Below are positions 1-32,000 of a stretch of 32,000 nt of DNA, piece by piece. The first letter of the stretch is position 1; each line of letters begins with the position of its first letter. Under the pieces are notes generated by a model. The model saw only the letters and a program-made list of their open reading frames with translations, ran no database searches and was not told the origin of the DNA. This DNA comes from Shewanellaceae bacterium UBA2521 (GTDB lineage: Bacteria > Pseudomonadota > Gammaproteobacteria > Enterobacterales > Shewanellaceae): assembly GCA_002341165.1 (NCBI GenBank), contig DDNL01000090.1, positions 1 through 32,000 of the forward strand. Direction: 5' to 3'. The position numbers and the translations under genes were made by a program.

Positions 1-44
1 TTTTAAGCGGTTGTTTTGCGTACAAGGCGTACTTTTATTAAACT

Positions 45-524
45 CTACGACTGCGTCTTGTCACTTTTTTGCATAATACTCAGCATGACATCTTGTTCTC
101 TTGCAGATAAAGTTGTCGACTTTTGCTTGCTATCTCTTGTATAAAATAAAAAAAACAAAAACACAAAAGCTAAAAACAAAAATACAAGAGGCGCAAACCA
201 CAATAATCCTGTTTTTAAATTGAAACGAGGCTGATATAAAATAAAGTCGCCATAACGCTGTGTCATATAATGCATAATTTCTTCGTCGCTTGCTCCCTGC
301 TCTACTTGCTTATACACCTCTAACCTCAAATCTTTTGCAATAGGAGAATTAGAGTCAACTAGATTTTGATTTTGACATTGTGGACATCTTAAATCTCGAG
401 CTAAATTTAAAGCTTGCTGTTTATTCTGTATTGTGGAGAACTCAAAAGTATCGATTGCAAATGTAGCTTGTGCCCAGAGCAATAATATCCATAAGATACT
501 TTTAATACAATTTCTCTTTTGCAT
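45..524 (-). CDS. ccmH: Cytochrome c-type biogenesis protein CcmH (System I)
   Basis: 159-aa ORF with a signal peptide, the conserved LRCPQCQNQNL motif and a C-terminal TM segment. It lies immediately downstream of ccmF-ccmG on the same strand. Confidence 0.9.
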   Translation of the reverse strand: MQKRNCIKSILWILLLWAQATFAIDTFEFSTIQNKQQALNLARDLRCPQCQNQNLVDSNSPIAKDLRLEVYKQVEQGASDEEIMHYMTQRYGDFILYQPRFNLKTGLLWFAPLVFLFLAFVFLFFLFYTRDSKQKSTTLSAREQDVMLSIMQKSDKTQS

Positions 525-533
525 AAATAATCC

Positions 534-1082
534 TCAATGAACTAAAGCTTCTTGTTGCAACTGTTGCACCAGAGGTTCAATCTTACTTTTCCAAACTCGA
601 TCATTAATTATACCAGCATGGCGCATGCGTATAATACCTAAATGATCAATCACATAAGTTTCTGGTGCACCATACACACCTAAATCAAGCCCTAACTGAC
701 CTTTAGGATCGTAAATGACTTTTTGAAAAGGGTTACCAAATTGCTCTAGTTCCTTTATAGATTTTTCTCGCTTTGGATCACGATAATTAATACCTATAAG
801 AGGTAGATCTTTATTTTGTGCCAATTGCATTAAATAAGGGTGTTCTTGCTTACAAGCTGGACACCAAGTTGCCCAAATGTTTAAAAGTGTAACTTGGCCT
901 ATTAAATCTTTCTGTGTAAAAAGCCTTTCTGGTTTATGTAAACTCGATAATTTAAACGCAGGAACTGCGCGCCCCTCTAAGACAGAGTCAAGTTCTTGAG
1001 GGTTTAAAGACAAAGCACGCCACAGCACAATACTCAAAATAATAATCAAGATAAAGGGGATAAAAAAAGTTATTCTTTTCAT
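534..1082 (-). CDS. ccmG: Thiol:disulfide interchange protein CcmG/DsbE
   Basis: 182-aa ORF with an N-terminal membrane anchor and the thioredoxin motif WATWCPACKQE. It sits between ccmF and ccmH. Confidence 0.9.
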   Translation of the reverse strand: MKRITFFIPFILIIILSIVLWRALSLNPQELDSVLEGRAVPAFKLSSLHKPERLFTQKDLIGQVTLLNIWATWCPACKQEHPYLMQLAQNKDLPLIGINYRDPKREKSIKELEQFGNPFQKVIYDPKGQLGLDLGVYGAPETYVIDHLGIIRMRHAGIINDRVWKSKIEPLVQQLQQEALVH

Positions 1083-1097
1083 GAAACACTCTTATTT

Positions 1098-3077
1098 TTA
1101 TGAATAGGTTAACTCAGAATTTAATTTTGTTTGAGATGCGAGCATCTTATCTCTTCTATACGCATTGACCTTGGCATACACAGAGAGTAAACCGCCAGCC
1201 ATCATAAATAAGGCTCCAAACCAAAGCCAACGAACAAAAGGTTTATAATTGAGACGCACAGCAAAATCTGTATCATTAATCGGTTCACCTAAAGTCACAT
1301 AGAGATCTCTAAATAACCCCCAATCAATACCAGCTTCTGTCATATTCATAGTGCGCACTTCATAAAACCGACGCTCTGGTTTAAGCAAAGCAACCACATG
1401 CTGATCTTCTTCAACTAAAATCTCGGCACGTTGCGTACGGTAATTAGGACCTTGAAACCAATTTGCCTGTAAAAAAGTAAAGTGATATCCAGCCATCTCT
1501 ACTTCTGTATTGGGTCCCATACGTACACTTTTCTCGATTTCATAATTTGAGACCATAGTTGCACCCACAGTAGTGATTGCAATACCAGCATGCGCTAAAA
1601 CCATAGCGGCAAGGTTCGGGGTAAAACGATGCCAATGCAAGCCAGACTCAGTCGAGACTACTTTTTTTACCAAACTACATGTTGCTAAAAAAATCCATGC
1701 AGCTAAACCCAAACCTAATGATGCCCAAATATTCATTTGTCCATCAATCCACCAAGGTGCGAAGCATCCAAAGAGAGGCGCAATCCAAATGTTCCATTTT
1801 ATAGCCTGTTTTAAAGATGGAGCATCATTTTTACGCCATCGCATCAAAGGCGCAATGCCCATCAAGAAAAAGCTGAGTAATGCTAAAGGTACAAAGACAA
1901 GATTAAAGTAAGGAGCACCAACAGATATTTGACCTAAACCTAATGCATCTATGAGCAAGGGATACAAGGTACCAAGTAAAACCGTTGCACAAGCAACGAC
2001 CAATAAAATATTGCCAACGAGAAGTAACATATCTTTTGAGATCAACTCAAACTTCACAGCGGAACGCATCTGCTTTGCGCGTAAACCAAATAAAAATAAA
2101 GACCCTCCAACAACAACACACAGCAAAAGTAAAATGAATAATCCTCGTTCAGGATCCGAGGCAAAAGAATGTACCGAGGTCAGCACACCTGATCGCACTA
2201 AAAAAGTACCCAGCAAGCTTAAAGCAAAAGACGCAATCGCCAATAAAATAGTCCAGTTATAAAAAAGTGCCCGCTTCTCACTCACAATTAAAGCATGCAA
2301 CAAAGCGGTGCCTACAAGCCAAGGCATAAAGGACGCGTTCTCAACAGGATCCCAAAACCACCAGCCACCCCAGCCTAATTCATAGTAAGCCCACCACGAA
2401 CCTAAAGCTATGCCTCCTGTCAGAAAAGTCCATGCCACTAAAGTCCAAGGCCTGCACCAACGCACCCAAGCAGCATCAATACGCCCACTTAATAATGCAG
2501 CAATAGCAAAAGCAAAGCTTACAGAAAAACCAACATATCCCATATACAACATAGGAGGATGCACAATTAAGCCAAAGTCTTGCAGCATAGGATTCAAATC
2601 TCGACCTTCAGCTGGAATCTGTGTTAAAACACGTGAGAAAGGATTAGATGTCCATAACATGAAAGCACTAAACCCTGTAATGATCATACCTAAAACAGAT
2701 AATACGCGTGTTACAAAAGCAGCTTCTATTTTTTTTGAGAAAAAAGTAATAGCTACCATCCATAAAGCAATATCGAGTACCCACAACAAAAAGGATCCTT
2801 CATGTCCTCCCCAAGTCGCCGCTATTTTATAAGGTAATGGCAGCTTCGTGTTTGAGTTTTCTGCGACATAACGTACAGAGAAATCATCCACCATAAAACT
2901 GTGAATTAAAAAAAGAAAAGCTATGAGAAAGAAAAAACCTGTTGCGCGAGCGAAAACTTGAGCATAACCGAGCGCCTCGACATCAGATAACCGACGTGTC
3001 AACACAAGGACGAAGCTCAGTAAAATGGAAAAGCAAAAACCAATAATTAAGGCAAAATGGCCTATCTCAGGAAACAT
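1098..3077 (-). CDS. ccmF: Cytochrome c heme lyase subunit CcmF
   Basis: 659-aa polytopic membrane protein with the tryptophan-rich heme-handling motif GWGGWWFWDPVEN. The N-terminus MFPEIGHFAL is typical of CcmF. Confidence 0.95.
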   Translation of the reverse strand: MFPEIGHFALIIGFCFSILLSFVLVLTRRLSDVEALGYAQVFARATGFFFLIAFLFLIHSFMVDDFSVRYVAENSNTKLPLPYKIAATWGGHEGSFLLWVLDIALWMVAITFFSKKIEAAFVTRVLSVLGMIITGFSAFMLWTSNPFSRVLTQIPAEGRDLNPMLQDFGLIVHPPMLYMGYVGFSVSFAFAIAALLSGRIDAAWVRWCRPWTLVAWTFLTGGIALGSWWAYYELGWGGWWFWDPVENASFMPWLVGTALLHALIVSEKRALFYNWTILLAIASFALSLLGTFLVRSGVLTSVHSFASDPERGLFILLLLCVVVGGSLFLFGLRAKQMRSAVKFELISKDMLLLVGNILLVVACATVLLGTLYPLLIDALGLGQISVGAPYFNLVFVPLALLSFFLMGIAPLMRWRKNDAPSLKQAIKWNIWIAPLFGCFAPWWIDGQMNIWASLGLGLAAWIFLATCSLVKKVVSTESGLHWHRFTPNLAAMVLAHAGIAITTVGATMVSNYEIEKSVRMGPNTEVEMAGYHFTFLQANWFQGPNYRTQRAEILVEEDQHVVALLKPERRFYEVRTMNMTEAGIDWGLFRDLYVTLGEPINDTDFAVRLNYKPFVRWLWFGALFMMAGGLLSVYAKVNAYRRDKMLASQTKLNSELTYS

Positions 3078-3220
3078 AAATGATCCTTCTTACAAATATT
3101 CCTACTGGTTCAGTTTGCATGATTTTACTCAATAAAAACAATATAAATTGTAATAAAAAGTAAAAATTTTATTTAGATTACTTTATAATAGAAAAAAAAT
3201 AATGTTGAAGACATGGATTT

Positions 3221-4438
3221 ATGCCTCTTTTCTGGACGATTCTCATTAGCTTACTCATGCTAAGCCTTGCGATAATATGGCACCCTTATTTTTCGCGCCG
3301 AACAAAGAAAGACAATTCGGATGTTCGTTTCAATACTAATCTCGATATCTTCAATATGAGGCTCAATGCACTCAAGCAACAACGTCGGAATTCAGATATT
3401 GATGATACTGAGTTTCATCAACTCAAAACCGAACTCGAAAGAGCTTTATTACAAGATGTCGACACCACAACTGCAAGCGCACAACCTAAGCGAGAGCATA
3501 AACCATCTAAATTACTTCCTTATAGCCTCAGTGCCTTGATGTTTATAGGCTGCATCAGCTTTTATCTCTATCTTGGTCAAGGTGCATCGTTCAAAGCCAG
3601 TGGCGAGATGCTTGAACCCGAATCATCTCAAGCAGTAAAAGGTGTCATTGCTTATGTTGAAGAACTCAGAGTAAGACTTGAAAAGAACCCAAAAGATCAA
3701 GACGCTTGGACACAACTTGGACAGTTTTATATGGAATTTAACTTATATGAACAAGCGCTCACAACTTATGACAGACTGCTTCAGCTCAGTCCAAATAACC
3801 CTGAGTTTATGGGACAAAAGGCAACAGCTTTATATTTTGTAAATCAACAAAGTATGACCCCAGAAATTGATGAACTTATCAAGCAAGCGCTCAATAAAGA
3901 TGCAACACAACCTAGCGTTCATTTTCTCCTTGCGATACATGCCTATCTCCAAAAAGACTTTACAACTGCGCTTACACACTGGCAAAAACTCTTAAATAGT
4001 CAAAGAACAGATATTAATCGTGAAGCAATTGAAAGTACTATGGCTCAGATTCGACAGGAGCAGCAAGAGTTCAATGCAACGCCAAGCAACTCAGCACAAA
4101 TTAATTTATCTATTGATCTTGCTGCTGCTTTAAAACAAGACATCCAACCCAATGATGTTTTATTTGTCTTCGCTCAATCTATTGAGGGAGGCATGCCTTT
4201 GGCTGTAATAAGACAACCCGTTAAACAGTTTCCACTGCGTATTCAACTCAGTGATAAAAATGCGATGCGTGATAATCTAAAACTAAGTCAGGAAGAATAT
4301 GTTTCTGTTACAGTAAGGGTCTCACATCATGGTTCTGCACCAGCAAAACCGGGAGATTTACAAGGACATATAGAAAAAGTGTCTACCTCAAATACACAGA
4401 TTCAAAAAATTGTCATCAACACAAAAATAAACATATGA
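3221..4438 (+). CDS. ccmI: Cytochrome c biogenesis TPR protein CcmI/CycH-like
   Basis: 405-aa ORF with an N-terminal TM segment, a second hydrophobic segment near residue 100, then TPR-like helical repeats (WTQLGQFYMEFNLYEQALTTYDRLLQLSPNNPEF). It is divergent from ccmF. It is a separate gene rather than fused to ccmH. Confidence 0.7.
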   Translation: MPLFWTILISLLMLSLAIIWHPYFSRRTKKDNSDVRFNTNLDIFNMRLNALKQQRRNSDIDDTEFHQLKTELERALLQDVDTTTASAQPKREHKPSKLLPYSLSALMFIGCISFYLYLGQGASFKASGEMLEPESSQAVKGVIAYVEELRVRLEKNPKDQDAWTQLGQFYMEFNLYEQALTTYDRLLQLSPNNPEFMGQKATALYFVNQQSMTPEIDELIKQALNKDATQPSVHFLLAIHAYLQKDFTTALTHWQKLLNSQRTDINREAIESTMAQIRQEQQEFNATPSNSAQINLSIDLAAALKQDIQPNDVLFVFAQSIEGGMPLAVIRQPVKQFPLRIQLSDKNAMRDNLKLSQEEYVSVTVRVSHHGSAPAKPGDLQGHIEKVSTSNTQIQKIVINTKINI

Positions 4439-4466
4439 AATATAAAAATTTATAGACCTATCAAAA

Positions 4467-4517
4467 CATGCACCATAGTGCATGGTGGTTCCTCTCTTGG
4501 ATACGTATCCTATGCAC
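4467..4517. promoter_or_regulatory. Cluster of palindromes upstream of the XRE gene (possible operator or ccmI terminator)
   Basis: CATGCAC-cata-GTGCATG is a perfect 7-bp inverted repeat at 4467-4484. GGATACGTATCC is a perfect 12-bp palindrome at 4499-4510. A third ATGCAC half-site lies at 4512-4517. All lie between the ccmI stop and the XRE start codon. Confidence 0.3.
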
Positions 4518-4573
4518 ATTATTACAAGAACATAAGCACAACAATTCATTATATTTTTAGGGAGAAAAAAAAC

Positions 4574-4825
4574 ATGAGTGGAGACAAGGAGCTAGCACAC
4601 CAGCTAACCCAATTAAGACTAAAGCGTCGTTTGTCGCAAAGACAACTTGCGCAACAGATTGGCATTACAGATCGTTATATCAGAAGTATTGAGAATGGAA
4701 CAAGCATGCCTTCTTTTGGCATTGTTAAAAGCTGGTTCAAAGCGACAAAAGCTACTCAAGAATCTATCCTTTCCATCACATCAAGCCGTCAGCGCAATCA
4801 AACAACACGACTTGTTCGACCTTAG
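4574..4825 (+). CDS. Small XRE-family helix-turn-helix transcriptional regulator
   Basis: 83-aa product starting MSGDKELAHQL. The HTH core is LSQRQLAQQIGITDRYIRSIENGTSMPS. AGGGAG lies 9 nt upstream of the ATG at 4574. I prefer this over the longer GTG start at 4478 given in the ORF track. Confidence 0.65.
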   Translation: MSGDKELAHQLTQLRLKRRLSQRQLAQQIGITDRYIRSIENGTSMPSFGIVKSWFKATKATQESILSITSSRQRNQTTRLVRP

Positions 4826-4889
4826 AACACGAACCAGTAAACACTCCCTTACAAGCCAGCATGCTTTGTGTTGGCTGTAAGATATGTGA

Positions 4890-5270
4890 AGAAGAGTTGG
4901 AGTGGGCGCATAAGCCGGGTTCTGTCTCTTTATCCAAGATAAAGAGGGTAGTCATTCATCTAGACCACAAATCACTCTGTGGTTCAAGCAATCTACCCGC
5001 TCTCAATGCGGACAACATTAAAGAGAGCCTATTTGATCTTGCTCCGAGTGGAGTTTACCTTGCCACAAACAGTTACCTGCTGTGCGGTGTGCTCTTACCA
5101 CACCCTTTCACCCTTACCTGTATCAATAAAATTGATCATCGGCGGTCTACTCTCTGCTGCACTGGTCGTAAGCTTGCGCTTCCCAGGCGTTACCTGGCAC
5201 TCTGTCCTGTGGAGCCCGGACTTTCCTCCCCGTTGAATACAACGCAGCGACTACCTTGCCCACTCCAGCC
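4890..5270 (-). ncRNA. rnpB: RNase P RNA, bacterial type A
   Basis: The reverse complement reads GGCTGGAGTGGGC...GGGGAGGAAAGTCCGGGCTCCACAGGACAGAGTGCCAGGTAACGCCTGGG...ACGACCAGTGCAGCAGAGAG...CAGGTAAGGGTGAAAGGGTGTGGTAAGAGCACACC...GGTAAACTCCACTCGGAGCAAG...CTAGATGAATGACTAC...ACAGAACCCGGCTTATGCGCCCACTCCAAC. This matches the universally conserved RNase P RNA blocks as I remember them from E. coli M1 RNA. P1 pairing is GGAGTGGGC/GCCCACTCC. A TATAAT box on the - strand lies at 5275-5280, just upstream. The ends are approximate to within about 5 nt. Confidence 0.95.
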
Positions 5271-5320
5271 ATCTATTATACGCACATAGGCAAAAAAATC
5301 CAGTCTCTTAACCTGAAGCT

Positions 5321-6154
5321 TTAAAGCTCTAAGCCAGCTTCATAAAGCTGCTTTTTATTCAAACCATAAATTTGCGCTGTAATCGCTGCCGATTTCTTTA
5401 AAGGTAAATCTTGTTTCAATAAAGCAAGCGTATTTAAAGCCTGCTGCGAAATAGCACGAGGATCCGGTTGATAACCTCGACAAAGAATAACAAACTCTCC
5501 TTTTTGTTGATTCTCATCTTCTTCCAACACAGCTTTGACCTGTACAAGCGTACCTTGAATAAAAGTTTCAAAGGTCTTTGTCAATTCTCTAGCAAGTACA
5601 ACCTCTCTTTGCTCACCCCATGCTTGAATCATGGCATTGACAGTATCGAGAACACGTCTTGGCGACTCATAAAAAATTAAAGACCGAGTTTCTTCCTTAA
5701 GTAAAGCTAGCTTATCTAAACGCGCTTTAGCTTTTGCCGGTAAAAAGCCTTCAAAACAAAAACGATCCGAAGGTAAACCCGCTGCAGAAAGTGCCGTAAT
5801 CGCAGCACATGCACCTGGAAGAGGTATCACCTTGTATCCTTGCTGACGCAAATGGCTCACAAGATGGTATCCTGGATCAGAAATTAAAGGCGTACCTGCA
5901 TCAGATATAAGTGCTACTGTTTTTTGCTGCGCTAACTGGTCAGCAATCCAGTTTACTTTTTGCTTCTCATTGTGATCATGTAGAGCTATCAATTTAGATT
6001 GAATACCTAAATGCTGAAGAAGCTTGCCACTGTGTCGTGTATCTTCACAAGCTATCAAATCTACTTCGGATAAAACATGTACAGCACGACGACTGATATC
6101 ATCTAAGTGACCGATGGGTGTTGGAACAATGTATAAAGCAACAGTTAAATCCAT
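5321..6154 (-). CDS. rsmI: 16S rRNA (cytidine1402-2'-O)-methyltransferase RsmI
   Basis: 277-aa tetrapyrrole-methylase-fold protein (LYIVPTPIGHLDDIS, CEDTRHSGKLL, SDAGTPLISDPG). It is divergent from lpoA, as yraL is from yraM in E. coli. Confidence 0.9.
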   Translation of the reverse strand: MDLTVALYIVPTPIGHLDDISRRAVHVLSEVDLIACEDTRHSGKLLQHLGIQSKLIALHDHNEKQKVNWIADQLAQQKTVALISDAGTPLISDPGYHLVSHLRQQGYKVIPLPGACAAITALSAAGLPSDRFCFEGFLPAKAKARLDKLALLKEETRSLIFYESPRRVLDTVNAMIQAWGEQREVVLARELTKTFETFIQGTLVQVKAVLEEDENQQKGEFVILCRGYQPDPRAISQQALNTLALLKQDLPLKKSAAITAQIYGLNKKQLYEAGLEL

Positions 6155-6233
6155 AAATCAATCTCAATTAGCTTTCATCAATAAAGAATGAGCGTTAAAC
6201 TAACAAAAGGCTATTTTACCAGAGTTGCGAAGC

Positions 6234-8021
6234 ATGAAAAAATTTAATTTACCATATTCTATCAAATTAAGATTGATAGTCTCTCTTTCATGGCTATCAA
6301 TGACAAGCTGTACATCCATTCAAGAACAAGAGCAACATATGCAAATGTCAGGATCTCATGAAGTCAACACAGCACAACTGCAAGAGAAATTACCTCAAAG
6401 TGATAAAAAATATCCAGACATGCTCAAAAGCGCAGAAGAGTATTTACTCTCTGGACAGCTCAGTGCCGCTGAAAGCCTCCTTAAAGAAATCAAAATTAAT
6501 GAGATAAAATCCCACGAGCTCAAAGCTTATTATCTCTACCTCTCGGCACAGTCGGCAACGCAAAGACATCAATGGACAAAAGCTCTACAGCTGATTGAGC
6601 AAGCACAAAAGCAAAAACCTCTGATTATCGAGCAAGAAATCTCTTTGCTGCAACTTGCCGTTGAGCTGTACAATACAACCAATCAACCCATTAAACAAGC
6701 GGCTGCATTGCACGCTATCAATGAAATAGAACCATCATCTAATCTTGATGCACGTATTTGGTATACACTACAACCTGTCTCTGAAGATTTACTCAAGCAG
6801 CAACTCAAAAAAACACGAGATAAAAACTTTAATGGCTGGCTAGAGCTTAGTTACATTGGTAAACGTTATGCCGATTTACCTCAAGATTTACAAAAGAAAG
6901 TCAATCAGTGGCAGCAAGATTACCCTGAACATCCACATTATGAAAACTTACCTGATGACATCAATCGCGCGCTTCACACTCAAGTGTATAACCCTAAAAA
7001 AGTAGGCGTCTTGTTACCTGCAAAAGCTACCAGTGCATCGCGTGCAATACGCAGTGGCATCATCGCGAGCACTTTGAAAAACAAAGCACGCTCCTTGGAA
7101 CTCCATTTTTATGATACGTCTGAAGGGGGACTAGAAGCTTATAACCGTGCTGAACAAGATGAATGCGAGTTTATTATAGGACCTTTACTTAAAGAGCATG
7201 TTGAAGAAGTTGCAAGCAGCAGATCTAACATTATTCCGCAGTTAATGCTCAATATGCCAGATGGTGTTGTTAATGATCCCGATAGATATTATTTCTCTTT
7301 ATCTCCGACTGAAGAAGCGGCTCAAACTGCTCAATACTTCAAAGAACAAGGTATTAAAAACCCTCTTATTATTGCCAACTCAAGAAGTAGCAGCAAAAAA
7401 ATGGTTGAATCTTTTACCCAAGCTTGGGAAAAAATATATGACGAGCAACCTAAAGTATACTACTACAGCAATAACAAAGAGATCAAAACCAAAGTACAAG
7501 ATGCATTAAGTGTTAAAGAGTCGAAAGCACGTATCCGTGCCATCAAAAACACTTTTGGCTTTCAACTGAAAGCAGACTTTCGCTCACGTCGAGATATAGA
7601 TGCTATTTATCTTCTAACACAAGGCGATGAAGTCAAATTGTTAAAACCATTTGTTGATGTCAACACAAGTGTTTTCGCTGAGCCTATTTCTACTTATGCT
7701 AGTTATCGTAGTCATGTGAAAAGCAAAAATGGACAATACCCAAGAGAGCTCAATAAAATGCGTATCAATACTATGCCTTGGCTCCTTACAGAATCTACAG
7801 AGCTTAGCCTGATCGAAGAATGGTCTAATCTAGAAAAAAGACTTTACGCAATGGGCTACGACAGTATTTCTCTGATCGATAAATTAGCCCAAATGAAAGC
7901 ATCTCAAAGCTACTATTTTGAAGGTCGAACAGGTACAATGAACATTGACCACCAAGGTGTGATACATCGTAAACAGCAGTGGGCTAAATTTTATAGCAAC
8001 GGAAAGTTAAGAAAACTATGA
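6234..8021 (+). CDS. lpoA: Penicillin-binding protein activator LpoA (outer-membrane lipoprotein)
   Basis: About 595 aa with a signal/lipobox-like LSMTSC, an N-terminal helical repeat region and a C-terminal periplasmic-binding-protein-like domain. Its position between rsmI and yraN is conserved. I prefer the ATG at 6234 over the TTG at 6225. Confidence 0.8.
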   Translation: MKKFNLPYSIKLRLIVSLSWLSMTSCTSIQEQEQHMQMSGSHEVNTAQLQEKLPQSDKKYPDMLKSAEEYLLSGQLSAAESLLKEIKINEIKSHELKAYYLYLSAQSATQRHQWTKALQLIEQAQKQKPLIIEQEISLLQLAVELYNTTNQPIKQAAALHAINEIEPSSNLDARIWYTLQPVSEDLLKQQLKKTRDKNFNGWLELSYIGKRYADLPQDLQKKVNQWQQDYPEHPHYENLPDDINRALHTQVYNPKKVGVLLPAKATSASRAIRSGIIASTLKNKARSLELHFYDTSEGGLEAYNRAEQDECEFIIGPLLKEHVEEVASSRSNIIPQLMLNMPDGVVNDPDRYYFSLSPTEEAAQTAQYFKEQGIKNPLIIANSRSSSKKMVESFTQAWEKIYDEQPKVYYYSNNKEIKTKVQDALSVKESKARIRAIKNTFGFQLKADFRSRRDIDAIYLLTQGDEVKLLKPFVDVNTSVFAEPISTYASYRSHVKSKNGQYPRELNKMRINTMPWLLTESTELSLIEEWSNLEKRLYAMGYDSISLIDKLAQMKASQSYYFEGRTGTMNIDHQGVIHRKQQWAKFYSNGKLRKL

Positions 8022-8350
8022 GTACATGTGTCGGCCATGAAGCAGAACAGCAAGCTCGTATTTTCTTAGAGCAGCACGACTATCGATTCATTGCCGCAAA
8101 CGTGCGTTACCGTTTTGCAGAAATCGATTTGATTATGAAAAAAGCAAGCACAATTGTATTTGTTGAGGTAAAATATCGCAAAAGACGCAACTTTGGTGGC
8201 GCGGTTGCAGCCATTGCACCTCAGCAGCAACGACGATTGCAACGTGCTGCAAATTACTACTTGCAGCAAAATCGTATCAAAACAGCGGCTAGGTTCGATG
8301 TTATTGCGATTGAAGATAAGCAGATTAACTGGATAAAAAATGCTTTCTGA
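8018..8350 (+). CDS. yraN: YraN family (UPF0102) predicted endonuclease
   Basis: 110 aa with GHEAEQQARIFLEQHDYRFIAANVRYRFAEIDLIM...VFVEVKYR, the typical UPF0102 pattern. It overlaps the lpoA stop by 4 bp and sits in the conserved lpoA-yraN-diaA order. Confidence 0.85.
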   Translation: MSTCVGHEAEQQARIFLEQHDYRFIAANVRYRFAEIDLIMKKASTIVFVEVKYRKRRNFGGAVAAIAPQQQRRLQRAANYYLQQNRIKTAARFDVIAIEDKQINWIKNAF

Positions 8351-9651
<1,301 letters not shown>

Positions 9652-9790
9652 CCTTCAGCGCAATATGCATCTATGTTTCATTTGATTGAGCTATGATGCC
9701 AAACCAAAACACAAAGAAAGATAGCGTAAATGAAGAGCTCGCTACATGATGTGCTCAACCAGTCGTCTCATTGAGACGACAAAGAACGAT

Positions 9791-9829
9791 AAAAAACTGT
9801 AGCTTGCTTATACAATGAGCAGCAAGTTA
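9791..9829 (-). terminator. Putative rho-independent terminator of the hydrolase gene
   Basis: On the - strand, TAACTTGCT-(12 nt)-AGCAAGCTA forms a 9-bp stem with one mismatch. It is followed 3 nt later by TTTTTT and lies about 20 bp after the stop at 9851. Confidence 0.45.
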
Positions 9830-9850
9830 CAAACCCATCTTATATTTATA

Positions 9851-10978
9851 TCATGATGTTTTATTTACACTTTTATACTGTACAGGAAGATATTGACTAA
9901 AGAAGCTTAATGTCTTTGATACAGCTTGATTATGTACTTGCTGACGTTCAACACCCTGAGGGCTATAACAAAGGTTCCCAGCATGACTATTTAAGCTAAA
10001 AAACATCTTTCCTACTTTGGTACAAAGTGCTAAAAATGCAAAGTGATTCACTTCAGGTAAGGTGTACAACTGACTATTAGATAGATATTGATGCGCTAAA
10101 GATGCATTAAATTCTGGCAATGTAATACGATCTTTACTCCCTACAATAAGCTGTATTGGCGTCTGAATGCGCTTTAAGCTCTGAATGGTAAAGGCTGGTA
10201 CAACAGCTGGGCTTAGTGCAACTACAGCTTTGAGATGAGGCAAAGTATAATCTTTTGACATAGTCTGCATCGCTTGGTGATAAGTCTTGTGCGTAGCGAC
10301 TTCAGCTTTCTCTTTATCTGAGGTTTCAATATAAGACTGACAATTTCCATCTTTTGGATGTGCCTGACAAAATGTATGCAATCGCTTATTATCGGTTATT
10401 GCTCCTGCGCCTGATAACACAGTATAACCACCCAAAGAAAACCCTAGTAATCCTACTCGATTAAAGTCAATCTGCTGACTCCAAAAGCGCTCTTGGCTCA
10501 GCTTGTCGAGCACAACGTGCAAATCTTGTGCTCTTTCCCACCATAGATCATAACCTTCCTGATATCCCTTTGGCTCGAATCCAGTATTACCATGATGATT
10601 CAAGGCTGCAACGATATAACCTTGCTCAACTAATTTTTCAACCAACCATAGCATTTGAGAAGCAACTCCACCTGAACCATGTGACACAAGAATCAAAGGG
10701 CGTTTATGATCTTGAGCATATAACGCATCAGGAATAACTTCACCAAAATGAAACATTTTGGTTGATAAGATTTTTTTATGAGTCCGAGCTTGTGTTGGAT
10801 AAAATAAGTGTGTTGTAACAGGACGTTGATGCGCTTGATCAAAGTGCAACCTCTGATCATCTTGGTAAAATTTGACCTGCATACCCACTTGATAGGGCTT
10901 ACTCCATATCGCAGAGGAAAAAAGAACAAAGAAAGAGAGAATAGAGAAAAAGTAACGAGAAAAGTAACATCTATGCAT
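9851..10978 (-). CDS. Secreted alpha/beta hydrolase (dienelactone hydrolase / PAF-acetylhydrolase-like)
   Basis: 375 aa with an N-terminal signal-like hydrophobic segment, the nucleophile elbow GFSLGG, downstream GSKDRIT (Asp) and EVNHFAF (His) as triad candidates, and HGSGG oxyanion-region-like. Confidence 0.6.
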   Translation of the reverse strand: MHRCYFSRYFFSILSFFVLFSSAIWSKPYQVGMQVKFYQDDQRLHFDQAHQRPVTTHLFYPTQARTHKKILSTKMFHFGEVIPDALYAQDHKRPLILVSHGSGGVASQMLWLVEKLVEQGYIVAALNHHGNTGFEPKGYQEGYDLWWERAQDLHVVLDKLSQERFWSQQIDFNRVGLLGFSLGGYTVLSGAGAITDNKRLHTFCQAHPKDGNCQSYIETSDKEKAEVATHKTYHQAMQTMSKDYTLPHLKAVVALSPAVVPAFTIQSLKRIQTPIQLIVGSKDRITLPEFNASLAHQYLSNSQLYTLPEVNHFAFLALCTKVGKMFFSLNSHAGNLCYSPQGVERQQVHNQAVSKTLSFFSQYLPVQYKSVNKTS

Positions 10979-11129
10979 AGCAAAAAATCCTATTTTGAGA
11001 CTGTGTTAATCGTCACGACTATATATGCATTGGTTTGAATAATCAATTCTAGCTTGATCATATGCTCAATGTTAATAAAATCAAGATTTTAATGCCAGAT
11101 GTGAGTCTTCTTTGTTAAGAAAGATAGTA

Positions 11130-11170
11130 TAAAAAAAGCCTTTGCTTTACATGCATGCAAGGCAAAGGCT
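11130..11170 (-). terminator. Rho-independent terminator after the distal channel gene
   Basis: On the - strand, AGCCTTTGC-(16 nt)-GCAAAGGCT forms a 9-bp perfect stem followed directly by TTTTTTT. It lies about 30 bp after the stop at 11203. Confidence 0.7.
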
Positions 11171-11202
11171 AAATTTCTCTCGTTATATATATGGTAAAGC
11201 GA

Positions 11203-12411
11203 CTAATTCATATATGAATCGCCATAATACTTAGATTTTTGATCTTGCCACTCAAGCGTATGTCGCAGCTCAAGAATAGCAATATTTAATTCTTCTAATC
11301 GATCAAACTTTTTGGATACAACAAAGCCAAAATTCTGCCTAAAGAACTGAAAAGGTAAAATAACAAAGTTTTCATAATTACCTTTTCTTTGTTCTTTTTT
11401 CAAACTAAATCGGTTCACCGCATCATCATTGATCATCGCATCAATCACACCAATATCCATAGCATAAAACTTCTCAGATACAGAGTCATAGCCAATATAA
11501 GAAATCCCTTTTTCTCGAGCATAAGCTTCATGGGTTGTACCACTTTGAACACCAACTCTATAATTGATTAAATCACCCACCCCTGAAATCGAACTACTTT
11601 GAACACCAAGCGTAAAGTAACTGGCTAATAAAGCCGTGATACCTGCTAAAAATAAAGTACTAAATACTGCGAGGAACACAGCTAAGACACGACCTGTTAA
11701 GGTTTTAAACTCATAATAATTAAATGGCCCTTTTGTAATAAATAGCAAGCCTAAAATAAAAGCCTCAATAGCTCGCTTGAAATAACCCAGTTTATCCATA
11801 GCATAAATTTTGTCATTTATATTATGCTCTAAAAAATAAAAAACTATAGATACTGTAATTGCTAAAAAGAACAATAAAGAAATAATTCCTGTAAATCGAC
11901 TCGATTGAAATAAAGATTTAAATTGTTCCCAAGCATTTGATCTTCTTGTGACAATAGATACGTAGGTTTCAAAGTAAGAGTGAGTAAAGCTTGCTCTTTT
12001 GAAACGCTCAGAGGTAATAGTGGTACAAGATAAGCCAATATCAAGCTCATTCTCCATGACATTTTCTAGATGCTCTTTCCAAGTCACGCGATGAAGCTCA
12101 TACTCAAGCCCTAACTGAGCGGCGACTTTGTCCCAAAGATAAACAGCTAAACCCGTTGTTGTGCCATCTTCGTTAAAAAAAACGAAAGGTTCACACTCAG
12201 CAGCTCCAACTTGAATCGCTCCTGATTTCTCTTTTTTTAAATCTTTTTGTCTTGCTTCCTCTTGTTGTTCTAATTTACGAAGCGCTTCATAATCAACCTG
12301 ATTAAACTCTTCCTCTTGCGCAAAGGATAAAGAAATACTGGCGGTAACAAAGCCTACCCAAAAGCAACATTTAAGGATATGTTTAGTAAAAGATATATAT
12401 TTGGCTTTCAT
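11203..12411 (-). CDS. Periplasmic amino-acid-binding (SBP family 3-like) domain split by a two-TM pore: GluR0/iGluR-like ligand-gated channel, paralog A
   Basis: 402 aa. Order of parts: signal peptide; lobe-1 segment (VGAAECEPFVF...GLAVYLW...TTITSERFKRASFTHSYF); TM1 (IISLLFFLAITVSIVFYFL); pore helix and loop (AIEAFILGLLFITKGPFNYYEF); inner helix (TLTGRVLAVFLAVFSTLFLAGITALLASYF, closely resembling KcsA TLWGRCVAVVVMVAGITSFGLVTAALATWF); lobe-2 segment (VGVQSGTTHEAY...GVIDAMINDDAV). No further TM segment follows. Confidence 0.7.
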   Translation of the reverse strand: MKAKYISFTKHILKCCFWVGFVTASISLSFAQEEEFNQVDYEALRKLEQQEEARQKDLKKEKSGAIQVGAAECEPFVFFNEDGTTTGLAVYLWDKVAAQLGLEYELHRVTWKEHLENVMENELDIGLSCTTITSERFKRASFTHSYFETYVSIVTRRSNAWEQFKSLFQSSRFTGIISLLFFLAITVSIVFYFLEHNINDKIYAMDKLGYFKRAIEAFILGLLFITKGPFNYYEFKTLTGRVLAVFLAVFSTLFLAGITALLASYFTLGVQSSSISGVGDLINYRVGVQSGTTHEAYAREKGISYIGYDSVSEKFYAMDIGVIDAMINDDAVNRFSLKKEQRKGNYENFVILPFQFFRQNFGFVVSKKFDRLEELNIAILELRHTLEWQDQKSKYYGDSYMN

Positions 12412-12479
12412 AACAAAAGTACCTATAACATTAATTTTTATCTACACAGTAGGCAAAAAACTATTTCAAACAAAAGCAA

Positions 12480-13703
12480 CTAATTTAAATATGCTTCTCC
12501 ATAGTATTTTCTTTTCTGCTCTTCCCACTCAGATGTTTCTCGAATACGCAGTAACTCGACATTAAGTTCATCACGCTTTTTAAAAAACTTAGAGATAACA
12601 ATACCTATGTTTTGTCTTAAAAACTGATGAGGTAAAATCTCTAGGTTCTCAAACTTTCTACTTAACTGCTCTCTAGGTAAGAGATATCGATTGATTGCAT
12701 CATCAGTAATGATTGCATCCACAACTCCTACCTCAACAGCATGATATTGCTCGAGTGTTGATTCATAAGGAATATAAGAAATACCTTTGCTTTTTGCATA
12801 AGCTTCATTAGTCGTACCAGCGTGGACAGCTATTCTGAAATTGGCCAATTCTGAAACGTTACGAATACGATGACTCTGGATACCTGTAATCAAAATACTC
12901 GCCATCAATGCCGTGATACTCGCTAAAAATAATGTACTAAATACCCCTAGCAAAACCGCCAGAACTCGACCTGTTAAAGTTTTAAATTCATAATAGTTAA
13001 AAGGCCCTTTGGTGATAAAGAGTAACCCCAAAATAAAAGCTTCGATAATGCGCTTGAACCAGCCTAGCTTATCCATTGCATAGATTTTATCGTTAATATT
13101 GTGTTCTAAAAAATAGAACACAATAGAAACGGCTATGGACAAACAAAAGAGTAAAAGCACAATACTTGAGAACTGATTAGATTTAAATAAAGCTAATATT
13201 TGCTCCCATGTATCCGATTTCTCTGTGACAATAGAGACATAGGTTTCAAAAAAAGGATAGGAAAAATAAACACTTTGAGCCCGAGAAGCGCTAATTGATG
13301 TACAAGATAAACCAATATCAATTCTACCTTCACCGGCATACTCAAGATGTTCGGGGAATGAAGTGCGCTCAATGGTATATTTCAGGTTAAGATTCTTAGC
13401 AATTTGCTTCCATAAATAAACAGTCAAGCCCGTCACGCTACCATCTTCTTCGTAAAATACAAACGGAGGACACTCTGCAGCACCAACTCTAACTTCATCT
13501 GTATTTCTTTTTTGCTTATGTGACTGTTCTTGCTTGTTAAAAAGCTCCTGATCTGCAACATTGAAATCTGATTCATTCGCATAAGAGACATAAGATAAAA
13601 TAAGGCCAACTGATGCCATCATCAGTACCAAAACTGGTTTTAAGCGCATATAAACTAACACATAACATATATCTTTGTAGCGTCTATCCATCATTTTTTG
13701 CAT
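12480..13703 (-). CDS. GluR0/iGluR-like ligand-gated channel, paralog B
   Basis: 407 aa with the same architecture as paralog A. The pore module is 58/60 identical to A, while the binding lobes are only roughly half identical. The start is uncertain: the ATG at 13649 (MRLKPVLVLMMASVG...) would give a cleaner signal peptide. The 68-bp gap to paralog A has no terminator, so the two are probably one operon. Confidence 0.7.
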   Translation of the reverse strand: MQKMMDRRYKDICYVLVYMRLKPVLVLMMASVGLILSYVSYANESDFNVADQELFNKQEQSHKQKRNTDEVRVGAAECPPFVFYEEDGSVTGLTVYLWKQIAKNLNLKYTIERTSFPEHLEYAGEGRIDIGLSCTSISASRAQSVYFSYPFFETYVSIVTEKSDTWEQILALFKSNQFSSIVLLLFCLSIAVSIVFYFLEHNINDKIYAMDKLGWFKRIIEAFILGLLFITKGPFNYYEFKTLTGRVLAVLLGVFSTLFLASITALMASILITGIQSHRIRNVSELANFRIAVHAGTTNEAYAKSKGISYIPYESTLEQYHAVEVGVVDAIITDDAINRYLLPREQLSRKFENLEILPHQFLRQNIGIVISKFFKKRDELNVELLRIRETSEWEEQKRKYYGEAYLN

Positions 13704-13875
13704 CTACTCTGTGGTTCTCTTTCAGTCGTTACATTCGGAAAATTTTGATAAAGACATACAACTATTAATCATAGCCTAAAAATAGGGGCTACAAATTCTA
13801 AAGTGCTTAAAGACCATGCCGATACATCGAAATAGTAGATATGAAGAACTTTAGGCATGAGAATAGAGGTTTGTC

Positions 13876-14667
13876 ATGGACTTTAAATTAATCGCACATA
13901 AACTAATGCCATGGGTATTTACAGCTATATTTTTTAGTGGTATTTCTACATTCTTCTTCACTTTCAAACTTTTTCATAATGTCGATAAGCTAGAAATTGC
14001 GTCACAAGAAAAGTTTCAGTCTTACCTAGTAGCCGATGAGTTACGCCAAAGCTCAGATGATCTCACTAGATTAGTAAGAACTTTTGTTATAACAGGTAAT
14101 GATGACTATGAAAAAATGTTCAAAGATGTCATCTCGATTAGAGATGGCATGACTCCTCGACCTCAAAACTACCATCAAATCTATTGGGATTTCGTTATGA
14201 AACATGGTGATAAACCCAAGCCTGATGGGGAACCTATTGCCATACGAGAACGTATGCGTCAGCTCAGCTTTGCAGAGCAAGAACTTAAGTATCTCACTAA
14301 AGCTAAAGACAATTCAGATAAGCTCATCGGAATTGAAATGGATGCGATCAACGCAACGCGTGGCTTATATCGAGACGAAAGCGATAAATATACCCAAAAA
14401 GGACCTAAGAAAATCCAGTGGGCTATTCAAATCTTGCATAATAGACAATATCATAAAGAAAAAGCGAAAATCATGCGCCCGATTGATAACTTTCTATATG
14501 CTGTAGAAAAGCGCACTTCAGATGCCTTCAGCGATAAAATTAAATCAATTAATAATGCCATCATGTTCATTCTTTTTATCAATGCAGGATTATTGATCTT
14601 CTCTGTATTGAGCTTTGTCTCTTTAATACTTGATAAAAAGAACATTAAAAAAGAGCAAGAAAATTAA
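13876..14667 (+). CDS. Two-TM membrane protein with a periplasmic helical sensor-like domain and no cytoplasmic output domain
   Basis: 263 aa. TM1 is about residues 11-33 and TM2 about residues 229-252, leaving only about 11 residues after TM2. The periplasmic segment contains YLVADELRQSSDDLTRLVRTFVITGNDDYEKMF...RDGMTPRPQNYHQIYWDF. From memory this resembles N-terminal sensor modules fused to HK, GGDEF or MCP outputs in other gammaproteobacteria; I have not verified that. Confidence 0.45.
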   Translation: MDFKLIAHKLMPWVFTAIFFSGISTFFFTFKLFHNVDKLEIASQEKFQSYLVADELRQSSDDLTRLVRTFVITGNDDYEKMFKDVISIRDGMTPRPQNYHQIYWDFVMKHGDKPKPDGEPIAIRERMRQLSFAEQELKYLTKAKDNSDKLIGIEMDAINATRGLYRDESDKYTQKGPKKIQWAIQILHNRQYHKEKAKIMRPIDNFLYAVEKRTSDAFSDKIKSINNAIMFILFINAGLLIFSVLSFVSLILDKKNIKKEQEN

Positions 14668-14692
14668 GAGAAAGCTTGAATTTTGTATTGAA

Positions 14693-14737
14693 AAGCCATG
14701 CATTGAGTACACATCTTTGATGCTATGGCTTTTTTTG
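14693..14737 (+). terminator. Rho-independent terminator of the sensor-like gene
   Basis: AGCCATGCAT-(16 nt)-ATGCTATGGCT forms a stem with a one-nt bulge, followed by TTTTTTT. It lies 26 bp after the stop codon. Confidence 0.65.
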
Positions 14738-14858
14738 ATACTTTTTTTCAAACATACTGATTAAAGCTCAACCACTTCACAAGCCAGCACTCAACCCAAG
14801 TTCAATTATGATATACTGCTCAATTGACTCTGATTTTGGTTACAACATATCGTATTTT

Positions 14859-15014
14859 ATGAAAAAAAAAGATTTGCCAACTAAAATTTGTCCTGTTTGC
14901 CAACGCCCTTTCACTTGGCGCAAAAAGTGGCAAAAAGTCTGGTTACAAGTGCGTTATTGCTCTGAGCGCTGCAGACGCAAACGCTCTACGCATAAGGCAG
15001 ACCCTCATACATAA
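14859..15014 (+). CDS. DUF2256-family small zinc-ribbon protein
   Basis: 51 aa: [42 protein letters not shown]. The CxxC...WRKKW...YCSxRC pattern is characteristic of DUF2256. I prefer the ATG at 14859 over the upstream ATG at 14808. Confidence 0.65.
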
Positions 15015-15162
15015 TAAGAAATGTTGCTTTAACCTTTATAAAGAAGAAGATAGCTAGGCAAAATATACGCTAAGAAGAAAAGGTTTGGGCTAATAAAATC
15101 ATATCAGCTTTCTATAAAACGCATGCCAAAATATCAACACACACCTTTTCTTTTGATAGTCA

Positions 15163-16794
15163 CTACACTTGAAACTTACCTGTCATGTTTCTTAAATCTG
15201 TTGCTAAGCTGAGAAGATCACTACTTGATTTATTCAGTCCTTCTGCCTGATCAGATGTTGCTTGAGCAGAACTGTGCACATTTTTGAGTGACTTAATTGT
15301 TTCCTCAATAATATCTTCCTGTCTACTACTTGCTGTAACGATTAACTTATTGCCTTGATTAATCTTTTTCATAGCCAACTCAATGGTATTGAGTACACCA
15401 CTTGCAGCTTGTGCTTTTCCGCCCGTTTCATTGGCATATCTTGAGCTTTCTATAATCGACTCAACCGCTTTACGTGTACCCTGCTGAACTTGCTGTACTG
15501 AATTCCTAATTTCTGTTGTGGAGTTGAGGGTTCGGTTTGCGAGAGTTCTCACCTCATCGGCAACAACAGCAAAGCCTCTTCCTTTCTCTCCTGCACGCGC
15601 CGCTTCAATCGCAGCATTAAGCGCCAACAAGTTTGTTTGATCTGCAATATCATTGATGACACTGATTACAGATTCAATACTCTCTACTTCATCACTTAAA
15701 GTCACAATATCATTGTTAATTTCTGTGACCTTTTGCACAAGAACCTGTGTTGACTCAACAGACTCATTCACCACTTCGTGCCCTATTTCCGCCTCTGACA
15801 ATGCATCACTTGCAATATTGTTTGCATTTTCTGCATGCGCTGAAACTTCTTTTGCACTATCGCAAAGAGAGTTAATAGAAACATCAATGGTATCGAGTTT
15901 GGCCAGCTGATCTTGAATGCCATCAGCCGTATCATTACCAATAGCGACAATATTATCAGATGTTTTTTTAAGATTTTGTGAAGCAACATTGATCTGTGTC
16001 ATGATCAGATGAATCTGCTTGAGCATATCATTTAAATCAACCGACATCACTGAGATTTCATAAGGACAAAGTGTATCGGCTTTAACTGTTAAATTACTGT
16101 TTTGCGATACATCACTTAAAACACCTGATAGGTTTTTGATAGATTTTTGAATCGCTCTATAGTTAAAGACGTTCACAGCAATCATAAAAATAATAACAAG
16201 AATATTCAGTATAACGGTCAAATTTTGTATCGAGCTATACTGATCTGCTATCGTTTTACGCTCAAGAGAAGCTTGGTTCAGTTGAATCTCAACCAGTTCA
16301 GTAATCTTATTACTGATCGGATCAATCGTATCATAAAGCGGACCATCAAAGTCGTTCAGCTGATAAGCAACGCGTCCTTTCATCGTACCCAGCTTACGAA
16401 TTACATCATCAACAGATTTATCTGCTGGAATAAAAAGCGCTTCAGCCTCTTTAGCCAATTCAAGCTCCTCTTCAGGCAGCTCAGACTCTTTATAAATTTT
16501 CCAGTTTTTCGCAATATGACCTTTAGCAAACTCTAAATTCTCTTTTGCTTCTTCTGCCGTTACAATACCTGTGTTCGCTTTGTTCACAGCATCAATAATT
16601 AATACAGCATAATCGTCTGCAATGGTCTTAAGCGTACGTAAAGGCACAACGCTGGAGTCGTAAATAGATACCGCCGAGCTCTCGATACCTTGAAGGGACT
16701 TTAAAGATAAAAAAGCAAACCCTATCAAGAAAAGCAGAGGCACAACAGATGTGATAATTAATCGATATTTAATACTGAGTTGGCTCAAACTCAT
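15163..16794 (-). CDS. Methyl-accepting chemotaxis protein (four-helix-bundle periplasmic sensor, HAMP, MCP signalling domain)
   Basis: 543 aa with TM1 (residues 10-30), a periplasmic domain of about 160 aa, TM2 ([16 protein letters not shown]), then the canonical hairpin-tip sequence [35 protein letters not shown]. Confidence 0.9.
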
Positions 16795-16930
16795 ACGTAC
16801 ATGAACTCTATCAAAATTTAAACATACTTTTTAATATAGACCATGCATATCACTCATAGTGATAATTTCTGATACTTTAATCTTGGCATGCGTTCGGAGG
16901 CTGAGCATGAGCTACATTCACGTTTACATT

Positions 16931-17264
16931 GCAGCCCAAGACTCTCTAGTGATTGTTGTGTATTTGTAAAACCATTCTTCTTGGCTGATAAAAATAAATA
17001 ATTTCATCGCCATTTTTATGTTTGAGTGAAGTGCTCAAGTTAAAATCATCAGAATATCAAACTCAAGTGCCTTGGTTTTTGTGGTTGAGTCAATCCTTTG
17101 AAAAAGCTTATAACTTGAATCGAAACTACCTCATCAAACTCGTCCAAGAAGAGCATGTATCGCAAGATTATTTTTTCCACACACTGATTCACTTTGCAAG
17201 CGTAGAAACTAAAGCGGTTGAGCCAGAGTTACGTCTCATGCATCGCTGTCGTAACAGCAGCTAA
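16931..17264 (+). pseudogene. eptA: Decayed 3' fragment of a phosphoethanolamine transferase (EptA-like sulfatase-family) gene
   Basis: ORF 17022-17264 encodes QVPWFLWLSQSFEKAYNLNRNYLIKLVQEEHVSQDYFFHTLIHFASVETKAVEPELRLMHRC. This aligns to the E. coli EptA C-terminus as remembered (QVPMLLWLSEDYQKRYQVDQNCLQKQAQTQHYSQDNLFSTLLGLTGVETKYYQAADDILQTC). Upstream, in another frame, DSLVIVVYL*NHSSWL resembles TSLVYLSDHGESL with a TAA where Ser is expected, followed by a frameshift. About 80 percent of the gene (the N-terminal TM and catalytic part) is missing. Confidence 0.75.
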
Positions 17265-17295
17265 TGTATACATGATCATTTGTCCATAGAACGAC

Positions 17296-17317
17296 GCACC
17301 TTCATTGCTGAAGGTGC
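17296..17317 (-). terminator. Hairpin just downstream of the MMPL gene stop (possible terminator)
   Basis: GCACCTTCA-ttgc-TGAAGGTGC is a perfect 9-bp stem 5 bp after the stop at 17322. The trailing sequence on the - strand (GTCGTTCTATGG) is only moderately U-rich. Confidence 0.35.
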
Positions 17318-17321
17318 AATG

Positions 17322-19586
17322 TCATGGTTCAAGCTTGAGGTGATGCACAAACTGAGGTTGTATCCACTTAATCAGCGCAGGTAATACAGCAATGCTTGTA
17401 AAAAAGCTGATTCCTACAGCTAAAAACACGATACCACCGAAATGATTTAACGGCGTTACTTCACTGAGTAATAAAGCAGCAAAGCCTAATCCTATCGTGA
17501 GAAAGTTGAAAAGCAAAGCGCGTCCTGTACTGGTAAACAGCGGCTTTAACACTGTATCAAAAGATTGAGCTGTTTCACGCTCTGCACATAAATGTTGAAT
17601 GCGCACTAAAGTATGAATTGAAAAATCAACACCCAAGCCTATAGCAACACTAGCAAACATAGATGTACCAATACCTAAGGCAATATCCATCAATCCCATC
17701 AAAGCATAAATAATCAAAATAGATACTACAACAGGACAAAGCACTAAGAAACCGGCTAAAACAGAGCGAAACAGCATCATTGAAATAAATCCGACTAAAC
17801 ACAAGGTCACAACAATACTGTAAAAGTGACTCGCTCCAATAGCGCTGACCCATTGATTATGCACATACACCTGACCTGTCATCGTCACTTGCATACCTAA
17901 ATCGCTCAGCTCACGATCAATGTAGGATTGAATGTCCTGTAAAATAGGATGCACCGTTGCGTAATCAATATAATTGACTTGTATGCGCATATTCGCTCTT
18001 GTTTGATCTGCATTCATAGCCTGGCGGATTGGAAATTTTTGCTCTGCGAGTTGCTCTAAGAACTGTTGAGTCGCTTGCTCATTCGCTGTCCATTTCAAAT
18101 CAAGAGACTCTGTACCTTGTTTCAAATAATTAATATAAGAAAACGCACTGCCCATATAATCCAGACTGAGAATATAATCTTGTAGTTGCGCAATATGTTC
18201 TATTCTATCGGGACGAAGTAGCCCTTGTTTTTCTGATGTTTCAAAAACAATATCAAGTGTACTTGAACCACCCATATGTTGATTAATTTTTGCATCCGCT
18301 GCGTAAAGTGGCGAATCCGCTTTTAAAATACCAAGACGAGAATCATTTACGCGCACCTGTGTAACTCCGATGATTCCAAGCACAACACACAACATACTTG
18401 CCGCAATAATAAAGCGATAATTGAGCAACACTTTCTCACCCATTTTCGCCATGACAACACCAAAAAAATCTAAATGAGCGCGATCCGATGCCGTACCTGC
18501 AACACGGTAAGAAGGGCTAGGTTTTAACTCAAGTAAAGCAAGACAAGCAGGTAAAAAACAGATGGAATAAAACCACGCTGCGGCAACACCTATTGCTGCA
18601 AACAATCCCAAGTAACGAAAAGGCGGCATATCAGAGCTCCAGTATAACCCCATAAAACCTGATATAGTTGTGAGCGATGTTAACGTAATGGGCTGACCCA
18701 TCTTTAACATGGTGTGCACAACAACTTGTTTTGCATCCCATTGAGGGTGCAATGCCATCAACTCATAGTATTGATTAAAAATATGAATCGCATCTGCAAC
18801 CGCAATACCCAACAAAATAGCTAATAAACCATTTGTCGTTACAAAAAAAGGAATATCAACAAAACTCATCAAACCTAAAGCAAAGATCAATGTACTGAGC
18901 ACCACAACATAAGGCAAAATCGTAGCGCGCAAAGTGCGATAAGCAATAAATAAAATCAGTACCATAATGAACCCTGCAATAGGATTCATTTTTTTTGCAT
19001 CTTGATCAACATACTCACCTAAGTAACCACTGAAAGCACCTTCGCCTGCAACATAAATCTCAACACCTTCTGGTTTATCCATCTGACGCACTTGCTCCAA
19101 TACATCCAGATAAATCTGAGCAGCTTGTTGCTCATCATCCATCTCAGCCGAAATCAAGGTCATTTTTTTATCCGATGAATAAAGCATACCCTGATAAAAA
19201 TGAAGCAGCTTTGCCTGTTGCTCGACCATGGATACAGAGAACTCTTGCTTGAAGAAAGGCAAAGTTTGCAAACTGGTTACACGGGCTGAATCAATCAATG
19301 CGTGATCTTGTAACCTTTGGGTTAAATCAGAAATCAGTTGCAAAACTTCTGTGTTGAATACGCTATCGTTATGATAGATCGCAACCACAAGAGGATCAGT
19401 TAAACCAAATAAAGCTTTAACTTTCTTTTTGTGTACTAAAGCAGGATGATCTGTGCTTAAAAAAGAATCAGCTGATGTATCTCGAGTCAGATCAAATAAG
19501 CCTGTTGCCATGATCAGACATAAAACCAAACACAGAAAAAGTATTTGCTTTGGGTAACGCACTATAGATTGAAAAAAAATCAGCAA
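17322..19586 (-). CDS. MMPL/RND-superfamily membrane transporter (stand-alone; HpnN- or predicted-exporter-like)
   Basis: 754 aa with two repeats of a TM bundle plus a large periplasmic loop. The first bundle reads NPIAGFIMVLILFIAYRTLRATILPYVVVLSTLIFALGLMSF...LLAILLGIAVADAIHIF. The second has an equivalent bundle, MMLFRSVLAGFLVLCPVVVSILIIYALMGL...SVAIGLGVDFSIH. The apparent start is TTG, and the conserved N-terminal TM1 would be lost if the first internal ATG were used. Confidence 0.75.
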   Translation of the reverse strand: MLIFFQSIVRYPKQILFLCLVLCLIMATGLFDLTRDTSADSFLSTDHPALVHKKKVKALFGLTDPLVVAIYHNDSVFNTEVLQLISDLTQRLQDHALIDSARVTSLQTLPFFKQEFSVSMVEQQAKLLHFYQGMLYSSDKKMTLISAEMDDEQQAAQIYLDVLEQVRQMDKPEGVEIYVAGEGAFSGYLGEYVDQDAKKMNPIAGFIMVLILFIAYRTLRATILPYVVVLSTLIFALGLMSFVDIPFFVTTNGLLAILLGIAVADAIHIFNQYYELMALHPQWDAKQVVVHTMLKMGQPITLTSLTTISGFMGLYWSSDMPPFRYLGLFAAIGVAAAWFYSICFLPACLALLELKPSPSYRVAGTASDRAHLDFFGVVMAKMGEKVLLNYRFIIAASMLCVVLGIIGVTQVRVNDSRLGILKADSPLYAADAKINQHMGGSSTLDIVFETSEKQGLLRPDRIEHIAQLQDYILSLDYMGSAFSYINYLKQGTESLDLKWTANEQATQQFLEQLAEQKFPIRQAMNADQTRANMRIQVNYIDYATVHPILQDIQSYIDRELSDLGMQVTMTGQVYVHNQWVSAIGASHFYSIVVTLCLVGFISMMLFRSVLAGFLVLCPVVVSILIIYALMGLMDIALGIGTSMFASVAIGLGVDFSIHTLVRIQHLCAERETAQSFDTVLKPLFTSTGRALLFNFLTIGLGFAALLLSEVTPLNHFGGIVFLAVGISFFTSIAVLPALIKWIQPQFVHHLKLEP

Positions 19587-19770
19587 ATTTGATATTCCCT
19601 TATCTTTTGATTCAAAAAATGCTCATAACCAATCAAGTTGATACGACATACGAAGCACTTTATTTTTTGACAAGCAGCGTAAAGCAAAAAAAATCAACAT
19701 CGCTTTTATTAAAATAGAATGTGTTATTTAACTTATCTGATGCAGTGAACCTTTCAACACAATTTAATCA

Positions 19771-20559
19771 CTATTTTGATTTCGACAACACAGACTGTTC
19801 ACCGAACATATGTTTTGGATTGGGATAGTGGTAAACAAAATCTTTTGGCATATATTTAGAAGTCACTTTTTTGTTTGTAGTAGGTATCCATTGAATGCGC
19901 TTTGCATCATCTGGTGCAATACCTTGATAAATTTCCTGCGTTGTTGGATGCATAGGTGCAACCAAGTTATAAACATTGTGATTTAAATTTGAGTCTTGAA
20001 TAAGTCTGAGTAGAAATTGGATTACATCATCACGGTGAATATAATTAACAGGACGATCATGTACTGTATCTTTTTTTGAGAAGTAGGTAGTTAAAGTACG
20101 ATCATATCCCATTAATCCACCAAGGCGCACCATACAAAAAGTATTAGACTGTGAACGTACTTGCTGCTCAACTTGGCAAATAGAACTCTCATCAACCGCT
20201 TTCAATGGCGAGTCTTCGTCGACCTCATCTTGATTTTGAGCGTAAACAGAAATAGAGCTTAATAAAATAACACGCGTTGTGGAGTGTAAACTTGCTAGAG
20301 CTTGAGTCACCGTATCTTGGTAAACTTGAGGTTGACGAGAAGGAGGCACGGTAATGATCAATTGATCACAGTCAAAAAAACGCTTGTCCCAAAGTTGTTG
20401 AGTGATATCGATCAAAAAAGATTCAATGTGATGCGCTTGCATGTCATCTATTTTTGCAAGCGTTGTTGTGGAACCTTTTACCTCAAAGCCAAGTTGCTTT
20501 AATTTTTTTGCCAAAGGCATACCTGTCCAGCCACAACCTAAAATACTTATTTTTTGCAT
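19771..20559 (-). CDS. NAD(P)-binding Rossmann-fold protein (atypical SDR/epimerase-like)
   Basis: 262 aa with the N-terminal dinucleotide motif KISILGCGWTGMPLAKKL. The overall length and pattern fit the extended or atypical SDR family. Confidence 0.6.
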   Translation of the reverse strand: MQKISILGCGWTGMPLAKKLKQLGFEVKGSTTTLAKIDDMQAHHIESFLIDITQQLWDKRFFDCDQLIITVPPSRQPQVYQDTVTQALASLHSTTRVILLSSISVYAQNQDEVDEDSPLKAVDESSICQVEQQVRSQSNTFCMVRLGGLMGYDRTLTTYFSKKDTVHDRPVNYIHRDDVIQFLLRLIQDSNLNHNVYNLVAPMHPTTQEIYQGIAPDDAKRIQWIPTTNKKVTSKYMPKDFVYHYPNPKHMFGEQSVLSKSK

Positions 20560-20656
20560 GCGTTTTTATCCAATTTTTGCTGTAAAAATTATGTGTCTTG
20601 TTTTGATTTCAAAAAATATTCTGGAGCTTAGTCTACACAAATTCAGTCATCAAAAA

Positions 20657-20669
20657 TTTTTTTTTTTTT
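20657..20669. repeat. T13 homopolymer tract (preceded by A5)
   Basis: 13 consecutive T at 20657-20669. It lies 44 bp downstream of the SDR gene stop and about 100 bp upstream of the start of the 19771-20559 gene. It is the longest homopolymer in the window. Confidence 0.9.
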
Positions 20670-20712
20670 GAGACAACATAGAAACCGTACCAACATCGTG
20701 CTGATGGATATC

Positions 20713-21450
20713 TTAAGTTGAAATAAAATACGATACTAACTTATGTTGCCAAGGATAAGGTAGCAGAGCAATCAAGCGCAAGAACCCTGTAAACAAAAAA
20801 GGAAAATAAATATCACGTTTTTTCTTCGCAAGTCCTCGGCGAATTTTTCTCGAAGCAAAGTCGCAATCAACACGCATCGGCATAGGAAATGTATTACGAT
20901 CCGTTAAAGGTGTTTGCACAAATCCTGGAAAAATAAGACTCACATAAAGACCTTTACGCTCTAAAGGTATTCTAATACAGTGGCCTAAATAGGTCACTGC
21001 AGCTTTTGATGCACCATAAACTTCTGCTCGAGGCAGAGCAACTTCACCTGCAATCGAGGTCACAATAGCAACATGCTGTCCTGCCTTAAAGTGAACTTGG
21101 CTCGCTGCAATACAATGTGCTAAACCGTATAAGTTAATCTTCATGACCCGATCAAACAAGGCTACATCCATCACACCTTCTTCGATGTATTCACAATCAC
21201 CTGCATTAAAAATCCACAAATCAGGTATCACTTTGAGTTGTCCAATGGCATCGCGTGTCTGAGACTCTCGCGTGATATCAAACTTTAAACAGGTTATTTC
21301 AGGTGCATCTTCTTTAAGCTGAGCGAGCTTTTCTTGATTACGCCCGCAAGCAATCACATGCCAACCGGCTTTATCATAATCTAACGCAAGTTGTTTACCT
21401 ATACCCGATGTGGCACCCGTAATGAGAACTTTTTGTTGTGTCATAAGCAC
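20713..21450 (-). CDS. Short-chain dehydrogenase/reductase (classical SDR)
   Basis: 245 aa with the cofactor motif VLITGATSGIGKQLA, the catalytic YGASKAAV, and a hydrophobic C-terminal tail. Confidence 0.8.
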   Translation of the reverse strand: MLMTQQKVLITGATSGIGKQLALDYDKAGWHVIACGRNQEKLAQLKEDAPEITCLKFDITRESQTRDAIGQLKVIPDLWIFNAGDCEYIEEGVMDVALFDRVMKINLYGLAHCIAASQVHFKAGQHVAIVTSIAGEVALPRAEVYGASKAAVTYLGHCIRIPLERKGLYVSLIFPGFVQTPLTDRNTFPMPMRVDCDFASRKIRRGLAKKKRDIYFPFLFTGFLRLIALLPYPWQHKLVSYFIST

Positions 21451-21584
21451 TCCTTGCTTACTATTTGAAAACAGCGCATGCGCTGGATGCGTCTTATAGA
21501 CGGACTCAATTGATATAAGTTTAGTTTTAAAAACTAAAGTCTTAAAATCGAGTTGCTTATCATTAAAACCATTAGGGACAGACT

Positions 21585-22088
21585 ATGCCACATCACGCAG
21601 CAAATCAATCTCTCTTTGAGGAAGTACATCATTTTATTCATCGATATAAGACATTGCATTTATCAACTATCGATGCAGATCAGCAACCTTGCGCATCCTA
21701 CGCACCTTTTGCGCTGGGTGATAACTGTTTATACATTCTTATAAGTGAACTTGCACAACATACACGCAATTTATTACAACAACAACAAGCTTCCATACTG
21801 ATTATTGAAGATGAGCAAGATGCTGTTGAAATCTTTGCACGTACTCGATTGCATTACTCTATTAAGGCGCAACACATACAAAGAGAAAACCCAACCTGGC
21901 ACGAAGCTGTAGCTCAATTAGAAGCGCGTCATGGCGAACGCATTCCGCAACTTTTCAGCTTATCGGATTTTCATTTGTTTCAACTTAAACCCGATCAAGG
22001 ACAATTTGTAAAAGGGTTTGCTCAAGCGTTTCAACTTGAAACTGGGCAGCTGATCAGTGCCGAGTTTAAACACCTGAAGACTTCGTGA
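21585..22088 (+). CDS. hutZ: HutZ/HugZ-family heme-binding/degrading protein (PNPOx-like split barrel)
   Basis: 167 aa. It aligns along its length with Vibrio cholerae HutZ as remembered: TLHLSTIDADQQPCASYAPF vs TLQLATVDAQGRPNVSYAPF; ILIIEDEQDAVEIFARTRLHY vs IMMIEDETEAKQLFARKRLTF; LSDFHLFQLKPDQGQFVKGFAQAFQL vs LQDFMLFRLQPEQGLFVKGFGQAYQV. Confidence 0.7.
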   Translation: MPHHAANQSLFEEVHHFIHRYKTLHLSTIDADQQPCASYAPFALGDNCLYILISELAQHTRNLLQQQQASILIIEDEQDAVEIFARTRLHYSIKAQHIQRENPTWHEAVAQLEARHGERIPQLFSLSDFHLFQLKPDQGQFVKGFAQAFQLETGQLISAEFKHLKTS

Positions 22089-22386
22089 TAGGGGATCGAA
22101 TGTGACCTTGTGCATAATCAGCAACCAAGCGTTCTTTTTGAGCTTTACTGTAACGCTTTAAAATAGACTCAAAACGACACACCTCGCTGCGACTGGATCC
22201 AAAATAAACATATACAAGCTCAACAGGCAACCGTGCACGTGTATATTTGGCACCTTGTCCCTGATTATGCACCATCACACGTTTTAGATGATCATGACTC
22301 ATACCTGTGTAGAGTGAATGATCTGCACAGCGCACCATATAAACACACCAAGCACGTGACTCTTTCACACTAAAAAACCGATGCAC
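22066..22386 (-). CDS. GIY-YIG nuclease-superfamily protein (YhbQ-like)
   Basis: 106 aa with [48 protein letters not shown], the GIY-YIG core pattern. The start overlaps the trkA stop by 17 bp, and the 3' end overlaps the hutZ 3' end by 23 bp. Confidence 0.75.
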
Positions 22387-23776
22387 TCAGTTGAAATAAC
22401 TTTTCAACCTCAGTAATAAATTTCTTATCAACTAAAAAAATAACCACATGATCATCTGTTTCAATCACAGTTTTGTCGTGTGCAATCAAAACTTCATCAT
22501 CACGAATCACAGCGCCTATCGTGACTCCAGGAGGCAATTTAATCTGGTCAATTTGGCGACCTACAACTTTTGAACTTTCTGCATTACCTCTGGCAATAAT
22601 TTCTATCGCTTCTGCAGCACCACGACGTAGAGAATAAACATTACAAATATCTCCTTGTCGCACATGAGTCAAAATAGCAGAGATAGTTGCTTGTTGCGGT
22701 GAAATAGCTACATCAATTTTGGCATCTTGAATTAAATCGGTATAAGCTTCCCGCTGAATAAGTACCATAACTTTTTTAGCGCCTAAACGCTTAGCAAGTA
22801 AAGCCGACATGATATTCGCTTCATCAGCATTGGTCACCGCAATAAAAATATCCACTTGATCAATGTGCTCTTCCACCAGCAAACCGTGATCTGACGCATC
22901 ACCGCAAAAAACTGTGGTATTATCCAGACGCTCAGAAATTGCTTCAGCGCGCAATCTGTCTCGTTCAATGAGTTTAACCGTGTGTGTATTTTCTAACTTG
23001 TCTGCCAAGCCAAAACCAATGTTACCTCCGCCAGCAATCATGATATTTTTATATTGATCATCTTGCCTTTGTACTTCTGCAATGACCTCTCGAATATGAC
23101 GAGAATCAGCAATGAAAAAGACTTCATCGTCAGCTTCAATCATGGTCGTACCACGAGGCATAATAGGACGGCCTTGCCTGAAAATTGCTGCAACACGTGT
23201 ATCGATATGTGGCATATGTTCTCGCAAAGAAGAAAGCGCACTCCCGACCAAAGGGCCACCATAATAGGCACGCACAGCAATCAAGCTCACATGACTTTGT
23301 CCAAATTCAAGAACTTGCAGCGCACCTGGATAGGTAATTAAACGTGCAATATAGTTGGTAACCAACTGCTCAGGAGCAATAAGCTCGTCAATGGCGTAAG
23401 CATAATCTGTGGTTTTCTCTTCGGTGTTTCTAGTCGAAACAAAGAGTTCATCCATATAACGTAGATAGTCTTCCGAACGAATACGAGCAATTTTCTTAGG
23501 CACTCTAAAAAGGGAATAAGCAGTATGACAAGCCGTAATGTTCACCTCATCATTTGTAGTAATCGCAATAATTAAATCTGCTTCACTCGCACCCGCACTA
23601 TCGAGCACATGTGGATGCGAGGCATGACCTTGAACAACACGCAAATCATATTTATCTTGCAAGGCCATAAGTTTCGAACCGTCATTATCGACAACAGTGA
23701 TATCATTATCTTCGCTTACAAGATTAGAGGCGAGCGTAGCTCCTACTTGCCCCGCACCTAAAATAATTATTTTCAT
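22370..23776 (-). CDS. trkA: Trk potassium uptake system NAD-binding protein TrkA
   Basis: 468 aa with two Rossmann motifs ([16 protein letters not shown] and [14 protein letters not shown]) and two RCK_C-like segments. It sits in the conserved def-fmt-rsmB-trkA order. Confidence 0.95.
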
Positions 23777-23788
23777 GCTGCTCCAGTT

Positions 23789-25075
23789 TTAAACTTTGAA
23801 TAGTTTGGCGTAATAAAATCCATCCATATTGCGCACATCAGGTATGATCTGCCAGCCCACACTTTTTGGGTCAACAGGATCAATGGCTATAAGTTTAGCG
23901 TCAGGGGTTCGAGATAAAAAGTTTTCTATTTGTGTTTTATTCTCTTGCGGGAGCACCGAGCATGTTGCATACAACAAGGTACCTCCTTTTTTCAAGTGCA
24001 ACCAACATGCATCTAAAATATCAGCCTGCAACATGACTAAATTTTCAATATCTTCAGCTTGACGCAACCATTTTATATCTGGATGACGTCGAATCACACC
24101 TGTTGCAGAACAAGGTGCATCTAATAAAATACGGTCAAACAAAGAGCCATCATGCCATGCTGAAAAATCAGAAGCATCACCTTCAACCAACTGCGCATGC
24201 AAATTTAACCTTTGTAGGTTTTCTTGAACACGCTCTAGTCTATCTGCATGTTTATCTAAAGCTATTACTTTTGTAAGTTGAGGCTGCTTTTCAAGTAAGT
24301 GACAGGTTTTACCTCCAGGTGCGGCGCACGCATCGAGAATAACGTCGTTCGGCTGAGGATCTAACAAATGAGCTGCCCATTGTGCAGCACCATCTTGAAC
24401 CGATACAGCACCTTGCTGAAATTGAGGTAGTTGAGAAACAGACACTGGATGTGCCAACAAAATAGAATCCGCACTTTCTCCTACAGTCGCTTCAATATCA
24501 ACTTGCTTGAGCTGTTCCAGATAATCAAGTCTTGACTGATATTGTGTGTTATTGCGTAACCACATCGGCGGCTGTTGGTTATTGTGTTCTAGAATCGATG
24601 CACCATCTTGCGGATACGCCTGCTTGATTTTTTCAATAAGCCACTTTGGATGACAAAATTTCAAAGTTGGCGAATCAACAGATAAATCAGGACGTTGACG
24701 TTCTAAATTTCGAAGTACACCATTGACTAACTTGGTGAGTCTATGATGTTTTAACTGCTTACACGCTTCAACAGTTTCGGATAGGGCTGCATGTGGAGCA
24801 ACACGCATAAAGTACAGTTGATACACACCAACCAACAAAATATGATGCACAACACGCTGCTTACCTTTTAAAGGTTGCTGCATGTAATCGCGAATCAATT
24901 TATCCAGTTGAGGTAAATAACGAAGCAAACCATAACAAAGCTGCGCCAAAAAAGCTTGATCCTGAGTCGATAGTTTTTTTTGAGCAGTCGGCAAACAAGT
25001 TGAAAGCGACTGACCTTGGTCAACCACTTGATAAGAAATCTGTGCAGCTAAAGCACGTACATTAAGCTGTTTCAT
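23789..25075 (-). CDS. rsmB: 16S rRNA (cytosine967-C5)-methyltransferase RsmB/Sun
   Basis: 428 aa with an N-terminal NusB-like domain, the SAM motif [11 protein letters not shown] and catalytic Cys motifs ([13 protein letters not shown]). Confidence 0.95.
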
Positions 25076-26022
25076 AATGCGCCTATGTTTTGCTCTGCTA
25101 CAAACAGATCTTGATAAGCATTGATGACATCTTGCACAGGCTGAAACTTTTTATTAGGCAACTGAATCACCTCAAGTCGCAACACCCCTTCTCCTGTAAC
25201 CACATCAATACCTTGTTTGGTCACATTTAATATTGTACCTGCAGGCAATGCACCAGAGTAAGGCCATATCGATACCTGACGCACTTTAATGACTTGATCT
25301 TGATGCTTAAAATAACTCATAGGCCAAGGATTAAATGCTCGTACTTCTCGATCCAGCTGTACCGCCGTTTTATTCCAATCGATTAAAGCTTCGGCTTTGC
25401 TTAATTTTTCAGCATACGTCGCATACGCGTCATCTTGTATTTCAGGCTGTAACGTACCTGCTGCAAGATCAGTGAGCGTCTCTAACAAAGCTTGTGGCCC
25501 AAGTTGCGCAAGCTTGTCGTATAAAGTTGCACTGGTATCGCTCGCTTCAATAATACAAGAAGCTTTATGAAGCATAGGCCCTGTATCAAGACCAGCATCC
25601 ATTTGCATAATGGTTACGCCTGTTTCTGTATCGCCAGCCCATAAAGAACGTTGAATTGGCGCCGCACCACGCCATTGAGGCAAAAGAGAACCATGCACAT
25701 TGATGCAGCCTAATGCAGGCATATCTAAAACAGCTTGAGGTAAAATTAAACCGTAAGCCACAACAACCATCACATCTGCCTGATAAGCAGCTAGCTGTGC
25801 TTGGACTGTTTCATCACGCAAAGTCTTAGGCTGTTCAACAGGTAAATCATGCGCTAGAGCTAATTGCTTTACCGGGCTTGGTTGTAGCTTTTTACCTCTT
25901 CCAGCAGGTTTATCTTGTTTGGTATACACAGCAACCACTTCGTGCTCACTGTTTAACATCTCTTTTAGGTGTAACGCTGCAAAATCTGGTGTGCCTGCAA
26001 AAATAATTTTTAATGGTTTCAA
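25072..26022 (-). CDS. fmt: Methionyl-tRNA formyltransferase
   Basis: 316 aa with [10 protein letters not shown] and [15 protein letters not shown] motifs. It overlaps the rsmB start by 4 bp. Confidence 0.95.
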
Positions 26023-26038
26023 ACTTTTATCCTAAGGT

Positions 26039-26554
26039 TTACGACTCTTTCTTTTTTTGCTGACGTGCTTGCTTCTCTAATTTTTCACGAATACGCTGAC
26101 GCTTCAACGACGAAAGATAGTCCACAAATAAAACACCTTTTAGATGATCCATTTCATGCTGAATACAAATCGAAAGTAGTTGATCCGCATCGTACTCAAA
26201 TTCTTGGCCATGCTCATCAAAAGCTTTAATGCGTACACGTTCTGAACGCTCTACTTCAGCATACACACCTGGTACAGATAAGCAGCCTTCTTCATTGGTA
26301 AAGGTGCCAGCAATGGAGGTTAGTTCAGGATTAATAAATACTCTTTTTTCACTTTTTTTCTCGGATAAATCCATCACAATGACACGCTGATGCACATTTA
26401 CTTGTGTTGCAGCTAAACCAATACCATTTTCGGCATACATGGTTTCAAACATATCTTCCACAAGTTGCTTTAATTGCGCATCAAAGACTTTAACAGGCTC
26501 TGCAACTGTACGTAGACGCTCATCAGGAAAAGTTAAAACTTCTAATTTTGCCAT
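26039..26554 (-). CDS. def: Peptide deformylase
   Basis: 171 aa with the three conserved motifs [14 protein letters not shown] and HEMDH. Confidence 0.95.
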
Positions 26555-26683
26555 AATTATCCTTCGACATTACTTACTTAATTCGTAAAGCATATTTTAA
26601 TGCTTCTATCAGATAAATCCTAGTAATTTGTGATAGGCTGGCCACTTTATTCATACTCTCTTCGTTACGGATAACGATTTTAT

Positions 26684-27745
26684 ATGAAACAGCGTACAGT
26701 AGCTTGGCTTACTTTAGCTTCAGCACCTCACCTCAGCACACGTAAAGCACACGAGATATTACAAAAGTTTACACTCGAAGAGGTAGCTCAAGCCTTACAT
26801 GAAAGACCTCATAAGATTGGGCTCAAAGCAGCGCCCGAGGCATGGCAACATCTAATTGATCAAGCTTTACTTTGGTATGAGCAAGCAGATGATCATTTTA
26901 TTTTGACTCCAGATGACAGTGCTTACCCTGCTTTACTCAAGCAAATTCCTGATGCGCCTTGTGTTTTGTTTGTACAAGGTCAAATCAACACACTACAAAA
27001 ATCTATGTTTGCTGTAGTAGGAAGCAGACAATGCACACCTGCGGGACGACAAAACGCCTATCAATTCTCATTGCAACTTGCTCAACAGGGATTGGTGATT
27101 ACCAGTGGGCTCGCTCTAGGTATTGATACACAAGCGCACCTAGGTGCTGTAGAACATGATTACCCAACTATTGCTGTTTTAGGCACAGGGCTCAATCAAA
27201 TATATCCTAAAAGAAATAAAGAGTTAGCTTATAAAATAAGAGAAAAAGGCTGTTTAGTCTCAGAATTTTTCCCAGATACAGTACCTTTTGCCTATAATTT
27301 CCCTAAGAGAAATAGAATTATCAGCGGCATGAGTCGAGGCACTTTAGTCGTAGAAGCAGCAATAAAAAGTGGCTCCTTGATCACAGCACGCTTGGCTTTA
27401 GAGCAAAATAGAGAAGTCTTCGCTATACCTGGATCGATTCTTAATCCTTATAGCGAAGGATGTCACCAATTGATTCAACAAGGTGCACAACTCGTTTATC
27501 ACGTCCATGATATTTATAATGAGCTAAACTTAAAAATAGACGTGGTACAAAAGTCATCATCAGAAGAAAGGCAAACTGAACCTGAGTTATTAAGCTATAT
27601 AGGATATGAGATCACACCGATCGATTATATTGTAGAAGAAAGCGGCTTATTGCTTGAGCAGTTACTAGAACCTCTACTCAATTTGGAATTAGAAGGTTGG
27701 ATAGTTTCGGTCTCAGGAGGATATACCCGCATCAGGAGGAGCTAG
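26684..27745 (+). CDS. dprA: DNA-processing protein DprA/Smf
   Basis: 353 aa with a Rossmann-like core (VVGSRQCTPAGRQNAYQFSLQLAQQGLVITSGLALGIDTQAH, FPKRNRIISG). It is divergent from def, as in E. coli. Confidence 0.9.
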   Translation: MKQRTVAWLTLASAPHLSTRKAHEILQKFTLEEVAQALHERPHKIGLKAAPEAWQHLIDQALLWYEQADDHFILTPDDSAYPALLKQIPDAPCVLFVQGQINTLQKSMFAVVGSRQCTPAGRQNAYQFSLQLAQQGLVITSGLALGIDTQAHLGAVEHDYPTIAVLGTGLNQIYPKRNKELAYKIREKGCLVSEFFPDTVPFAYNFPKRNRIISGMSRGTLVVEAAIKSGSLITARLALEQNREVFAIPGSILNPYSEGCHQLIQQGAQLVYHVHDIYNELNLKIDVVQKSSSEERQTEPELLSYIGYEITPIDYIVEESGLLLEQLLEPLLNLELEGWIVSVSGGYTRIRRS

Positions 27746-27747
27746 TC

Positions 27748-28218
27748 ATGTTTGATATATTAATGTATCTCTTTGAAAACTTCGTTCACAATGATGTTGA
27801 GCTCCTTATCGATCATGATGAGCTCACTGATGAACTAGTCCGTGCTGGATTTCATCATGCAGACATTATCAAGGCTATTTCATGGTTAGAGAAATTAGTA
27901 GCTCTGCAAGAAAGCGACGCCTCACATATTTTAAACACATCTCCTCATGCTACCCGTGTCTACATCGAGGCTGAAAAAGAGAAAATAGACACCGAAAGTC
28001 GAGGCTTACTCTCTTTTCTTGAACAAGCATCCATTTTAACACCCGAAACAAGAGAGCTGGTTATCGACAGATTAATGGAGCTTGATCATACTTATCTCTG
28101 TGTTGAAGACACAAAGTGGATTGTTCTCATGGTACTTTTCAATGTGCCCGATGGTGAAAACGCTTACGCTCATATGGAAGATCTTTTGTTTGAATTACCC
28201 GATAGTCGCATCCATTAA
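27748..28218 (+). CDS. smg: Smg protein (DUF494)
   Basis: 156 aa starting MFDILMYLFENFVHN (E. coli Smg starts MFDVLMYLFETYIH). AGGAGGA lies 7 nt upstream. I prefer the ATG at 27748 over the TTG start at 27697 given in the ORF track. Confidence 0.9.
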   Translation: MFDILMYLFENFVHNDVELLIDHDELTDELVRAGFHHADIIKAISWLEKLVALQESDASHILNTSPHATRVYIEAEKEKIDTESRGLLSFLEQASILTPETRELVIDRLMELDHTYLCVEDTKWIVLMVLFNVPDGENAYAHMEDLLFELPDSRIH

Positions 28219-28258
28219 TTCAAACATATCTATTCGCATAGCCAATCATGCTTTCTAT

Positions 28259-28588
28259 TTAAGCTTGATTGGCTTTTTTAAATAACTTGTCGTCTTGCAT
28301 CATCCATTCAATAGCTGCCTGAATGTCCTGTGCTGAACAATCGAAGCAGCGACCTTGAGGTGGCATGGCTTTAAAGCCTTTTTGCACATGCTCAATGAAT
28401 ACAGGCATCGATTTTTTCTCTAAACGTTTGCGCCAACTTATCCTATCACCTTTTTTAGGTGCTCCATTGACACCTGCTGCATGACAGGTATGACAGGCTT
28501 TTTCGTAGACCTCAACGCCTTGTTGTGCTGCCGCCATAAAACTCATCATACCAAGTATGGTGCTATATAAGATAAGATGAAAATACAT
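28259..28588 (-). CDS. Monoheme cytochrome c5 (ScyA/CycB-like)
   Basis: 109 aa with a signal peptide, a single CHTCH heme site, AMPPQG (Met ligand region) and the c5-type extra cysteine pair CFDC. It is divergent from ccmA. Confidence 0.8.
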   Translation of the reverse strand: MYFHLILYSTILGMMSFMAAAQQGVEVYEKACHTCHAAGVNGAPKKGDRISWRKRLEKKSMPVFIEHVQKGFKAMPPQGRCFDCSAQDIQAAIEWMMQDDKLFKKANQA

Positions 28589-28598
28589 TCACTGCTTC

Positions 28599-28634
28599 CT
28601 TGTTTAACTTGTTTAACTTGTTTAACTTGTTTCA
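28599..28634. repeat. 9-bp tandem repeat (CTTGTTTAA x3 perfect plus 1 imperfect) in the cytochrome c5 leader
   Basis: Read directly: CTTGTTTAA CTTGTTTAA CTTGTTTAA CTTGTTTCA. On the sense (-) strand this is TGAAACAAG (TTAAACAAG)x3, running straight into GAAGCAGTGA-ATG. The last unit therefore supplies part of the AAGGAAG Shine-Dalgarno sequence. Confidence 0.95.
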
Positions 28635-28715
28635 TTGTATCGAAACATACTCAAGAAAAAAAACAAGAAATAGAATAAGTTTTAAACAAAGCTTCATTTA
28701 GCCCTTGAAAACTCG

Positions 28716-28724
28716 TGTTATAAT
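28716..28724 (+). promoter_or_regulatory. Candidate extended -10 promoter element for ccmA
   Basis: TGTTATAAT (TGn + perfect TATAAT) lies 45 bp upstream of the ccmA ATG. No good -35 hexamer is present. Confidence 0.3.
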
Positions 28725-28768
28725 CAGGTCAAATTACACAATAGCATTATTGGCACGGATGCACATGT

Positions 28769-29386
28769 ATGGCAGCACAAACACTCCTCTCAGGTTGTAA
28801 CTTAACCTGTATCAGACAAGATCGTATCTTGTTTGAACACCTTCATCTTGATGTTCATGAAGGTGACATACTCCAAGTTCAAGGCCGTAACGGTGCAGGA
28901 AAAACCAGTTTATTACGCATCTTAGCTGGACTTTCTCGACCCTATGAGGGTCATGTGCGCTACCCCCAAGCCGATCAAGAAGCTGAACAATCCAATATTT
29001 TGTATATAGGCCACAAGCAAGGCCTTAAATCCGATTTAAGCACACAAGAGAATCTTGATTTTTATCAGAGGTTACACGCTTATCCCGTAACACCTCTTGA
29101 TGCTTTAACCAGATTACAACTTGATGGATTTGAAGATACCTCAACGCATCATTTGTCTGCTGGACAACAAAAACGTAATGCTTTAGCGCGACTCATCCAT
29201 GCCCCTTACAACATTTGGATTGTTGATGAACCCTTTTCAGCATTAGACACGACAGGTATAACGCATTTAGAGCAATTATTTCTACAACATGTATATCAAG
29301 GTGGCTGTTTAATATTCACAACCCACCAACCTTCAAAGGTTCAAAACTATGAGAAATTTAGAGTCCTTGACTTGCACAAGTGTTGA
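28769..29386 (+). CDS. ccmA: Heme exporter ATP-binding protein CcmA
   Basis: 205 aa with Walker A GRNGAGKTSLLR, signature LSAGQQKR and Walker B IWIVDEP. It is the first gene of the ccmABCDE run. Confidence 0.9.
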   Translation: MAAQTLLSGCNLTCIRQDRILFEHLHLDVHEGDILQVQGRNGAGKTSLLRILAGLSRPYEGHVRYPQADQEAEQSNILYIGHKQGLKSDLSTQENLDFYQRLHAYPVTPLDALTRLQLDGFEDTSTHHLSAGQQKRNALARLIHAPYNIWIVDEPFSALDTTGITHLEQLFLQHVYQGGCLIFTTHQPSKVQNYEKFRVLDLHKC

Positions 29387-29435
29387 AACACTGAAAACAC
29401 CGATACAAATCAGTTATCGCTCTGCTTTTTGGGTT

Positions 29436-30083
29436 ATGATGAAAAAAGAGTTTAGACTCACATTACAAAAACCTATGGATACATTAGAGCCTATCTGTTT
29501 CTTTATGCTCGTTGTTTTACTGTTTCCATTGGCCTTAGGCACAGAAGTCGCACTACTTGCACGCATCGCACCAAGTGCCATGTGGATAGCTGCTTTACTT
29601 GCATCACTACTGTCATTGGAAAAACTATTTAAGCAAGATTATCAGGACGGTTCTCTTGAGCAACTTCTTCTCACACCTTACCCTTTAGCTTGGCTACTTT
29701 TTGCAAAAGTTTTGACGCACTGGATGGTTACTACATTACCTTTGATTGTGATTTCACCTATGCTGGCGTATCTGCTGCACTTACCGGCTCAAGCTTATCC
29801 TAATTTGTGTATTACTTTACTTCTAGGTACACCTGTTCTGAATTTCATAGGAGCAATAGGAGCTGCCTTGACCGTCAGTGTGCGCAAAGGAGGTGTTTTG
29901 CTAGGTTTACTGGTTATGCCTTTATATATTCCTGTGCTTATTTTTTCTATTAGCGCAATCGAATCTGTCGGCTTAGGCTTAAATGATACAGGACACATTG
30001 CCATACTGGGAGCAATGCTTATTGCTTGTTTAACTTTTGCACCACTGCTTATAAGTGCATCATTAAAAGTGAGTTTAAATTAA
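29436..30083 (+). CDS. ccmB: Heme exporter membrane protein CcmB
   Basis: About 215 aa and six hydrophobic segments. I prefer the start at the ATGATG at 29436 (MMKKEFRLTLQ, compare E. coli MMFWRIFRLEL) over the ORF-track start at 29349, which overlaps ccmA. Confidence 0.85.
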   Translation: MMKKEFRLTLQKPMDTLEPICFFMLVVLLFPLALGTEVALLARIAPSAMWIAALLASLLSLEKLFKQDYQDGSLEQLLLTPYPLAWLLFAKVLTHWMVTTLPLIVISPMLAYLLHLPAQAYPNLCITLLLGTPVLNFIGAIGAALTVSVRKGGVLLGLLVMPLYIPVLIFSISAIESVGLGLNDTGHIAILGAMLIACLTFAPLLISASLKVSLN

Positions 30084-30084
30084 T

Positions 30085-30828
30085 ATGTGGAAATGGTTAC
30101 ATCCTTATACTAAGCCTGAAACGGCATATCACCTCTGTGGTCAACTCATGCCTTGGTTCCTTGCCTCTGCACTAGTTCTTATTGGATTAGGTACCATTTG
30201 GGGGCTAGCTTTTGCACCTGCCGATTATCAGCAAGGAGACGGATTTAGAATTATTTATATCCATGTTCCAACAGCTTCTATGTCTATGGGGGTTTATGTC
30301 AGCATGGCCTTCGCTGCCTTTGTTGGATTAGTCTGGCAATATAAACTTTCTGATTGGGCCGTAATTGCTATGGCGCCCATTGGTTTTGTATTCACTTGTA
30401 TTGCTTTAATTACAGGATCTCTGTGGGGTAAACCTATGTGGGGAGCTTGGTGGGTATGGGATGCTCGTTTAACTTCAGAACTAATACTGGCTTTTCTTTA
30501 TCTAGGCATTATCGCTTTATATCACGCCTTTGATGATAAAGTCATTGCAGCTAAAGCTGCCAGTATTTTAACTTTAGTGGGTAGCATTAATATTCCTATT
30601 ATCAAATTCTCTGTGGATTGGTGGAGCTCTCTACACCAGGGATCGACCATAAAAATTACGGAAAAATCAACAATGGTCAGTGAAATGCTCTATCCCTTAC
30701 TTTGCAATATTTTAGGGTTCGGATTGCTCTTTATTGGACTGACTTTAATTCGATTTCGCGCTGAAATTTTAGCACGTAATACTATGCGTCCTTGGGTAAG
30801 ACAATTTGTTCAAAAAGAAGGACATTAA
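30085..30828 (+). CDS. ccmC: Heme exporter protein CcmC
   Basis: 247 aa with the WWD heme-handling motif WGKPMWGAWWVWDARLTSE. Confidence 0.95.
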   Translation: MWKWLHPYTKPETAYHLCGQLMPWFLASALVLIGLGTIWGLAFAPADYQQGDGFRIIYIHVPTASMSMGVYVSMAFAAFVGLVWQYKLSDWAVIAMAPIGFVFTCIALITGSLWGKPMWGAWWVWDARLTSELILAFLYLGIIALYHAFDDKVIAAKAASILTLVGSINIPIIKFSVDWWSSLHQGSTIKITEKSTMVSEMLYPLLCNILGFGLLFIGLTLIRFRAEILARNTMRPWVRQFVQKEGH

Positions 30829-30831
30829 GAT

Positions 30832-31038
30832 ATGAATTTTGCGTTTGAAAGTCTATCTGCTTTTTTTTCTATGGGCGGTTATAGTTTTTATGTTTGGTCT
30901 GCATACGGTATTTCTTTTCTTTTTTTATTATTACTATGTATACAAAGTATTCGTATGCAAAAAAATATTCTGTATCACCTGAAAAAACAAATGTTACGTG
31001 AACAGAAAATAAAAGAGCGTACCAAGGTGAATCTATGA
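30832..31038 (+). CDS. ccmD: Heme exporter protein CcmD
   Basis: 68-aa single-TM protein between ccmC and ccmE. It overlaps the ccmE start by 4 bp. Confidence 0.75.
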
Positions 31039-31487
31039 ATTGGAGACGGAAAAAACGCTTATTCGCTGTTATAGGTTTATGTTTAGGCACTTCTTGTACT
31101 ATCGGTCTCATTTTATATGCTTTAAATTCAAATATGGATCTATTTTATATTCCATCAGAAATTCTTCATGGTAAACAAGGCCCTCAACAAGACAAGCCTC
31201 ATATAGGCCAAAGAATTCGCGTCGGAGGTATGGTGAGTTTTGGCAGTGTACAACGTCACCCAGAAACACTTGATGTTGAATTTAAATTACATGATCAAAC
31301 TGGCGAACAGGTCACAGTTGTCTATAAAGGATTACTTCCTGATTTATTTCGCGAAGGTCAAGGTATTGTAGCGCAAGGTACTTTAATACAAAAAAATAAA
31401 ATTCGAGCACAAGAAGTTTTAGCAAAACACGATGAGACTTACATGCCTCCTGAATTAAAAAATAAAATGAAACATGTGAAACCTTAA
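31035..31487 (+). CDS. ccmE: Cytochrome c-type biogenesis heme chaperone CcmE
   Basis: 150 aa with an N-terminal anchor, an OB-fold region and the heme-binding His motif [12 protein letters not shown]. Confidence 0.95.
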
Positions 31488-31673
31488 ATCATATGTTTTA
31501 TTTACTAAAAATAGAATATATGATGTGCATCAATATCTTAATTATTTTATATGCATTTATGTTTAAGAATAAAAATATATAAAATTTTACTTACATGCAT
31601 CACACTTTTGCTCGTTTTCACATCAACTACATGCTCTTTTTCTTTTTATGATTTATCATATAGCTTGCATATG

Positions 31674-31715
31674 ATTAATATTGCTGAATATATCAATATA
31701 TTCAGCAATATTAAT
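31674..31715. repeat. 42-bp near-perfect palindrome (20-bp arms, 2-bp spacer)
   Basis: ATTAATATTGCTGAATATAT-ca-ATATATTCAGCAATATTAAT, checked base by base. It lies in the 325-bp AT-rich gap between ccmE and mraZ, about 100 bp upstream of the mraZ ATG. Confidence 0.9.
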
Positions 31716-31758
31716 AAATGCTTGAAAGTTTTCTTTATCATTTCTACACTTAAGCTAA

Positions 31759-31783
31759 GTGGAGTTATGTGGTGTTTTGTGGA
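31759..31783 (+). promoter_or_regulatory. Three direct GTGG(A/T) repeats with exact 10-bp phasing: candidate MraZ operator
   Basis: GTGGAgttatGTGGTgttttGTGGA lies 30-54 bp upstream of the mraZ ATG. MraZ is known to bind arrays of (G)TGG-type direct repeats with 5-nt spacers in the mra promoter region. Confidence 0.5.
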
Positions 31784-31812
31784 TCATCCATAGCATTTAG
31801 GTGAGGTTTTAA

Positions 31813-32000
31813 ATGTTAAGTGGTTCAAGCGCATTGAATTTAGACAGTAAGGGGCGTATGGCATTCCCTGTTCGCTACCGAGATATTCTCGCAGCACAAT
31901 GCGAAGGAAAAGTAGTGTGTACTGTTGATTTATTTTCACCTTGCTTGCTTTTATACCCACAACCACAATGGCTTATCGTTGCAGAAAGACTTGGAGTTTT
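31813..32000 (+). CDS. mraZ: Transcriptional regulator MraZ (5' part; runs off the window end)
   Basis: Not in the ORF track because it is open at the window edge. My own translation is MLSGSSALNLDSKGRMAFPVRYRDILAAQCEGKVVCTVDLFSPCLLLYPQPQWLIVAERLGV. E. coli MraZ as remembered is [26 protein letters not shown]...[20 protein letters not shown]. The SD AGGTGAGG lies 6-7 nt upstream. Confidence 0.9.
   Translation, partial: MLSGSSALNLDSKGRMAFPVRYRDILAAQCEGKVVCTVDLFSPCLLLYPQPQWLIVAERLGV

Follow-up and report, generated by a model that had tools for sequence, protein, structure and literature searches.

Two adjacent iGluR-like genes with a non-K+ pore loop in an uncultured marine bacterium

Two adjacent genes of an uncultured marine bacterium, termed A and B in the following, encode paralogous proteins that we regard, with somewhat better than even confidence, as subunits of a prokaryotic ligand-gated channel of the ionotropic glutamate receptor (iGluR) type that lacks M4, has no K+ filter and functions by the mechanism proposed below. 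Proteins of this kind are the “Group 2” prokaryotic iGluRs, which were already catalogued in 2010 by Ger, Rendon, Tilson and Jakobsson. What is new here is the occurrence of a tandem pair, the contrast between the conservation of its pore and that of its ligand-binding domains (LBDs), and a conserved neighboring gene, N263.

Results

Gene arrangement

The window, i.e. the whole analyzed stretch of 32,000 nucleotides (contig DDNL01000090.1), contains both open reading frames on the same strand and exactly where the initial annotation had placed them. The relevant features are:

11203-12411, minus strand: gene A, iGluR-like subunit, 402 aa (ORF, Pfam, AF2, Foldseek)
11206-11601, minus strand: A, S2 (lobe 2), with the alpha-amino contacts G292-T293-T294 and D329 (alignments)
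11605-11700, minus strand: A, gate helix M2, equivalent to M3; its motif AGITALLASY resembles SYTANLAAF
11701-11784, minus strand: A, pore helix and filter-equivalent loop (YFKRAIEAFILGLLFITKGPFNYYEFKT), TKGPFNY at 11716-11736
11932-12225, minus strand: A, S1 (lobe 1), with T131 and R136 as alpha-carboxylate contacts, C73 and C129 as an invariant pair (alignments of the family, 2pyy and solved amino-acid-binding proteins)
12412-12479, minus strand: B-A spacer, 68 nt
12480-13703, minus strand: gene B, iGluR-like subunit, 407 aa (ORF; Pfam SBP_bac_3 1.3e-19, Lig_chan 2e-5)
12882-12977, minus strand: B, M2 gate helix, ASITALMASI
12978-13061, minus strand: B, pore helix and filter-equivalent loop, TKGPFNY at 12993-13013; 2 of 28 residues differ from A
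13704-13875, no strand: 172-nt intergenic region from which B and the sensor-domain gene N263 diverge
13876-14667, plus strand: N263, 263 aa; periplasmic helical sensor module between two TMs, no output domain

A and B are paralogs that share 57% identity over 384 aa (BLASTP, E 1e-165). The true start of B may instead be M4 or M19; the protein collection starts it at M4 (P0005) and has no record identical to the 407-aa product. As the spacer is short and sequence scans of its coding strand, weak as such scans are, detected neither a promoter-like nor a terminator-like site, A and B are probably co-transcribed as one unit. In the divergent region, two promoter-like sites were found on the minus strand, both of them consensus matches only, and an Rfam scan of the window returned no riboswitch or leader near A and B, the RNase P RNA being located elsewhere in the window. 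The same gene arrangement occurs in NCBI GCA_001049275.1, in Logan SRR5321793 and in one Tara scaffold, and since these are independent assemblies, it is not an assembly artifact.

Architecture of A and B

Both proteins have the same order of parts, namely a signal peptide, S1, M1, a re-entrant P-loop, M2 and S2, with no third TM:

Protein A: signal peptide 1-31, charged linker 32-62, S1 63-160, M1 171-195, P-helix and loop 210-237, M2 238-269, S2 271-402
Protein B: signal peptide about 1-42, S1 67-165, M1 176-200, P-helix and loop 215-242, M2 243-274, S2 276-407

Apart from the signal sequence at the N-terminus, hydropathy profiles of both proteins show two strong TM segments and, between these, a stretch of weaker hydrophobicity, and no TM segment was detected after S2, with which the C-terminus closes. 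Neither hydropathy nor the AF2 model of A indicates an amino-terminal domain or an M4. The positively charged loop between M1 and P, as read from the sequence, fits a cytoplasmic location. In Pfam, SBP_bac_3 matches A with E 1.8e-19 and B with the E-value listed above, and as profile positions 3-131 stretch over residues 68-397, the substrate-binding protein (SBP) fold is interrupted by an insert of about 110 residues. On this insert, Lig_chan (PF00060) scores 26.8 bits in A (E 5e-6) and 24.9 bits in B (E 2e-5), both below the gathering score of 30.8 bits, while precomputed PF00060 matches are present in most homologs. Lig_chan-Glu_bd matches S1 with E 2.6e-5 and 5.8e-5. Of the Pfam matches that the initial annotation had suggested to look for, SBP_bac_3 was thus clear and Lig_chan subthreshold, whereas Ion_trans_2 gave no match in A or B at E <= 1.

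In the AF2 monomer model of A (pLDDT 86.9), M1 is a helix (171-195); it is followed by a short helix (210-227) that runs into a coil (228-237), and then by a long helix (238-269). Foldseek searches with this model gave NMDA and AMPA receptor LBD-TMD chains as best PDB matches (375-410 aligned columns, E ~3e-19), and by model and matches the two lobes do form one SBP fold. In phmmer searches, the PDB matches were amino-acid-binding proteins, the Nostoc GluR0 LBD 2pyy (1.7e-11), as well as GluN2C, GluN2B, GluN2D and GluD2 over S1-M1-P-M3 (E ~4e-6 to 1e-4). The following traits of the iGluR superfamily are present: an SBP-type clamshell in two segments, S1 and S2, that are parted by a channel module consisting of M1, a re-entrant pore helix and loop, and an M3-type helix. 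The iGluR core claimed in the initial annotation is thus borne out by Pfam, PDB sequence searches, AF2, Foldseek and alignment.

Ligand-binding domains

The motifs in which the initial annotation had recognized ligand contacts (TITSER in A and SISASR in B, SGTT and AGTT, DAMINDD and DAIITDD) are all present, and the contacts are conserved in the family. In an alignment of 81 sequences that includes the K+-type relatives, R136, T/S131 (S in B), T293 and D329 vary little or not at all, and the contact residues of A and B line up with those of the GluR0-like relatives. The same Arg and Asp have been reported to be fully conserved (Ger et al. 2010, PLoS One 5:e12827). Judged from these contacts, the predicted ligand is an alpha-amino acid or a close analog.

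Pore loop and gate

The P region is the most conserved segment of the whole family, with an entropy of 0.48 bits versus about 1.4 in S1 and S2, and over residues 189-248, A and B share 93% identity, versus 51-52% in S1 and S2. We considered recent gene conversion as a cause of the nearly identical transmembrane domains (TMDs), but the synonymous codon identity of A and B is not raised there (0.46 in the TMD versus 0.55 and 0.51 in S1 and S2), which speaks against this and points to purifying selection.

The loop motif TKGPFNY is invariant in the family and aligns without gaps with T-TVGYG-D of the GluR0-like relatives. Pro and Asn stand where the K+ filter has its two glycines, and Lys stands where the T75-equivalent would be. 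By its sequence, TKGPFNY is unable to make a canonical K+ filter, and these filter columns together with the lacking Ion_trans_2 match argue against a GluR0-type pore. The pore helix of the A model ends at residue 227, and K227 would be equivalent to the Q/R site and to KcsA T75, a transitive assignment that uses the GluR0-like sequences and the published alignment of KcsA T75 with GluR6 Q590 (PMC2217257), while a direct phmmer alignment to GluN2C places the N site at I225 and not at K227. In relatives, the position of K227 is occupied by R, Q or S.

A family profile of the TMD alone aligns the family consensus SITAVLAST with the AMPA receptor gate motif SYTANLAAF, and iGluRs make up the best 60 PDB matches listed, with a best E of 0.014 that is reached over M3 only; for the pore loop as such, no significant alignment with eukaryotic iGluRs was obtained. 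The gate motif reads GITALLASY in A and SITALMASI in B; T259 and A260 are invariant, and the motif is degenerate in having I for Y and L for N.

Neighboring genes

In the window and in three further loci (L099, 94% identity; L003, 64%; L100, 68%), N263 adjoins the channel genes, and it is absent from the wider family. Its homologs are the N-terminal sensor modules of methyl-accepting chemotaxis proteins (MCPs), kinases and cyclases. The AF2 model (pLDDT 94.6) found no significant match among PDB folds (best E 0.04) and resembles NarQ and PcaY only in a generic way, as a four-helix bundle. N263 is possibly a partner or regulator of the channel, a link that is drawn from gene order only.

Two genes away from the channel genes, the window contains an MCP gene, and MCPs are also encoded near the channel gene in Aliivibrio and V. 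ulleungensis. As this nearness is inconsistent across genera, it may be a coincidence. A duplication of the sensor domain of the neighboring MCP as origin of N263 was considered and rejected, as no similarity was found. A search for gene neighborhoods that are kept across genera detected within-genus synteny only: the single channel gene has differing neighbors in Photobacterium, Aliivibrio, Moritella, Ferrimonas, Vibrio, Desulfosediminicola and Oceanospirillales.

Discussion

Proposed mechanism

In the mechanism that we infer for tetramerization, gating and ion selectivity, A and B would be exported by means of their signal peptides, and S1 and S2 would form a periplasmic clamshell that binds an alpha-amino acid or close analog via Arg136, Thr131, Thr293 and Asp329 (A numbering). 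M1, the re-entrant pore helix and loop, which would enter from the cytoplasmic side, and M2 would make up one quarter of a tetrameric pore. A closing of the clamshell would tug at the S1-M1 and M2-S2 linkers, whereby the bundle crossing of M2 would open at the SYTANLAAF-like motif. TKGPFNY would set four lysines at the apex that is equivalent to the Q/R site, and it is from these lysines and the missing canonical K+ filter that a pore of low conductance and poor cation selectivity is predicted, which would exclude divalent ions and possibly be partly permeable to anions. Ligand binding would thus shift the membrane potential and not serve K+ uptake. The pore has stayed nearly identical in A and B, and the LBDs have diverged; most likely, two ligand specificities feed the same kind of pore, in homotetramers that may also co-assemble.

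Alternative explanations

What alternatives have to be considered? A and B could form an obligate heterotetramer, e.g. of 2:2 stoichiometry, that requires two different ligands or two types of binding sites like GluN1/GluN2, which would be a first for bacterial iGluRs. The tandem arrangement with its probable co-transcription would agree with this, as would the combination of nearly identical TMDs with LBDs of about 51% identity. Moreover, the two domains differ in their phylogeny: in the TMD tree, A is nearer to B than to P0002, its ortholog by LBD (bootstrap 91%), whereas in the LBD tree, A is nearer to P0002 (bootstrap 99.85%), which is compatible with co-evolving pore domains. The TMD signal for grouping A with B is weak, however, as it amounts to 15 versus 8 informative sites that are mostly I/V/L/M swaps and could reflect lineage composition. 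In addition, an A-type ortholog occurs as a single gene beside the same neighbor gene in L003 and L100, and each of the 68 genome loci of the wider family carries a single copy, so that homomeric function is the family norm. We therefore consider an obligate heterotetramer unlikely. Improbable is the most far-reaching reading, in which A and B would be the first heteromeric bacterial iGluR, with a non-K+-selective and possibly anion-permeable pore that constitutively carries Lys at the Q/R-site equivalent, with N263 as auxiliary subunit, and with a function as periplasmic transducer of multiple ligands to membrane potential.

The four apex lysines could also leave the pore non-conducting. A and B might then not be channels, but membrane-embedded amino-acid sensors or tethered binding proteins that signal or hand over the ligand to partners such as N263 or a chemoreceptor. 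An invariant apex Lys could occlude cation flow, N263 is conserved as a sensor module without output domain, and the MCP genes mentioned above would be candidates for such a partner. On the other hand, fully R-edited kainate receptors, which have four basic residues at this site, still conduct, with low conductance and a PCl/PCs of ~0.74 (PMC3753602), and it is hard to see why the P-loop should be the most conserved part of a mere anchor. The gate motif is retained as well. As furthermore N263 is missing in the wider family and the nearness of MCP genes is not kept across genera, a non-conducting sensor appears quite unlikely.

Comparison with known systems

The family to which A and B belong is small, marine and mostly found in Vibrionaceae. 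Group 2 has been defined as having, between S1 and S2, two TM helices and a P region without recognizable K+ filter, and it includes Vibrio fischeri ES114 YP_204476.1 and Photobacterium profundum SS9 YP_132561.1 (Ger et al. 2010, PLoS One 5:e12827), so the family had not gone unnoticed. According to Pfam, hydropathy and alignment, A and B have this topology and likewise no K+ filter. The P. profundum member is our L021. The homolog of A. fischeri ES114 (L071, 5899-6999, 366 aa, LGVLFITKGPFNYFEF; 37% identity, E 7e-72), located at ~1.2075-1.2086 Mb of NC_006840.2, has the same pore motif, and by replicon (NC_006840) and length (366 aa) it fits entry #42 of Ger et al., YP_204476.1. Within Group 2, A and B constitute a separate clade that is about 40% identical to the members from Vibrionaceae, Moritella and Ferrimonas, and they differ from these by being in tandem (the only such pair among 71 loci), by adjoining a conserved divergent sensor-domain gene, and by their pocket, which reads SCTTITSER/SGTT instead of SCISITPER/ASTSS. 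Literature searches within the searchable library revealed no functional study of members of the Vibrionaceae-type family.

With Synechocystis GluR0 (slr1257) and Group 1 (P0083-P0086), A and B share the M4-less S1-M1-P-M2-S2 order, the signal peptide, the periplasmic LBD, the Arg and Asp ligand contacts and the spacing from P-loop to M2, at about 25% identity. Their designation as GluR0-like in the initial annotation therefore holds for the architecture, but not for the pore, as the GluR0-type has TTVGYGD and an Ion_trans_2 match (PF07885 in P0083-86), whereas in A and B TKGPFNY takes the place of this motif and Ion_trans_2 has no match. GluR0 lets K+ pass and supports its uptake (PMC13099474). 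It is very improbable that A and B are glutamate-gated K+-selective channels of this type, as the heading of the initial annotation would suggest. The M4-less architecture, the pore-loop length that equals that of the K+-type relatives P0083-85 in an ungapped alignment, and the former name of the V. fischeri member, “glutamate-gated potassium channel”, would fit such a function, but the absent TVGYG with its replaced filter glycines, the Lys at the T75-equivalent and the missing Ion_trans_2 match contradict it, and such proteins have been placed outside of the K+-filter group (Ger et al. 2010, PLoS One 5:e12827).

Eukaryotic AMPA, kainate, NMDA and delta receptors have the core fold of LBD and TMD in common with A and B, as evident from the Foldseek matches, as well as the gate motif and a non-K+ pore. 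At the apex, the eukaryotic receptors have a Q/R/N-type position, and A and B have Lys. At 15-18% identity, A and B further differ by lacking the amino-terminal domain and M4, and by a pore loop that is 2-4 residues longer.

GlnH, ArtJ and FliY/cystine-binding proteins (SBP_bac_3) resemble S1 and S2 in their two-lobe fold and alpha-amino-acid-binding motif, and automatic annotation has in fact named such proteins “polar amino acid transport system substrate-binding protein”, just as the initial annotation had expected. That A and B are ordinary substrate-binding proteins of ABC transporters is most improbable despite these names and the strong SBP_bac_3 and NCBIfam similarity to Gln-, Arg- and cystine-binding proteins, as the fold is split by the 110-residue insert of two TMs and a P-loop, as no NCBIfam score comes near the family cut-off (best scores 59-63 bits versus cut-offs of 256-312; 60 bits versus cut-offs of 250-500 in the comparison with the binding proteins named above), and as no ABC permease or ATPase is among the genes called around the pair.

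Significance and distribution

Eukaryotic iGluRs have a non-selective cation pore. The only functionally characterized bacterial iGluR that our literature searches turned up is GluR0, and its pore is that of a K+ channel. The family described here keeps the iGluR gate motif, yet it has its own invariant non-K+ loop, TKGPFNY, with a basic residue where AMPA and kainate receptors have their RNA-edited Q/R site and where distant prokaryotic relatives have R, Q or S. These small M4-less proteins (~370 residues when mature) bear on the question of what such a pore conducts, and on whether the logic of the Q/R site is older than the eukaryotes. The tandem pair bears on whether bacterial iGluRs can be heteromeric or respond to multiple ligands, and should a heteromer with N263 exist after all, it would be a living model for the rise of non-selective iGluR pores and of heteromeric assembly. 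In addition, functional and structural work on them would put right the widespread labeling as “ABC transporter substrate-binding protein”. What can be gained is limited by the fact that the family was flagged bioinformatically in 2010, and that its cultured Vibrionaceae members are easier to test.

In metagenome contigs, a search with the back-translated clade motif NDKIYAMD (AAYGAYAARATHTAYGCNATGGAY) gave 27 loci, none of which encodes the channel; tblastn found in them only the 8-residue motif, inside unrelated genes. A few metagenomic sequences are 57-60% identical to A and B.

Two adjacent genes for probable iGluR-type channel subunits

Two adjacent ORFs lie on the minus strand, with coordinates exactly as in the initial annotation, which had read them as a tandem pair of GluR0/iGluR-like channels; the spacer between B and A is 68 nt.

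11203-12411, minus strand: gene A, ORF of 402 aa
12480-13703, minus strand: gene B, ORF of 407 aa

The products are paralogues (57% identity over 384 residues, E 1e-165), and every motif that had been quoted for them is found in A/B. Pfam SBP_bac_3 matches both proteins (E ~1e-19), with its 132-position profile stretched over residues ~68-397, and the binding-protein fold is therefore interrupted. The interrupting segment is matched by Lig_chan (A: E 5e-6, 26.8 bits; B: E 2e-5, 24.9 bits; both under the gathering score of 30.8 bits), and Lig_chan-Glu_bd matches at the end of S1, the first lobe of the ligand-binding clamshell (LBD). NCBIfam indicates weak likeness to Gln/Arg/cystine-binding proteins (about 60 bits versus cut-offs of 250-500). 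By hydropathy, A and B have a signal sequence and two strong TM segments, between which lies a weaker hydrophobic stretch; no TM segment follows S2, the second lobe.

In the AF2 model of A, built from an 81-sequence alignment (mean pLDDT 86.9), the insert consists of helix 171-195 (M1), a short helix 210-227 followed by coil 228-237 (the re-entrant P-loop), and the long helix 238-269 (M2, equivalent to M3 of the receptors). The top Foldseek matches of this model in the PDB are LBD plus transmembrane domain (TMD) chains of NMDA and AMPA receptors (E ~3e-19, 375-410 aligned columns), followed by soluble amino-acid-binding proteins. Against PDB sequences, phmmer finds binding proteins as well as 2pyy, the ligand-binding core of Nostoc GluR0 (1.7e-11); it also matches GluN2C/2B/2D and GluD2 over S1-M1-P-M3. 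A profile of the membrane part only finds iGluRs all through the top 60 matches listed (best E 0.014) and aligns the family sequence SITAVLAST with AMPA SYTANLAAF. The domain matches, the fold and the receptor structures bear out the iGluR-type architecture: a channel HMM matches the insert, and the insert is not a plain anchor. The initial annotation was right in both its observation and its core interpretation. We consider it moderately probable that A and B are amino-acid-gated, non-K+-selective iGluR-type channel subunits that are co-transcribed and able to form homomers.

Gene A contains a run of eight T residues (window ~12174-12181) and is split in one NCBI assembly (32,753-nt contig) into products of 79 aa and 330 aa (P0089, P0001), which is consistent with T9 in place of T8 in the homopolymer. 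Four or more other sources have the intact 402-aa gene, as does the window; the split reflects either an error in sequencing or pseudogenisation at strain level.

Evolution of the tandem pair

The 68-nt spacer has no promoter-like or terminator-like site on the coding strand, and B-A are therefore probably one operon. In all 68 genome loci (68/68) and in the related metagenomic locus L003 the gene is single-copy, and two copies occur only in the window's organism. By LBD distances and in NJ trees the grouping is ((A, P0002), (B, P0004)), where P0002 is the L003 protein and P0004 another relative; 99.85% of bootstraps put P0002 nearer than B to A. The duplication is therefore older than the divergence from the L003 organism, in which the A-type alone occurs. 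For the TMD, A is nearer to B (78%) than to P0002 (72%), as in 91% of bootstraps; this comes from 15 vs 8 sites, most of them conservative. A/B synonymous sites are not homogenised. This discordance of A may be a weak hint of co-evolution or may reflect a lineage composition effect. With the TMD signal on the one side and the single-copy relatives on the other, an obligate heteromer of A and B is regarded as unlikely.

Proposed mechanism

Beyond the architecture, homology and conservation seen in A and B, the steps of function are modelled on the GluR0/iGluR paradigm. The signal peptide would export S1, M1 would span the membrane inward, and the P-helix and loop would enter again from the cytoplasmic side, which fits the positive charge of the M1-P loop; M2 would then span outward, and S2 would complete the periplasmic clamshell. 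Four subunits would form the pore, and amino-acid binding would close the clamshell and thereby pull open the M2 bundle crossing, so that ions could flow past the Lys-bearing apex. That the proteins are instead non-conducting sensors or tethers is quite improbable.

Pore loop

Conservation in the protein is highest in the P region (mean entropy 0.48 bits vs ~1.4 in S1/S2), where LGLLFITKGPFNY.EF is essentially invariant. MAFFT places TKGPFNY on T-TVGYG-D of the K+-type GluR0-like relatives without gaps; the Thr equivalent to KcsA T75 is Lys in A/B, and the two filter glycines are Pro and Asn. As judged from this alignment, a canonical K+ filter is excluded in A/B. The initial description as GluR0-like therefore stands for the architecture and fails for the pore, which has TKGPFNY in place of TVGYG; Ion_trans_2 has no Pfam match in A or B. 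A true K+ channel, which the GluR0-like architecture might suggest, is very improbable, since TKGPFNY rules out the canonical filter.

Panchenko et al. (PMC2217257) matched KcsA T75 to GluR6 Q590, the Q/R site of kainate receptors, and D80 to the Glu at +4. Together with the filter alignment, this transitively suggests that K227 is the Q/R-site equivalent. As a weak direct phmmer alignment to GluN2C moves the equivalence by two residues, K227 is best placed at the Q/R/N site or no more than two residues from it; the modelled pore helix of A stops at residue 227. Fully R-edited kainate receptors conduct, with low unitary conductance, without polyamine block and with PCl/PCs ~0.74 (PMC3753602). 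By analogy, the A/B pore is predicted to have low conductance, to exclude divalent ions and to be weakly selective, possibly with some permeability to anions. In more distant prokaryotic iGluR-like proteins, the Q/R-equivalent residue of the T-x-G-P motif, which is K in the present family, is R in P0330 (TRGP), Q in P0338, P0341 and P0343, and S in P0346, and the pore motifs grade in series toward TTVGYGD types.

Ligand site

The amino-acid-contact residues that had been noted in both copies are indeed kept. The S1 Arg (R136 in A), the Thr/Ser five residues upstream, the S2 Thr (T293) and the S2 Asp (D329) are invariant or nearly so in the 81-sequence alignment, and align with the same residues of the K+-type relatives. 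The same Arg and Asp are described as the alpha-carboxyl and alpha-amino contacts (Ger et al. 2010). Because of this conservation and assignment, it is a sound inference from the residues that the ligand is of the alpha-amino-acid type. Pocket-neighbouring residues differ between A (TITSER/SGTTH) and B (SISASR/AGTTN), as does the position two residues ahead of the conserved G87 (T85 in A, V in B), which may be equivalent to the GluA2 Y450 "lid". The Vibrionaceae clade, with SITPER/ASTSS and an aromatic residue at this position, departs further from A/B than A from B. A Cys pair by the pocket in lobe 1 (C73/C129 in A, window 12193-12195 and 12025-12027; C78/C134 in B) is invariant across the TKGPFNY family, whereas K+-type relatives have Ala and Pro there, and it is probably a family-specific periplasmic disulfide. 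That A and B are ordinary ABC binding proteins, as the SBP_bac_3 match taken by itself would have it, is hardly credible given the interrupting channel segment.

Family and prior knowledge

The protein search gave 86 relatives, of which the closest named ones (~40% identity; Photobacterium, Moritella, Ferrimonas, Vibrio, Desulfosediminicola) are mostly labelled "transporter substrate-binding domain-containing protein". The genome scan, which took one genome per species, gave the 68 loci and added Aliivibrio, one Oceanospirillales genome and one alphaproteobacterial MAG. A search of 1.84 billion cluster representatives with a TMD-only profile yielded no more than 96 proteins at E <= 1e-3, of which 28 reach E <= 1e-10; this is a small family defined by its pore type.

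Ger et al. (2010) listed 22 prokaryotic proteins with iGluR topology, 12 with a K+ filter (Group 1) and 10 with "P regions we do not recognize" (Group 2), the latter judged nearer to eukaryotic iGluRs. Among the Group 2 proteins are YP_204476.1 of Vibrio fischeri ES114 (366 aa, NC_006840) and YP_132561.1 of P. profundum. As our A. fischeri ES114 locus encodes a 366-aa protein with LGVLFITKGPFNYFEF, and an orthologue is also present in P. profundum, the TKGPFNY kind was already described bioinformatically. In the literature searched, no functional study of TKGPFNY/Vibrionaceae-type proteins was found; for GluR0, recent physiology points to K+ uptake and volume regulation (PMC13099474). The locus adds a member, unusual in its tandem arrangement, to a known and experimentally untouched family. 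The best reason for studying this family is the pore motif with its Q/R-site Lys, which is equally true of the cultured Vibrionaceae members.

Neighbouring genes and origin of the contig

Other features of the window are:

13876-14667, plus strand: sensor-domain gene for N263 (263 aa; TM, ~200-residue periplasmic helical module, TM)
14808-15014, plus strand: DUF2256 zinc-ribbon-like protein, 68 aa, between the N263 and MCP genes
15163-16794, minus strand: MCP gene (4HB_MCP_1 + MCPsignal), two genes from the channel pair
4895-5266, minus strand: bacterial RNase P RNA class A (330 bits, full length)
1098-3077, minus strand: CcmF

N263 has no cytoplasmic or output domain and no Pfam match; its model is confident (pLDDT 94.6) and has no significant match in the PDB. 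Its homologues are N-terminal sensor modules of MCPs, histidine kinases, GGDEF proteins and cyclases. Orthologues are head-to-head with a channel gene at L099 (94% identical; its B-type channel is 89% identical to B), L003 (64%) and L100 (68%; a partial A-type channel upstream). This divergent pairing is found on four contigs in two genomic contexts, and beyond it the gene surroundings of the window are unlike those of L003/L100. Vibrio sp. JC009 has a 48%-identical stand-alone copy that does not adjoin a channel gene, and the wider family lacks N263. Going by gene order, a functional link to the channel is possible, with N263 as auxiliary subunit or co-regulated sensor.

In Aliivibrio (L059/L071, -1/-2) and Vibrio ulleungensis (L052, -1/-2), too, MCP genes closely precede the channel gene. 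This proximity could be chance in MCP-rich genomes, and the pattern is inconsistent across genera.

A pattern encoding the octapeptide NDKIYAMD was seen in 27 unrelated metagenome contigs (L072-L098); since several of them have common flanking residues, it is a conserved motif of a protein family other than the channels.

The contig (GC ~38%) is also present in NCBI GCA_001049275.1, Logan SRR5321793 and Tara Oceans scaffolds, including DCM data. The best named homologues of CcmF, from Shewanella, share just ~60% identity with it, and the source is therefore an uncultured marine gammaproteobacterial lineage.

Follow-up and report, generated by a model that had tools for sequence, protein, structure and literature searches.

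Among models of ion selectivity, the tetrameric P-loop channels are understood best, and bacterial GluR0 is accepted as the link that joins the potassium channels to the glutamate receptors. GluR0 of Synechocystis PCC 6803 is a plasma-membrane K+ channel with the inverted topology characteristic of the ionotropic glutamate receptors (iGluRs), and its complementation of a laboratory strain of E. coli deficient in K+ uptake has been assayed (PMC13099474). Prokaryotic iGluR homologues with unrecognised P regions have been placed in 'Group 2', and the arginine/aspartate pair associated with the ligand was reported to be conserved (Ger et al., 2010; PMC2950845). Group 2 is heterogeneous, including proteins from Nostoc, Magnetospirillum, and others, with identical residues at 2 of 120 channel positions, and its members include YP_204476.1 of Vibrio fischeri ES114 (366 aa) and YP_132561.1 of P. 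profundum SS9 (372 aa) (PMC2950845). For the eukaryotic receptors, PMC3753602, citing Burnashev (1996), describes homomeric GluK2(R), with an arginine at the pore-loop apex, as a conducting channel permeable to chloride and to monovalent cations.

This article describes two genes, here called A and B, that encode further members of the kind listed in 2010. Searches of the literature for the T-K-G-P-F-N-Y motif carried by their products, or for the 'glutamate-gated potassium channel' of Vibrio, found no reports, and no functional work on the clade was found.

Gene Layout and Domain Architecture

The window, that is, the whole 32,000-nucleotide stretch of contig DDNL01000090.1 of Shewanellaceae bacterium UBA2521 that was analyzed, contains A and B as tandem minus-strand genes, each encoding a periplasmic amino-acid-binding clamshell that is interrupted by an M1/pore-loop/M2 module (Table 1). 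Gene B probably starts at an internal methionine at about 13649 (MRLKP...), judged by its position ahead of a signal-like hydrophobic stretch. In A, the signal peptide would place S1, and S2 with it, in the periplasm. The Pfam family SBP_bac_3 spans residues 68-397 of A (1.8e-19) with Lig_chan nested inside, and the pattern in B is the same, SBP_bac_3 being split by Lig_chan; the Lig_chan (PF00060) scores, 26.8 bits in A and 24.9 in B, both lie below the gathering score of 30.8. The AlphaFold2 (AF2) monomer model of A has a mean pLDDT of 81.8, with only moderate values of about 72 in the loop, and it contains two transmembrane helices around a re-entrant pore helix, as does the alignment to K+-filter pores by hhalign. 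Neither the translation nor the AF2 model has a helix of transmembrane length after residue 267 of A, so that M4 is absent and the protein ends with S2. The plan is accordingly that of GluR0, namely a signal peptide followed by S1, M1, P, M2, and S2, with neither M4 nor an amino-terminal domain.

Table 1. Features of genes A and B and of the divergent neighbor, in window coordinates
Feature	Position	Strand	Description or basis
Gene A	11203..12411	minus	402 aa ORF; GluR0-like prokaryotic iGluR homologue: signal peptide, S1, M1, pore loop, M2, S2
A residues 1-31, signal peptide ending ...SLSFA, before QEE	12319..12411	minus	Translation; putative cleavage site by AxA-type rule
A residues 64-160, S1 half of clamshell, with R136, C73, C129	11932..12222	minus	HMMER alignments to solved amino-acid-binding proteins
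A residues 172-195, M1 outer helix ending in invariant E195	11827..11898	minus	AF2 helix 171-195
A residues 210-227, pore helix ending T226-K227	11731..11784	minus	AF2 helix 210-227; hhalign to pore helix of K+-filter relatives
A residues 226-239, filter loop TKGPFNYYEFKTLT in place of TTVGYGDK...	11695..11736	minus	Gapless pairing (MAFFT, hhalign)
A residues 238-267, M2 inner helix with G240-R241 and gate-like ITALLAS	11611..11700	minus	AF2 helix 238-267; aligned to GluN2C YTANLAA
A residues 268-400, S2 half of clamshell with D329 and SGTT	11212..11610	minus	HMMER, alignment, AF2
Gene B	12480..13703	minus	407 aa as longest ORF; paralog of A
B residues 177-272, M1, pore loop, and M2	12888..13175	minus	Comparison with A; TKGPFNY filter at about 12972-13013
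Sensor-like neighbor, divergent	13876..14667	plus	263 aa; TM, helical periplasmic sensor-like domain, TM; no output domain

Several residues of this framework are strongly conserved. R136 in S1 and D329 in S2, the arginine and aspartate for the alpha-carboxylate and alpha-amino groups, respectively, are nearly invariant in the alignment, C73 and C129 of A are invariant throughout the clade, E195 and N199 are invariant even when the K+-filter relatives are included, and T259 and A260 in ITALLAS are invariant across both the K-type and the non-K-type branches.

No intrinsic terminator was found between B and A, and the two genes are assumed to be co-transcribed. An Rfam scan for riboswitches or other RNAs near the genes matched RNase P alone, at 4895-5266. 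The divergent neighbor had no match in Pfam, and what it is homologous to are sensor modules at the N termini of MCPs, histidine kinases, GGDEF proteins, and cyclases. A gene of this type divergently adjoins an iGluR-like gene in three further loci (L004, L086, and L087, at 64, 94, and 68% identity, respectively), and this linkage is found only in the sub-lineage to which the window belongs.

The Filter Loop and Its Register

Profile-profile alignment (hhalign) of the M1-P-M2 region with K+-filter relatives gave a probability of 99.3% and an E-value of 3e-20, and it passed through the loop without a gap, setting FITKGPFNY opposite TMTTVGYGD and hence TKGPFNY opposite TTVGYGD. A first-pass annotation of this DNA had located the filter by matching the inner helix to that of KcsA and counting back from the G-R pair. 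The inner-helix pattern is real and the filter lies where it was placed, but the register was one residue off, since ITKGPFNYYEFK pairs with ATTVGYGDLYPV and not with TTVGYGDLYPVT. The annotation's own gapless inner-helix alignment, MAFFT, and hhalign agree that T226 to Y232 of A span the filter; in the KcsA numbering, T226 corresponds to T74, K227 to T75, G228 to V76, P229 to G77, F230 to Y78, N231 to G79, and Y232 to D80.

The same annotation had held that the K+ selectivity signature is missing, and this is borne out. A regular expression for [TS]xG[YF]G-like motifs had no match in the whole of A and B, TVGYG being absent, and profile alignment turned up no K+ signature elsewhere in the two proteins; a TVGYG-like motif revealed by better alignment, which would have overturned the claim, is therefore not present. 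The Pfam family Ion_trans_2 (PF07885) did not match A or B even at E<=1, whereas the K+-filter relatives P0083-P0086 do match it. By Pfam, comparison with solved structures, and hhalign, the P region was unrecognizable as any known selectivity filter.

Relation to Known Channel Families

With GluR0 of Synechocystis PCC 6803 and other Group 1 proteins, A and B share the domain order, the lack of M4 and of an amino-terminal domain, the inverted topology, and a homologous pore (hhalign 99.3%). GluR0-type proteins, however, have TTVGYGD and match Ion_trans_2, whereas A and B have TKGPFNY and do not. The two types also differ in lobe 1, where P-L-T-I-T..R of the GluR0 type stands against C-x-[ST]-I-T..R and a second invariant cysteine in the present clade.

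A and B resemble Group 2 in the order S1-M1-P-M2-S2, in the Arg/Asp ligand pair, and in a P region without the K+ signature, and they have the iGluR topology together with the S1 arginine and S2 aspartate by which that group was delimited (PMC2950845). The clade contains one member each from Aliivibrio fischeri and P. profundum, of 366 and 371 aa (listed lengths 366 and 372), which, going by species and length, may correspond to the listed proteins; both carry TKGPFNYFEF. The 2010 study, on the other hand, neither describes the T-K-G-P-F-N-Y motif nor separates out the present clade (PMC2950845).

Eukaryotic iGluRs (NMDA, AMPA, and kainate receptors) have in common with A and B the fold of the ligand-binding and transmembrane domains (LBD+TMD), a proline in the pore loop, and a gate resembling TA(N)LAA. 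Among the top 50 Foldseek matches to the model of A, almost all were NMDA or AMPA receptor chains, covered over LBD+TMD at about 1e-19. HMMER aligned A to GluN2C across M1-P-M3 (E 4e-4), pairing P229 with the pore-loop proline of the NMDA receptor and ITALLAS with YTANLAA; the LBD+TMD fold is thus accompanied by a gate like SYTANLAAF, in which T259 and A260 are the invariant residues. In GluK2(R) and GluA2(R), as in A and B, a basic residue is found close to the pore loop's apex. A and B differ from the eukaryotic receptors in lacking M4 and the amino-terminal domain and in falling below the Pfam threshold for Lig_chan, and the loop of A is two residues longer than that of GluN2C. In comparison with edited iGluRs, the basic residue of A and B is genomically fixed and not introduced by editing, and it is off the exact aligned Q/R/N position.

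Two-TM K+ channels such as KcsA share the plan of M1, pore helix, loop, and M2, and the G-R pair after the loop. A and B nevertheless lack the signature, are inverted in the membrane, and show no significant direct similarity: when the TMD alone was compared with solved structures, the sole match, which was also the best for a K+ channel, was to the inner helix of KvLm at a non-significant E-value of 3.2. The earlier description of the module as a K-channel-like scaffold holds only by way of homology with the K+-filter relatives, while direct comparison of sequence and fold gives the iGluRs (GluN2C at E 4e-4; NMDA and AMPA chains in Foldseek). By its sequence, the pore looks more like that of an iGluR than that of a K+ channel.

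Conservation and Distribution of the Clade

The T[K/R]GPF.Y motif occurs in 77 of 86 homologues and in the 80 species loci, although these loci were retrieved partly with a pattern built on the motif itself. T-[K/R]-G-P-F-x-Y hardly varies in about 80 proteins, and likewise in at least 80 species, and its carriers include Photobacterium, Aliivibrio fischeri, Vibrio, Moritella, Ferrimonas, roseobacters, and Desulfobacterales. Across 83 clade members, no segment of the protein varies less than the filter loop, whose entropy is 0.41 bits in comparison with about 1.5 in the lobes. Position 227 is restricted to K or R in about 160 sequences, and an acidic residue, E234, is conserved directly after the loop. 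Position 227 is S or Q in sister lineages within the broader non-canonical clade, a point against universality of the basic residue; two sister types without K227 (SGPIRYY and QGPVKFY, few sequences) have a basic residue four positions further on.

The clade forms a branch separate from the K+-filter GluR0-type proteins (support 100/99), within which the genes of the window belong to a long-branched sub-clade with the tandem duplication. An orthologue of B, P0004, is 90% identical and lies on a TARA contig. Clustering of ORFs from the 80 species loci found synteny within genera only, with no cross-genus partner, tandem duplicate, or sensor gene. In Aliivibrio fischeri and Vibrio harveyi, the genes are named either 'ABC transporter substrate-binding protein' or 'glutamate-gated potassium channel', and both names are contradicted by the present evidence.

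Divergence of the Paralogs

A and B are 57% identical overall, and this identity is very unevenly distributed. The first-pass annotation had pointed to a stretch of about 60 residues with only two differences, which was found at residues 187-245 of A and 192-250 of B, and to many synonymous differences in the underlying DNA; both DNA strings that it quoted were located, at 11726 and 13003. In the pore core, the paralogs are 95% identical in amino acids and 78% in nucleotides, with a pS of 0.88 (saturated) and a dN of 0.036, and the 60-residue core comprises 25 identical codons, 32 synonymously different codons, and 3 non-synonymous ones. The ligand-binding lobes are 51% identical, with a dN of about 0.41-0.43, in keeping with the estimate by eye that roughly half of their residues are shared. 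The near-identity of the pores is therefore real, but it is no peculiarity of this pair, the loop being near-invariant throughout a clade with 35-40% overall identity.

Gene conversion between the tandem copies, in place of selection, was weighed as the source of this pattern. In the core, A is nearer to B (95%) than to its closer relative P0002 (80%), and N197 and I198 are two apparently derived residues common to A and B. Recent conversion is nevertheless excluded because the synonymous sites of the core are saturated and codon identity is at the random level, with 25 identical codons at 57 conserved residues against 26.3 +/- 3.5 expected when codons are drawn independently from the codon usage of the window. 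The near-zero dS in the pore that would have indicated conversion was sought by domain-wise dN/dS, and saturation was found instead. The differences that set A and B together apart from P0002 are mostly changes specific to P0002, and in distant genera, where the gene is single-copy, this loop is likewise invariant. Conversion as the cause of the near-identity thus has next to no credibility; recent conversion is refuted and ancient conversion is not needed. The earlier proposal of an old duplication under strong purifying selection stands, and the window provides a clean case of domain-specific purifying selection following such a tandem duplication.

The incongruence between pore and lobes, in which A is nearer to B in the core and nearer to P0002 in the lobes, was also considered as a sign of conversion or co-evolution. 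It was set aside, as site polarity is mostly P0002-specific and two shared derived sites are too few for such a claim.

Proposed Function and Alternatives

The reading that we favor, with a probability of about one half, is that A and B supply the subunits of tetrameric channels of the Group 2 branch that are gated by amino acids, are not K+-selective, and have a wider, iGluR-type constriction with a basic ring. The architecture, the homology, the missing K+ signature, purifying selection, and invariance throughout the family are shown by the data; tetramer formation, gating, the class of ligand, and all that concerns selectivity are inferred. An amino acid would bind between S1 and S2, its alpha-carboxylate on R136 and its alpha-amino group on D329, and the resulting closure of the clamshell would pull on the M2 helices, the conserved ITALLAS segment acting as the gate. 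The invariance of T259 and A260 and the conservation of M2 are as expected of a working gate. The T-[K/R]-G-P-F-N-Y loop would most likely form the wider constriction of the iGluR type and not a four-site K+ filter, because proline occupies the site of a filter glycine that needs a left-handed backbone and because GYG is absent. The invariant Lys/Arg with which the pore helix ends on its C-terminal side would contribute four positive charges near the axis. Where K227 falls relative to the Q/R/N site varies with the alignment: it is at +2 from the aligned position by HMMER and at -1 to +1 when counted from the G-R motif. With a basic ring close to the Q/R-site region, cation-over-anion discrimination may be lowered, and such a channel would be expected to show low permeation of divalent cations and polyamines and weak cation-over-anion discrimination, as does fully edited GluK2(R), and not K+ selectivity. 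With the same pore and diverged lobes, the paralogs might form separate homotetramers for different ligands or might co-assemble. As the structural model is a monomer of only moderate confidence in the loop, the side chain of K227 could also face lipid or a neighboring subunit instead of the pore.

A possible though distinctly less favored reading is an ordinary non-selective cation channel, comparable to eukaryotic iGluRs, NaK, and CNG channels, in which the Lys/Arg would be structural and off the permeation path and anions would not permeate. The cation-permeable NMDA and AMPA pores are indeed the closest in sequence and fold, the acidic E234 is conserved right behind the loop, and the S or Q at position 227 in sister lineages also fits this reading, whereas the strict K/R in about 160 sequences fits a requirement for charge, and the displacement of the basic residue by four positions in SGPIRYY and QGPVKFY, few as these sequences are, hints that positive loop charge has been selected. 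Structural roles that can be envisaged for the residue are capping of the pore helix or a bridge to E234 or E216 of the neighboring subunit.

A bolder reading, which we consider unlikely, is that the T-[K/R]-G-P-F clade is an amino-acid-gated channel made anion-permeable or anion-preferring by its fixed ring of four basic residues and that, in this lineage, A and B, alike in the pore and diverged in the lobes, join in a heterotetramer for two ligands as GluN1 and GluN2 do, perhaps with the linked sensor protein that lacks an output domain as an auxiliary subunit. If true, this would be an amino-acid-gated chloride pathway on a K-channel/iGluR scaffold in marine bacteria.

It is rather improbable that the proteins are non-conducting receptors, in which the pore module would serve as a scaffold for tetramerization or transduction and the conserved loop would dock a partner, perhaps the adjacent sensor-like protein. 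With the topology of an iGluR, it is the cytoplasmic face that carries the most conserved segments, and the output-less sensor-like gene is divergently linked in four related lineages; however, T259 and A260 of the gate are invariant, M2 is conserved as well, and 80 species carry the channel gene alone, with no cross-genus partner and no nearby sensor gene. The docking surface in such a receptor would be the cytoplasm-facing NYYEFK and the M1-P linker. That the proteins are membrane-tethered substrate-binding proteins of an ABC importer, with the two helices as a mere anchor, is very improbable: source annotations read 'ABC transporter substrate-binding protein' and NCBIfam amino-acid SBP models match both lobes, all far below their cut-offs, but no ABC permease or ATPase gene adjoins in the window or the fetched loci, and the insert is placed precisely where S1 meets S2 in iGluRs, shares homology with pores of the K-channel type and of NMDA receptors, and, unlike an anchor, is the most conserved part of the protein.

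Biological Significance

The clade retains the architecture of GluR0, while the filter has been swapped for an equally strictly conserved loop with a fixed basic residue. It therefore amounts to a natural experiment in the selectivity of a non-K+ filter carried by the GluR0 scaffold, and it is found in tractable species, among them Aliivibrio fischeri and Vibrio harveyi. The clade may represent a bacterial stage toward the wide pore of the eukaryotic iGluRs.

Architecture and Genomic Setting of the Paralogs

The pore segments considered here belong to A and B, tandem ORFs on the minus strand that encode GluR0-like paralogs. In Pfam, each consists of a single SBP_bac_3 domain over ~330 residues that is split by a weak Lig_chan match (26.8 bits in A and 24.9 bits in B, both below the gathering score of 30.8); Ion_trans_2 matched neither, and all NCBIfam matches were to amino-acid-binding proteins and sub-threshold. 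An AlphaFold2 model of A, generated from a 30-sequence alignment (mean pLDDT 81.8), comprises a two-lobed alpha/beta domain with a membrane insert and has no transmembrane helix after M2. The top Foldseek matches of A are NMDA and AMPA receptor chains (~1e-19), covering the ligand-binding and membrane domains. The N-terminus of A, read from the translation, is signal-peptide-like and ends SLSFA/QEE, which places the clamshell in the periplasm, so that the pore loop must dip into the membrane from its cytoplasmic side; iGluRs share this topology, as does GluR0, where it has been demonstrated by experiment (PMC13099474). The B-to-A gap is 68 bp and no terminator-like site was found within it; from this arrangement, the two genes are probably co-transcribed.

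The sensor-like protein encoded beside B has no output domain and no Pfam match, and its homologues are N-terminal sensor modules of MCPs, histidine kinases, GGDEF proteins, and adenylate cyclases. The gene again lies divergently next to an iGluR-like gene in three related metagenomic lineages, across two distinct genomic contexts; this arrangement is absent from 80 other species and Vibrio sp. JC009. No che genes were present among the neighbors scanned with Pfam, and Rfam matched nothing in the window but RNase P RNA.

Features of the window and of related loci (nucleotide positions unless residues are indicated)
Feature	Position	Strand	Remarks
ORF A	11203-12411	-	402 aa
ORF B	12480-13703	-	407 aa, longest frame
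A, M1 helix	residues 171-195		AlphaFold2; followed by 14-residue linker
A, pore helix	residues 210-227		AlphaFold2
A, loop	residues 228-237		AlphaFold2
A, M2 helix	residues 238-267		AlphaFold2
A, C73 codon	~12193-12195	-	lobe 1
A, C129 codon	~12025-12027	-	lobe 1
Sensor-like gene	13876-14667	+	263 aa; TM, helical periplasmic domain, TM; divergent from gene B
Sensor-like homologue, locus L004	6948-7760	-	64% identity
Sensor-like homologue, locus L086	2-652	-	94% identity
Sensor-like homologue, locus L087	1036-1836	+	68% identity
Methyl-accepting chemotaxis protein gene	15163-16794	-	complete (4HB_MCP_1 + MCPsignal); ~500 bp past sensor-like gene
RNase P RNA	4895-5266	-	bacterial class A; Rfam, 330 bits
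A. fischeri orthologue, locus L080	3899-4999		TKGPFNYFEF

Register of the Filter Loop

Four distant relatives of A (P0083-P0086) carry TTVGYGD or TTIGYGD, match Ion_trans_2, and align with A in MAFFT without gaps from the pore helix through M2. Profiles of the M1-P-M2 region, built separately from 93 non-canonical and 135 canonical sequences, align at 99.3% probability (hhalign, E 3e-20) with a gapless loop, in which F-I-T-K-G-P-F-N-Y stands opposite T-M-T-T-V-G-Y-G-D. Both alignments bear out the claim of the first-pass annotation that the K+ signature is absent, but the pairing it wrote out was one residue off its own inner-helix alignment. In KcsA numbering, we take the correspondence to be T226=T74, K227=T75, G228=V76, P229=G77, F230=Y78, N231=G79, and Y232=D80. 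The backbone conformation of a K+ filter, as known from K-channel structures, does not admit a proline where KcsA has G77, and a loop of this sequence cannot be expected to act as one.

The scaffold had also been described as K-channel-like. This holds in that homology with K-channel pores can be traced by way of the GluR0 family; compared directly, however, the pore more closely resembles those of iGluRs. The membrane module alone retrieved nothing significant from the PDB (best, the KvLm inner helix, E 3.2), whereas residues 130-290 of A aligned with GluN2C through M1 at E 4e-4. In the latter alignment, P229 falls on the NMDA pore-loop proline, the loop of A is two residues longer, and ITALLAS stands opposite YTANLAA; T259 and A260 of this motif are invariant in K-type and non-K-type branches alike. 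The result agrees with the placement of Group 2, the prokaryotic homologues without a K+ filter, nearer to the eukaryotic receptors (Ger et al., 2010).

Conservation of the Pore and History of the Duplication

The paralogs are 57% identical overall and ~51% identical in the lobes, yet residues 187-245 of A equal 192-250 of B save for two differences, as originally noted, and both DNA strings quoted as examples of silent divergence are present in the window. By the Nei-Gojobori method, dN is 0.036 in the 60-codon core versus 0.41-0.43 in the two lobes, and synonymous differences have reached saturation in every region (proportion 0.88 in the core), nowhere giving the near-zero dS expected of conversion. 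Core codons divide into 25 identical, 32 synonymously different, and 3 non-synonymous; the 25 identical among 57 conserved residues compare with 26.3 ± 3.5 expected if each copy draws independently from the codon usage of the window, and outside the core the figure is slightly above expectation (88 versus 71.8 ± 5.8). Silent-site identity in the core is thus random, so that at silent sites the pore is no more recent than the remainder of the gene, and gene conversion at any recent date is excluded. Comparing B with P0004, a 90%-identical orthologue from a TARA contig, reduces the saturation: overall dS is 0.31 and omega 0.17, and amino-acid changes are fewest in the core.

Near-identity of the loop, although confirmed, is a property of the family rather than of this pair. 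The pattern G-L-L-F-[IV]-T-[KR]-G-P-F-N-Y-[YF]-E-F occurs in 77 of 86 homologues of A, the remainder being mostly variants (TKGPFAYFH, TKGPFQYFH) along with four K-filter types. Across 83 clade members, the filter loop is the segment of lowest entropy (0.41 bits), compared with 0.74-0.76 bits in the pore helix and M2 and ~1.5 in either lobe.

In the maximum-likelihood tree, A groups with the homologues P0002 and P0003 (97/71) and B with P0004 (100/99), and the common stem is long; the duplication is old on this phylogeny and probably preceded the split from the organism carrying P0002. In the lobes, A is closer to P0002 (62-64%) than to B (51%), whereas in the core the order is reversed (A-B 95%, A-P0002 80%). 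Polarization of sites with 19 outgroups attributes this difference mostly to P0002-specific substitutions, and only N197 and I198 appear to be derived states shared by A and B, which is insufficient for a claim of ancient conversion or heteromer co-evolution. Pocket motifs differ in detail (SCTTITSER versus SCTSISASR; SGTTHEAY versus AGTTNEAY). Co-assembly of A and B is a possibility.

Distribution of the Non-canonical Clade

When 1.84 billion representatives at 50% identity were searched with a profile, the best-scoring full-length relatives were mostly canonical TTVGYGD proteins, and about twenty had non-canonical filters, including FITKGPFNY, FITRGPFNY, FVTSGPIRYY, FVTQGPVKFY, SITQGPPSYW, LITQGTIHY, and FVTSGAFDH. 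The non-canonical clade (100/99) stands apart from the K-filter clade, and the T[KR]GPF group is nested within it (99/95). When one genome per species was scanned, 112 relatives were found, and 80 loci were kept; since the scan relied on the T[KR]GPF-type pattern itself, these numbers carry no measure of how often the motif varies. The sources include Photobacterium (with P. profundum), Aliivibrio fischeri, Moritella, Ferrimonas, Vibrio harveyi, V. splendidus, and V. chagasii, as well as roseobacters (Ruegeria, Pseudooceanicola, Jannaschia) and Desulfobacterales, and all of those named are marine. The gene is single-copy at all 80 loci and has no neighbor conserved across genera.

Among 40 relatives of the genome studied here, just one other carries the gene, which is accessory. 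The host assembly (2.28 Mb in 95 contigs, 96% complete) is small for its family, 23 relatives spanning 3.2-5.5 Mb, and an iGluR-like gene is present in only 1 of 24 same-family genomes. The channel pair is thus an accessory trait retained in a reduced genome.

Ligand, Gating, and Selectivity

R136 (T-I-T-S-E-R) and D329 (N-D-D-A) of A are nearly invariant and align with the alpha-carboxylate arginine and alpha-amino aspartate of solved amino-acid-binding proteins, which makes an amino acid the very probable agonist. Taken with the conserved gate motif, these residues are most economically read as those of a ligand-gated channel. C73 and C129, invariant in the non-canonical clade and replaced by Ala and Pro in the K-filter relatives, occupy pocket-lining positions in alignments to solved binding proteins (the PPF-motif aromatic and the equivalent of the iGluR P-L-T proline) and may be linked at the ligand site by a periplasmic disulfide.

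The most striking feature of the loop is the K/R at the C-terminal end of the pore helix, two residues past the position that HMMER aligns with the Q/R/N site and presumably within one residue of it when counted from the GR motif. To our knowledge, a basic ring at this place occurs, among well-studied pores with this fold, only in the homomers of GluK2(R) and GluA2(R) in their fully edited form. Such homomers still conduct, resist polyamine block, and are permeable to chloride in addition to monovalent cations (PMC3753602). By analogy, the pathway of A and B would be weakly selective, with reduced discrimination of cations over anions, and probably of low conductance. The main rival is a plain non-selective cation channel in which the lysine is structural. 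Two sister types with S or Q at position 227 carry a basic residue four positions on (SGPIRYY, QGPVKFY), and these very few sequences hint that a positive charge in the loop is itself under selection.

Relation to Catalogued Prokaryotic Receptors

Ger et al. (2010; PMC2950845) listed 22 prokaryotic proteins of iGluR topology, 12 of them with a K+ filter (Group 1). Among their Group 2 entries are YP_204476.1 of V. fischeri ES114 (366 aa), which bears the annotation 'glutamate-gated potassium channel', and YP_132561.1 of P. profundum SS9 (372 aa); the clade members fetched from A. fischeri (366 aa) and P. profundum (371 aa) both carry TKGPFNYFEF, and the T[KR]GPF class is almost certainly already within that list. 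Given this motif in the A. fischeri orthologue, which has the same length, that annotation is very probably in error. 'ABC transporter substrate-binding protein' is the name given to many other clade members. No paper mentioning a T[KR]GPF-type loop, and no functional test of such a K-filter-less protein, was found in the literature. Among prokaryotic iGluR homologues, only K-filter GluR0 has been characterized so far, the latest study describing it as a K+ channel of the plasma membrane that acts in volume regulation (PMC13099474). What is new here is a duplicated member of a class catalogued in 2010 and never characterized.
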